Assembly: GCA_002269645.1 (NCBI GenBank)
Contig: NIVC01000317.1
Coordinates: 310,001-374,000 of the forward strand
Origin: Macrostomum lignano
Taxonomy: Eukaryota
Reading direction: 5' to 3'
Length of the DNA stretch: 64,000 bases
Part shown: in pieces, positions 1-64,000 of the stretch
Position numbering within the stretch: the stretch's first letter is position 1
How the letters are laid out: each line of letters opens with the position of its first letter
Translations under genes and position numbers: made by a program
Notes under the pieces: generated by a model
Databases searched by the model: none
What the model was told of the DNA's origin: nothing
What the model saw: only the letters and a program-made list of their open reading frames with translations

Positions 1-164
1 GCGCCAACTAAAATGTACATGGCCGCTGCTGGAATGCTAAGAAAGGCAATAAAAATGTGGGGCGGGGAGAAGGGTAGTGTGGAAATGCGCGGTTGGAAGT
101 TTAAGTGGGGGGGGGAAGAGTCAATAAATGAGCATTGCTTTAAAAAATACATAAAAATGCTTCC

Positions 165-245
165 GTTTAACTTGCTACCGAACTGAAAGTAGCATGCAAG
201 CAAATATGCTGAGTGGCCCATCTAGTTATTCTAGTATCTGTGATC
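165..245. repeat. Right terminal inverted repeat of a DNA element related to the TIR element at 11661-13536 (element extends left out of window)
   Basis: gagtggcccatctagttattctagtatctgtg closely matches gagtggcctatctagtttttatagtatctgtg at 13497-13528; inner similarity continues for about 40 bp. Confidence 0.55.
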
Positions 246-539
246 ACACATGAATAAGGACTAAGAATAAGGTAGCGCATCCTGTGAAAAAACTACGCTT
301 CACCGAGTTTCTGGAGCCGGTCTACATAAAATTGTATAATCAGCCTCTAATAAAATTTGAATGTTTTGTGAGTGTCGCGTCCTTTTACTTAAGTAGTCCC
401 TGGACGAAGGCTATACACACTGCTGGCCTGATCGCCTGCATCAGCCTTGGATGAAGTCGCCAATTGTCAACGAGGTAGCGGCTGAGGATTCTCGCGTGAT
501 GTATGAGGCTTTGAGATTGTACGGATGGTCGCAGCGGTG

Positions 540-992
540 TAGAGGTGGTTAAACTGACAGCAGAGTGCTAGGAAGCAATCATTCTGCTTCACTGCCAGCT
601 GTGGACTTTTGCCTCCTACTTCCATCGCATTAGGAACCAGTTTCGCACAATTAAGCTTCTCAAGTTGACGCTGCAGCCTGGCCACATTAGACTGCACGTC
701 AACTTTTCGGATAATTACGCCGCGAAATACAGCAGTAGTGCAGTCAGTGAACTTTGGCGATCAGGACAGTATCGTCCTGCATCAGGAAATTGGCTACGTC
801 AACGGTTGGAAGCCGACTGCCTTTATTACTGTTTCAGACGCCTTGACGTCTGAGGCTAAGACTGCCGATGCAATTGCCGCACGTCTCAAGCCTGTACTAG
901 TTTTTTTCTGGTCGAGTGCGAGAATCAGGGTTTCCGCGTTCGCCGACTGTCAATGCTTAGCGACTCGCCATCCAGTCAATATCGCAGCATGA
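540..992 (+). pseudogene. Degenerate ORF of an invertebrate transposon-associated family (DF(S/A)ENY-type); superfamily not assigned
   Basis: Frameshifted translation FASYFHRIRNQFRTIKLLKLTLQPGHIRLHVNFSDNY..VQSVNFG..IVLHQEIGY..AFITVSD fits the F-x2-H..NQ / DFSENY / QSxHF / ISD motif order. Confidence 0.45.
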
Positions 993-1334
993 ATATGATA
1001 TATATCTTCCACCGTCTACTGTTGTACTTTGACATCACTGAGTGACAGTGGTTGTACACCGGGGCTAGTCATGGCAAATGAGCTGCCAATGGTGTCGGGC
1101 GGCTGTCAAGCGCCACTGTGACCGTATTGTCGTCAGCCGAGGCTAGGTCATCACGCCACAGGACGTCCTATTGACTATACTCGTACGATCGGCTGACAAT
1201 CCTATGTTATCTTGGTTGTATGAGGAGTGGGATGTTCAGGAGTTCTGCAACATACTTGAGATGCTGAAGTTTTCCGATATAGGGGGACATCTCCAAGATG
1301 CATAACGTATGGCGGACCGAAAAATGGGGACGCT

Positions 1335-1470
1335 GAAATTCGCGCGACTGGATTTCGCGCTACTTGTTTTCTGCGCGACAGGATTTTTCGTGAATCGGAT
1401 TTCGCGCGACCTGGAATGGAAGCGACTGTACTTCGCGCGACCGGATTTCGCGCGACTTAAGCGACTGAAT
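1335..1470 (+). repeat. Cluster of ttcgcgcgac(t/c)gga-like short repeats, probably transposon subterminal repeats
   Basis: About 7 imperfect cgcgcgac units in 135 bp. Confidence 0.5.
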
Positions 1471-1936
1471 TTGAGTTGAGAGACTTTGTGTATTTTATTT
1501 AGGAGATTTTTGAAGGCAGTAAGTTTGTCTCTGAGTTTAAATCATTTTTTTAGTCTCAAGTCATTTTAAATCCTATTTCGTGTTTCCGATATTCAGTGTT
1601 TGAGTTAGATACAAGACCAGAAAATATTTGAAAAAACACACAAAGCGTGTGTTTTACAAGTAAAACTGTTGGATTATGTTCAGTTACAATAAAGCCATTT
1701 GTTTTTCTTAAATAAGGATTTTTTTTATTTCTATTTTATTTCTAAATTTCTAAATTTCTAAATTTTATTTCTTTGTTTATCAAATCTGACATATAGTAAG
1801 CTTCCAAAGCAATGAAAACCGAAGGTCTGCAAGGGTATCAAGACATTCGGATCGTCTCATTGATCTAGAGGTCACTACTTACCGAGGCAAATATTTATTA
1901 TTTTATGTAAGGAAAACCAAGAGTTACCTTAACTTC

Positions 1937-2286
1937 GGGGGGGGGGGGCAGCTGCTCTGGTGTGCCAGCGACCCAGGCTCGATTCCAAAAGCAGTCACAT
2001 TAATTTGGGGCTGAATTGGAATCTCGGCTTGGCTCTGCTCGTGCAATTAATGGCCTTGAGAGCCACCCCCCCCAAGGCGCAGTGAAGTGTACATGCCTAA
2101 CGATAATATAAAGTTAGGGCCGCTGTACACTCCTGCGTGAGTGTGTGCCTGCGTACGTATCCGCGCGCTTGTATGCCTGCTCAGGGGAGTCGGCGGAATG
2201 GGCAGTAATGCCTCTCGCCGGTTGTGTGTTGATGTCGCTTAAAGTGCGCCAGGGTGCACACAACCCCCTGCCTCTAATAAAAAAAA
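1937..2286 (+). mobile_element. SINE-like retroposon insertion with 12-bp TSD and poly(A) tail
   Basis: taccttaacttc at 1925-1936 and 2287-2298; B-box-like ggctcgattcc near the 5' end; ends ctctaataaaaaaaa. Confidence 0.75.
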
Positions 2287-2635
2287 TACCTTAACTTCAC
2301 CAGGAGCAGTTCTGTACTTGCAGAAATTAGTATGACAACCTGCTTTGCCTTTGTAAGTGTGATCTTAATAATGAATAAGCAACTGACACTGTAGAGTTGT
2401 ATTAGGCAGTGGCCATGCTGTTAGTGGCTTAAACTGGCCTTACTTTGTGCTCACTGAATGCACTTCACACTAAAACATAAACAAAATATCTATAATGCGT
2501 GGAGCAGCGCGGATGCTGAAACGCAGGAACTAACCTTACCTTAAACATCAAATTAACACTTGTTTAAATATGAAAATTGCTTTAGCGTTACTTATTTTTA
2601 TTTGAAACTAGGCGATGAGATCTATTAAAGCCTAT

Positions 2636-3290
2636 GCTGGTAGAGTCGCTCGCTTGGCGAGAAGAATAAATAGAAAGCTTAATATCAACATTTGAATATG
2701 ATTGCAATTTCTAACAACTTCAACGCGTTTCGCACACCATGGTGAATCGTCAGGATTTTATTAGAACGATTTGAGAAAGTGAGATTGAAAACGATTGATT
2801 AAATATTGGTTTTTGCAACGTACACAGGTAAGGAGGGTAAGATTGAAAACAATTGATAACAACTTGGCTTTAACAACATACATAGGTAGGTAGGAGAGAA
2901 AATTATAGATTGAGATTGAAAATTAAACCAAATGTACACAATTCTTGTCCAGTGGTCAAAATGCAGAATCAGGGGCGGTAGCTTAAGTAATTGAACGTCA
3001 AGCTAAGTGTACACAGCGTACACGACTGTGTCACTCACTGTTCAGAAAACGCGGAGAACATGACCTGCACCACTATGTTGTAATTGGGTGTTGAGATTCG
3101 GGGTCTGAGCTTTAATGTGCAGGGCCTCGAGAATTCTAAGTTTGGCGTCAGTATGGCTATGGTCAATGATTTTAAAGTGTTCTTCTGGTTTGCAGTCATT
3201 GCAGTTAGTGCATTCAAGGAGGTGAGTTTGTATAGCAGATGGTTTGAGCCAGTGTTCCCTGATCCTCGTGTGTATATTAGGACCGTGTGT
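2636..3290 (-). mobile_element. Penelope-like element 3' fragment (GIY-YIG C-terminus + 3' region/pLTR)
   Basis: Minus-strand HTRIREHWLKPSAIQTHLLECTNCNDCKPEEHFKIID..LRILEALHIKAQTPNLNTQL..LRVF* (stop 3044-3042) is homologous to the C-terminus of ORF 38147-38608. Confidence 0.85.
2718..2756 (-). ncRNA. Degenerate type I hammerhead ribozyme motif of the Penelope fragment
   Basis: Minus strand CTGACGA-t-tcaccatggtgtgc-GAAA-cgcg-TT; core boxes intact, stems I and II imperfect. Confidence 0.55.
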
Positions 3291-3399
3291 GTTAATTAAG
3301 ACTAATTATTTTGCTAGCGACTAGAACGAGTTGAGACTTAAGAGTCTTAGACAATCTAGGTGAAAATAAAAGACTAAGCATTTAATAAAGCATATCAGA

Positions 3400-3900
3400 C
3401 CGTCCTCAGACTGCCCGACACTAGCCTCACCAAGAAGTGTGCGCTAGGATGGGATGAAAAGCTAGAGCAAATCGGGAAAAGCAAAGATAAACAACGCGCG
3501 ATCACTAATCACTGGAAGCTGATGGTAAAGAAAGCAGGAGTCGACCCTATCGATATAGAGCGCATAGTTTAGAATTGAGAACCCTGGAAGGACACGATAG
3601 ACCGCCAAGTTAGAAAACTAAGACTGAGAGAGAGAAATCCAAGAGAACCGCAGGGAACGACAAAGAGCCAAGCACAGGGACAGCAGAGACGCCTACATCG
3701 AGGACGCGAGCGGACAGGCTCACAGGCTATAAATGCAGATTCGACGGCTGCAACAATATATGCGCGTCGAAAGGTGGACTAGCCATTCTACCAAAATTGC
3801 ATGCACAGGAGGATAGACTGTCAAACTGCCGTGCACGAACTGCCAGCAAATCTTCAGCACCGAGGCGACACGGAAGAACCACAAGAAGTGGTGCCGCGGG
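3400..3900 (+). pseudogene. Probable LINE ORF2 C-terminal remnant with zinc fingers
   Basis: NHWKLMVKKAGVDPIDIERIV..WKDTIDRQVRKL followed by YKCRFDGCNNICASKGGLAI and CTNCQQIFSTEATRKNHKKWC in shifted frames. Confidence 0.4.
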
Positions 3901-6094
3901 GCGAAAAAGATCGGCGGTAAGAGGAAGATGCCACCAATACGACAACTGGTACAGCGTGCCACGCCCCGATACAGCCACAGACCACCGACCAGCGCGCATC
4001 GATCGCCCGCATCTACAAGGGCGTCAGGAAGGCCTGGCCATCGTGCAGGCGACTCCTGGCAGTAACAAATATGGCGCGCCACCGGCAATTCCTTGGAAAG
4101 AAAGGTGGAGGCCGCGAGTAAGTGTGTCCGGTAAAACCACGCATCAGGCGACAAAAGGTTTTATGATGATGATGAAAAGTGAAGGCTCCCTTTCGTGCAC
4201 TGGAGCTTACTTAGTGCGACCAAAAGAGTTTACAGAAGATCACTTCAAAGCTGAAAACAGGAAAGAGAAAAGCGAAATGCATCTGACGAAGAGTAGCAAA
4301 TCGGAAAGACGGCACTGGTGCGACTGAAGAACAGTGCAGTTCTGATTCTATATCAGCAGCGACTAACTCAGAGAAATCGCAATTAATTTGTCCGAAGTGT
4401 GACTCTCCTTAAAAAATCCCTTAAGCCATTTAAAGCACTGGCATGAAATGAGCTTAGAAGAGACAAAGATCATTCGAGCAATCAAGACAGCGAATCTATC
4501 AGCGTATAGAAGTCAAAGTCTAGCACCTCCCAATATACGCCAGATGAGGAAGAAAGCAATTCAGTTCTGTCGTTATAAGTTTACTGGTCCGACCGGGCGT
4601 AGCTTGGTTGGGTGTTAAACCATTGGGGCGTGGCTCTTGTGCGTTGGTGCGGGGGGTGGTGGGCCGGGCCTTGGTCACGTGCCCGCGGCCTGGGTGGCGT
4701 TTATTTAATACGGTGCGGGCTGTCGCTGACCCGCCAAGCGCGTATTGATTTCCGGTTTCCGGTGGAAGGCTTGCCCAGTCCACGCGGACACAATCACGCA
4801 GGGCCATTTTTAAAAATGTCTTTTGCCGGAGTTTCTTGTCCGATCGATATTATACACGCGAAGTACTGTTCCAGGATTATTGAGTTTTTAACTAGTAAGT
4901 CTCAATCTTGCTCCGATGAAAAGAAGACGTATTGAAGGTCTAAAACGTTTTGGAGTATACCTGAAGAGCTCGTTTTCTAATTTCGTTTCAAAGGCTCAGT
5001 TGGCAAAGATCTTTTCTTTTAATCTACAAGGGTTACGGAAAGGCCCGACTACAGGACACGAAACTTACCGAGACATGACGATATGTGTTTGACAAAAATA
5101 GACTGCTTTTAACGAGCTCTTAACTGTCGTTTATGTTGTCGACTTCTTTGCAGCCGCCGAATCTAAGCCTTCAGTACAGGATCCCAAGAAAAAAATATAT
5201 TTACTGACTTGGTTTTTTGGCGAAGGCAACTTTCACTGCGCCGATGCAATCATCGATATAAGTAAATCGACGGATTCCGTGTACGGAAATAATCATGTTT
5301 TAAACGGAGCGGTTGCACTTGATTACTTTTCGATTATGGTAAGTTTCAGAGCATTAAAGTGAATTTTAACGTACTTTTGTAAATCTCGAAAAAGGTTTTC
5401 TGTCCTAAATAATTTGAAAACAGTTAACGTCCGTACTTATCGTCATGTTGTATGACTAAAGGTGGTGAATTTCTGAGCGAACGAGACCATAATCTTGTGC
5501 AGAAGCGAATGTTGCACTCAAAAGCAACCGCTAAGCTAAGCTAAGCTAAGCAAAGCAAGAAAGCGACAAAAATTGGACTTAGGATAGGCGATAACAACCA
5601 AGGGCATAATTAGGCACTCCAATTTATGAGCTTACACGCTCGTATAAGATGATATAATAGTCACTTATCATCCCCTTCCTTGTTCTACCCCTTACCCAAG
5701 TCCATTTTTTGTCACTATTTTGCCAAACAGCTTCTTGGTGTTACTGTGAGAATGACGTTTCATTTGTGTACGTAGGTCACTCAGACTCCACTTTATCTTA
5801 AGTTGACAGGCCCATTTGTCAGATTTATTTCTGTAACTCTAAAATCAATACATGAATGGATATTGCAGAGATTAGATCGTGAAATTTGCGGTTGCTTCGA
5901 GAAGTCCCCCATCGTGACAACTCATATATGTACTGAGCTTTAAGAGTGTAATAGATCCATCTTTGGAAAGTTCCCGCTTGGTAATACATGCTGCCAATTT
6001 TTTATTTTCAATCCCAATTTGACATATGCTTCAAAGCACTTTCAGTCAGCGGTGTCCGTACTAATTTGATAACACGCAAGGAGTAGCTAAGAAC

Positions 6095-6530
6095 CAAGAC
6101 ATTGTTATGTATCTACGTACGAGGCGGTGCAGTGGGAGACATCAACGAAGTCCATCGCTCTTATGACCCATTAGAATAGGTCCTCTTTCATCCATGCGGA
6201 GATGACTGGAGATTTGGATTAAAACTAACTAATGGAAATAGGTGAACAGCAAAAGCAATGTATTTATGTGTTGATGGTCAGACCAAGTGTCTTTCAACGG
6301 TTTGTATTATGGTAGGTGATTGTTACAACAGTACATGGAAGATCAAACTACAAAGATTGAAAGAGATGGTCCAAATTATCTGATTGAATGGCGACGCAAC
6401 AAAAGTAGGTTTATTCTACCATCGACGTTTTTCGGCAGTCCATGCTACTGACGGAGCGAAAGCAGGATGCCATGGCATATTTTAAAACTTTAGAGACCGG
6501 ATTTATTTACAACAATGATTGTAAATTCTT
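6095..6530 (+). pseudogene. Helitron Rep domain remnant
   Basis: INEVHRSYDPLE*VLFHPCGDDWRFGL; GR*LLQQYMEDQTTKIERD; RFILPSTFFGSP..QDAMAYF..RPDLFTTM match the Helitron Rep motif series. Confidence 0.8.
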
Positions 6531-8399
6531 TTTAGAGCGAGATTAAAGACTAACTGGTTAATGGACAGAAAGCTGCCGACAGGCCTGACATTGTAATGCG
6601 AGTTTTTATTTTTAAAAGTAATCAGCTGCTCAAACGGCTTAAAATACGGGGTTGTTCACAGAGTTCCTCTATAGGCAGAAGCACGTTTGTGTTCAGTTTT
6701 ATTTTTTCATGGCTGATTTAACGGTTCGGCCAAAATCTAGGCTATCCATCAATTTGATGGGTTATTTTGTTGACCTTAGTGTTGATCCTGGTGAAAGCAT
6801 ACGCATTTCAGAAAATGGTCAAGTACGAGTTTTTCGATATGATGAAGCGAGTATCTATGATGTGCTACACAACTCCAGCACGCAGAAGTGGCATTGCAGC
6901 GGGAGTACATACTTTTTGAGTTCGCAAGAAGGCTGCCATTTTGGAATTCGTCAGATTTCCAGAATCCAACATTATTGATTCAATGATTAGTTGCCAAATG
7001 CATTTTTGAGGGTCAGTGCAAAATAATTTTCTAACACTTCATGCTTCCTTCAGACCAGTTTGTTTGTCCAAGTAGAGGCCATAATGGAGTCCTGCACGGC
7101 CCCCAAGGATTTTTTCCTGGAACCACCTTTATCTAAACTGACCTTCTGGAAAAGAAAACATAATAGAAATTTCATTCTATTCCTCGAAGTGCCCATCATC
7201 TGCCGCTTAACGTCAAATGTTCAATTGGGTCTATTTGTCACGTCACTGGGTGGTATAAATAAAAATGTCAAAAGTTCTCTCAAGTTTCTTATTCATACGA
7301 CTCACTATCATTTCTCTACGGTGTGCTATTTCATTACAGCTCATCAAAGCAAGACATGGTTCTTCTTCGGCACAAGATTCCAACCGTTCTTCCAGCTCTT
7401 TTCGGGGCGAGAAGTCGCACTCTTAACTTTCATTTTTGGCGCACTACCCATGATCGTATCAACAATATAGACCCATACATGCAGCTTCAACGTTTGGTTT
7501 CAAAAGCGCAATCGGTCGTTATAGAAATTCTTATCTGTGGAACTCGATCCAACGAGCATTGATGGCATCGCTGTTTGAAAAGTACAGTCAAAGTGCAAGT
7601 GCAAGTGCAAGTCGGTCCCTGAGAGGGCACACTAGCATAAGACAGCGTACTGGTGGTCTGAGGTGCAGAGCAGGGATTTTTTATATCATTTGGTGCATAA
7701 AAACGTCTGGATCAGAGAATCAAAATAGTTTCTGTAGTTCACATGTAGCCCATTTATTTCCATACATTGATAGTACAAAGGTTCTGTTAAGTTTAGGCTA
7801 ATTTGTCACGCATGATTCGCTGAAATCACACGTAAATTGTCTCATTTATGCGTTTGCCTGCTGGAATTTAAGTAAGGAACCTTTGTAGGAAATTTTCCTT
7901 AGGGACACCTGTCTACAACCTGATTCCTCGTGTATTCCATGAGAACCCTAAACCTGGTGCTACACTTTAGACTATCCGGGATTTTCTTCTGGTCCGGATA
8001 TCTGAACGATATCCGCCCGGATACTGCCAAGCAAAAAATTTGCTTTGTTTTTACTCAGATATCTTGAGCTGCTTTGCAATGTCCAGGCACCTTGAGGTGT
8101 CTCTTTCAGACATCTACGACACTGACTCTGCTATCCGGCCCGTAGATCACATAAGAAGGGGAAGTTGTCTCAGGACATCCGACTGTAGGTTTAAACGGAG
8201 GGTCTGTATGTGGAGACAGAGGTTTGCTTTAGGACATCGGGCTAATGATGTCTGGGGTTAGAAATAGCAAAATTTCTAGGTCAGTTGTCGCAAAGTAGAA
8301 AATAACCTTTTTTTACGTTTTAATTAGCAAACATCTGCGCCATGCTTATTTAACTGTGTATATTTTAATCACAATTTTGCGTTTAAAACACTCCAAAAC

Positions 8400-9560
8400 G
8401 AACAAAAATTAAAGCTACTATTGCAAACAAAAAGCAGTTTGCTACTCTATTCCCCAATCTAATTCGATCAATCAAAACAGGCAATACGCTGAATGAAGCG
8501 TGATGAGCCCTCTTGAGATGCTCTCCGTTTACAAATTTTGGGAAACCAGCCAACTGATGAGTATTTCTTCCGAGACATTTGATGATGCGGTAGACGCAAC
8601 GTCTTCTGCAGCTTTCCACCCTTCCCGTTGTCTCGGTGCATCTTACGAAGTCTCATATGATCTCGAACCTTGAATTCCGCTCGATTTCGCTGCTGGCTGT
8701 TTTATTCTCTGCGCGATGAACTTTCGGGATGCAGCTCACTGTGCGTTCTTCTCGATCATCTAAAGCTAATTTACAGGTTCTAAATTAGCCTTCAAGGCGG
8801 TAGGCAGCAGCGCCGCTGCCTCGTTGCCTAAAAAAGGTTCCAAACCAAACGCGGCTTGGAATGGTGAAAATCCAGTGACTGAATTTCGTCGGCTATTGTG
8901 GGCCAGTTGAATTTCATTGAGCCTGGTTTCTCAGGCAGTTGAATTCACAGATGAGCTAAACTATCTTAAAAGACTGATGCAGGTCTGGTTCAAGCACTCG
9001 GTCTGTCCGTTCGTTTCTGGATGATATTCGCTTGTTACTTGTCTATCAGTTCCTCTAGATTCTAGAAGGACGTCAATAATTGAGTTGCAGAACTCCCGTC
9101 CCTGATGGCTGAGGATGATGCACGGCCAACTAAACAGTGAAAAGGTTTTTCACTTTTTGCGATGGACGCAGCTTGGATTTTAGACAGAGCCCGGAATACA
9201 GCAAACTTCGTAAATTTACAGCACATTCTCAGAAGGTACTGCGATCCTGAATCAGTGGTCTTTGGCATCGAGATGCACTCGACACAGAGAAATTCAAAAA
9301 GCCTACTCGCATTGTCCGGTATTTCAATCGGATGAATTTCGCTTTGCTTGGTTGAAATGTTTTGTTGACAACTTCGCAATTGGCGCAAGCTTCGACAACG
9401 GATTTGGCAATCGGCGACACAGGAAAGTCAGCAAAGTACTGCGACGTAAAGAGACTCAATGTGCTTTTTATCCCGACGTAACTTCCCTGAATGTGCGCAA
9501 CTTGCATCTTGCTTTTGACTTTGAAATTAAGCCTCCAGTGAACGGAAGCCTAACACCATG
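8400..9560 (-). pseudogene. pol: Gypsy integrase fragment
   Basis: FEFLCVECISMPKTTDSGSQYLLRMCCKFTKFAVF; VTSEYHPETNGQTE; AHNSRRNSVTGFSPFQAAFG; YRIIKCLG; many stops and frameshifts. Confidence 0.85.
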
Positions 9561-9842
9561 GATGTAAAGTATTACACGCGATAATAAATCGTTCTATGGA
9601 AAAGAAAGTAGGAGGATACGTTTTATATACGTTATTTACGTTTTTTTAGAATAGCGTCCGAGGGCTTCAACCATGGAACGATTTTTTTATCGCGTATGAT
9701 AAAATTTAACCCCAAGTAAACTGATACATTTTTCATTGAGGGTTTTAACCACGGACAAAATGTCAGCGATGAGAGCTATCCGACTTGGTAAAACCTGCAG
9801 ACAGTCCAGACCAGATCGGAGTGGTTACCAGCAGAGTAAACA

Positions 9843-11270
9843 TGGAAATTTTTTGAAGATATCTCAAATTTTGGCTGTATTGACGACTTTTTCAACGAAA
9901 TTTCATCGTCTAGCGTCATATATTCACAGTCCAACACCATTTCTGCGTCCATATCAAGTGCATCAAGTGGTTGCTCTGCCAAGGTTGCTCTTCTGACGAT
10001 ATTGAGAAAAAGATTTAATCCGCCATTCATGATGGCACTAGGCGCAAGGAACAATTGGCTCTAGCTGTGTTCAACGAATGGAGAACTGCTCCTCGGGACA
10101 GCATACTTCGAGGTGAGACTGGTCAACCTGTTGGTGCTTTGTGAATTTGAGGAATGGGCACCCGGTGATTGGAACTTTTCGATGAAAAGGTTCCTCCTTA
10201 AAGTACGTAAGAAGGATGGATGCAAGTACAATGCGAGCTTTCTGAAGGATATTTTCGCTATACTTCAGCACCATGTCACTTTTGCTCTTAAAAAAGAGTA
10301 CTCGTTCTGGAAGGACTCACAATTTACCGATGCGAGGATGTCGCTAGACGCAGCAATGAAAGAGAGTGTTCGAGAAGGACACATTTCGGGAATGTATGCT
10401 AGCGAGCCTATTCCAGTTGCGTTGGAGAGGGATATGTGGCAGCAAGGACTGTTAGGCCCTGATAATCCGAAGACCTTTTGTATACCTTGGTTTTCTACAT
10501 AGGAAAATGCTTCACGCTTCGAGGCGGTACTGAGTTGCACGACTTGCAATTCAATAGAGATAGTGACACCACTGGCGAATGTCTTGTTTACAAGGAACAG
10601 AAGGGCACGAAGACCAACAATCGTGGACTGAGAACCAGGCGTAGTATGCCTCCTCGTGTGCTAAGGATCTATCATACTCATGCGCATGAGCGCTGTGTCG
10701 TGCGTTTGTACATTGCGTATGTGGCTAAGCGTCCTGCTAATTGTAAAGACGCTAATTTGTTTCTATCGTGTTATCGTGGCGGTGATTGCATTTAAGCTGG
10801 AAAATGGTACCAGAATGCAGCAGTCGGACGTCATACACTGGACGGCATCGTCAAGGAATTGACTCAAGGAGCTGGCAAACGGTACACGAACCAGTCACTA
10901 CGGAAAACCTCTGCAAATACGCTACACCGAGCCGGCTTTCAACGAGCTGATATTGCTCGCGTGACTGACCACTTAAGTTTAGCTGTGGAAAATTATATAC
11001 ATCTAGATCGTGACGACCAGCAGCGCATCTCCGAAGCGTTGTAAATTATGCCAGTTGAATGTGCGAATGCTGGCTTGTCACTGGTTCCAGCTGTCCAAAC
11101 CGTTCCAGCATTCTGTTTCTGAGGCTGCTCCTGCCACTACGACTAAAAGTACAACTAGTACTTACCACTACTACTACTAATTCTGAGGTGGCTCCTGCTG
11201 CAGCAAAGAAGATGAAAGTTGAGATTGACGGACAGCTGACTGGTACTTGAACGTTCATTTTTAAAGTTAT
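9843..11270 (+). mobile_element. Crypton-type tyrosine recombinase (DUF3504-like) pseudogene
   Basis: LAVFNEW; RFLLKVRKKDGCKY; LLGPDNP; FTLRGGTE; TKTNNRGL; YTNQSLRKTS; IARVTDH..VENY; split by frameshifts and a stop. Confidence 0.85.
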
Positions 11271-11660
11271 CACTTTTCGTCACTTTTATTCTTTAAAAGT
11301 TACTTTAAAATGATAGAAATTGCTATTCATGATGGTTTCGTTTTCAAATATGCATTTCGTTTCAATGAACTGCGGTAGAGACAGTGGCAGAAAGGACAGT
11401 CGGAGAGGCCGAAGTGCTTCGGCGCTTCTGACGCTGCTTCTCTCTTTCCACAGCGTGCCGCAGCATGTTGATCACTTCAAGCTCGAATGCCTGTTTTTGC
11501 TGTAGAGGGTTGCTCGTGTCCTTAGGATCATAGAGGTAGGTGACCGCATCTGAAATTTTGGATTCAAGTTGTAGAACAGTGTAAATTTAAATATCACTTA
11601 TTGATTTAAATGCGCTGGAAATTCTACTGTTACTGGGTAGTAGGCTTTGTTCGCTGTTTA

Positions 11661-13536
11661 GTCATGACCACAGATACTACAAACACTAGATAGGCCACTC
11701 CAGCGGATTTTCACAACACGACAGTTTACTCTACTTTCTGCTTAGTAGTAGTAAAAACATTTTAGCGTTATTTATGTTTTCTAAAAATAAAAAAACAATG
11801 AATGCAATGCAGCAATTGTATTGATTTTATTTGCAAAAAGAAACATAATTATACTTTCTACAATTCAAGGCAACATTGTGAATGCTTTAGATTGCATTGA
11901 AGGCTATATTATTGCAGTCAACTATTGTATATTTAGCAAATACGAGCTATATCATATACTCCATATTCGTGTAGCAAAATAGAAAGATTTCTCATCTTAA
12001 TCAGCTCATCTGTTTGTGAAACTTTCGCAGCGTGCTGTCGAAGCACAGGGTCGCCAGTCGCCTTTGTTCAGAGGCAGCATTCAGCACGGCCCAACAGATG
12101 AAAAAACTGGCGAATGCGCCTCTTCAAGGTCCAGGGATGTATCCGATGGAGAGCCAATCCTCAGTGGTTTCGTAACAGGCAGCCGATAAGCAGCAGGACT
12201 TTTGTGGTGCAGCTGCAATGAGCTGCTGATGAGATGACATCCTTTGACCAGAGCACCCCTGACTGCGAGCGCCCAGTCGACCGCTGGAAGCTGCGCTAGC
12301 CACGCCTCCACAGTCCATGGATGCACGACTGCGCTGCACTTGCCTTGACCATCGAGAGTTGCTGCTGCAGCCGCTTGATTTGCCTGTCGCTTTCGGGATT
12401 GCCGCTGCAGCCGCTTGATTCGCCTGTCACTTTCGGGATCGTTGCTGCAGCCGCTTGATCGTTGCCTCTAGCGCTTGGAACCCGCGAATCGGCTGCAGAG
12501 GTGAGAGCTTTCAGCCGCAACAGCTGTTCTCGGCGCAGAATCTGGTAGCCGAAGGTTGATCTGCAACAGCACTTGCAGCAGGCAAGTCGCAGGCTCGGCT
12601 GCAGATAGATTGCTAATTTGCCCCAGCACTTGAGGGTACATGTCGTCTGCCTCTTCATCGTTTATCAGTCCTTTGCACAGATGGTAGCTGGTCTATTTGA
12701 ACGCAGCATCAACTCTTGGTGTGGGATTGCGTCCCAGCGAAAACAGATGTCTTGCACATCCGTGGCACTTTGTAAGGCAGCAGTAGTCCTCGTCCATAAA
12801 GTGCAAGCTGAACACACGTAGGCCCCGTGATTTAATTGTTTTTAAAGGTCAATATCCACGCTCCTGTAGTAGCTGCTGCCAGCGCTTCGCCAGTGTCATA
12901 TTTTGGTAATTTATGCATTCGCAACGGATTTTCTTTCTCGGATGTTAATAGCACTATAGTACAGAGCTCGTGCAAGTGGGAGCACAGCAGTGGTTCGAAT
13001 CAAAACATTTCACGAGTAAGAGATTAGATAAGAAAGCTAGTATGCACTCGAACTTTCTTCAACTCTGACTCTTGTCCTGTTTATCTATATAAGCTTGTAT
13101 TTAAGCACGATTCGCCACCCCCAAATCTTCTAACCCACAACCTCTCAACCCCCACCCCTAACCCAGGCTAGCTATGTGCAGTCCTTTATTTTCTATCCCA
13201 CCACCAGTGGGCCTAAATTATCGATCCACTCACCCTGCCTTATACGAAACTGATATTAACCCTATTCCAGACTACCCCCTTCCTCCATTTTGAAAGATAG
13301 CGGCATTGTACACTGTCTGTCGCGTCTTAATGTACACTATTACTTCACAAAACAAGTTAGTTGTTTATGGCGTTAGCAAAACGATGTCTCAAAAAACAGT
13401 CACTTGATTTGTCTAATTTAGCAAATAATACTGTTGCTTCCTTTCATTGCTACTAAGCAGGAAGTAGAATAAAAAACTTGCCCAGAAAATTAGCCTGAGT
13501 GGCCTATCTAGTTTTTATAGTATCTGTGGTCATGAC
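11661..13536. mobile_element. Unclassified TIR-bounded DNA element (about 1.9 kb, non-autonomous)
   Basis: 40-bp TIRs at 11661-11700 and 13497-13536, 38/40 identical, with looser similarity to about 100 bp; no clear TSD; degenerate minus-strand ORF inside. Confidence 0.75.
12364..12460 (+). repeat. 40-bp tandem repeat, about 2.4 copies
   Basis: gctgcagccgcttgat recurs at 12364, 12404 and 12444. Confidence 0.85.
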
Positions 13537-14069
13537 AATTTTTTAAAGCTTCTTTACACCTTGTTCATTATTGTGACGACTAATTTCACACATCGTCGTA
13601 GTTCTTATCTTTAAATCTGAAATTTAATTAAGATCTTAGTTATAACTGTCAATCAATTTATGCATTACCAGTTTAAACCTTTAACTCACCTTGAAAGACA
13701 TCCATGGCATTACAGAAGCCAAAGTTGCTCGTCTGTCATCCTGCAGTCGGGATGGTGCATTTGCAGTGTTGCAACATTCCCCGGCCGCTAAAATCAACGT
13801 CACAGAGCATCTCCGACGCGAGGCATTTTTCCAGCACCCGTTTGGTGTCTTGCAGAGTGGAACGGGGCACCCCCGCAGATGCAGGGCCTGGCAATGTACT
13901 GTAAGAAAGAGATGTCATTTGTGTTTATTAAGTACGTTTAGTTCTCAAAATCCAGACCTTACATTGGGCAATTATCATGCTTTTGCTTCCTATTACTGAA
14001 GTATTATGCCTATCCGCCCTTATTATATCTGCTATCTCTCTCCCCTCTCGATATCCATATACAACATAA

Positions 14070-15240
14070 AAAAATAACTTGCAACTTCTGCGAGTCATCA
14101 GTAATCGAGGGCATTGATGAGCACTATACGGTATGCCCCGCGATACCAGCATATTTGGGTTAGATGACGAGGCCTCCACAACGATACATTTCCAATTAAT
14201 AAAAGAGGCGTTTAATGGCAGGTCCCGACTTTACCAGGCCAGTGCATGCGGAGACCCGAGAAATGTTTTGGAAAACACTCGTCAAGCTTTCATTGACTTG
14301 ATCACGCTGCAGCAACGTGAGCCAGGAACCGCCATCAAGGTTCAGCTACGCCTCGGGGTCTTGATAGTAGCCGCGCCGCAGAGAACACCGCCTGGTTTAT
14401 CGCCAAGGTCCACTCTCTTATCCGGGGCGAGGAGAAGCACTACTTCTCTGGCGACATGCAGACAACCCGCACCCGGATAGAAAAGTACCTACGCACTGGC
14501 AGTGGGTGGGTAATCAGGACCAGTCGGTGTGTCGATGTGTCGACCGCAAGTTATTATTTACTGCAGGGAGCGTCGTGCAAAAGGCCAAGATTGAGTTTAA
14601 GGACTACATGCTGCCGAAAAACTCCCTCTTTGGAAAAACCATGGAGAATGTTTGCAAGCGAGTGGACTACCGCCTGGTTAACTCAGCAGGAAGTTGAAAA
14701 AGCCAGCCGAAGTTCTGCAAGCAGGTATTTTTCAGCGAGGATCTAGTTCTAGCGCACATGCTCAAGACGAAGGTTGTGCTCGACAATCCAGTGTATACCG
14801 GCCAGTGCGTTCTGGACAACGGCAAGCTCATCATATATGAGCTGTGGTACGGGCACTTGAAGTCTCTGGTGGAACAGAAGCCCGATGCAACACTGCGACT
14901 ATTAGTGGTGATGCGAACTCACTCTTTCTTCACCTCGAAAAACGCTGATGCACATGACTGGTTTCTGCCAGAACTATGCCGCAAGGGTCTGTTGGACACT
15001 TCCAACTACCCCAAAGCCCATCCGCTGTTTTCTAACAAGCGCAAGGCTAAACTGGGGCTAAACTCGTGCTTCAAGGACGAGAGTGACGGCGCAGCCAACT
15101 TACAAGGGTGGATACTGCTGCGTCTGAAGCTCTACTCCTTCGCATCTTCAGCCGCCGGAAAGCGACGGGCTAAGGGTGTTTAACAAGCTGTGGTAAAGAA
15201 CGCCATCTCGTATCAGGACTACAGGGAGACTCTTGACATG
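14070..15240 (+). pseudogene. Maverick/Polinton (adintovirus-like) protein-primed PolB remnant with a large internal deletion
   Basis: N-terminal CNFC..HYTVC finger and GSGW motif joined directly to NSLFGKTMENVCKRVDYRLV, PVYTGQCVLD, DTSNYPKAHPLFS, FKDE, LRLKLYS, AKGV. Confidence 0.8.
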
Positions 15241-15419
15241 AGCTGTACACGGTCGCCACTGTGAAGCGCCCTCTCTCATCCTGGGAGGACAAGCACGCTT
15301 GGATCTCTGCCAGAGAGAGTTTTCCCTACGGTCACTACAGCCTGCTACATTTTACCGCTCTTGGCCATTAGATTAATTTATGAGTTGTATGATACGTAAT
15401 AAATTGTGTGATAATAATG

Positions 15420-15513
15420 TGGCGGCCCCCCAGTCCATGGACTGAACAGCCGTACGCAGCCTTCAGATGCACCGCGCAATGGCTGCGGCTAAGCTGTCGG
15501 TAAGCTGTATTCA

Positions 15514-15543
<30 letters not shown>
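15420..15543 (+). repeat. Retroposon 3' end with (ATT)n tail
   Basis: GC-rich 90 bp followed by about 10 ATT units at 15513-15543. Confidence 0.5.
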
Positions 15544-15545
<2 letters not shown>

Positions 15546-16388
15546 AATGATAATGACAAATGTTTTATTTAGCTTCACATTTTCATTTTCTCTGTAAATA
15601 GAGCATAGTACTTCATAGTGTAAGGCTTTCTGTAAATATCGTACATGCTTGTGTAAACGTTGCAATAATATGTTTGTAAATCTTGGCATATTTTAAACAG
15701 AGTTAATTATTACTTACATAATATACGAGTACAAAGCTATAAAGAAAACAATCTATCTTTATTGTTTCTTCGAAAAAACATGTTTAATGCACGGCATCAG
15801 CACAAAAGCAGCAAAACTCTACACAAGGACAAAATAAAAATCCTTTTGAAATAAATTGACAGAGAAAACAACAGACAAATTGTGCACACGGACACTCCGA
15901 TTCGCCCAATTGCAGCAATTTTCTGCCCAAAATCAACCAAAGTTTGCACAAAATCTAACAAAAAACCCATTTAAATGAACAGAATATTTAGACAATCCTA
16001 GATAAAATTGCAAAAAAAATCAACATTTTTTGCCCACAAAATGGGTTAAAACGCTGAATCCGCAAATCTGGACCGAGTGGGTGGTGATTTTCGAAACTTT
16101 TTCTGACATGTAATGTTGGTTTGGTGCGCTGGTGTGATTTGATTGATCTACGGGTCTCAGTTCGTTTACTTGGAATTTCCAAGATAGAATACGTTAGGTT
16201 GTAGGAGGGGTCGGATTTTCCATGTTTGCGAAGGGATTCTATTGGATGGCCGACAAAGGTTGACGACCCCCACCACTGGAAAAGGGTCCTTTATATAAAT
16301 GAATCACTTGGGAACGAAATCCTACATACATTTTTAAATTAAATATTTTACTCCGTAATTAATAAAGAGTTTTCAGGATTAGATTTAA

Positions 16389-17308
16389 ATGATTAAATGT
16401 GTGATTTGCTTGAATACCTGCACAGATCCGAGGGCATTTCCTTGTTTACATACATTCTACGCTCAGTGCATCAATGGCTGGGCACGAATCCAACAACTGA
16501 TTATTCCTTGCTTAATGTGCAGAAAGCGTTATCAATTATTATCTGATCCCGTGGCACTGCCTAAAAAATTACTTTGAACAGCTTATGTCAGTACATCTCT
16601 TTCGGCTCGCATCTATCAATGCCATCCAGATCGGAACAGACTGACGCTGAATCATTCGCTAAAATTTACAGTGGAACTATTAGGGTGACTGAGGCTGTCT
16701 CCCCTAAACAGCTCTATTGCATCCTACCAGGCGCGATATCTCCACAGCTCTGACCTAGAGAAATCTCAAGTATGCTTAGCCTAGCAGATTCTTGCGACTT
16801 CCCTGTCAGTTAGATTTATGTTGACCGCTTTTCGCGTGCATCGTTCCATAATGCAGATCGATATTATTGCATGAGAACTCATGATTATTGCATGATATTA
16901 TTGCACGAGTTTAAATAATTATACCAAGACGGCTACAGTGCTACTAGTCGATTTCGGATGGGTTGACTATTCCAAACCACTATCTGAGATTTATCGACCA
17001 TGAGCCCTATGCTGGTATCAATAATAAATGCTCCGGAACGTGCAATCCGCTGCAATTTTCGTGGCATTGCCACCTGCCCACCGTGGACAGCAGCTTAAGC
17101 TACCCGTCTTCTAAGACACTTTGCTTTATCACCCGAGCTTTACCGTGTCGACACAGGCAGCTGACTAGCTCGCGCAGAAGTTTATACGCCACCCACTACC
17201 ATATTTCTAGATCGCTACCGCATCGAAATTTTTCGCTATGGTAGCAACAATGTTCCAGTCCCCAAGCGCATAATTGCTGCGGGTATTGTGAAACGGGGTG
17301 AGACCTGA
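16389..17308 (+). pseudogene. Decayed RING-finger + extended Tudor domain gene
   Basis: CVICLNTCTDPRAFPCLHTFYAQC..CLMCR (TRIM-type RING); RVTEAVSPKQLYC..DRYY..TATVLLVDFGW..APERAIRCNFRGI..W (extended Tudor); several stops and frameshifts. Confidence 0.6.
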
Positions 17309-17363
17309 TACGCCATGTGCATCTCGAGAGTCAAGAGAAACTCTGATAACGCGCTAAAGTACG

Positions 17364-18323
17364 TGTAATGATCCGCTAGCTTAGTGTTAGGCGTCGCACT
17401 ACGTCAGCAGTTCCCTCGCCCTGAGTTGCTGTCTGCCGCTGGTCGGCTTCCCGTTCCCCCCCCCCCTTTTGTCTGGCTGCTGCCCTTTTCCCTTGCGCTG
17501 TTCGTTTCCTGCCCCTCTGTTCTCAGTAGTATACTGTCTCTCTGCAGTATCTCTCTGCAGTCTCTCTGCAGCCTCTCTGCAGTATACTGTCTCTGTTTCG
17601 CTCCTTTCCCGGTTTCCCTGTCATGTGAGCAAGTCACATGACAGTTGTGTTCTTGGAGTCCTAAAGTGCAGTCAACATGTTTACTGGTCCTGTTCACAGG
17701 AGAATCACGTGCTTCGGGGCCCTTGCCTTCTTTAAGGTAAAGGGTGACTCACGTTTCTAAAAATGAATACTGAGTCATGCGGCCCTGTGCACTTTGCCCG
17801 CAGACCCTGCCTTCTCTAAGGCGGAGGGTGACGTCAGTTCTAAAAATAGACGCTGAGTCACAGCTTGGCGCACTCTGCCCGAAGACCTCAAGTGACGTCA
17901 ATTCTAAAAATAGAACAAGTCACGAGGTCTTGTGCGCTCTTGGGCAAGAGGAGAATCCCGCGCTATAAATAGGATCCCCTCCCCCTTGTTTCCGTCAAGG
18001 AGTTTCTAGTTTCTAAGTTTCTGCTCCGAGTTTTCCGAGACTTAGTCTTCTGCGAGTCTGAGATTGAACGCCCGGTCTCTGTCTGCGTACATTGAGTTTT
18101 CTGCTATTGGTCTGACTGAGACCCTCTAAAGCCAACCCCGAGCCTACGAGAGGCTAACACAGCCCTCCCATCAACCAACCAAGCCCGGCAGGTACTGCTG
18201 ACGAGACGTACTGTACGTTGAGCTGCAAATCTGCACATTGTGCTGAGTTAGTTGACTTCGTTATTTCGTTCCGACGGGAAGCTCACCTCACCGAAGGCCG
18301 AGACTGAAGGGACTGGTGGCAGC
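17364..18323 (+). mobile_element. LTR-like segment followed by primer-binding site
   Basis: Starts tgtaatg; repeat-rich U3; TATAAATA at 17964; tggtggcagc at 18314-18323; no internal ORFs follow. Confidence 0.55.
17745..17971 (+). promoter_or_regulatory. Cluster of 3 AP-1 and 2 CRE motifs upstream of a TATA box in the LTR
   Basis: TGACTCA 17745, TGAGTCA 17771 and 17854, TGACGTCA 17829 and 17893, TATAAATA 17964. Confidence 0.55.
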
Positions 18324-18949
18324 ACTAACTACGCTACTAAGAGCTAAGAAGGCTTCCGACAGAAGAGGTTCGAGACTTAAGGTAAAGCTTAAGTGCCTAA
18401 ACCGGGAAGCAAAGGCGAACTACTTCATACGAGTAACTTCGCAATTTACTTGCATAGCTCATTTTTATGTTATAGCGCTTTATTTCCTCTCTTTATCTGC
18501 TGCTTAGTACAGAATGTACTAAGATGTACTAAGAATGTACCTCATTGAAATTCCCAGCTTCGACTTTGATGCTATGAATTCAAGCAGTTGAAATCTGTGT
18601 CTATCTGAGTGGCTAAGTTGATCAGTCTTTGATAAATCTGAAGAGCCAAAACTGTCGCGGTTTTTTGCCTTCCTCATGTACTCTTGCTCTCGATGCAGTG
18701 CTTTTTTGAAGGATTGACGGCAGATTGCACAGATTTGGTCGTTCATCGAGATCGAGGTGGCTTGCGAACACCATCTGTTCCTCTATTGCGTCTACTACAA
18801 CAAAAGTAGAGTTCAGTTTTTAATAATTTCCTAAATTTCACATGCTTTTCTTCAGTTGATTTCTTGTAAGAAATCAATAGTACCGTTTGCAAGGTTTATA
18901 TTATTATTGAAATGATTTTGTCTATTACATAATACTTTAGGACGCACTC

Positions 18950-19440
18950 GGAAGCACTTGGTGTCATCCCAACATCTTTTACGTGTGACGGAACGTAGCA
19001 TAATATTAAGGCTATTGAAATTCTCAGCGTCGAAATAAGTTCTTAGGACAATGTAAAAGCCTCGTTTCCGTATCCATGTGACCCAAGAATCAGAGTGTCA
19101 ATCTTTCTTGACGTTTCGCACATGCTGAAACTAGTGCGAAATCAATGGCAGTCCTTAGGTACGTTAGTCTGGCCGAATCGTGGCAAAGTAGAATGGAAAT
19201 TTGTGGCTCAGTTGCAAAAAGTACAAGAGACTTATGCTCTAAGACTCGGAAAAGGTTAAACAAACATCAAATTAGCGACTGGTCAGTTATAAGTCGAGAG
19301 GAGCCTTGAGAATCGATAATCGGTCCGACTGGCTTGACCTTTTCGAAGAAGGGCTCAATATTCCTGAAAACGTTGAGACGCCGACGGGTCGCAAAATTGT
19401 ACCATTAAAAAGACCGGGTTTCTAGGCTTCATTACGAATT
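18950..19440 (+). pseudogene. P-element/THAP9-type transposase remnant
   Basis: SFTCDGT*HNIK..FPYPCDPRIRVSIFLDVSHMLKLVRN..GKVEWKFVAQLQKVQE..LRLG, then KRPGFLGFITN after a deletion. Confidence 0.8.
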
Positions 19441-20899
19441 TTTGCGCAATGGTGTCTCCCCGAATACTTATTTTCGACTTAATTAAGCTTGAAAATATAT
19501 TTTTATACTTTGACTTAGTCCGCGAATCCATTGCCGTGCTACCGCGTAATCGTAACTTGATATTTATTTTACCATGCGAATGTGTACCTACTGACGCGAG
19601 TTTCATATTGCTTAAATTTTCTTTTGTCGTTGCCTACACTATTTCCTTTAGGAGGGGGGGGGAGTGTAATGTGAGCATTGTACATGAATTACCTTTTTTA
19701 GCCAGTACAACAGACGGCCCAGCAGTCAACACAAGCCTCTGCCCAGTCAACATCCAGAGGTCAACTTTGCAAACGCCCATCCAAATGGCAAGAACATATT
19801 CGTTATGCAAAACTGCATGTTCAACCAATGCAGTCTATGAGAATTCATGTGCAACTAACTAACAAGTTGAAATATTTCAAGAGACTCCAGCCTTCTTGAA
19901 ATTTGACTGTATTTCCTAGTGTTTCTTGTCACCTTTTTCTCACTGTAAATTGTTGTATTGTATTGCATTGTTACTGTGTCGTATGCAGTTTTTCTAAATT
20001 CAGGCCATTATCCAGAACTTAAGGATATCATCCAGAAGTGACGCTAGAACCAAAGGCTATAGAGTGAAATCAAATTTGCGATAGTTTTTACCATAGGCGA
20101 AATATTATCTAAAAGAACTGACTGGCAACAATGGCTGCTGTATTACCCTTATACACACCCTCACAACTCTTTGGATGCATTTACAATGGGATGTTAAAAA
20201 CGCCTCCCGTTTTACACGAGGTGAAGCCATTTGTTAAGTGCCTCGCTTTGCCGAGACACCAACGATTTACTATTATACCGCTAGTCAATCCGTATGGTTG
20301 TGAGGTGAAATTTCGCACACCTTAACATCCTGCGTACCACCCCAAGACTGCAGCTGTAAATATCAAAATAATGTAATGTGATTACTTACACCTAAAATTT
20401 TAGTGTATTCAATGATAAGACGGACACTAAAAGTTTTCAAGTTTTGTGGTATAGCCACCCCTAAGACTTCACTTTAAATTTGAGCAACGCCCATAAGAAC
20501 TTATTATTTTTTTTAACTTAGACTTTTATTGCTAGTTCTTAACTTTTTACAATTTCCGTCTGCTGCACAGGCGACCGCTAACAGTCCGGCTACTTCACAT
20601 TCTGTTTAATAAAATATCTCTATTTTATTAGCCAGGACTATAAGGACGGGACTGTGGAGTTGTAATCTGCAATTTAATGTGGTTTAACAATGGGGGTCAC
20701 GTAAACGATGCGAAGTAAAATATTTTAAGTCACTGTCAAAATCGATAGTCTGTTTTTCAAAATTTAGCAGTTAATTTGGCGAAGGGTTGAAAATAATCAT
20801 TCAATCTGAAGTAGGGTGTATACATTTTGACTATAGTACTCGTAGTAGCTAACTTAGCGTTTAGTTTTCCCAACCAATCACAAAATTCCCCGCTTAAAT

Positions 20900-21706
20900 T
20901 TGTTTAAATATCTAATTTTTGTTTGAATTTTTCTTTGTTTAAAATCTTACCTTTTGTTTGAATGCTGCCCCCATTCCCCAAAAAATAGTATAAAAGGAGG
21001 CAAGTTGGCCCGAAATAAAAAGTAACCTGCTTAACCGTTCTTTATCGCCGGGAAACTCTTAGTAAAACAAGCTTGAAGTTTGGTTAAGACTTATCTCGTC
21101 ATTTCTTTCTAAATAGGGAGAACCCAGAACTAGAAATCTGAATAGGGAAACCTGAGGTCGTGGAGCCCCAGGACTAGGAGTCTAAATAGGGAGAACTCGA
21201 GGTCGTGGAGACCCAGAGCTAGGAGTCTGAATAGGGAGAACTCGAGGTCGTGGAGACCCAGAACTAGGAATCTGAATAGGGAAAACCTGAGGTCGTGGAG
21301 ACCCAGAGCTAGGAATCTGAATAGGGAGAACTTGAGGTCGTGGAGACCCAGAGTTAGGAGTCTGAATAAGGAGAACTCGAGGTCATGCAGACCCTAAGAA
21401 AGCCGTACAGGCTAGCAATAGACATTAAGCGCTAGGTATTAGGGGATTAGATAGTTACCGCTGGACACCCTTGATCCTCGGAAAACGCCAGAATTTCGGA
21501 CATAATTAGGGAACTAGGCAGTGTCTTACCGCTCGGGCACTAAACGCTATCACGAGGCTATCAAGAAAACCGCGTGAATTAGATATTTCTAAGAAAGTAG
21601 CATAGTCTGAGGCAGCCAACGCTACAAATAGTAGGCAGCTTGGTAACAAATCGGTGAAATTTTAGTTATGAACGATTAAGACTGGTACAAATTGGTGGCA
21701 TAGTGG
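20900..21706 (+). mobile_element. Gypsy-type LTR (left boundary uncertain) ending ..ggtaca, plus PBS
   Basis: PBS tggtggcatagtgg at 21693; 21400-21690 is homologous to 26060-26338 (shared tgtcttaccgctcgggcact). Confidence 0.6.
21108..21395 (+). repeat. 45-bp tandem array, about 6 copies, inside the LTR
   Basis: tctgaatagggagaactcgaggtcgtggagacccagagctaggag at 21181, 21226, 21271, 21316, 21361. Confidence 0.9.
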
Positions 21707-22734
21707 AATAGCTAACAGAGGGACATAACCGCTAGTACAAATCGTAAACTTAAGACAGGTAAATCAGACCGTTCGTTGTAAGACTTCGGTGTGGTCATTC
21801 ACATTTCTTAAAATCTACAAGCGTATGTAATCAGTTTTGTATTCATTAGTTTATGGGTTGATTAAATGAAAGAATTAACTACAGGATTTATGTATCAGAT
21901 TAAACATGCCTTTTGAGGGAGTTATTTGTATAAATCACGAGGGCCTGAGGCCTGAGTCCTCGTATAAACCATAGACATAAAGACTTTACGGGATATTATT
22001 GAATATTACCAAATAAAATCCCGGAGAACGCAAATATTGTCACGGAAAGTCTTTATTTCTATGGATTATTACTAATTATTTCAATTTTTACTTGCTCAGA
22101 AGTAAAGTATGCTAAAATTTCCCTTTGTCTCCACAAACCTTGTTTTCTTTCGTTTCCTCTTCGCTGTTTGGCTCTGTAAAGATGTTATTAGTATATTTAA
22201 TTCGATCACCAATATATCGGCCTTTGTTACGAGCTATATTTAAAGTCTTGCTCGTAAATGCCACTATTTTTTCAGAATACATTTATCGGTCTCGTAGTGC
22301 ATAGTTTTGATTTAATTGACATTACTATATAATTACATATACCAATTAACATTGCGATATCCTTTGAACTGATTTTTTGAAATAGTACTGAAAGTATTCT
22401 TAGCCAAATAATAATGAAGTACTAGTAATTGTTTTGTACAGTAGTTAGAATTTTAGTAGCATTCATACTAAGCCTTAACTTAATGATTGCCTTATCATAA
22501 TGGCCTGAAAAAAGCAATATATTGTTCGTTAAATAAATCGCACAAATTAAGTATCCTCTATTCATAAATTCAATTCAATTTTATTCTTTATTAAAGTTGC
22601 TTAAATATATTGCCTTGCCTTACTATACTTATATTATACATATTATTGCCTAAATTTTGTTAACAATTGTCTGCCATATTTATTAAAAACACTATAAATA
22701 CGAGCAAATATACGATGAGGAAGAGCAACTGCCC

Positions 22735-23430
22735 TGTTCTAGCAATTGCTATTAGGCCTCAGCGCCGATCAGTCTAAAATAGCAACTGAGTCAGCCTTGT
22801 TCATTTAGAGACGTGCAGTCTCCTCCCTCTCTCTCCCTTTCCCTCTCCTAAGAATGTACAGTTCCTCCCTTCCCCCAGGCGACTTGTTCGTACCTTCCCT
22901 CCCCCAGCTGAACAGGCGTGCTGCCTTCCCCTTATCCCCAGACCTATCTAACCTGGTGTTCTGTCAACTCCTCCATCCAGACTCACTGTCTGCCCAGGTC
23001 TTTTCCTATTCCTAAATCCTCCCTTAATATTAGGCCTCCCGCCTCCCTAGCCCATTAAGCTCCTTGCCTATTTAACCCTTTCCCAACTATTAGGCGCCCT
23101 GCCCCCTTATCCAATTCCCTATTAAGCGCCCTACCCTCATGACAGCATTCCCTATTAGTTATTAAAATTTCCCATTAGTTTTCCGTTTCTCCAGGCAACT
23201 CTGATCCACCGTGCAGCCCTTCTTCCCCCCCTTCCCCCGGACTGACTTAAGCCACAATTAGACAGTGTCTTGCCGCTATCCTCAGGCTTACTCCTTAAAG
23301 TAGGACTATTTGAACATTTCTCCCCAAATCCCAAGAAATCCCTAAATTCCCGAGTAAGGCTGATCCACTAGACCCAATTAACCCCACAACGAAATCAGCA
23401 GAACCCACGTGACAAATTGGTGACTAAGCG
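22735..23430 (+). mobile_element. LTR-like segment (TG..CA) followed by PBS-like tggtgactaagcgg
   Basis: Starts tgttct; ends gtgaca at 23414; tgg at 23418; pyrimidine-rich U3. Confidence 0.45.
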
Positions 23431-23931
23431 GTAGAACTAAGCGGTGACTAAGTTTAAGGATTGTAGCAACCTGAATATTATTTTTGTCGGTAGGAACTCT
23501 GCTGCGCACAATTTGGTTGTATATGCTGGATTTGAAAGAGTCAAAAGTGGAGACCACTTATCTGCAGAGGCGCCGCTACAGAGCGACAAATAGCGACTAA
23601 TTTTCTTATGTCGCTCTTGGTAGTTTAACGGGCGGAAAATGGCTTTGTATTCCTACAGTTAATTACTGTAGTTTATCATCATACACAATATGAATACCGT
23701 ATGGACAATACTAGCTATAGAATTAGCTTTACTGTACCTAAAGTTTCTAGAAATTTCCAGAAAGCCAAAATAAAGTATACATATACAGTAGCTAAGTCAG
23801 CATTTTCTCCAAGCCTCTCCTACACTCCAAGCAACTCAATTGCCAACACAAGAAACAAATCGAAGGCGAACCATCGCCTGGCTCTTATTCATTTCACACG
23901 AAACCCTCTACAACTGCGCCGGTGAGTCGTC

Positions 23932-25290
23932 ATGACCGAAGAAAGCGCTCCGCAGCTACAGCAGCATTCCGCAGCAGTAGCCGAAAACAACCAGGCTCCG
24001 GTACCCAACTCCGCTGGGCAGCAAAGTCCCGCCGACGTGTCAGTCAAAGTCCCGCCGCTGTACCTGAGCAATTCGGAAGCTTGGTTCCCGACCCTCGAGT
24101 CGCAATTTCACCTAGCACGTATAACATCGGATGAGACCAGGTACCACTACTTGGTTGCCCACCTGCCGGAGGACATCTCGTCGATGCAGATCACGAAATC
24201 AACGCATCGACAGTACGAACCGCTGAAAGCAGCCATCACCAACCTGCTGCAAGAGTCAGCAGGAGAAGATCAACGAGATCCTGGACACATCCGATCTGAG
24301 TGGCGACAAGCCCTCGATCTTCGTCAAGAAGCTAAGCGCAAAGATGGCTCAGTGCGGCATGGGCTCCTGCTCCGACATGCTGAAAGTGACTCTTATCCGC
24401 TGCCTGCCGAGCGAGCTACTTGTTGTACTATTAGGTTTCCAGACTGAATCGCTAGAGAAACTCGCTGAAATCGCTGACTTCATGGTCAGCTACCAGAGCT
24501 AGGCGAGCACAGTCAGCGCTGTTCAGCCGACGTGTCGCAACGACGACAGCTTTAACCACAGACCAGCATCACCCCGTTCAAGCCGGGGCAACGTCGAGTT
24601 GTCTGTCGTGAGCACATCTACTACGGCGAACGAACCTGCCGACCGTGTTGTCGTTTCCCGTCCACCTTGGGTGGTAGGCGGCCTCGACTCCTGGGTAATC
24701 ATGAAAAGACACCCGTGCAGACCAAGTCAGCCTCTCCGACACGTCATTCGTCAAACTAGAGGGCACTGCCCAACCCGCCGCAGTGAGCAGTGCAACATCT
24801 CCGGCGGCGAGCAAGAAATTCCTGGTGGTCGATATTAAGATCGATAGCAAGTAATAACCGTTCCTGGTCGATACCGGCGCAGCAGTGTCGATAATTCCGC
24901 AGAAGTAACTCCACAGGGACCTCCAGGAGACCGGGTTTTGTCTGACCACCGCCACCGGTGCATCGATCCGGTGGCGATGGTCGGCGGCACGAGCATTATA
25001 AGAAACTAATCGGGCAGCTTAAGGGCTACCTATTACGGTTAGCCAGGCTCCAGCTGGACGGCAGAGGATTCATTCCCCAGGCCTGCGAGCCCAAAAAGCA
25101 ATCCGGACATTGAAACGAGAATTCAAATTTGAACAAAGCATCGCTACCTGGCGTCGAGTGGTGTAGTACGCCCTTCAGAACATCCACCAATCCGGCGGGG
25201 CGTATCAGCAAGTGCAATTGCGCCACGAGGTTTGCTGGATGGCGGCAGACCTCGGCTGCCCTGTGGAAGCCAGCCTCCCAACGGAATTTG
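23932..25290 (+). pseudogene. gag: Gypsy gag-protease-RT start, truncated
   Basis: VKVPPLY..EAWFPTLESQF..ITSDETRYHYLVAHLP; FLVDTGAAVSIIP; degenerate start of RT (GVVRPS). Confidence 0.85.
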
Positions 25291-26039
25291 CAATGAATTG
25301 GGTAATCATAATTAACAATACATTGCATTTTGCTAATCTAGGAAAGGTACAATATATTTTGCCGTATCTAGCTGTCTGTACTAAAACTTTAATACCTATT
25401 TCGCTACTATGAACAATTGCTCTTTTAATTATGCTTACCTCATTATAATATACTCACATGCTTAATATTGGTGCTCTCCTAATAATCTCATGCTTATCTC
25501 ATTATAATATGCATATAGTCTTTATCCACCTTCAATTGTTAATACATTGCTCCTGCTTAATCCTCTACCTTAATATTTAATGGCTCATAGCTCACAGTTG
25601 CTCATACTATTACATGAGTGTTTGTCTTGCTTATGCTCATCCTACTTATCCACCCTTGCTTATCCATTGCTCATGCATAACCATATCTATTTGTAATAAT
25701 ATACTTTTGCAAGAAAAAAATCTTCTCACTCGCATGCTCATTTGAAGTTTTCGTTTAGGAAAGCCAGATGAAGTGGGCCCGTTTAACCTGGTTATATTAC
25801 TGTTGATAGCTGATTTAGCATTTTAATTCACAGCTAATCAGGTAATTTCTTGCTATTTTTGTTTTAATCCTACATTCTTTGTCAAATTCTCCCGTATTTG
25901 TTATAATAAGCTCCGGCCAAGTAAATCGCACTTCCCCCCTTCCGAAGTACTATAAATACGACTGACTCGTAGCAAAATATAATCACATTTCTTCCTTCTT
26001 GCGAACTGCGCTTTACTCGCAGTCTGAAACTCGTTGAAG

Positions 26040-26411
26040 TCCAAAATATAGGAATATCTAGAAGCCGTATAGGCCAAGATCAGTAAAGCATTAGGCAATA
26101 AGCGTTAAATATTAGGTATAATTAGGTTAGAAGCTAACGCTGGAAATCCTCGATCCCTGGAAAAAGCTCGGACTTAGCTTAATTTAGACAATGTCTTACC
26201 GCTCGGGCACTCACAGCTACCACGAGATTTCCAAGAAATCGGGTTAATTAGGATATTTTCTTAAAAAGTAGAAACCAGCACTAGAACAACTCGGTAACAA
26301 ACAAAGAAATTTTAGCGAGACAAGTTAACCCGGCTACAACTTAATGGCGCAGTAAGATTTTATAGACGGTAGAAGTAAGAACACTACCACAACTTGGCGA
26401 CACTAGTGGGA
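26040..26411 (+). mobile_element. Gypsy LTR 3' part with two PBS-like motifs
   Basis: Homologous to 21400-21690; ends ggctaca at 26338; tggcgcagtaag at 26345 and tggcgacactagtggga at 26395. Confidence 0.55.
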
Positions 26412-27031
26412 TAGATCAACTAGGAGCAAGTAGACCTACAATATAATGTCTTATATGTTAGGCCTATTGTCTTATTATCTTACTGTTGTTTAGCAATAGA
26501 CTTAAAAGCCATATAGATTAGCTATAAAAAGAAATATAGATCAGCTATTAAAAGGAATATGAGTTGTAGTCTTGTCTTTTCGAGTTTTCATGGTTATAGA
26601 ACTGATGTGGTCGCAGCCTTCTGCTGCAAGCATAGGGCCGCAGTCACATCTTAGGCACCTCTGTCCGCTGCTAGTATCTGGAATTGGAATTTTCTGCTGC
26701 CTCCATGCACTCTAAGTAGCCTTCCTTGGCGCTCAGAAGTTGCACAATATGGCGCAATCGAGCCGTCAAAATGAGGCTCATTAACATAGGAAATTAGGAA
26801 GTTTTCCTAGCCTAGGGTTGGTTAGTGGAAGCCGCAAAATTTGGCGCTTGCCTGTACTGTTGTTGCCTGGCCTGCCGCGTACGATCGCTCAGTGTACGCA
26901 AGTCTAGTTAGCCGCACTCCTGCCCTTGTGCGCTCGCTGGACCCTCTCCCCTTTCTGCTCTCTTGTTCCTCTGCCGTCCGAGCCTCTCCCCATGCGTCAT
27001 TCTATTTTTAGACTAGAAAAATAGAATGACG

Positions 27032-27903
27032 GTTCCGTCAGAAAACAATATCCCCCAATCGAGGATGGTGACCTAGATCGACTGCGGAAATAATTTGACA
27101 GAAGCACAGCAGAGCGTCTTCAGGATGAAGTGATTTTTGTGTTACTCTATACGTTGGGTGAACGCGGCCAAGAGCACCTGAAGTTTCTCAAGAAGGGTAA
27201 TTTGGTAGGAGTTGACGCTGATGGCGAAGCATATCTTGGCCTGACGGATCTGCCAACGAAGAATCAATCGACTGAACCGACACGTGCTAAGAACAATATT
27301 ACAAAGCAAGCTCGTCTCTATGGACAGCAGCGAGAGCTTGTAGTCTACTACTACGGCCTTCTACCGGAGAGCACAAAGGATTCATCCTTCTTTCCACGAC
27401 CATTGACCAATGATGGAAGCGGTAACCTTCGGTATTCGGCCAATCAATTTCGAGGCATTAACTGGTTAGCCAACTTCATGCGTCATGAATGCCAAGTCTG
27501 CCATTTGTCCAAAGCGTATACCAACCATTGTATTAGAGTAACGCGCATCGCAGATCTGCACGAATGTGGACACAACCTGGACGACATTATGACTATTACA
27601 GGGCAGAGGGCCAAGTCGACCGTCCGGCGTTACCTGTCTAGAAGGCGTGATCGGTCCATTAAACTAGTTTCGACGTCCATCAGTAAGGCGCTTGACCGAA
27701 CGATTGCAACTACATCACATTCTAATCCCGATGTCAATGTTTCAACCGGAGCTTCCGTAGCTGCTGTCGTGGACGTGGGTGATGCTGCTGATACATCTGA
27801 GATCGTGCAGATGACAACTAAGGACCGTGACGGGAAAACAAGCATTATTCTCAATTTCAACGGCAAATTCGATAATTGCACCTTTCAAATCAAGGGGACG
27901 TAA
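27032..27903 (+). pseudogene. Second Crypton tyrosine recombinase, 5'-truncated
   Basis: VRKQYPPIEDGDL*..LQDEVIF..LGERGQE; PTKNQ; FFPRP; YTNHCIRVT; IMTITGQR..VRRY; C-terminal FDNCTF. Confidence 0.85.
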
Positions 27904-27989
27904 GTCACGGGAGAAGATATGTGATTTGATAAATGCTGATGTGTCATAACAATTACGTAGCTATTGTAATTGCTTTTAATGCTTCACTA

Positions 27990-28300
27990 CACACATTTTA
28001 AAGTGCATTCTATGTTTTTTCTATGCTTGGTTTTGTTAAAATGTGTGCTTAAATGCGTATTCTGTTTCTCTGTGCTCAATTTGGTGACATGTGTATGTAA
28101 AGTGCATTTTCTACGTTTTTCTATGCTCTCAATTTGTTTAAATGTATGTAAAAATGCGTATTCTACGTTTTTCCACGCTCAATTTGTTAACGCACAGTTT
28201 GTGTTAAAATGCGTATTTAGTTCATCTATGCTTTTTGTTTTGTTCATCCATGTATTTGTTAGCGCATGTGTTAAAATGCGTAGCTTTCCTATGATTTTCT
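27990..28300. repeat. Degenerate AT-rich tandem-like region
   Basis: Recurrent aaatgcgtattct / ttttctatgct / tcaatttg units. Confidence 0.45.
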
Positions 28301-28559
28301 ATTCCTAATGTTTTTCATGCATTGAACGTTTAGTACAATACATATAAAATAAATTGTCTCTGGCAAAATTTTCAATCATCGTTAAACAATCAATCTTTGA
28401 CTGAATCGTTGTTAGTATGGTAAACCATAGTAACAATAACTTTCAATTCTTAGTTGTGCATTTGTTTAGTACAACAACCTTTGCTTAAAATCAATATTGC
28501 CTATTTAAAAATCACTTTATCTACTAATCTCAATAATATTTCTGCTATATATTTCTGCT

Positions 28560-31500
28560 ATATTTCTACGGAGGCCCGACGTGCCCGCAACCAACGCTGC
28601 AACGAGCGCCGACGGCAACTACGGATACTGCGGGCCGGCTACCGGCGGATGGGGGACCTAGGGAAGGCGAGGCTGCTGTTCGGCCGAAAGGAGTCACAGC
28701 GACCCCTGCCCCCAGGATACAACCCCCGCTGGTGAGCAACCCAGTAAACCTGCTACCAGCGCAGTCGGGCCTTCGGGAACTGCCGCCACCAACTACGCCT
28801 AAAAGGTCAAGCTCCAACCGGCGGTCATCGTCTTCGAGGAAGAGCAAGACCTCACGGCCAACGAGCATGACAGTGCCTGGCGCACCATTGATGCTGCGCT
28901 CATTGACCAGCTCCTGGCAGGCCGCCCCGTGAGCATGGTCAAATCTGCCAAGACCGACGGCTGCATTTTCATCTGGTGCAACTCGGAGGAGAGTAGCCGC
29001 AGTCTACGCAAGCTTCTGCCAAAGCTGAACTGGCCCAAGAAGCTCGGCAAGCTCGTCTTCGCCAGCGAGGGCGAGCGACAAAAAAACCCTGCGTTTTCGC
29101 GTCTGGATCCTGGCCGGCAGTGGCATTAAATCTGGAGATCAGCTTAGGCAGATCCTGCTAAAGCTGCATCCTAACCTTGAGGTCAACGGGCTCCTACACC
29201 ACACCACTTCCCACAAGGAGAAGGGGGCCACGGTGATCCTAGGGCTCTGCGATGACTGGGCGAAGCGCTTGCCACCTAAGTTCACAATCCACCTTGGCCT
29301 GATTCAGCTGACCATCCTCCATTGCGAGGAGCGGAAAGCTGATCAAGCCAAGCTTCCAAAACCGGAACTGGGGCCCAGGCTCCTCCGGCAAAGAAGCTGA
29401 GGCAAACGGCCGATCCCAAGCCCAGTAGGGCAGTTCGCGCTGCTGAAACCGAAATTGCAAAGGACGACCCGCCAGGAGCACCCGGAGGTCCAGTTTGATC
29501 CAGCGCGCGCTGGACTAAGCCAAGAGCCTCCGGGCATATTGTGAGCGGGCCCGCGCTTCTCGCGCTCCACCCCAACAGCCAGAAGGCCAGACTATAGGCA
29601 AGGAGGCGCCGACCGACTGGTTCGAGTCTGCGACTCACCAGGAGGCTGGCACCGCCCGTATCGATCTGACTGATAAAGTGGAGGGGACGGGCAGTGACAA
29701 CACTGAAGCCTGCAGGGGAGGCGACGGTAATGTCCACGCTGGGCTCATGCCCGTGGACTCCACAGCCACCCGAACTGCCGAGGAGCTAGAGGGCTCATGT
29801 CCCACCTCCCGAATTGTAAAAGCACTTACGCTGGACAAAATGTCTAAGCTTTCCTCGGTCAAATGCACCGACGGTACGTCCACGGACAAACCAAGGGAAA
29901 CGCTTAATGTAATGCTCACTGCGTTTTTCCCCAATGAGCCAGCTAACCCGACCACTCCGGATCACTCGGAGGGAGGTCGAGCGTTGGCTGCCTCTATCAT
30001 CACGGAGGACCGCATCGTGAGAGCGGCTAACTACTTCAAACTTTTCAAAGCCCCAGGACCCGACGGCATTGTAACTGCTCTTCTAAGAGAGGCGGTTAAA
30101 TGCCCAGGCTTCCTGCGTAAACTTTGCAGCCTTTATGGGCGTGCATCACGCTTGGTTATGTCCCACAGGCATGGACCGAGGCAAAGGTGATTTTTATCCC
30201 TAAGCCAGGCCAGGCCGTCCAGACTACCATTCTATCAAATCCTTCAGACTGATCAGCCTCCAACCTCCAACCTCAACCTCCTCTCTGGTCAAGCTGATGG
30301 AGAGACTGGTGCTTTGGCGCCTTCTCTCTGTAGACCTGAAGAACAAGCCTCTTAGCGAGAACCAGCACGCTTTTCGGGCGGGTCGCTCCACTGAAAGCGC
30401 GCTGCGCATCCAGGTCAATAAACTTGAGAAGGCCGTGCTTGGTAATGGCTTCGCTCTGGGGATCTTCCTGGACATCATTGGCGCCTTTGATAACGTCCTC
30501 TTTAAGGCGTTCCGAAGAGCTCTTTGTAAGAGGCAAACGCACTCACATCTCAACAGGTGGATCATGTACATGATCAGCCATCGGACGGCCACCGCTAGTC
30601 CGCTGGGCCACCAGAGGACGGTTCCCCTCTGCAAAGGTAGCCCGCAAGGTGGGGTGCTGTCTCCAGTTCTCTGGAACATGGTCATCAATGAGCTCCTTCG
30701 GGATGCTCTGCCTGACCCCATTCTGAAAGTGGGATATGCGGACAATGTCACTGCGGTGGTATCTGGTCCATCCCCTGATACCCTCAGGTACCTTCCTCAG
30801 AATTTCATCGGCGCCGCAGCGATCATGTTCACCAGCAGGACCAAGAGGCAGATTCGGCCGCTCACGCTTTACGGAAGGGAAATCCCCTTCTGCAAGCAGA
30901 CTAAATGTCTAGGTATTACCCTGGACCACAGGCTAACTGGTGCTTGCGAAACATTCAAGCGAAAGCCAAGAGGGCCCTTGCAGTCCTTGCGCAACTGCGC
31001 AGGGCTGTCGGCACCACCTAGGGACTTACCCCCAAGCGCTTCTGGTGGATCTACACTGCAATGGTTAGGCCTGCTATCTCATATGGCATTCTGATCTGGG
31101 CCAGTGCCCTGCAGTTAAAGACTTGCCTGGAGGCTCTCAGAGGGATGCAAAGGTGCGCATGCCGCATGATCATGAGCACCCCCATCTGCTCCTTACGATG
31201 GCCTCAATGCCTTCTTCAACATTCCCTTACTAGACATCTTTGTCCGCAGGAAAGTGGCTAAGACAGCCATGGCCCTGTGGGGCAGGATACGAATGCTAGC
31301 ATCAATTATATGGTGGGCAAAGCGCAAGCTCTTGCCTCACGCTGACCTTTGCCTCAAGGACTTGAGAGACGGCGGCGGGCTCCACGTCTTATCTGATGGT
31401 GAACCCCGCATTCTCAACTTCTTTCAGCGCTATAAGGTCACCATCCCCTCTAGGGATACTGTTACTGATCACTGGAATTTCTAGGAGGTCCATTGCTATA

Positions 31501-32470
31501 TGGACGGATCCATCAAAGATGGCCTCGCCGGCTTTGGGGTCTGCATCATCATAATGGCCGCGTAATTGCCACGCATGCCTAGCACAATGGCAGGCTCTCC
31601 ACAGTCTTCCAGAACGAAGTCCTTGCCATCAGCTCCTGCGCTGCAGAGCTGAACACCAAGGGTACGAGAGTAGAGACTATTGTCAGCCACTTTGATAGCC
31701 AAGCGGCCTTACAGGCCCTTCGCCACACCACAATGAACTCCTGGACAATCGCTGACTGTGTCCGGCAGCTCAACCTCCTGGCCAGTAGCAATACTATTAG
31801 GCTGAAGTGGATCACAGGGCACGCAGGGTTTCCGGGAAACGAGCTGGCAGACAACCTTGCCACGAGGGGCGGCTATGGCTCTTTCTTTGGCCTTGCCCCC
31901 TTGGTCCCTATGCCCTTGATGGTCATCAATCGTCAGATGGATGACTGGGCGGACTCCCTCAATAGGGAAAGATAGGCAAGCACCCAAAACTACTAGCAAT
32001 CTCGTGTTGCGGTTCCGTGTCCCTCTTGCAGGCTCAAAAACATCCTTCTGAAGCAAAATCGGAAGGATATTCGTGCCCTTGTCATGACCCTTACTGGCAA
32101 TGGCTACCTCGCCAGGCACTGCTTCCTCCGAGGTGACCTCGAGAGCGAACTTTGCCCTTTTGTGAGTACGACAATGAAGATGCTCAGCACTTTGTTTGTC
32201 ACTGCCTTTTCTTTACCAGAGACCGGCTATGCTACCTTGGGCTGAACCCATCCATTAACGAGGTCTGCCAGCCCGATAGCATCCCATGGCTTATCAAGTT
32301 TCTTCAGGCGACAAGACGAGCCACTTTCTTCCCCACGGAAGATCACGCTGCAGGACGGACTGGCAGACCATCCTGACTGGCCCATACGCCTCTGAAATCT
32401 GCAGACCTTAAGGGGCTAGTGGAATGGGCAACCCTCGCCTCCCTGCTATGTCTATTACCTTGCAGCTAAG
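28560..32470 (+). mobile_element. Loa/Lian-like LINE: ORF1, RT, RNase H and C-terminal Zn knuckle; endonuclease deleted
   Basis: KAPGPDGI, KVIFIPKPG, QHAFRAGRSTESAL, FLDIIGAFD, GSPQGGVLSP, GYADNV; RNase H YMDGS, TVFQNEV, DSQAAL, WITGHAGFPGNELAD; CPFC..H..C; frameshifted. Confidence 0.9.
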
Positions 32471-33299
32471 CAAAAAAGAGAAACAGGAGCAGGTTTTGAA
32501 AGATATGCAGAAATTTAACTAGTGCAAGTTGCATCATCCATAGGGATGACTGAATTTAACAGTCGAATATTAGTAGTACGTGCTGCAAGCCTGGAAGGAA
32601 GGTACGGCTCTTGGAATTGAAATTCAAAGTGAACCACTCTAACGCAAACCACTCCAACACCTGCCTCAAAGAGACCGGACAAGCGCATCTGACGAAAATG
32701 TTTTTGACACATTGTATCACTTCGAAATGTTTCGAGGTAAGTATTATAATCATATATGATATTGACTTGCAAAAAGTTGCAAAGTTTGCAAAGTATTTTT
32801 GAGTTGCTGTTTAGCTTTCATTTAAAATAGCTAGGCTATATGCAATTCCTATATTATATGCATGACCCCATGCACACTAGTGAAGTGATCTTCATTTAAG
32901 CATGTTATGCCCAATGTTATTTTTTAGTCTAATGCGAACTTCAGAAGGTTTTTCTATCAGGAAAGTACAGCACATGCTTGTGCGGCAGTAAAGATCCTAT
33001 TGCGTGAAGCGAACACCAATGAAATGCGTTATAGAAATCATAAATATAATAGCATTCAGTGAGAATGAAGCCTTCCCTTTGTCTCCTGGCCCTCGTCCGC
33101 CCTGGTCCCCTCTCGCCCTCCTGCGCTCGTGTCCTCGCCCCCTCGCCGCCCTCAGCTCTCTGCCTCTTCGCCTCCTCAACTGCTCCGCTAGCTTGCCCCA
33201 ACAATCAAGCCTGAACTCTAATATCCTGGTCTAACAGAGATAAATCTGGACAAACGTCAATTCGTGCAACAGTGTTGATAAGTATTATGTGGCTCTATT

Positions 33300-33600
33300 T
33301 TTACTGAATTGCTTAACAAATTTGCGTGATCAATATCCTATCAGAAATTGCAACCAACATGAATTAGTAATAAACATATTTGTTGAAGCTTAGAGATCGA
33401 GAGAAGCAAATCGAACCTCTGACTTATTCAATTCACCAGAAGCATCGGCAATTGTAGACATCGTCAAAGAGGGGGGAAAACCCCCACGACATTTAAAACA
33501 TTTGACTGGCTCCCCGACCTTGTTTCTCTCCGTAATTTCCTTCAACATGCCTGGCTTCAATATGCTGGGATAAATACCTCCGTGGAGCTGACTATTAGCC
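33300..33600 (+). pseudogene. Possible second Maverick major capsid C-terminal remnant
   Basis: 33436-33503 aligns with 56343-56400 (QKHRQL..TP.TFKTF). Confidence 0.4.
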
Positions 33601-33804
33601 AGTGATGGCATCTTAGAGTCAGTAAAAAAAAGTTAAAAAGTTTACAAAATGTAAAAACGAATTCAATTTGCTATATATATGTATTAGGGCATTTTTTAAG
33701 AATGGGAATTAGTAGCGAAGCAGATATGCTTTTTGCCTACTGTCAGTAGTTTAGGTTTGGGAAAGTAATTAGAGCGGGGGAAAATCGCTAGTTTTCGGGA
33801 TTCT

Positions 33805-34680
33805 CTAGAAGTATAGAGCAGTTTGGGGCTGGGCCATGGTTTTGTCTCGCATAGAGACGCCTAACCGCAGTCACTCCTGTGAAACTTGTCTCTGCCTGGC
33901 TGAAAGCTTGTAATGAGTGAGTAGGCTGGGTTGGAGGGTAATAGTGGATCGGGAAGGGCTGTGGGTAGCTGTATAGGAAGGCAGGCCTATACCTGTACCA
34001 AGGTGCCCGACGGACTCCCTCGGAGTGCCCTCTGAGCGTACAGCCAGCGACCCTATTAAAGCTGGAGTGTGCCAGAACCAGGACTGAGTCTGAGCAGGAC
34101 GAGACCGTTGGCACGGTCACAATAGAAATGGCGGGTTGGCGAAGCAAAGGGTGAAATAGTCCCGGCGATTAGCCCTCCTGCCGCTTCAAAGATAAGAGAC
34201 TGTCTGTTGGCAAGAGTACCCGGGGTTTAGTTGGGGGGGAGGCTCCTTCGGGTTGCCACGGCCGTGGGGGGCGGTCAAATGACCGGCATTGGCTTATCTA
34301 ACCCAGGAGTAGGCACGGGCTTTCCTGAATGGTTCACTCAACCCCCTCTGGCCCAGGGGAGGTTTTTGATATGTACCCGGGGGTGGTGGGCGGTCGGCCC
34401 CAGCATGGTTGCCACGGCTCTAGGCCTTCGGGCCATCCCTAATAGGCTAAGGGGCCTTCTAACCTGGTTTTTTGGGCACGGGCTCCTGACTGGTTCGTCG
34501 AACCGCTGTCACTGTCCCCCGGGGAGGTTTGGATTTTTTAATATTGCCCTGTACAGTCCTCTATAGTCTAATTGGCTTTTAGTACACTCCCATTCTGGAA
34601 CCTAAATTATCTCTAGTGGCGTAAGAGCCTTTTTACTTAGGCTGAGGCGCCGGAAGTACTTATCATAGTCATAGTCATAG
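33805..34680 (-). mobile_element. Insertion in the 5' LTR, probably LINE 5' UTR + ORF1 start in antisense
   Basis: Absent from the 3' LTR; C/A-rich minus strand with Pro-rich frames; ETS-like gccggaagt and (tcatag)3 at the right end. Confidence 0.5.
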
Positions 34681-35534
34681 GCTGGGAAAGCAGATCGTTC
34701 GCGGACTTGCGAAGTCTCAATTAGGAAAAGGTATGAGGCAGGGAAAATATTGGGAAATACGTAAAACTGTTTGAGGTAGTCGATGCCAACAACAGTGCAC
34801 TACAAGGTAGTCAATGCCTAGCTTTTCGCACAAGTAAAGTAACAATAACCATTGCATTCTGATTTTCTTTTCTTTTTTTGAAGTAATAAAGTTTTTGTTA
34901 AATATTTCGGTTTTCCTGTGTCACTCCTTATCACTAAATTAATAGAAATAGGGAAGCAGGAAGCCTGGTGGCAGCAAATCTACCAAAATCTAAAACCAGT
35001 AAATCCACTAGTAAAATCCTTAGCAGTAGAAACCAGTAGCCCTAATTGCGATGTACCATGCGTGTCCAATTGGTGGCAGCTTAGAGGATTAGAATACCCG
35101 AGAAGCGCATACATTAGACTGGTGCAGAGAAAGGATTAGTGGATTAGTAAGAGGATTAACGGATTAACTCATATGTGCTGAAATGAGAACTAAAACACAA
35201 AATTACTAATTAGGTTCTAAATTAGAGAATTAATGTACATAGTCAGTTGGTCTAAGATTGTCTGATCTCAGATTAACGGATTAACGGATTAGGAACGGAT
35301 TAACGCTCCTGAAAGGAATTTTAACTTAGTTTCTTCGCTAGAAGATTAGTAAGGTCTCAATTAAGACCAGAAGTAAGGCGGAAGTAATAAAGTTAGTAGT
35401 CGATGCTATTTTATTAACTAAAGTCTTACCATTAGGCAAATTAGCAGCTAAATTTGGAGTCTTGCCAATTTACTGACCAAAATTATTAAACCAGAAGCGT
35501 TAATTCTAAAATCTAACCTAAAAACTAAACTAAT

Positions 35535-36550
35535 ATGGAAGCTAATGACGTAGTAGAAGCACTGGCTGAAGGCATTAGAGACAGGCTAGACATGAGGAAA
35601 CACATTAGGATCCAAAAATACACGCCTAATCAGGATATAGACGTGTGGATTCAAGCTTTTGAGCAGAGGTGTATCGCAGATGAGATACCCCCAGCTGAGT
35701 GGAAGAATGAGCTACTGTCTAACCTAGATGTTCAGTCAGCGTTCGCTATCGTGACAAGGCTAAATTTAGACCCTAATCTTCCATATGTACAATTTAAGGA
35801 TAGACTAATCGAGCGGTTTACGCATGTAGGTAGTGCTCAAGAAGCTAGGGAAGAGTTCCGTAGTAGGTTCCAGTGCAAAATGAAAGCACTGATGACTACG
35901 CTGAAAAGCTGACAGAGCTAGCATGCAGGGCGTTTCCCCATCTAACTAACGATCAGAGACAGGAAGAGGCGGTGCAACAATTTATCAGAGGTGTTAGGGA
36001 TGCCCCAGAGACTAGAGAGAAGCTACTGCTAGCTCAGGTAAACTCGCTTCAAGAGACACGTCGAGTCTTGCGACGTATTGAAATGCGTACGCTATGTCTC
36101 GCCGAGGTAGAGACCCGCAGCAGTGTAAGGCAACTGGAGGAGAAGAAGCTGAGAATAGCTTGAAGGAATTAGTCCGCAAACAGGGTGAGGCGCTAGAAAA
36201 CCAGCAGAAGGTGCTTCACGAGTTACTCCGACACCACCAGAGTGTTGAGCAAAAGGCAAGCAGCAGCAGCCGTCAGGTCAGCAGCAGCAAGGCCAGAATC
36301 AGCAGAGAGGTCCCCCAGTAAAGTGTAACAGGTGTGGCAAGCTAGGTCACATAGCTAAGAATTGCAGACAGCCACATCCTCAGAACCAGCTTAGGTACCC
36401 GGCTCAGCAGCAGATGCAGTATCAGCAGCCGCAGTATCAGCAGCCGATGTACTCACAGCAGCAAATGCAGCCGCAGTATCCGCAGCCGCATTACCCTCAG
36501 CAGCAGAATTCGGGAAACGGAATAGACGGAAGCGTCGGAGGCAACGCTTT
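35535..36550 (+). pseudogene. gag: Gypsy gag (frameshifted) with CCHC knuckle
   Basis: VWIQAFE, FKDRLIERF, QNESTDDYAEKLTELACRAFP, CNRCGKLGHIAKNC at about 36322. Confidence 0.9.
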
Positions 36551-36825
36551 CCAGCAGTAGATCCTTAACAGACTGTAGCCTCACAACCTGTAAATAGCAG
36601 CGATAGTTATTCTGTAAATAGTGAATTAAATTCTTCAGTAGGCATGCGCAAACATTTAATCAATCATTTAATCAGCCAAACATTTACTCTCAGCACTTTT
36701 CAAACGCACCACAACAACAGCGTTATTCTAGCAAGCAGCAGCTAAAACAACCAAAAATAATTGAACAAACTAAAAAGCAAAGTTACGATCCGTACATCAC
36801 TGGCAGCATTTTAAATAGGGAAATA

Positions 36826-37805
36826 CGAGGGGTGTCCAAAAAGTAGTGATACTTTTAACCGTAGCTCTCGTTATATAGCTTCCTGTGATTTAAAATTTTA
36901 TGAACTGATAGCGGCAAATCTCTTCTACAGACTGCTTTTTGAATTTTTAATATTGATACCAGAGAACAAAAGTTATACCCACAAAAGTAACAGTACCTGT
37001 ACCATAGAGTTACACAGATTATATCAAAATTTATGATAGTCGACTTCTGCACTTATTCATTAAGAAGGCATCGATAAATGTCTTGTTTAAGCAATACCAA
37101 AGCCCAATTGCAAAATTATGCTCACTGCGACTGACTGAAATTTGTCTATGGACAGAATCATGCGCAGAAAAATAAAGCATTAAATTCATTACTTTACTTG
37201 CAAACAGAGGAGCTTGCATTTTGCAATTGATTTCATTGCCCATACTCGACAACACACATGGATGTGCACTCAGTTGTTGCTCAGCAAAGTACTATCTTCA
37301 CTCTTTGGGGTGCTGGCCATAGTGCCTCAGAAATTCACGCAAAACTTTGCTCTGCGCACGGATTCTCTGCAGTCAGCAAAATGACATGAGTTTATCGATG
37401 GATGGAGCAGTTCAGCAAGGGAAGGACTGACTTGGCAGATCAGCATCGGACGGGGCGGCCATACGTTCATCGACCTGGCGGACTCCATTCTGAATCTTCT
37501 TGATGAGGACTCCCGAATGACCATTTGAGAGATCGCTGACAGGTTGGACAAGCCGAAATCAACAATTCATAGAAGCTTACTCGGCATGGATCTCGTGAAG
37601 CTCAGCCTATAATTTGTGTAACTCTATGGTACAGGTACTGTTACTTTCATGGGTATAACTTTTGTTCTCTGGTATCAATTTTAAAAATTCAAAAAGCAGT
37701 CTGTAGAAGAGATTTGCCGCTATCAATTCATAAAATTTTAAATCACAGGAAGCTATAGAACAAGAGCTACGGTTAAAAGTATCACTACTTTTTGGACACC
37801 CCTCG
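36826..37805 (+). mobile_element. Non-autonomous Tc1/mariner element inserted in the Gypsy protease
   Basis: About 190-bp TIRs starting cgaggggtgtccaaaaagtag; TA TSD; internal RWMEQFSKGRTDLAD..GRP / DSRMTI*EIADRL HTH remnant; removal restores NREIVYLLDTGS. Confidence 0.92.
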
Positions 37806-37904
37806 TAGTTTATCTATTAGACACTGGCAGTAATAGAAATATCTTAGGACGCAAAACCTGGAAGCATCTTTTCTTCCAGGCCATTCTTCCATTGCCATGG
37901 GCAG

Positions 37905-38840
37905 AGGGCATCGAATCTCAGCATAAGAATGGCCTGATTCGCTGCTTTCTGCATAGAGCTTTTCTGATATGTAGCTCCTGCAAACTGTTTCATGATGAGG
38001 TGGAACAGCTTACTGGCCATCTCATTGGGAATGGTTACCCGAGGAACTATGTGTCTCGCATTGTGAACTAGTTTTTAAATAACAAGCTGAATAATCAACA
38101 GAGCACTCAGGAGTATAATGCTAGAGTAACTAACAGCCCTACGATTGTGTTGCCGTTTTTTGGCCTATGCTCTATTGAGTTTAAGAAGAAAGTTGAAAAA
38201 CTGTTCAAAAAAAGCCTCAACGTTCAGCTTAGGATCACGTTCCGCACAAAGGTGTCCCAGTATGTCTGCAACTTGAAGTCCCGTGTCCCTCGGCCTCTCA
38301 ATGCAGGTGTCGTTTATAAATTTCATTGCTCTGGCGACCAGAGTATTTCGTACATCGGAAAAACTAAGCGACACTTGTACACTAGGGTCAAGGAGCACTG
38401 GACCAAAAGATTTGCTGTACAGGAGCACCTTCTCACATGCAACTCATGCTGTAACAACAAACCGATCGATTTATTTAAGATTATCGATTCTTGCCGCCAT
38501 GAGCACACTTTGAATATCTTAGAGGCTATGTACATCAAAGATCAGAACCCGAGCCTAAACTGCCAGCTAGCTATGGGGGGTGCCAGACGCCAACTCAGCG
38601 TGTTTTAGCTTGGAGTGTACGCTACTGCACCGTGTGTTAACTTGTTTCGATTGAAAACTACGTACAATAATTTATATTGTGTATTCAACTGTTTATTAGA
38701 ATTTTCAATTTCACTACTGCCCTGACGATGACCTACAAGGGTCGAAATGCATTGGCAATTGAAATAAAGTAAAAAAACGAGTTAATGTTCGTTCTCTCAT
38801 TCATTTTATTCCTATTTATTAAGCGAGCTACTCTACTATC
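37905..38840 (+). mobile_element. Penelope-like element 3' fragment (RT C-terminus + GIY-YIG + pLTR) inserted in Gypsy pol
   Basis: KNGLIRCFLHRAFLICSS, NGYP; GVVYKFHC..YIGKTKRHLYTRVKEH..ILEAMYIKDQNPSLN. Confidence 0.9.
38718..38757 (+). ncRNA. Minimal type I hammerhead ribozyme (Penelope-type)
   Basis: tgcc-CTGACGA-t-gacc(tacaag)ggtc-GAAA-tgca-TT-ggca: stems I and II pair perfectly; palindromic stem III. Confidence 0.8.
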
Positions 38841-38999
38841 GTTGTGTACGTCCCATTTTTGGTCAGGCGGACTCTGACGTTAGTCTGAGAACGGACTGGA
38901 AAGACCACTGAAAGAATTCAGTCAGCAAGCAAGCAACAAGCAAAAATACATGTACACGGTGCCACAAATAAATGTCTTTTCTTTTAGGAAGCTAGAGTA

Positions 39000-41900
39000 C
39001 CAGCATCAGCATTAGTTGGGACGGCTAAACCACTCTTAGCTAGCAAGCTTAACTATCTGAAGGAACAGCCAGAAGAAGAGCAGAATAAGAGCACGCAGTC
39101 TTGCGGAAGCAGAGAAAAGATCAGTCAAGTGCAGGAGAAGTCAGAAGACTGGATTAGTGAGATTAACATAGGAACTGAACTGACTCAGGAACAGAGACAA
39201 AAGGTGATCGATGTCTTCAAGGAACATTCAGCAGCTTTCTCGCAGCACGAATTAGACTTAGGCAGAACGCATTTAGTCACTCATGAGATTATCTTGAAGG
39301 ACAACAACCCAGTTCAGATACCAGCTAGGAAAATTCCACCTCATTGGATCAAGGAGGTAGATGAACAGTTAGATCTCATGTTGGCTAGAGGCATAATTAG
39401 GCCTAGTTACTCGCAGTACTCGACTCCATTAGTCATAGTACCTAAGAAGGATGGTTCGCTGAGATTAGTTAACGACTATCGAGCACTAAACAATAAATCG
39501 GAGTACTTTCCGTATCCAATAACTAATATCAATGAAACATTTTCATGTCTCCATGGAGCCAGTCAATTTTCTACGTTAGATCTATTTTCGGGATATTATC
39601 AGATAGCACTTGGGGAAGAAAATAAGTTCAAGACTAGCTTTCCAACTTTACATCGAGGCTCGTTTGAGTACGAAGTATTGCCAATGGGATTGCAAGGAGC
39701 TCCAGGAACTTTCCAAAGGTGCATGAACTTAGTTCTTAAGGACATTGCACAAAAGTTCGCCATAGCTTACTTAGATGACGTAATAGTTTATAGTAGACTT
39801 TGAATCGCATTTAGAACACCTGAAAGAAGTTCTCAAGAGACTAATCCAAGCTAACATGAAACTAAAGGCTAAGAAATGTCACCTTTTCAAATCAGAATTA
39901 CAATATCTAGGACACGTCATAGGCAAAGCAGGAATTAAGAGGGATGCGTCAAAATTAGAATCAATTAGGAACTGGCCGAAACCTAAATCTGTGACAGAGC
40001 TTCGAAGTTTTCTCGGCCTGTAATAACTATCGAAAATTCGTTAGAGATTTTGCCGAGGTAGCAGCACCACTCTGTGAGTTAACTAAGAAGAACATCAAAT
40101 GTATCCAGGACAAATGGACCAGGATTCAGGATGAATGCTTCGAGTTGTTGAAGGAACGGATGTGTTCCGAAGAAGTGCTTGCTTACCCAGAGTTTAATAC
40201 AGACCCCCAAGTTTATTTTGTGTTAGACACTGATGCATCAGATGTCAGAATTGGGGCGGTCTTGAATCAAGTTCAGAGCGACGGCATTGAAAGGCCGATC
40301 GCTTATTATAGTCGGAAGATGAGGCAGTTAGAAACTAGATATCCGATTACGAGGAAGGAGCTTCTAGCGATTGTTGACTCGCTGAAGTACTTTAGATTTT
40401 ACCTCGTAGGAAAACGTTTTAAGGTGCGCACTGATCACAATGCCCTAACCTGGTTGCTTCGCCAAACCGAACAGACAGGCATTTTAGGTCGTTGGATTGA
40501 AAGACTTTCCGAATTTGATTTTGAGATAGAACATAGAAGTGACCCTAAACATGTGAATGCTGACGCTCTATCCAGGATCCCTGATCCTCAACCGGAAGAG
40601 ATGTCCCCACATGCCAGGTCGCTAAGCTTTAGGGCAACTGTGAATACAGACCCAGCATCAGCTTTTACTGTCAGCTCAGGCAATTCCGCGTTCGCTGAAA
40701 CCTGTAGCTCGAGCAGTGGAGTTCCATCATGCTGTTCGTCACAAGGCACTGTCACGAACCGACACAATACTCCGATCTTTAGTAGCAGTATGCTAGACAA
40801 TAGACAGGGACAGGAGCCTAAAACCGGAAATCCGCCTGCATGCAATGCCCTGCTCAGTGACTATCTCCGTAGCCCAGTTCGCCGTGACCAATTGATCGCG
40901 GCACAGCTAGCCGATCCGGCGGTAGGCTTTGTTAGAAATTTAATTGAGAATGACTCGCCTAAACCGACATTTCAAGAACGACTAGAGTAAACCCACGACT
41001 GTAGGAACCTCTTAGGTTACTACGAGTTGCTCAGAATTGAGGACGGCGTACTCAAAGTAGACTTATCTATGGGGCAGACTGATCCAAAGGTAGTGTTGCC
41101 CAAGTCTCTGGATAGTGAAGTCTTTCACCAATTCCATGATTCACCGTTAGCGGGACACCTAGGTCGAGATTAAACTTTTCAGAGGATTAAAATTCGATTT
41201 TGGAGGCCAGGACTAGCAACAGCAGTTGAACGCTACGTAGCCAAATGTAAATCATGCCTAGAAAGCAAAACTAGAAGAAGAATTAGGGCACCAATTCAGA
41301 ACTATCCTGTAGTCGAACCGTTCGGTAGATTGCACATAGATCTAATAGAACCTATTGGCCAAACTAGCAAATCAGGAAACAAATATGTACTTTCAGTCAT
41401 AGACAGCACTAGCAAGTTTCCATTCGCATTCGCAATTAGGAATCAGAAGGCTAAAACAGTTATCAAAATTTTACAAGAACGAGTTTTCGCTGATTTGGGA
41501 TTCCACAATGGATTCACACAGACCAGGGAACACAGTTCACTGGTAGGGCCTTTAAGAAATTTTTAGACCTCTATGGCATTAGACACACTCAAACAACTAG
41601 TTTGAAGCAATGGCTTAGTAGAAAACCTTAATAAGCAGATTAAATCAATTCTCACCTGTTTACTGGAAAAGGAGCATTCCAACTGGGACGTTCTGTTGCC
41701 AGGTTGCATAACAGCTCTGAGAACCAGCACGCACACTGCCACAGGATTTAGTCCGCACTATTTAGTCTTTGGACGAGAGGCCAGAATGCCCTGTGACAAT
41801 GAGCTGAACGAGCCAAAGCAGTTCCAGGACCTGCCATCTTATGTCCAGGAACATCAGCAGAATCTGCAGGAAGGCCAAGAAATAGCGAGAGAGATTAAAG

Positions 41901-42126
41901 TTAGTGCAACAAAACCGTGAGCAGGAGTACTCTAATAAGCTTAAGCCGAAAATATTGCCTGTAGGAAGCTTAGTATTTATCAACAATCCAGTGATTGCTA
42001 ACACAGAGGCTAACAAATTTCACAGAAAACAAAGAGCAGTTTACGAAATTTTAGAACAATTATCAGAAGTAGTCTGAGATTAGACCAGTTACACAAAATA
42101 AGAAGGCTAGAAAGGAAGAACTTATT
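39000..42126 (+). pseudogene. pol: Gypsy pol: RT, RNase H, integrase (disrupted)
   Basis: STPLVIVPKKDGSLRLVNDYRALN, LPMGL, AYLDDVIVYS, LDTDASD, RTDHNAL, GHLG, LHIDL, GLVENLN. Confidence 0.93.
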
Positions 42127-42593
42127 ATGCATAGGGATAATTTAATGAAAGTACCGCAAGCAGATTATCAGGAAGAAGAAGCTAGTACTAAGCCAAAAGA
42201 GCAAAAGAAGCAGTACAATAGGGAACAGTTAGCCAATAGTCAGCCGAATGTGTACAATGACTCAGAAAGTGAAGACGAGTACGAAGACGCAGTGCAGTTC
42301 ATGCCAGTGCAACATCAAATTAACGTGCAGAATCAAAATAATGTGCAGTTAGTGCCATATCAACAAGTGCAACATCAAAATAACAATCAAAATAACTCAA
42401 CAGGTGTACAAGGAGTTATGCCGGTACAATTAAATAACAATAATAATTTAGGGATTAATTTAGAAGCTAGGCCAGCCAGAGAGCGTCATGCTCCAGATAG
42501 ATTAACAGTCAGGCCAAATCAGAAAAGTTATGCGCAGAGGATAACGGAGTTGGTTAACCCATTCAACCTCTTGCAGCCCAAATCTCAATAACT

Positions 42594-43314
42594 ATGGCCG
42601 ACGAACCATTGCGCACATACCCGAGGAAAAGAATCTATGGCCAGCGCAGAAGTAGTCAAGAGGAAAACGAACCCCCGCGAATTAGGGCATTGCAGTTGGC
42701 AGAATGTGGAGAAGAGTATAAAAAGCTGAGATTGGACCGGCAGGAGGAAGAAGTCCACAGAGTTAAAAATTGACATCGACCTCGAGGCACTAGGAACAGC
42801 GACACGAGAAGAGGAGCTGAGAAAAGAGATGGAGCAATTCATGCAGGACCTGGTCCAACATTTAGAACGCAAAGTAGAGGAAGAAGAGGAGACGAAGCCG
42901 CAGGAGGAAGAGCGCGAAGAAGAACCGACTGGCTCAGACGCGCCAGTGGCAGCTGTAGCAGAACCGCCGATGCCGCAGATTCAGCTGCTGCCAAGCCCCT
43001 TCGGCCCGATACAATAGCCAAGGGCGGCGCCACGAGAACTCGAACCCCCGAGGCGAGACGAGGAGGCCTTCAAGCAGCTGTTCAAGGCCAGCGTTAAAGC
43101 CTTGAAGAAGGCCATCCTGTCCAGTGGCAGGACTGGGCAGTGGGACCACCAATTACCGGCAGCCTGCCAGGAGTTCTTGGAGTTGGCTTCCGAGGAAGAG
43201 GAGACGATGAATTATGAAGTGGCCACTACCTATGTTCTGCAGGAGGCCGAGCGGCGCGCCGGAGGGCCCTGGCGAGAGAGGGCCATGTTCGAGATGCTCG
43301 ACGACATCCGCTAA
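42594..43314 (+). pseudogene. Extra acidic ORF between pol and the 3' LTR (about 240 codons; one frameshift, one stop)
   Basis: ATG 42594; A-run frameshift near 42770; in-frame readthrough of TAG 43015-43017 to TAA 43314. Confidence 0.5.
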
Positions 43315-43779
43315 AGGTTCAGGGCCACGAACATACCAATTAATGGGCTTATGTACTTGTTGGTACCTTCCAGAAGCAGGCGGCTAGAAGATAAATATGA
43401 AAACTAAAAACAAATAGTCACACTAAATTAGCATAAACAATTACATCTGGTAATTGTACTGGTGCCTATCATTAGTAATTTTTTTTATTTTGTTGTAGTG
43501 TCGCAAATTAATACGTATCCAGCTCAAAATGCCATCATTTTCTTTTTTATGCGCCAAACTACTAAATAATCAAATATACGGTTAATACGAGGATAAGTGT
43601 GCAATGGGGATTGCAACTTTTAGAGTCGGGGGGAGGTGTAGTAGGGCATTATTTTAAGAATGGGAATTAGTAGTGAAGCAGATATGCTTTTTGCCTACTG
43701 TCAGTAGTTTAGGTTTGGGAAAGTAATTAGAGCAGGGGAAAATCGCTAGTTTTCGGGATTCTCACTGGGAAAGCAGATC

Positions 43780-46368
43780 ACTAGCACCGCCAGGTGGATT
43801 GACTCTGTAAATCCTGCAGCCCAACCAGAAGCTTGGTCCCTGTAAATGAATAAAATTCGAATATTACAACTATATTGTAACACTATCATAAACAAAATCA
43901 GAGATTAGAGACTACCTTCATAAAGCGCAGATAGACATAGCCCTGCTCTCTGAAACCACGTTGACCAGTGACTCGAGGTTTTATATGCCAGGTTTTTCCG
44001 TGGTCCGACTTGACATGCCTGACTGCAGAAGGGGGTTGGTTGCTGCTTATAAACCCCACATCAAAGTAGTTAATGCGACCACAGAATTTGATGGGATGAA
44101 TCATGAATCTATAACCCTAGAAAATTACTTCAGAGACAATCAAAGGGGGACATACTAAACACTGCGCTCATTGACAAACTTCTCGCACCTAAATATAGCC
44201 TCCTGCTGGGGGACCTCAATTGTAAACATCCCTTCCTTGGTGGAGACTTCCCGCGGAACTATCCAGGGGTCAAGCTCTTCCAGTGGTTACAGGATCACCC
44301 CAACCCACCACATCTTCTCAATAACTACGGAGATTGGACCCGAATTGAGCAAAGACAGGGCAGAAACATCAATAATGTCTTAGACTTAGGTTTCTGTTCC
44401 CCTGCCTTAAGTCACCTAATTGAGAACTTTGAGGTGATACCAGATCTAGACAGTGACCATCTCCCCTTAGAAGTTAGCATTGCTGCCAAACCCAAAACCA
44501 AGCAAGGCCCCCAAAAAAGTTTCGGAAAAACAAACTGGGAAACCTTTAGACAAAACCTCTCGGACAGAATTCTGAACAACAACCTCCAAAGAGCTAGTTT
44601 AAACACCCCAGCAGAAGTTGACAAAGTAGTTGATGACTTCGCTAAATCCATCACTGAAACCATCAGGGAGGTGGTACCCGATAGGGACACTAGAGATCCT
44701 CCCAGAAAATATCCTTAAATTAATTAGGCACAGAAGGGAGCTCCGCAAACTCTATAAACAAACCAAGCTGGATGCCATGAGGCTCCAAGCCAATCAAATA
44801 GCAAAACAAGTCAGGCAGGCCATAAAACAGCACCGATACTCCAAATTTGTAAATCTCTGCGTAAAAATCACCGATAAACATCCCACAAAAAATGCAAGAG
44901 ATTTCTGGAAAGATGTAAGGATCCTGACAGGACAAACTAAACAAACTCCAATCCCCGTTATCAACCATGAGGGGATTACCGCTAGGCTTGATTCCGAAAA
45001 AGCAACCCTCTTTGCAAAATTCCTGGACTCCAGAATGCAACCCACTCCATCCACTGATGCGGCCTTCCAAGAAGAAGTTTCCCAGGTAGTCCTGGACCCC
45101 ATCTTCTCGCCACATCCGGACTTAAATACAGCAACTCAATACCTCCTAGACCTCCTAGTTGCCGCAACGCTCCTTGCACGTATCTTCGACTCCTGCTACA
45201 AACTAGGCTATTTCCCGAAGCCCTGGAAGATCGCTAGGGTTAGGATGATTCCAAAACCCCACAAACCATCTCACATGCCATCCAGCTACCGACCAATCAG
45301 CCTCACCTCCTGTGTTGGCAAGCTTTTTGAGAAAATCATTGCCAAAAGACTCATCCCGTGGATGGAAGAGAAGGGGGTCCTGGGCAGCAACCAGTGTGCA
45401 TACCGCGCCTATCACGGGGCCCCGGACAACGTTTTCCGACTAGTTCAAGATGTCAAAGAAGAGAGACAGAAACTATAAACACTTGGGTCTATTCCTAGAT
45501 GTTGAGGCAGCCTTCGACTCAGTCAGGCATGACATGCTCAGACACAGGACCACAGAAATACAAATGCAACATACCCTAGTCAGAATTACATCCAGCTACA
45601 TGCATGACAGAAGGATCATAGTAAAGGTGGGCGAGAGCCTGGGTGAGGTCTTCGTCCCCCAGGCAGGGGTCCCCCAGGGCAGGGTCCTCAGCCCACTCCT
45701 CTTTAACCTCTATGTTAGCACGATGCCCAAACCCTCGGGTCCCTGCGTCCAGACTAGTCAATATGCGGATGATATGGCCATTTGGGCCAGGTCTATTAGC
45801 CCCAAGTATGCCGCAGGGCATCTCCAAAAATACATAGAAAACCTTCAACCCTGGCTGGGGAAGTACGGCATCAAAGTTAATGCCAAAAAAGAGTCAGGCA
45901 GTCAAATTCTACGACAATCGGTGCAAATCCGGACCTCGACACGACCCCCCAGCCCTTAAACTCAATGGGGAAGAGATTCCCTACACAGACTCCGTTACAT
46001 TCCTTGGGGTCACCTTGGACAGAAACCTCAGCCTTAACCAACACGTCCAAAAGATACACAATAAATGCGAGGTCAGAACCTTCCAGATCAGGAGGATTGC
46101 CCGACTAACCAAGGTCCCCAGCAGAACCCTCAGACTCTGCTACAATGCCCCCAAATTCACCAGAATCAACTATCTGCACAAAATAGCTAACATACCCATG
46201 GTTAAGCCCAGGGTAGAAAAGGTAGCCACCAAATGGTACCAAAAAGCTATAGCTAACGCCATCCACGGATTCGAAATCCCCGCTCCAAAGCAAGCCTGGA
46301 GAAACCATAAGCTCCCAGATCACCCATTAGGCACATTAGTCAAACTCACCGACCTGATGGAAATCTAA
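43780..46368 (+). mobile_element. Jockey-like LINE (ORF1 end + APE-RT ORF2) inside the 3' LTR
   Basis: IALLSET, LGDLNCKH, LDLGF, DSDHLP; WKIARVRMIPKP, YRPISLTSCVGKLFEK, FLDVEAAFDSV, GVPQGRVLSP, QYADD, FLGVTLD. Confidence 0.92.
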
Positions 46369-46699
46369 AACCAGTAAATCCACTAGTAAAATCCTTAGCA
46401 GTAGAAACCAGTAGCCCTAACCGCGAGGTACCACCCGTGTCCATATACTACTTGTATGCTTCGCTCAAGCTGCAAAATCGTAGAAATTATTACTGTTATT
46501 TAATGTCCTTAAATTTACAACGCTCTCCCGCTTCGGAGAACCAGCAGCGAACCCGTCCTCAAACCCGTTCCGATTGGAATCCACCCATTCCCACCGTTTA
46601 TGCCCTTCTGATATCCTTTCTCGAGTACTTTGCTCGCCTCACCTCAAACAACGTCAAGTTCATTTTGCTCTTTCCCCACAATCTTACTTTGTTCTATAA

Positions 46700-46800
46700 A
46701 TATCTATAAGAAATGTTAGAGAAATGTTAATGTTAATGTTAAATGTTAATGTTATGTTAAGAAATGTTAATGTTAGAAATAAGAAATGATTTGTTCTATA
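46700..46800. repeat. (aatgtt)n-like simple repeat
   Basis: Repeated aatgtt units. Confidence 0.7.
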
Positions 46801-48156
46801 AGAAAGTGAGGGAGAATGATTCTGTCACACCGGTGCGCCACTCTCGGTACTCTCAATCTTGTCTTACCCCAGGGAATTCATTTTTTTCAATGGCTGCTCC
46901 CCCTCCTTGGGCTTTCCCATGAGAAACCCCCTTTGTTCTCTAATGGGAATAATTTCCGCCCCAAGCTCTTATTCGTACTACAAGCCGCTTGCCTTCCTAC
47001 AAGCTTGCCTACAAGTACAACCTAGCACCCTCGTCTACCCGTACATCAGCCTTTTAGCTTTCGCAGTCGTTCAAAATTTCTCAAAACAAAATAAAAATTA
47101 CGCTGTGATTGCTACCCACCCTCCCCCCCTATTCCCTATTATTTGTTTCTCAATTTCAAGCAGCCACATTATCTCTTTATGACTAGCAGCGATAAGCCCA
47201 CGACAATTTGTCCTATACACAGGACCTCTACACCTGCCTTCAGGTAATTATAATTCTATTTTAGTCGGCCGAATCTATTTGTCAATTTCAAACTTAAATC
47301 CAAGACTGGTGCTTGGTTCATGCTCATCGTGTTCCAAGTTAAAGTTTTGGCACGCCACTCATACGCCTCTGCCTTGCTTCTACAGACTTCTGCAGTCTCT
47401 TTCGTTCCTTTTATCCCAAATTCAAATTGCGTACTCGACACGCATCGCCACATCCGCTGGCATCTTAATAACCACTACTCACCAGCTGAGTTTCTAACGC
47501 TAATCTGTTTAATTTCAATTAAAGGCATCAACGCGCAAATCGCCGCCTCCGCTGAATCTTATACCAAAATCTACTCAAATTATAATAAAACTCAATCCAA
47601 GGATGAGGCTTAGCTTTTCTTGCTGCTTCTATGACAAATATTTTAACTGCTGCACCGCTGAGCTATATTATAATTAGTACAGGCGCATCTGCCGACTACC
47701 CAGTTCTACTTTATGCAACTGTTCAACACTTCAAAATTGCTCTAAACAAACTCACACTTCTATAATTGACACTACAGCTGCCGAAGCTTTGCATATCCAA
47801 AATTTACTTTTATAAAACAAAAATCTGACCCTGGATGGATGACCGCAAATCACGCTCAGATGCTATTGCTTCACGTTATTTCAAATCTTTATTGTTGCAA
47901 AATAGCAAATTATTTTCAACTCTTAATTGCAAGACCGCTCGAAGTAAACCCATAACACAGATCCTTGCATCAGATTGCGTTCTGGCCCCTACCAAGAAAA
48001 CACTATCATTGGTACCAGGGACGAAGAACAGCCTCCTGAATTGTACGAACAACAACAACAGTAACATTCTCGACAGCTACTTCTGCAACCTAATTTGCAA
48101 TCTGATCCTTTGAATCAGAATAACGCAAATATTCAGGAACCTGACGATAACGCTGC

Positions 48157-48590
48157 AATGGCAGAAGCACTGACACAACAATTTATTAATGCTGTCCGAG
48201 CCCAGAAACCACACACTGCAATCTCAGCTAGTACCATTAACGAGATCCGCGAAGGTCTCAAAGAGATTGATTAACTCCACGATTTCGCTTCTTTTATCAT
48301 GGAATATGACCTATAAGCGAGGACGTTCAACTTGGACGACAACGCGAAGCTCCGCATCTTTCCTCGGCTCCTCAATGATCGCCTAAAAATCGAATACGCC
48401 GCTTTTCCCGCCGAGACACAAAATGACTACAATCAACTAGTTCGCTCTTTGTCCGACAGAATAGCGGTACTCACTCTCGGATCTACTTCGGCGCTACATC
48501 ATATCGCCAACCGCCGGAAACTCCCGGGTGAACCTTCATCCAGTACTACACGGACATTCGCCGCAAACTTCGCTCTTTGCTGGCTCTTGG
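48157..48590 (+). pseudogene. gag: LTR retrotransposon gag fragment
   Basis: FIMEY..FNLDDNAKLRIFPRLLNDRLKIEY..DYNQLVRSL..RRKLPGE. Confidence 0.6.
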
Positions 48591-48717
48591 GCTAAGATAG
48601 CAAACTGATGGGTCACTGGTTGTAGAATGTGTAGGTAGAATGATGATATTTGTTAATTAACAATTTTAGTATGGATTCTGTGCTAGTCACACAGGTATTC
48701 AATTTCTTCGTTTTCAG

Positions 48718-50307
48718 TCACTTGAACGACTAAAAGAGCTCGACAAGAAGTCAGCTGCCATCGCACGGCGCTTCAGTCGACTCAAAGAATCAGTTGCACT
48801 CAGATTTGCGCAGAAAGTTGCGGCGACAGCCCGTCCGACACGAGCAGAAGCTTCAGTGAGCCACTTATCAACTTCAACTCGGACCACTCATGACGTACTA
48901 ACCACACTTCGCTAATAGACAGCTCTATAGTGGCGCAACCAAGCAACAGTGTAGCCAGTGTTGGCAGCAGCTGGCAGCCAGCATTGGCAACCGGGGGATG
49001 TAGCAGTGGCGTCCAGACTCCCATGGTCGTCGAGCCTACCGGCTCGCAGTATTCAGACAACGACGATGAGGACGTAACTTCTAGATCTATCGTTGAGGAA
49101 CCAGGCGAAGAAGCTCCAGATGACGACTATTGGAGTGGCGCTCCAATGGCATTGGACGCCATCGAGCAGTGCGACGATTGTGAGGACTTTACTGAAGATG
49201 ACCGCCCACCAGAGGATGAGAATGTACCATGTGTTGGCAATGGAGCCACCCATAACCCAGAAGCTATCGATATGCAGCCGCGTAGGAGAAATGGCCTCTT
49301 CGCGAATTCACGTACCCCTGTCTCATCAACGTGCTCCCCGAAGTTTCCATGAGCTCGGAATGTTTCGGGGCCACGAACTTGAGGCATGGTTAATCGTCTA
49401 CGGCCCTATGGTGATGGAAGGCATCCTGCTCGACCGCTACTACTGGCACCTTCAACTACTGTCCACGGCCATGTTCTGGCTTACATTGGATGGAGCGCCT
49501 CTAATGGAAGTGATGCAAGCCAGCCGGCTTCTGCACTACTTTTACAGTCAGCTGCCTCAGATGTACTCCAACATGGCACTTACGTAAAATGCACACCAAG
49601 TTTGTGAGCACTTTGTATCGTACGTAACTTTATACGGGCCAATGTGGAGGATGTCTGCAGGCTTGTTTGAGTCGTCGCATGCAAATCTTCGCACCAAAAT
49701 CCACGGCTCCAGGAATGTTGACGCCGAAGTTGCCGGCCTTCTACAGCGCCAATTGGCGCGAAGGCAAATGATGGCCGAATTGCAACTCCCTAACATCTTC
49801 AGCGAGGGACCACCAAATGGTGAGGTTCAACTGCCGGATGGTGTGCGACTGCGCAATCCTATTCGTCGCCAATTGGCGGGCGGTGACACACGGTATGGCA
49901 AAGCAGTACTGACCAGCGGGCTACGCATTGAAATATTCATGCCTCGCCTAATCCACCAGCGCGCCGCCTCGTGCTTTGTTACTGTCCTCATCCCTGACTC
50001 TCGTCAGCCGTTTGAATTCGCACGAATTGAGGAAATTCAACTCCGGGACAATTGTGCATGGGTTCGCCTACGCCGCCTTCTGACTGTGGAGCCGCACGAG
50101 GACAATCATCCGTTGTACCGCTTGAATGGCGAACCGGACCACGGCGGATGCTCAGTCGCACACGTTCGGCGCCTGCATGCCAATTCATTTTGCGCAGTTG
50201 ACAAATACTATTTCGAAATCCCTGCTAACTACGTACTCGCTACGTGTTGTGTGAACGACCGCTACGTAGCATTCGTCCCCCATATTCAGTTTTCTTACGC
50301 AGCGTGA
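48718..50307 (+). pseudogene. EnSpm/CMC (CACTA-like) transposase, internally deleted
   Basis: PRSFHELGMFRGHELEAWLIVY..LLDRYYWHLQLL..T*NAHQV..YGPMWRMSAGLFESSHANL matches the C-terminal half of animal EnSpm-type transposases; acidic N-terminal piece upstream. Confidence 0.75.
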
Positions 50308-50328
50308 GAATTGTATGTACTCATTGTA

Positions 50329-50530
50329 CGTAGGGTGTCCCAAAAAAGGGAAAAATCGTTGCACAGGCTTTCTGGTAGAACAATATAATTTCTTAAAACT
50401 CACATCACTATAATAAGTAAACATTCGAAAGTTCTAAAGCTTTTTAAATCGAGTAAAAATGTCACCTGTTCATTCAAAAGTTATGACTACTACAGTTAGA
50501 ACAAGGGGTGAGGGTTAGAGGACACCCTCG
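50329..50530. mobile_element. Tc1/mariner-type MITE
   Basis: Ends cg(t)agggtgtcc / ggacaccctcg with TA flanks; same terminus as 36826-37805. Confidence 0.6.
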
Positions 50531-51385
50531 TATATCAAAATGTAACGTGTCAATTGGCCCTTTGTCACAATGTTTCAAAATGTTTCACAACACAATGCTT
50601 CTTTCCGTGTCACGTCTGCACATTGCTATGTGGTATCACAAGAATTTAAATTTTTATTTATTAACGTCTAGCACTGCCATTTCTCCTGTATATATACATG
50701 TAAGCGCGTCTTTGCAACTCTGTATGGCATCCATATGTACATGACCTTTTAGTTTACCTTTTCATTTTGCTCTTTTCCAGAATGCGTTCTTCAACTGTGT
50801 TTTGCTTATATACAGCATCTGTGTCCAAGTGTGTTTTTGTGCCATTTGTAATATGACTTCACTTATGCCACTTCTATAAGTCTAGTGTACGTAAATACAG
50901 CGATTTGGCCTATCGGAAATTTAATACACCCTTAGGCCAATCAGGTCAATCGTTCGTTCGCTATTCAGAAACTAACCATGATTTGTTAATTTGTCACTAA
51001 ATTTGGCTTCTCACTAAAGATTTCCCGTCTAGATTAGTATAGTAATGGCGGCAAAACTGTATGTCTGCTGTCTGTCAGTAAAGTCAGTAATCTACTAGGT
51101 ATGTATGGAAATTGGTACATGTATTTGCATTAATACGAGCGTATATAAATACAGGGGTATCGTATTCCATGAAGATAGAATATATAAGGGTATCTTATTG
51201 CGTCTGAGAATGTTGTTCATTGTCAGTTTGTCAAGCGTCAAGAATACCTTACTAGTAACGTAGTAGTAATAAATTGTTAACAATTTCCTAGTGCACAGCC
51301 CAGCAGCATGGTATTCTCCAAACTCAGATGTGTGTCCGACAAACTTGCATGTGCATAACAGACGACATACACTTGCTTTTCAGAC

Positions 51386-52105
51386 ATGTCGAACGACCTA
51401 AGCCCTAGAGAAGTTAACTTCTCCGCCATCATGGATGACCTCCTTCGAGACGTGGCGCGAACTGTGTCGCCGACTTTTGTCGACCTGATCGGTTACCGGT
51501 CCTCAGCTGATTGGGCAGAGTCGCAGGATCCTATGTGTGACGCAGGTTCACCGTCTCTGTTTGACGACATTGAGCCGGCTGGCTCGACTGCGAACGACGC
51601 CAATGACGATCAGCTTCGCTACAACGCCGAGACGCAGCTCGGTTCGCCGTCTCTGTTTGACGAAATTGAGCCGGCTGGCTCGACTGCGAACGACGCCAAT
51701 GACGATCAGCCCGCGGCGCGAGACTACGAGCCGGCTGAGAACTTAAAGAAACTGCGCGCGGAGTATAACCGCCTGCCTGACCCGCCAAATCAAACGAATT
51801 ACGCTTGCGTACGCGTTGTTCGAAAACGGGCGGATCGGCAGGAGCTGGACCCGCACTGCTGCCCCGACTGTGAGGCATGGTTTTCTAATTTGTCGCCTCG
51901 TACAAAGCAGAGACGGCTGCAAGAGCACGGGCGGCACCGCAGTAACCAGCCTCACCAGAAGCGCGACCATAACTTTTTAAAAATTGAAATGCCTGACACT
52001 CAGCCAGAAGCGCTTTTTGAGGCCATGAGGTTAGGCAAGAGGCGCATGCGTCCACTGACGGGTGCTAGCGCCGGGCCGTCTAACACACGGGATAAGAAGC
52101 TGTAG
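51386..52105 (+). CDS. CtIP/Sae2 (RBBP8-like) C-terminal-domain protein, 239 aa, uninterrupted
   Basis: aa 138-206 NYACVRVVRKRADRQEL.PHCCPDCEAWF..LQEHGRHR..NFL..MPDTQ align without gaps to my recollection of the human CtIP C-terminus (VVRK, CxxC, RHR, NF, PxTQ); ttttcag acceptor just before the ATG. Confidence 0.75.
   Translation: MSNDLSPREVNFSAIMDDLLRDVARTVSPTFVDLIGYRSSADWAESQDPMCDAGSPSLFDDIEPAGSTANDANDDQLRYNAETQLGSPSLFDEIEPAGSTANDANDDQPAARDYEPAENLKKLRAEYNRLPDPPNQTNYACVRVVRKRADRQELDPHCCPDCEAWFSNLSPRTKQRRLQEHGRHRSNQPHQKRDHNFLKIEMPDTQPEALFEAMRLGKRRMRPLTGASAGPSNTRDKKL
51545..51710 (+). repeat. In-frame 70-bp duplication (period 96 bp) within the CtIP-like ORF
   Basis: GSPSLFD(D/E)IEPAGSTANDANDDQ twice; 2 nucleotide mismatches. 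Confidence 0.9.
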
Positions 52106-52959
52106 GCAGCATAGGCTGTACGTCACTGTTAATTAATTAAAAATATTGTACTGTAACTACTACTAGTAGTACTTCTAGTCGAGCCAGCCGGCTCAATGTC
52201 ATGAGTAGTGTAGCGAGTAGTAGTAGCGTTTCTCTTTGAGTATGGGCAGCTCCCAGCAGTAGCTTGCCGGCTTCCATGCCATCTCCGTCTCATAGCTAAA
52301 ATATATTTGCGTTGACTTGTCAGCGTCGATTGCACATATGCTAATGAAAGTAAGGAAGGATATTGAATTCCATTACGAAAAATCATTGCAGAATAATGGG
52401 AGAAGGAAAGAAGACTGACAGAATGAATTCCAAGAAGGACCACGAGAAGCGGGCCGAAAAAGAGAAGCGGAAAGATAAAGAGCAGCGGAAAGATAGACCT
52501 GATACTGACAATACTGGCCTTGTGAGAAAAGCTAGCCGTGTGATTCAGAACTATAAGAGCTAGTTAGTTGAGAAGCTGAGCATCCCACACAACACACTTG
52601 ATGAGACGAAGTTTTTTTCAATAAAAGCAGAATGACTCAGTATTGTCTGTAGCTTAAGAAGTAATTTGCAGTTTCCACTAGCTTGAAAAATCTTGCTGCA
52701 ATAGGAATTGAACGCCCACCCTGCCCAAACTCAATTGTGTCATGCTTAAGTAAGATTGAAAATCTGGCAGAGCATCAAGACAGCTCGCTTGTTTCTAAAA
52801 TTTTAAAATCGTTTCCACTCAGCGACATTCTGCTTTAAGCTCAGATTTACGAGAATCTGGTAAGCAAACTCAACCATCACATAAAATATAGAATATACTC
52901 GTAGAATAGATAATGTAGATTAATTAATTATATGTGGATTTTCTCCTTTGACAATCCTC

Positions 52960-53544
52960 TTAGCGCCAACTCGAATAATAGCAATTGAAAACCAAATGGA
53001 AGTTGACAACGCGGATGAGTACTGAAAAAGTTTAGAGCACCTGCTGCAGTCAATTTTCAAGAGCAACGAGTTGAGCAACGGGAAGGTGTGGGTTCGCAAA
53101 TACAACGCTATTGCAAAACTACCGTTTCCTATATCCACCAGCACGGGTGGCCTACCTAAAACCTCCAATGAAAAAGAAGCTCGAATCGCGGAACTGCTGA
53201 CGATGTTCCGCACCTCGTGCGAAGCTGTGGATGCTCGGGATCCATCGAATGAAGAATTCCGTACTGGTAGATTTACTATTCATGTTGTAAAGGATCAACT
53301 CATCCAGATCTTCAACAAGCTAAAGCGCCTTAATAACTATGGAGTCAAGTATGGCATCCAAGCAGGAGCAATTTACAACAATATGAAGCGTCCTCTCGAA
53401 GGATCAGTTCAAGGAACTAAAGACATCCACCCGCTTCAGCAATGCGTGTATCAACTTTCAAATGAAGCTTGCGAGTTTGGCGCAGGCACACCCACGCCTA
53501 CATGGGTGCACGCGATCACTGTATCAGATTCGGTCGTGCATTAA
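52960..53544 (+). pseudogene. Unknown ORF, weakly BEN-domain-like
   Basis: SLEHLLQSIFKSNELSNGKVW..VKDQLIQIFNKLKR; one in-frame stop upstream of ORF 53071. Confidence 0.3.
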
Positions 53545-53599
53545 CATCTGCCGAAGTCATGAAGAAGCTGGATGAAGAGGCAACGGAAGAGTTGTTGCG

Positions 53600-53750
53600 A
53601 CAACCTCAAATTTGAAAACTGCAGTATCTGTTTTTGGGGTGGGTGCTGTGAGCTATTGGTTGAATGAGACAGATGGCTTATTATAGGTTTGTGCATAATT
53701 GACAACAACCTCAAATTTGAAAACTGCAGCATGTTTTTGGGGTGGATGCT
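53600..53750 (+). repeat. About 46-bp direct repeat pair
   Basis: acaacctcaaatttgaaaactgcag..gtttttggggtgg.tgct at 53600 and 53705. Confidence 0.8.
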
Positions 53751-54150
53751 AAGGAGACATTATCATTCATTAATAACTATCTATTCTATTTGACATGGTA
53801 CGTTTTCTAGCGACTTGCACGAGTCACTTCTATTGGATGCTAAAATTAAAAAATTTTTGGCAGACATTTTGAGCAATTAAAATAATCTGGCCTCTTTTGT
53901 GCTCGCGAGAGGTCTTTTGTGTCTGAGAGTCTTTTGCGTTTTTTGTTACTAAATATAGATCCACGCAAGATAGGTGAGCCACTAGACTTGTACAATGGAA
54001 AGGGTCTTTTTAATACTAAAAGCACAATATCCAACTCCGTAAAAGACAAATCTACCTTTCATAGGAGAGGCAGGTGCAGCAGCAGGCTTTATCGCTACAA
54101 CAGTTAACGCAGCTCAACTCTGTAGATTACTTAAATTTATTTTTATAAAA

Positions 54151-54786
54151 ATGGCCTTCAATAAACCACTATTTCTTGGTTCTGCTATAGACATTCAGTT
54201 AGCAGTAACTAAATTGCCACCCATTTTCTCCACTGGAAAATATCCTGGCGAATTTTATATTCCAGGATATTCTTTCACTGGCCAAGGAACAAATTTAGAC
54301 AAGAGACTCAATCTAATTACAGACTGGCCTCAGTATGACAGTCTACCAATTAACCCAATAGATTGGACTGCTTACTATCATGACAAAAGCTATAGAGATG
54401 CTGAAAAGACGTCTTCAACTCCAGAGGAAGCCTTAGCAAAGAAGCACATTGCTGATGAAAAAATGATAACTTATTTAGAGTCTATTCCAACCAGTGACTT
54501 GTCTGTGAAAGAGAGACTCGTTCGAAATCTAGTAAAGCGTATTATCAAAGCTAAAGTTCGGTTTGGATTAGGCATTCATACTCACAACCCCAACAATTGT
54601 ATAGACTGTCTAAATATATACAGTGAGGGTCTTAGCTATAATGATGCAGTGAAATTGCATAGGGAATACAGAAAACCAAGACTGTTTAGAAAAATTAAAT
54701 TAAAGAGAGGAGGAGGGAAGAAGAGAGAAGAGAAGAGAAGAGAAAGGAGAATAAGTTGCCTTATCAATATGATCTTATCTATTTGA
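54151..54786 (+). CDS. Adintovirus/Maverick parvovirus-type phospholipase A2 (PLA2X) running into an integrase-like N-terminus; 3' end disrupted
   Basis: EFYIPGYSFTGQGT.L.KRL..PINPIDWTAYYHDKSY..ADEKM..KAKVRFGLG fits parvoviral PLA2 (DxxAxxHDxxY); LHREYRKPRLFRKIK resembles the Polinton integrase start. Confidence 0.75.
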   Translation: MAFNKPLFLGSAIDIQLAVTKLPPIFSTGKYPGEFYIPGYSFTGQGTNLDKRLNLITDWPQYDSLPINPIDWTAYYHDKSYRDAEKTSSTPEEALAKKHIADEKMITYLESIPTSDLSVKERLVRNLVKRIIKAKVRFGLGIHTHNPNNCIDCLNIYSEGLSYNDAVKLHREYRKPRLFRKIKLKRGGGKKREEKRRERRISCLINMILSI

Positions 54787-55699
54787 CCCCCAGCATGCGT
54801 AATCAATTTACACCATACCCTTTGCCAATTAGATCACCCACCCCATCTCTCATCCAATCAAATCAAATTTAAAAAATGTGGAAAATTGGCCACTCTAAAG
54901 TGTGGAATAATGACCGCAAAAGTGTGTTAATTTGACCGGTGTGTTGGGTAAAAATTCTTTTACAATGAATAAAAAATTAACATAGAATCCTAATTTTCTG
55001 AACAAAAAGCTTTATAAATATCAATAAAGCAATAAAAAAGGCACAACATATCAAAAGATAAACACTGGATCTGCCTCCTATCAAATGCAATAACAATTTT
55101 TGTGCTGAAAAAATGAAAACTTCCTATCTTTGTAGTGTATTTTTTTGGGAAAAAGTGCCTTCAAAACTTTTCTAAGAAACAAGGTTTCCCATCCTTTTAC
55201 TTAAGTCATCCTTGCTAAAATATTGCAGAGAAATGCAATGTGGTTTATGGCACACTTGGTTCCTTCATCTAGAATAAAGATTTCAAGCTGGCACAACTGT
55301 GCCACTCTGATTTTGGATCAGTAGCCACTTTTCTTGCAAAATATTCACTTTTTGCATCTTTTACTTTGAATGAAAGAAACACTATATGTTGATTGCCCAA
55401 ATTTTATTGCCCAAAAGTACTTTTCTGGTCCCTAGTTTATGAATTTGGGATTGGCACACACCTCCTATTCACTGTCATGTCACACAATCATAGCAACCAT
55501 TCCAGCAACTGGTATTTTTGCATTTCAGAATTTTAAATCCTTACAGCATCAAAGGCCAGCCTACAAGGTCATCAAAAAGTGATGGCACATACATAACTGG
55601 CAACTATTTATGTTATTTAACTATTTCTAGAGATGGCACAGTCAATTGAAAAAAAAATTAGTAACTGGAGTGGCTGCTGTGGATCCGTAAGTTAGCAAA

Positions 55700-56410
55700 C
55701 AATGCAGATGCTGAAGCTGTGAAAACTGTAGCAATTGCTATGAAAAATAGACTTAATAATAAGAAGGATTCAAATACTGGATACATTAGGAAGCTTAAAC
55801 ATACAACAATGTCACTAATGCTCCAAACAGAGGTGGACAATCAAACTATCATTAACACCCTCATTGGGTTCCTTAATTGGCAGAAGATTAGCAAAGGAAT
55901 TAAATACAAATTTACATGGACAAGAAAGACTAGCAATGCTGAAATTTTCTTTGGAGCTGCTGAGATGGAAGCTAAGTTAACTATTAATAGCTTTGAGATT
56001 TAGATCTTTTGCTATTACTTTGTTACCCAGTGCTGAAACAGCTTTTCTAAAATCACTCAATAAGGACATTACCGTATCATTTCTAGAGAGGATAATGGTT
56101 GCGCCACAACTCATCCAAGGAAGCCCATATACATGGAACATAGCCAACATTTCCAATATGCCACTTGCAATCTTTGTAGCTTTCAAATATGATGTAAACA
56201 ACCCATTATATATAGTTAATGATCACAAGTATGTGTCTAATGAGACTGGAGCAAATGTAGTAAAAATAACATAACTTCAAGTCAGATTAAATCAGGTGAT
56301 ATATCTATATGACTTTGTTGAAATTGATTTAGTAGCTCAAGTCCAGAAGCATAGACAATTATAGACAGGGGGAAATACGCCTATGACATTTAAAACATTT
56401 GTCAAGCTCT
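55700..56410 (+). pseudogene. Maverick/Polinton major capsid protein remnant
   Basis: NTGYIRK..LIGF..KGIKYKFTWTR..IFF..KLTIN; ITVSFLER..YTWNI..PLAIFVAF; LQVRLNQVIY; TFKTF. Confidence 0.65.
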
Positions 56411-56684
56411 TTGTTTTATTGTCATTTACTTATTACTAAAAACCATTTCAAAAGCCCATAAGTAATATATAAAAATAAACAGAGTTTTTAGATATTTTAT
56501 CAAAACAAAATAAAAAATGCAAAATGCAACTAATTTAAAAATTATAGCCTCTCAGGGAGACATAGGCCTATTTAATGACCAAATATAATTATATACTAAC
56601 CATACATGCCCAACACCTGTCTGACCTGTCCAAACTGGACTAATGAAATGGCCGCCAGCCAAGGTAAGTCGCAAAATTGAAAAT

Positions 56685-56815
56685 GCAAAAAAAAATTGGA
56701 AAAAAAGAAAGGAGAAGAGGAGAAAAAGAAAAGAAAGAAGAGAGAAAAGAGATAAGGAAAGAGGAGAGTGAAAGAGAAAGAGAAGAAAAGAGAAAAAGAC
56801 AAGAAAAGTCATACA
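56685..56815. repeat. Purine-rich low-complexity tract
   Basis: Almost pure A/G. Confidence 0.8.
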
Positions 56816-58229
56816 AAGTGAAAATTAAGTTGCAATCAGGGGAACTAAGCCCTAAGTCACAATTAAGAGGAACTAGGTCATAATCAGGACAAACTAAGTT
56901 GCAAATCTGGACAAAACTAAGTTGCACTGGATGGGTGAAATTTTGAGGTTGGGCATGTATGATACTAACTTACAGCTATAACAAATGAAAGTAGGCCTAT
57001 AACTATTAGTTCTAGTGACAATGTTAATATCCTATCTACAAGACTACAACTACAAGTTATAGGCCTAATTATAGGTTAACTTTCTATTACTTTACTAACT
57101 TACTATAGGCCTAGTTTGGCAAATAAGATACAGACTCATACTCAAAAGAGGTTAAAACTGGTTAAGATAGGCCCCTAAGAGGAATTGATAAGATAGAGAG
57201 AGCTTCCATTTCTATAAATTATCCTACTCTTAGTCTTCCCTTCAAAGCAATAAGAAATAGGTTTGCCTTGTGGCCACATTGGTCTGTGGCCACCTTGGTC
57301 TGTCACCTCTATACCTATGGCTATGCCACTAAGGTTATAATAGACATAACTGTTACAGTGTATGTAGTAGCTATCATTATTCTTATTCTTATTTCTTTGT
57401 GCTAAAAAACTAAATTAGATTTAATTCAAGTTCACATCGAAAACTTACCCTCGCTGAAAAGACATATGGCCGTATGAATAAAGTAAGACGTTGCTTAAAC
57501 TCAAGCATCGACTCCGGTCTGGATGAATAATTAAGTGAACAAGCAAGAGCTCGTGAGCATTTGCTCTTTATGTAAAGTAAAATAAATCTTTAATGACATA
57601 TTTTGATGTATCATTTGAATGTACTTTTTATAATGTATCCTGCGTCCTGGAAATTATTTATTAATTATTTTAGTCAGTGTTTATTCAGTAGTGGATTTCC
57701 TTTTCCGCGATACTTACTGTACGTACTTTATTACTATTGTTTTACTGTATGTTAATTCCTATCGTATTTGAAACGCGAATGCGCTTGTGTTTGAAGTGTT
57801 ATAGTAGGGTTGTCTAGGCGCCTAGTAGTTGTACAGTAGCCTAGTCGTTCCAGAATTCAAGTCCATCCAGTTTAAATGATAAATCTAATAACGTACTTTT
57901 ATTGCAAATAGTAGATTATACAAATAAATATTATGAATTAAATTAAGGCGCATTGCACCCACCAAGCAAGGACGCATTCATTCATCCGTCTGTCATCACA
58001 ACGAATATTGTTTAAATTGTTCGACCTTAAGAAGCTTATTTTACATTTAATTTATTCATACGGCCCATGGCCAAAGCGGCATTCCTTCGGTTAACGATCA
58101 CCTGAACAGTGACGATCACCTCAAACAGTGACGATCACCACTAAAAACAGTTGTAAGAAAACTTAAAACCCGACGGTGATTTCCAATGAAACGCAATCAA
58201 AAGTTGGCGAACTGAATTTGTTTATTTCA

Positions 58230-59230
58230 AAAGATGATCAGACTATCGTGCTTATATTTCACCTTCGGCTTCGGTTTACGATCACCCACACGTATATTGC
58301 CCATTGAAATGATCGTGAACCGAATTGCTGGCCGTAGGAAAGCGTATCAAATACGACAAATCTCAGTCTTGTCTCAGTCAATTTTAACTATAGCTTCGAT
58401 TGGTGGCAGCAAACTACCTTTCGTGATTTATATTATAGCATTGGGATTAATTATCGATTCGAGAGGGAACGCGACTCATCAAGAAATTATCGGTCGCACT
58501 CTATCAGACCATCTCAGGGTACCGCACTTCGGCTGGTGCAGAATAAGCAGTTTTGCCTTAGGCCCAAGCATCGCAGCTACGGCTAGTCAAAGTTATTTGT
58601 GATATCTGTCAGCGGAAATAGATTTCGCGAGCTAAGAGTTCGCGAACATTTAGCCCCAGTTAATCCGAGCCAGACGCTTAGTCATTACTGGTTAAAAGTC
58701 CAGGTGATTCATAGTCTGCCAGCTAGCCCAGTGGAAATCTAGAATCTTAGAGAGACAGATAGCCCAGTGGAAATCTAGAATCCTAGAGAGACAGATAGCC
58801 CAGTGGAAATCTAGAATCCTAGAGAGACAGATAGCCCAGTGGAAATCTAGAATCCTAGAGAGACAGATAGCCCAGTGGAAATCTAGATTCCTAGAGAGAC
58901 AGATAGCCCAATGGAAATCTAGATTCCTAGAGAGACAGATAGCCCAGTGGAAATCTAGAATCCTAGAGAGACAAATAGCCCAGGGGAATTCTAGGACGGG
59001 CGAGACGCTTAGCCCAATTCCGCTTAATTAGGACCAAATCGTTAGTCGGTGAGATGCTACTCGTTAGTAATAAGACACGAACTGGAGTTAATAAATCATC
59101 TTGCCAGTAACACGTCAAGTTTAATAAATTCAACGCCCGTTACATTTGGTGTTCAGCGATAGGATTAATAATTCGGGACAAGTTGTGATATAATTTAGGA
59201 CCGATTACAATTGGTGGCACCGTGTAGGAT
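58230..59230 (+). mobile_element. LTR-like segment ending ..cgttaca with two PBS-like motifs
   Basis: tggtgttcagcgataggat at 59147 and tggtggcaccgtgtaggat at 59212; internal tandem array as in the 21-kb LTR; left boundary uncertain. Confidence 0.5.
58725..58996 (+). repeat. 36-bp tandem array, 7 copies + partial
   Basis: agcccagtggaaatctagaatcctagagagacagat with period 36. Confidence 0.92.
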
Positions 59231-59529
59231 TTAAACAAGCCGTCAAATTTGCATAATTTTACACCTATTACAAATGTACATCATTTAAAAAATCTGTATC
59301 TGCCCTTAATTTTATGAGTTTTCAGTGAGACTCCCACCAGTACCGTAGCTAGGATTTTGGAATGAATCCTCTGATACTCTGCATCCTCTGCAACCTTGCC
59401 TCGGCGAAACTGCTGACCGATGAGCTGCCGTTATGCAGTCGCCAGCATGCACCGGGTCGTCAGCCTGAGCCGCACTGATGGCAGCCTGTCAGGTGGCAGT
59501 CTGTCTGGTATAAATACAAGACAGAAGGC

Positions 59530-60125
59530 AGGAAAGCATCACAAACCCGAAAAATCACAACTCCGAAAAGCGCCTTCCATCATAAACCCGAAATATCATA
59601 AACCAGAAATATCATAAACCCGAAATATCACAAACCCGAAATATCATAACTCCGAAAGTGTTAGAAACACACATAATAAACCCGAAATATCACAAACCCG
59701 AAATATCACAAACCCGAAATATCATAAACCCGAAATATCACAAACCCGAAATATCACAAACCCGAAATATCATAAACTCGAAATATCACAAACCCGAAAT
59801 ATCACAAACCCGAAATATCATAAACCCGAAATATCATAAACCCGAAATATCACAAACCCGAAATATCATAAACCCGAAATATCACAAACCCGAAATATCA
59901 CAAACCCGAAATATCATAAACCCGAAATATCACAAACCCGAAATATCACAAACCCGAAATGTCATAAACCCGAAATATCATAACTTCGAAAGTTCTGGCA
60001 ATGTCCAATACTATTTTGGTTTTCGGAGTTATGATATTTCGGGTTTATGATATTTCGGGTTCCAGCAATGTCCAATACTATTTTGGTTTTCGGTGTTATG
60101 ATATTTCGGGTTTATGATATAACTG
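59530..60125. repeat. 16-bp satellite (aaacccgaaatatcaY) with inverted units at the right end; foldback-like element
   Basis: About 25 direct units at 59577-59985; inverted tgatatttcgggttt units at 60020-60120. Confidence 0.85.
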
Positions 60126-60162
60126 CTAGTAAGTTAAGTTACTATTTCATTGATTGTGTCTA

Positions 60163-61600
60163 TCACATGATCTTATGCGCAAAAGAGTCCTTAGAAAGAT
60201 TCATTTCATCACTCATATTTTTCCGAAAAAAAGCAAGAAGTTGACTGCATAGGTTGACAAACTCGCGTAAAACCGCTTGCATATCCAATTCGTCAATACG
60301 ATTCTTGTGCATTTGCAGAAGAATGAAACTGTTGTACGTTTTCGCATTCATACTCCGCAGGTAATTACATGTAAGTCTTCACTCGCCTTTGGGCTGAGAA
60401 GGATCTCTCTGTTGTAGCTGTCTGATTCTGCTGCTCTTTTGCAATTTTGTCATGCAGAGTGGAAATCATAGGGACCCGCTAGCTTGACTCCTGGCAGACT
60501 TTCTTTCAAAAGTTTGTGCAGCATGCACAATTGCGCTAGCAGGTTGTCAAGCATCCAGGTCAACTGTATTAAAGCCATCAGCAGCGTCGCTGGAATAGAA
60601 TTCGGCGGTGTTCCATTGGCAGCTCCTATCAGTAGCCTCTCTATGTCGCTTAGTGTGTTATAGGTTCCCTGATCAAATCTGCCGTGCAGTTCCTGATTGA
60701 GGTCATCAATCACTATATATGTATAGTACTGCTGTCGATGGTCCTCCTCCACAGTCGCCGGATGAGTTGAATCCATGGCTGCTTTCTTGCTGCAGCCGAA
60801 TGGGAGCCCTAGCTGCGATCGCGAAACAATTTTGGCTCGATGCTGAATGCAGCCGCCCCCTCAACTGCAGCTTGATATCGCTCCAAGAACATCAGTCGCT
60901 CTCGCAACAATGCGTCCTTCCGGCACTGCTCACCAGTGACAAACTTTCTGTACTCTCTGCAGAGCTCTGCAAGGTTACAGCTAGATGCTCGGAAAGGGAG
61001 AAGATCTCTTCTAGCTGTGCATGTGCACATTCCAAAGTAAATTGGAGAATCTCAAAAGCGAATTTTTCAGGCCTAATGCCGTAGATCGAACCTCCCCGGG
61101 GGTTTCAGAGTCAGAAGCAATTTCGGATAGCCACTCGAACAGGAACACTGCTTGGTAGCTGCATAGCAGAGGCGCTACATGCTTTGCTTCAAACAGTCCA
61201 TCGAGTTGGACAAAGTACACAAATGCTAAAATCGGCATAATCATCTATTATTGCATCACAGATGACGCGAAACTGCATGTCCAAATTGCTTCGGGGAAGC
61301 TAAGAAACATGCATGGCTATATCTCTTGAATTGTACTAAAAGCTGCACAGATGATAATCGATTCTCCTTTGCGCACTTCTGTATAGGGTCAGCTGCACGC
61401 ATAATGATTTGCACAGTGAATTTTCAATGCCAGCGGTTGTTCTTTCCTGATGCGAGTGGCAGTGCCTGTCACGTACCCTTCCGCTCATGCTTGCTACGCC
61501 ATCTTACATGTAAGCTTGTCTTCTTAAATCATGCAGCAACAGTTAGGTTGCAGCTTAGTAGGACATTTTTCAGTGACGAAGTGACGGATTCATCATCTAT
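60163..61600 (-). pseudogene. hAT transposase remnant (ZMYM1-like C-terminal dimerisation type)
   Basis: GTATRIRKEQPLALKIHCANH; EVRSTALGLKNSLLRF; IDDLNQELHGRF; LLQMHKNRIDELDMQAVLREFV. Confidence 0.8.
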
Positions 61601-61857
61601 TCTGCATAATTCATACATACAATAGAGTGATACTTTATCTTTAGTTTAATTTTGACAACCCAACCTAAGGACACTGACAATCTACGAGCTACATGTCTCG
61701 TATCTACTCCTTAATTTGCAGCTAACATTTCGAGATTCATCAGCAATAAAAAAGTAGGACTTTTCCGAAATTTTGTCCACCAACATTGATCGAATGAGCT
61801 GGTGCGCCGTGACTTCCATCATTTCACTAATCATATCGGTGCACAAATACTTTCATC

Positions 61858-64000
61858 AGGCCGCGGATGACCTCGGTTGGCTCGGAAGGCGGCGCCACGG
61901 CTGCGGCAGCAAAGTTCAGCACAGCAGGGACACGCTGAGGTCGGCGCAGCGTGCAACGTCGCACTGAGCGGTGGCGCGAGCGCAACCGGTGAGGGCGACT
62001 CAGTCGCGCGGCCAGGCGCCTGTCGGCCCCAGTCCCTGCAACTTCAACTATGGATCCGCCGGGTGGCGCCGGGGACCACGAGGCCAACCTTTATCTGGCC
62101 CTAGCTGTACCAGGTGGCCGCCTCAGACTCGGCACGATGAACTGCCGAACTCTGAAGGCCCCCTGGCGTCGCACCATCCTTGTCCAGCTGGCCCACGACC
62201 TCGTCTCGCTGCGGGAGGTTTCTATCGTGGCTGAGCCAGGGCTCCACTCTGAGAACCTCGGAGCCGGCTGGAGCCTCCTGTACACGTCGGCAGACAATTG
62301 CGGTCGGGGCGGTGTCAGTGTACTGATCGGACCGCGCCTCCAGCAGAGCGTGCACTGCATTTCGCTGTCCCCGCGACTGATACAGGTCGACCTGCGACTG
62401 CGCGTCCGCTGCATCCGACTGTTCTGCGCGTATGCACCCACCACTGCTCACACCAAAGAGGCTCAAGCCTTCTTCGACTTCCTGGCTTTGCAGCTGAAAG
62501 AGGTGCCAAACCGCGACACGCTGGCGGTGCTCGGAGACCTGAACGCAGTTCCGCGGAGGTCCGAGCGCTCGCCCTATGTCGCGGGACGCGAGAATGCCAA
62601 CATCGATGCACAGGAGGACCTGCTTGACCGGCTGGACCTGGTGTCCGCGAACACCCAGTTCCGCAAGCCCTCTGCCCGCCTGGTCACCTTTGCGGGCTGC
62701 AAGAGAAGGCGATAGAACGCACGCGGGCGGAACGCCACGAAGAGACTGGCGCAACTCGATCATGCGCTGGTTCGCACTCGCGAGCGCCGCCGCGTCACCA
62801 ACTGCGAAACCATGGCTCTGCTGGCTCTCCGGTCAGACCATCGACTTCTGCTCTGCGACTTGCGGCTCCTTGACCAGCTCTACCGACCACCAAAGCAGCG
62901 GCCACGGCGCTACTATCGCGCTCTGTTGGACACATGCGTCAAGCGACAATACGCAGGCGCCTTCGTCGGCGCGCTTGGAGACCAGCGAGAGGCGGAGTAT
63001 TCCGACATCAGCACCGCCGTTAGAGCCGCTGCGGTGCAGACGGTCCCGCTGATGCGGCCAGCACAAAAATCGCTGCCTGTCTGGCAGAGCGACCCGACCA
63101 TCAGGTAAGCGTCCCTCAACATCGAGCGACTCCGCAGAAACTGGCGACCCACGGGCGACGCTGAAGACGCATTTGAGCGCCTTCTAGACGAGCGGCAGCA
63201 GGCCGCTGTCGACGACGCCGTTAGGTCCATCACTGCAGCCGGCCCAGATGTGAAGATCCGCGCAGTGTGGACGGCCGTCCGGACTCTGACGGGGCGCAAA
63301 AAGCGCGTGGCGCTGAATCTGGCCGGTGACACCCCGGAGGAGCGCAGGAACGAATTGCGCGACTTCTTTGCCGGCATAGTGAACGCGCCCGCGTCGGCGC
63401 TGCCCGCCAGCTTTGCGCTCCCACTGGACACGCCGCTCCCAGCTGAGGAGGACTTCTGCACCAGACCAGTCACCACGAAGGACGTTGTGCTGTTCGCTCG
63501 GAAAACATCAGGCGGCAAGGCGCTCGGTCCCAACAAAGTCCCAGTCGAGGCGCTGCGGCTCCGCTGTGTGGCCTCCCAGGTCACAGGCATATTGAACCGC
63601 GTGCTTTCCGGCGCCCCGGCGCCCACCGAGTGGACCGTCGCGCACATCGTGCCGATCCCTAAGTAGGCAGGGACAACGCGGAAAGAAGACCACCGTGGGA
63701 TCTGGCTGGTCCTGCACCGCGAAGCTTTTCAACCGGCTGTTCCTCGATCGTCTGCAGTCGGTGCTGAACCCGTACCTGCGGTACTAGTAGAACGGATTCC
63801 GGCCGCAACGCAGTACAGTGACACAGATCCTCGCACTCCGCCGGGTCATCAAGGATGCGCGCATCCGCCAGTCTACCCTGATTATTGTCTTCGTTGACTT
63901 TCAAAAGGCGTTTGACTCGGTGTTAAGAGCCGCGCTTCCCTTTGTCCTACGAGCCTACCGGGTACCCCAGCAGCTAGTCAACGCTGTCATGGCACTGTAT
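61858..64000 (+). mobile_element. RTE-clade LINE (5' UTR, APE, RT start), continuing beyond the window
   Basis: RLGTMNCRTL, YAPT, LGDLNA, QLDHALV, SDHRLL; IVPIPK, GFRPQRSTVTQILALRR, VFVDFQKAFDSV; several stops. Confidence 0.92.

What the first reader, a model, noticed from the sequence alone, without database searches (positions are those of the whole stretch)
51386..52105. Stand-alone CtIP/Sae2 C-terminal-domain gene lacking the CDK switch, beside a transposase
Seen: the longest self-contained, uninterrupted ATG-to-stop ORF I could interpret in a window of decayed elements. Residues 138-206 align gap-free (about 20/69 identities) with the human CtIP C-terminus as I recall it: VVRK, C159xxC162, R183HR, NF and T205Q. 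Known: this domain stimulates Mre11-Rad50 endonuclease, and that activity needs CDK phosphorylation of T847-P. Here the TP position reads RD, the NFW tryptophan is L, and the N-terminal coiled-coil tetramerisation region is replaced by an acidic repeat. Inference: a captured, possibly cell-cycle-independent MRN activator or dominant-negative that steers repair of transposon excision breaks or hairpins. I know of no described transposon-borne CtIP/Sae2.
Basis: partly seen in the sequence, partly recalled or inferred. Interest (0 to 1): 0.85.

Follow-up and report, generated by a model that had tools for sequence, protein, structure and literature searches.

The report
Flatworm CtIP-like terminal exon, CDK site lost
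This open reading frame is a real, selectively maintained copy of the end of the DNA-repair gene CtIP/Sae2 in a Macrostomum-like flatworm; it lacks the usual cell-cycle phosphorylation site, as does the normal CtIP of a related worm, and nothing shows that a transposon carries it.

Summary
ORF 51386..52105 (+, 239 aa) matches Pfam SAE2 above the curated cut-off. It aligns gap-free with vertebrate CtIP C-termini and keeps VVRK, CxxC, RHR and TQ. R-D replaces the CDK T-P and L replaces the Trp.

- All 23 homologues are metazoan CtIP-family sequences; every named one is a CtIP/RBBP8 or an unnamed animal protein. The closest (53%) is the coiled-coil-bearing Macrostomum lignano CtIP, an ordinary three-exon host gene.
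- The ORF is collinear with that gene's last exon and starts 2 nt after a splice acceptor.
- The 'acidic repeat' is the normal pre-domain linker, carrying a recent in-frame 32-aa duplication. It does not replace the coiled coil.
- M. lignano CtIP also lacks the T-P (Q-A), so the loss is a lineage trait.
- dN/dS is about 0.25 and evolutionary rates are symmetric, which indicates long-term constraint.
- No TIRs or LTRs flank the ORF. The neighbouring 'transposase' is a pseudogene that no tool recognises.

Two questions remain open: whether this is the host's canonical CtIP or a divergent second copy, and whether upstream exons exist. Repeats shared with M. lignano at 77-94% identity against a saturated dS favour a second copy. 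No upstream exon was found in 51 kb.

The parts
51373..51383 (+). Splice-acceptor-like site (ttgcttttcag) ending 2 nt before the ATG. It could be a cis 3' splice site or an SL trans-splice acceptor.
   Evidence: Read directly from the sequence. The in-frame stop TAA at 51356-51358 lies upstream of it. M. lignano CtIP exon 3 starts at the equivalent place. 38.8% of M. lignano genes are trans-spliced (PMC5730564).
51386..52105 (+). CtIP/Sae2-family coding sequence, 239 aa, collinear with the terminal exon of M. lignano CtIP.
   Evidence: GC is 57% (GC3 63%) against flanks of 37-40%. dN is 0.51 and dS is saturated. The relative-rate test is symmetric.
51545..51710 (+). In-frame internal duplication: a 70-nt unit twice at 96-nt spacing, encoding GSPSLFD[DE]IEPAGSTANDANDDQ twice. 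It contains the SP-x-x-[LF]-type motif seen in the central region of invertebrate CtIPs.
51764..52060 (+). SAE2 homology region (aa 127-225): YNRLP, VVRK, C159xxC162, LS170P, R183HR, R193-D194 at the CDK T-P position, NF-L198, T205-Q, and KRRMRPL.
52136..52141 (+). ATTAAA, a possible polyadenylation signal 31 nt after the stop codon.
   Evidence: Read directly from the sequence. This is an inference only.
52177..52200 (-). A perfect 24-nt inverted copy of the ORF-internal motif GACATTGAGCCGGCTGGCTCGACT, 72 nt after the stop. Its meaning is unknown.
   Evidence: 3 sites in the window, 0 expected by chance. The long-range stem appears in both the MFE and the centroid fold.
48894..50304 (+). It is 5'-truncated, needs a frameshift near 49350, and has an in-frame TAA at 49585-49587.
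   Evidence: There is no Pfam family or homologue. Its resemblance to the C-terminal region of TNP2/CACTA-type transposases rests only on my recollection of motifs (GP.W..S..FES).

Best explanation
The ORF is a real CtIP/Sae2-family coding sequence of the host, a flatworm close to or within Macrostomum. It is not transposon cargo.

Anatomy (shown). It is the terminal-exon module of a Macrostomum-type CtIP gene. It begins at a 3' splice site. It runs through a disordered acidic linker with an SP-x-x-F-type motif, duplicated here, and then through the Sae2-like domain (YNRLP, VVRK, CxxC, RHR, TQ, KRRxRPL) to the stop codon.

History (shown). It has evolved under purifying selection at the same rate as the canonical M. 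lignano CtIP. It shares about 11 derived residues with that protein, and both have lost the CDK T-P site and the Trp. So in this lineage the Mre11-Rad50-Nbs1 cofactor is evidently not gated through the T847-equivalent phosphosite.

Mechanism (inferred from the family). The C-terminal module contacts MRN and licenses the Mre11 endonuclease cut that starts 5' end resection and removes blocked or hairpin ends. The retained T205-Q site allows ATM/ATR input. An S-P site shared with M. lignano (LS170P), or the SP motifs in the linker, may have taken over CDK input.

Unresolved. The first question is whether this is the host's canonical CtIP, with coiled-coil exons that were not recognised or lie more than 51 kb upstream, or a divergent second copy consisting of this exon alone. 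I lean towards a second copy, because the gene split (dS saturated) is far older than the repeats shared with M. lignano (K about 0.06-0.27). In a trans-splicing flatworm, an exon of this kind with an orphan acceptor and an ATG 2 nt downstream could be expressed as a stand-alone mRNA.
For: Family identity:
- Pfam SAE2 above the gathering cut-off.
- Exhaustive phmmer over 1.84 billion representatives gave 23 hits. All are CtIP-family sequences; every named one is a metazoan CtIP/RBBP8 or an unnamed animal protein, and six come from unannotated assemblies.
- The best hit is M. lignano PAA88737.1/PAA54340.1, at 51-53% identity over the last 100-109 aa.

The M. lignano gene is ordinary:
- It has an N-terminal coiled coil and three exons: aa 1-134, 135-290 and 291-481.
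- It lies between acetyl-CoA synthetase and EMP24 in both homeologous loci.

Collinearity with the last exon, M. lignano versus window positions:
- SPVF 50 versus SPSLF 55 (and 87).
- YNKLP 83 versus YNRLP 127.
- CCPDC 113 versus 158; RHR 138 versus 183; KRR.RPL 173 versus 218.
- Length 191 versus 239 aa, or 207 aa without the 32-aa duplication.

Local and selection signals:
- Acceptor ttgcttttcag 2 nt before the ATG.
- The ORF is a GC island, 57% against 37-40% in the flanks.
- Codon-position identity 0.63/0.62/0.41; dN 0.51; pS 0.70.
- Relative-rate test: 3 window-unique against 4 M. lignano-unique changes at 52 conserved columns.
- The T-P position reads R-D in the window, Q-A in M. lignano and A-D in L002, while every other hit keeps [ST]-P.

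Host affinity:
- A window retroelement RNase H has M. lignano as its best named hit, at 66%.
- A full-length solo LTR of an active M. lignano family is present at about 77% identity.
- SINE-like cores match at 85-94%.

Against transposon cargo: no flanking TIR or LTR.
Against: - No upstream CtIP exon was found in 51 kb by tblastn, an HMM of N-termini, heptad/charge scans, or the RQTTL and PET motif anchors. Sensitivity for such poorly conserved exons is low, however.
- Neither the ACS nor the EMP24 neighbour is in the window.
- The ORF sits in 64 kb of decayed repeats with no other host gene.
- No transcript evidence is available.
- The ORF is not on record in any annotated proteome. If the host is M. 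lignano itself, it is unannotated there, which would suggest low or no expression.
- Intactness next to a dead neighbour is weak evidence for selection. Two lesions in about 1.4 kb predict about one lesion in 0.72 kb.
- Human CtIP 790-897 alone does not support resection-dependent repair in cells (PMC7261161). A stand-alone product would therefore not be a simple CtIP substitute.
Confidence: 0.6

Rival explanations
1. It is simply the last exon of the host's single canonical CtIP gene. The coiled-coil exons lie upstream, either beyond or hidden among transposon-filled introns. The host is a more distant relative of M. lignano, and the 53% identity reflects fast evolution of an ortholog. This overlaps with the best explanation; it differs only on the question of ortholog versus second copy.
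For: - Exon-level collinearity and an acceptor at the boundary.
- Symmetric rates and purifying selection, as expected for orthologs.
- No closer homologue of this ORF exists in the annotated M. lignano proteome.
- All complete CtIPs have an N-terminal oligomerisation domain, which is functionally required (PMC7261161).
Against: - dS is about 2 (saturated), against K of about 0.06-0.27 for three repeat families shared with M. lignano. Vertically inherited repeat copies cannot be younger than the species split.
- An intron longer than 51 kb would be needed, against a mean of 1.1-1.4 kb in M. lignano.
- The ACS-CtIP-EMP24 synteny is absent.
- The acceptor would give a phase-1 intron, whereas the M. 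lignano intron is phase 0.
Confidence: 0.35
2. It is a dead or dying partial duplicate: an orphan copy of the terminal exon, made by segmental duplication or captured by a Helitron- or Pack-type element. It is intact only because it is young or by luck, and it has no function.
For: - It sits in a gene-poor stretch of decayed repeats.
- It has no detectable partner exons.
- It is not on record in any proteome.
- Its neighbour's lesion density predicts only about one lesion in the ORF.
- L002 shows a comparable C-terminal-only copy with a stop codon at the Trp position.
- The internal duplication and the 24-nt inverted copy point to local rearrangement.
Against: - 47% amino-acid divergence from the nearest relative, with every family-invariant residue kept.
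- Third codon positions are far more diverged than first and second positions, and rates are symmetric. Most of its history was therefore spent under constraint.
- The 96-nt duplication preserved the reading frame.
Confidence: 0.2
3. One reading: a transposon-borne CtIP C-terminal module, cargo of a CACTA/TNP2-like DNA transposon. It is co-transcribed with the transposase and steers MRN-dependent processing of excision breaks or hairpins.
For: - It is on the same strand, 1.08 kb downstream of a transposase-like pseudogene (my recollection of motifs only).
- Both are GC-rich islands.
- A 24-nt motif occurs in direct and inverted orientation near the 3' end, loosely reminiscent of subterminal repeats.
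- It diverges from the host-type CtIP and lies in a repeat-rich context.
- Polycistronic, trans-spliced units exist in M. lignano.
Against: - No terminal repeats bracket the unit.
- The 24-nt motif occurs nowhere else in the window, and two of its three copies come from the in-frame duplication.
- The neighbour has no Pfam or database support as a transposase, is truncated, and carries a stop and a frameshift.
- There is one copy in 64 kb.
- No SAE2 relatives turned up in viral/mobile or metagenome contig scans.
- No literature precedent was found.
- Loss of the CDK site is shared with the canonical host-type gene.
Confidence: 0.07

Closest known systems
Macrostomum lignano CtIP homologue (BOX15_Mlig004387g1/g2; PAA88737.1, PAA54340.1)
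   Same: - 51-53% identity over the last 100-109 aa.
- The same landmark order as its terminal exon.
- Shared derived residues: CCPDCEAWF, LSP, GRHR-NQ, IEMP, GKRR.RPL.
- Shared loss of the CDK T-P and of the Trp.
   Different: - The M. lignano protein has two upstream exons with a coiled coil and a Q/S/T-rich linker, and it lies between ACS and EMP24. The window ORF has none of these nearby.
- The window keeps T-Q, where M. lignano has T-P.
- The window carries a 32-aa internal duplication.
- dS between the two is saturated.
Vertebrate CtIP/RBBP8 and yeast Sae2/Ctp1 (Pfam SAE2, PF08573)
   Same: - The C-terminal Sae2-like domain, with the VVRK..R..L, CxxC, RHR and T-Q (T859-equivalent) motifs and the basic RR.RP tail.
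- About 29% identity, gap-free, with human residues 810-878.
   Different: - No [ST]-P at the T847/S267 position. The literature describes this site as stringently conserved and essential (PMC10706839).
- Trp replaced by Leu.
- No N-terminal tetramerisation coiled coil in the ORF.
- Only 239 aa long.
Engineered human CtIP fragment 790-897 ('CtIP delta-3', PMC7261161)
   Same: If the ORF is translated on its own, it is a natural analogue: a Sae2-like C-terminal region without the oligomerisation domain.
   Different: - The human fragment keeps T847, and it failed to support SSA in cells.
- The window ORF additionally has a linker of about 125 aa with SP motifs, and it lacks the CDK site.
L002 / P0007 (Logan assembly SRR31628425, 910-nt contig, organism unknown)
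   Same: - A C-terminal-only SAE2-like sequence.
- It shares RLQ.HG[RK]HR.NQP.Q[KR], an Asp at the P848 position, and the PDQPE / KRRR.PL tail when read through its stop.
   Different: - Only 38% identical.
- It lacks YNRLP and any linker.
- It has an in-frame TGA exactly at the Trp position.

Membership tests
SAE2/CtIP family (Pfam PF08573) | Profile-HMM match above the curated gathering score | tested here: met
   23.5 bits for the whole ORF and 26.0 bits for the C-terminal 102 aa, against a cut-off of 19.8.
SAE2/CtIP family (Pfam PF08573) | Nearest relatives in an exhaustive search are CtIP/RBBP8/Ctp1 proteins | tested here: met
   23 hits at E<=1e-3. All are CtIP-family sequences, and every named one is a metazoan CtIP/RBBP8 or an unnamed animal protein.
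SAE2/CtIP family (Pfam PF08573) | Invariant C-terminal residues (V-R..R..L, CxxC, R-H-R) | tested here: met
   R146, R151, L154, C159, C162, H184 and R185 are invariant across 20 sequences and present in the ORF.
SAE2/CtIP family (Pfam PF08573) | CDK phosphosite [S/T]-P equivalent to human T847 / yeast S267 | tested here: not met
   The position reads R193-D194. It is also absent from M. lignano CtIP (Q-A) and L002 (A-D), and present in all other hits.
SAE2/CtIP family (Pfam PF08573) | PI3KK (ATM/ATR) site T-Q equivalent to human T859 | tested here: met
   T205-Q206 within PDTQ.
SAE2/CtIP family (Pfam PF08573) | N-terminal oligomerisation coiled coil | tested here: inconclusive
   Absent from the ORF: the AlphaFold model shows only helix 12-26 in the N-terminal 110 residues and no long helix. 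No such exon was found in 51 kb upstream. These exons are too poorly conserved to exclude.
SAE2/CtIP family (Pfam PF08573) | Stimulates Mre11-Rad50(-Nbs1/Xrs2) endonuclease | not testable with these tools
   This needs biochemistry.
Transposon passenger (cargo) gene | Lies between the terminal repeats (TIR/LTR) of an element, with a target-site duplication | tested here: not met
   No inverted or direct repeats bracket the ORF. The candidate arms at 48.2 and 51.2 kb failed on alignment.
Transposon passenger (cargo) gene | Linked to a recognisable transposase of the same element | tested here: not met
   The neighbour at 48894-50304 has no Pfam family (E<=10) and no homologue, and it is a truncated pseudogene. 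The only verified DNA-transposase remnant is a mariner HTH_48 at about 37.3 kb.
Transposon passenger (cargo) gene | Multiple dispersed copies sharing flanks | not testable with these tools
   There is one copy in the window. The host genome cannot be searched here.
Processed retrocopy | Intronless copy spanning former exon junctions, with a 3' poly(A) tract and flanking duplications | tested here: not met
   Homology starts at the position of an exon boundary with the acceptor retained. No poly(A) tract follows the ORF.

The most novel reading that the evidence does not exclude
A naturally occurring 'headless' CtIP. This would be a divergent second CtIP-family gene, or possibly transposon cargo, that consists only of the terminal exon. 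It would be expressed as its own mRNA by spliced-leader trans-splicing at the orphaned acceptor and maintained by selection. It would act without tetramerisation and without the CDK switch, as a cell-cycle-independent activator or competitive modulator of Mre11-Rad50-Nbs1 in a highly regenerative flatworm.
Probability: 0.2. Interest if true: 0.75.

Novelty: new variant of a known kind. Interest (0 to 1): 0.4.

Why it matters
CtIP/Sae2 decides whether a DNA break is resected. Its CDK site (T847/S267) is regarded as the conserved cell-cycle switch: the T847A mutant cannot rescue Ctip-null mice. Here both a canonical Macrostomum CtIP and this ORF lack that site while otherwise remaining under purifying selection. 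That makes a natural test case for how resection is licensed without the site.

If the ORF is also expressed alone, it would be a natural C-terminal-only CtIP. That would bear on what the Sae2-like domain can do without oligomerisation.

If it turns out to be just the last exon of the host gene, it is ordinary annotation.

Tried and rejected
Searches that found nothing:
- Word-indexed homologue searches of the ORF and of the upstream 'transposase'.
- PDB by sequence. A profile search of PDB finds only N-terminal CtIP coiled-coil structures (7bgf, 4d2h). I therefore did not attempt a fold comparison of the C-terminal domain. The AlphaFold model is also low-confidence (mean pLDDT 62.7).
- Exact look-ups of 13 window ORFs, tried to identify the host.
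- A metagenome scan and viral-contig scans for SAE2 relatives.
- Rfam at gathering threshold over the whole window.

Upstream exon hunt. All of these were negative or led to retroelement Gag/Pol: tblastn with all 25 homologues, an HMM of CtIP N-termini, regex and heptad/charge scans, the RQ[TS][TK]L and [IV]PET anchors, and blastp of upstream frames against CtIPs.

TIR idea. Two short inverted matches at about 48.2 and 51.2 kb were rejected on alignment. The 83-nt repeat at 34986/46361 is not an LTR pair.

Idea that the upstream block is an intact intron-containing gene. Rejected: the TAA at 49585 replaces a codon inside a continuous frame, and a frameshift is needed near 49350.

Using the ORF's intactness beside a dead neighbour as proof of selection. 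Rejected as weak, because only about one lesion would be expected in the ORF.

Processed retrocopy. Rejected: the acceptor is retained, homology begins at an exon boundary, and there is no poly(A) tract.

Helitron-type capture. A palindrome followed by CTAG|T lies at about 52155-52180. I considered this, but it cannot be tested from a single copy.

Literature. Searches for transposon-borne CtIP/Sae2 and for PF08573 returned nothing relevant.
Full report
**1. What is there**

The window holds an ATG-to-TAG open reading frame at 51386..52105 on the + strand, 239 codons long.
- The open frame extends only 9 codons further upstream, to a TAA at 51356-51358.
- A pyrimidine-rich acceptor-like sequence, ttgcttttcag, ends at 51383, two bases before the ATG.
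- The ORF is a sharply bounded GC island: 57% GC (GC3 63%, CpG o/e 1.27), against 37% upstream and 40% downstream.
- An open frame this long arose in 1 of 200 shuffles of the window.
- It is not the longest ORF in the window, but the longer ones are reverse-transcriptase fragments.

**2.

- Pfam SAE2 (PF08573) matches above the gathering score: 23.5 bits for the whole ORF and 26.0 bits for the C-terminal 102 residues, against a cut-off of 19.8.
- BLASTP against the human CtIP C-terminus (typed from my memory) gives 20/69 identities without gaps for residues 138-206. The same register holds against database RBBP8 sequences.
- VVRK, C159xxC162, R183HR, NF and T205-Q are present.
- The position of the CDK site T847-P reads R193-D194, and the Trp of NFW is L198.
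- Residues 54-76 and 86-108 are a recent duplication: a 70-nt unit, 97% identical, spaced 96 nt apart and therefore in frame.

**3. Relatives**

The word-indexed search found nothing. An exhaustive phmmer search over 1.84 billion cluster representatives found 23 proteins at E<=1e-3.
- All 23 are CtIP-family sequences. Every named one is a metazoan CtIP/RBBP8 or an unnamed animal protein; the sources include fish, lamprey, amphioxus, starfish, scallop, whelk, spiders, a sea spider and a nemertean. Six come from unannotated assemblies.
- The best hit by far (99 bits) is a Macrostomum lignano protein. Its longer isoform PAA88737.1 has an N-terminal coiled coil.
- Its gene has three exons (aa 1-134, 135-290 and 291-481). 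In both homeologous loci it lies between acetyl-CoA synthetase and an EMP24/GP25L gene, so it is an ordinary host gene.

**4. The ORF is collinear with that gene's last exon**

| Landmark | M. lignano exon 3 (191 aa) | Window ORF (239 aa) |
|---|---|---|
| SP-x-F motif | SPVF, 50 | SPSLF, 55 and 87 |
| YN[KR]LP | 83 | 127 |
| CCPDC | 113 | 158 |
| RHR | 138 | 183 |
| KRR.RPL | 173 | 218 |

- Subtracting the 32-residue duplication brings all positions within about 13 residues of each other, and the length to 207 against 191 aa.
- SP-x-x-[LF]-type motifs recur in the central regions of most invertebrate CtIPs.
It does not replace the coiled coil, which in the canonical gene is encoded by separate upstream exons.

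**5. The missing CDK site is a lineage trait**

In the alignment of all hits, [S/T]-P and the following F/Y-W are present everywhere except in three sequences:
- the window ORF (R-D, F-L);
- the canonical M. lignano protein (Q-A, F-F);
- the fragment L002/P0007 (A-D, and a TGA at the Trp codon).

The literature calls this CDK site and the neighbouring T-Q site stringently conserved, and T847A cannot rescue Ctip-null mice (PMC10706839). The loss is therefore notable. It is a feature of Macrostomum-type CtIP in general, though, and not an adaptation of this particular copy.

The window ORF and M. lignano share an S-P at one column (NLS170P / DLSP). The window keeps T-Q where M. lignano has T-P. 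Whether either site substitutes for the CDK site is inference.

**6. Selection**

Over 121 aligned codons, window against M. lignano:
- Identity is 0.63, 0.62 and 0.41 at codon positions 1, 2 and 3.
- dN is 0.51 and pS is 0.70, which gives a dS of about 2 (saturated).

A relative-rate test against 22 outgroups is symmetric. At 52 conserved columns there are 3 window-unique and 4 M. lignano-unique changes, and the two share about 11 derived residues. The domain has therefore evolved under the same constraint as a canonical CtIP for most of its history. That argues against an old pseudogene and against unconstrained cargo.

**7. Host, and ortholog versus paralog**

Evidence that the host is close to M. 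lignano:
- A window retroelement RNase H ORF has M. lignano as its best named hit, at 66% against about 50% for other animals.
- Window 17363-18412 is a full-length solo LTR, about 77% identical to an M. lignano LTR retrotransposon whose own two LTRs are 100% identical.
- Two short interspersed repeats match M. lignano copies at 85-94%. For one of them only a central core of about 75 nt is shared and the flanks differ, as in a conserved-core SINE.

Vertically inherited repeat copies cannot be younger than the species split. So the host is either M. lignano, or a close relative, or it received these elements horizontally. Against K of about 0.06-0.27 for the repeats, the saturated dS of the CtIP sequences favours an old duplication, meaning a second divergent CtIP-like gene, over orthology.

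Against that reading:
- No closer homologue exists in the annotated M. lignano proteome.
- No window ORF is on record anywhere.

I cannot settle this without the host genome.

**8. Is it stand-alone?**

Nothing upstream resembles CtIP exons 1 or 2. The negative tests were tblastn with all homologues, an HMM of CtIP N-termini, heptad/charge scans, and the RQ[TS][TK]L and [IV]PET motif anchors. The few candidates were LTR-retroelement Gag/Pol. ACS and EMP24 are absent from the window.

In M. lignano the mean intron is 1.1-1.4 kb and 38.8% of genes are SL trans-spliced (PMC5730564). Two readings follow:
- An upstream intron longer than 51 kb would be exceptional.
- An orphan acceptor followed by an ATG 2 nt later is what a trans-spliced first coding exon looks like.

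These points favour a one-exon unit, but the N-terminal exons are so poorly conserved that this is not proof. The AlphaFold model (mean pLDDT 62.7) shows only short helices (12-26, 118-127, 148-153, 160-165 and 171-181) and no long coiled coil.

**9. Transposon linkage**

- I recognise motifs typical of the C-terminal part of TNP2/CACTA-like transposases (F.A.EW..W..Y.P, GP.W..S..FES). That rests on memory only.
- Pfam at E<=10 and a database search give nothing.
- The block lacks its 5' part, needs a frameshift near 49350, and has a TAA at 49585.
- No inverted or direct repeats bracket the ORF.
- The 24-nt motif GACATTGAGCCGGCTGGCTCGACT occurs only inside the ORF's two repeat units and once inverted 72 nt after the stop. 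It could form a long-range stem, but an ATTAAA at 52136 may place it beyond the poly(A) site. It remains unexplained.
- Scans of viral/mobile and metagenome contigs, and the literature, gave no precedent for mobile SAE2 genes.

**10. Mechanism**

Shown: family membership, motif content, selective constraint, exon-level homology, and absence of the CDK site.

Inferred from the family: the product's C-terminal module engages Mre11-Rad50-Nbs1 and licenses the endonucleolytic cut that starts resection. ATM/ATR input is possible at T205-Q, and there is no T847-type CDK gate.
- If upstream coiled-coil exons exist, this is a normal Macrostomum-type CtIP.
- If the ORF is translated alone, human data predict that it cannot replace full-length CtIP, because the 790-897 fragment gives no SSA in cells and oligomerisation is required (PMC7261161). 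It would more likely modulate or compete.

**11. Verdict**

This is a real CtIP/Sae2-family coding sequence of a Macrostomum-like flatworm, and a new variant of a known kind. The transposon-cargo story is unsupported. The interesting residue is twofold: the lineage-wide loss of the 'essential' CDK site, and the possibility (about 0.2) of a selectively maintained, headless, trans-spliced CtIP paralog.

Noticed in passing
window 54151-54786 (+): A 211-aa ATG ORF matches Pfam Phospholip_A2_4 (PF08398, the parvovirus VP1-unique-region PLA2) at 27.1 bits against a cut-off of 23.9. It has the YxGxG...D...HDxxY-type motif and lies at the edge of an AT-rich (34-35% GC), heavily decayed stretch at 54-58 kb. 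It may be a fragment of an endogenous parvovirus- or densovirus-like element. No relatives were found in viral contigs or PDB.
   Followed up: partly
window 52177-52200 (-), with 51566-51589 and 51662-51685 (+): A perfect 24-nt inverted copy of a motif from inside the CtIP-like ORF lies 72 nt after its stop. None is expected by chance. It forms a 24-bp long-range stem in both the MFE and the centroid fold of the putative transcript. Its origin and meaning are unexplained.
   Followed up: partly
L001 12740-13312 and L005 (M. lignano contigs NIVC01000176.1 and NIVC01002929.1): The canonical, coiled-coil-bearing M. lignano CtIP lacks the T847-equivalent CDK site (it reads Q-A) and the Trp (F). 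It has T-P where other species have the ATM/ATR T-Q site. This site is reported as stringently conserved and essential in mice.
   Followed up: partly
L002 524-900 (Logan SRR31628425 contig, organism unknown): A C-terminal-only SAE2-like sequence. Its single in-frame TGA sits exactly at the conserved Trp codon, and read-through restores homology to the end (…RQF*AVDLGPDQPE…KRRRIPL). It is either a pseudogene or an organism that reads UGA as Trp.
   Followed up: partly
window 36821-37810: A 990-bp element with 203-nt terminal inverted repeats (96% complementary). It encloses a remnant of a Mos1/mariner HTH_48 domain (33 bits): an internally deleted mariner nested between the Gag and Pol ORFs of an LTR retroelement.
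   Followed up: yes
window 17363-18412: A full-length solo LTR, about 77% identical to the LTRs of an M. lignano retrotransposon (L004). That element's two LTRs are 100% identical, so the family is active in M. lignano.
   Followed up: yes
window 15418-15501 and 105-242: Short interspersed repeats shared with the M. lignano CtIP loci at 85-94% identity. The first has a conserved core of about 75 nt, divergent flanks and an (ATT)n tail, like a conserved-core SINE.
   Followed up: partly
window 48894-50304 (+): A GC-rich (53%) pseudogene with one frameshift and one TAA. Its motifs remind me of the C-terminal region of TNP2/CACTA-like transposases, but no tool recognises them.
   Followed up: partly
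window 59499-60061, 58670-59029 and 21100-21439: Three tandem arrays: a 16-nt unit (about 35 copies, AACCCGAAATATCAYA) that ends in a short inverted copy of itself, a 36-nt unit (about 10 copies), and a 45-nt unit (about 7 copies).
   Followed up: no
window 52363-52563 (+): A short Lys/Glu/Arg-rich ORF containing an 18-nt tandem repeat (GAGAAGCGGAAAGATAAA, 2.9 copies). The repeat shares a 12-nt string with the 3' end of the M. lignano CtIP coding sequence, probably by chance in low-complexity sequence.
   Followed up: no
window 62000-64000: A GC-rich (63%) end of the window with overlapping ORFs on both strands. There is a weak Exo_endo_phos match (62050-62715) followed by an RT fragment (63791-64000), which looks like a LINE.
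   Followed up: partly
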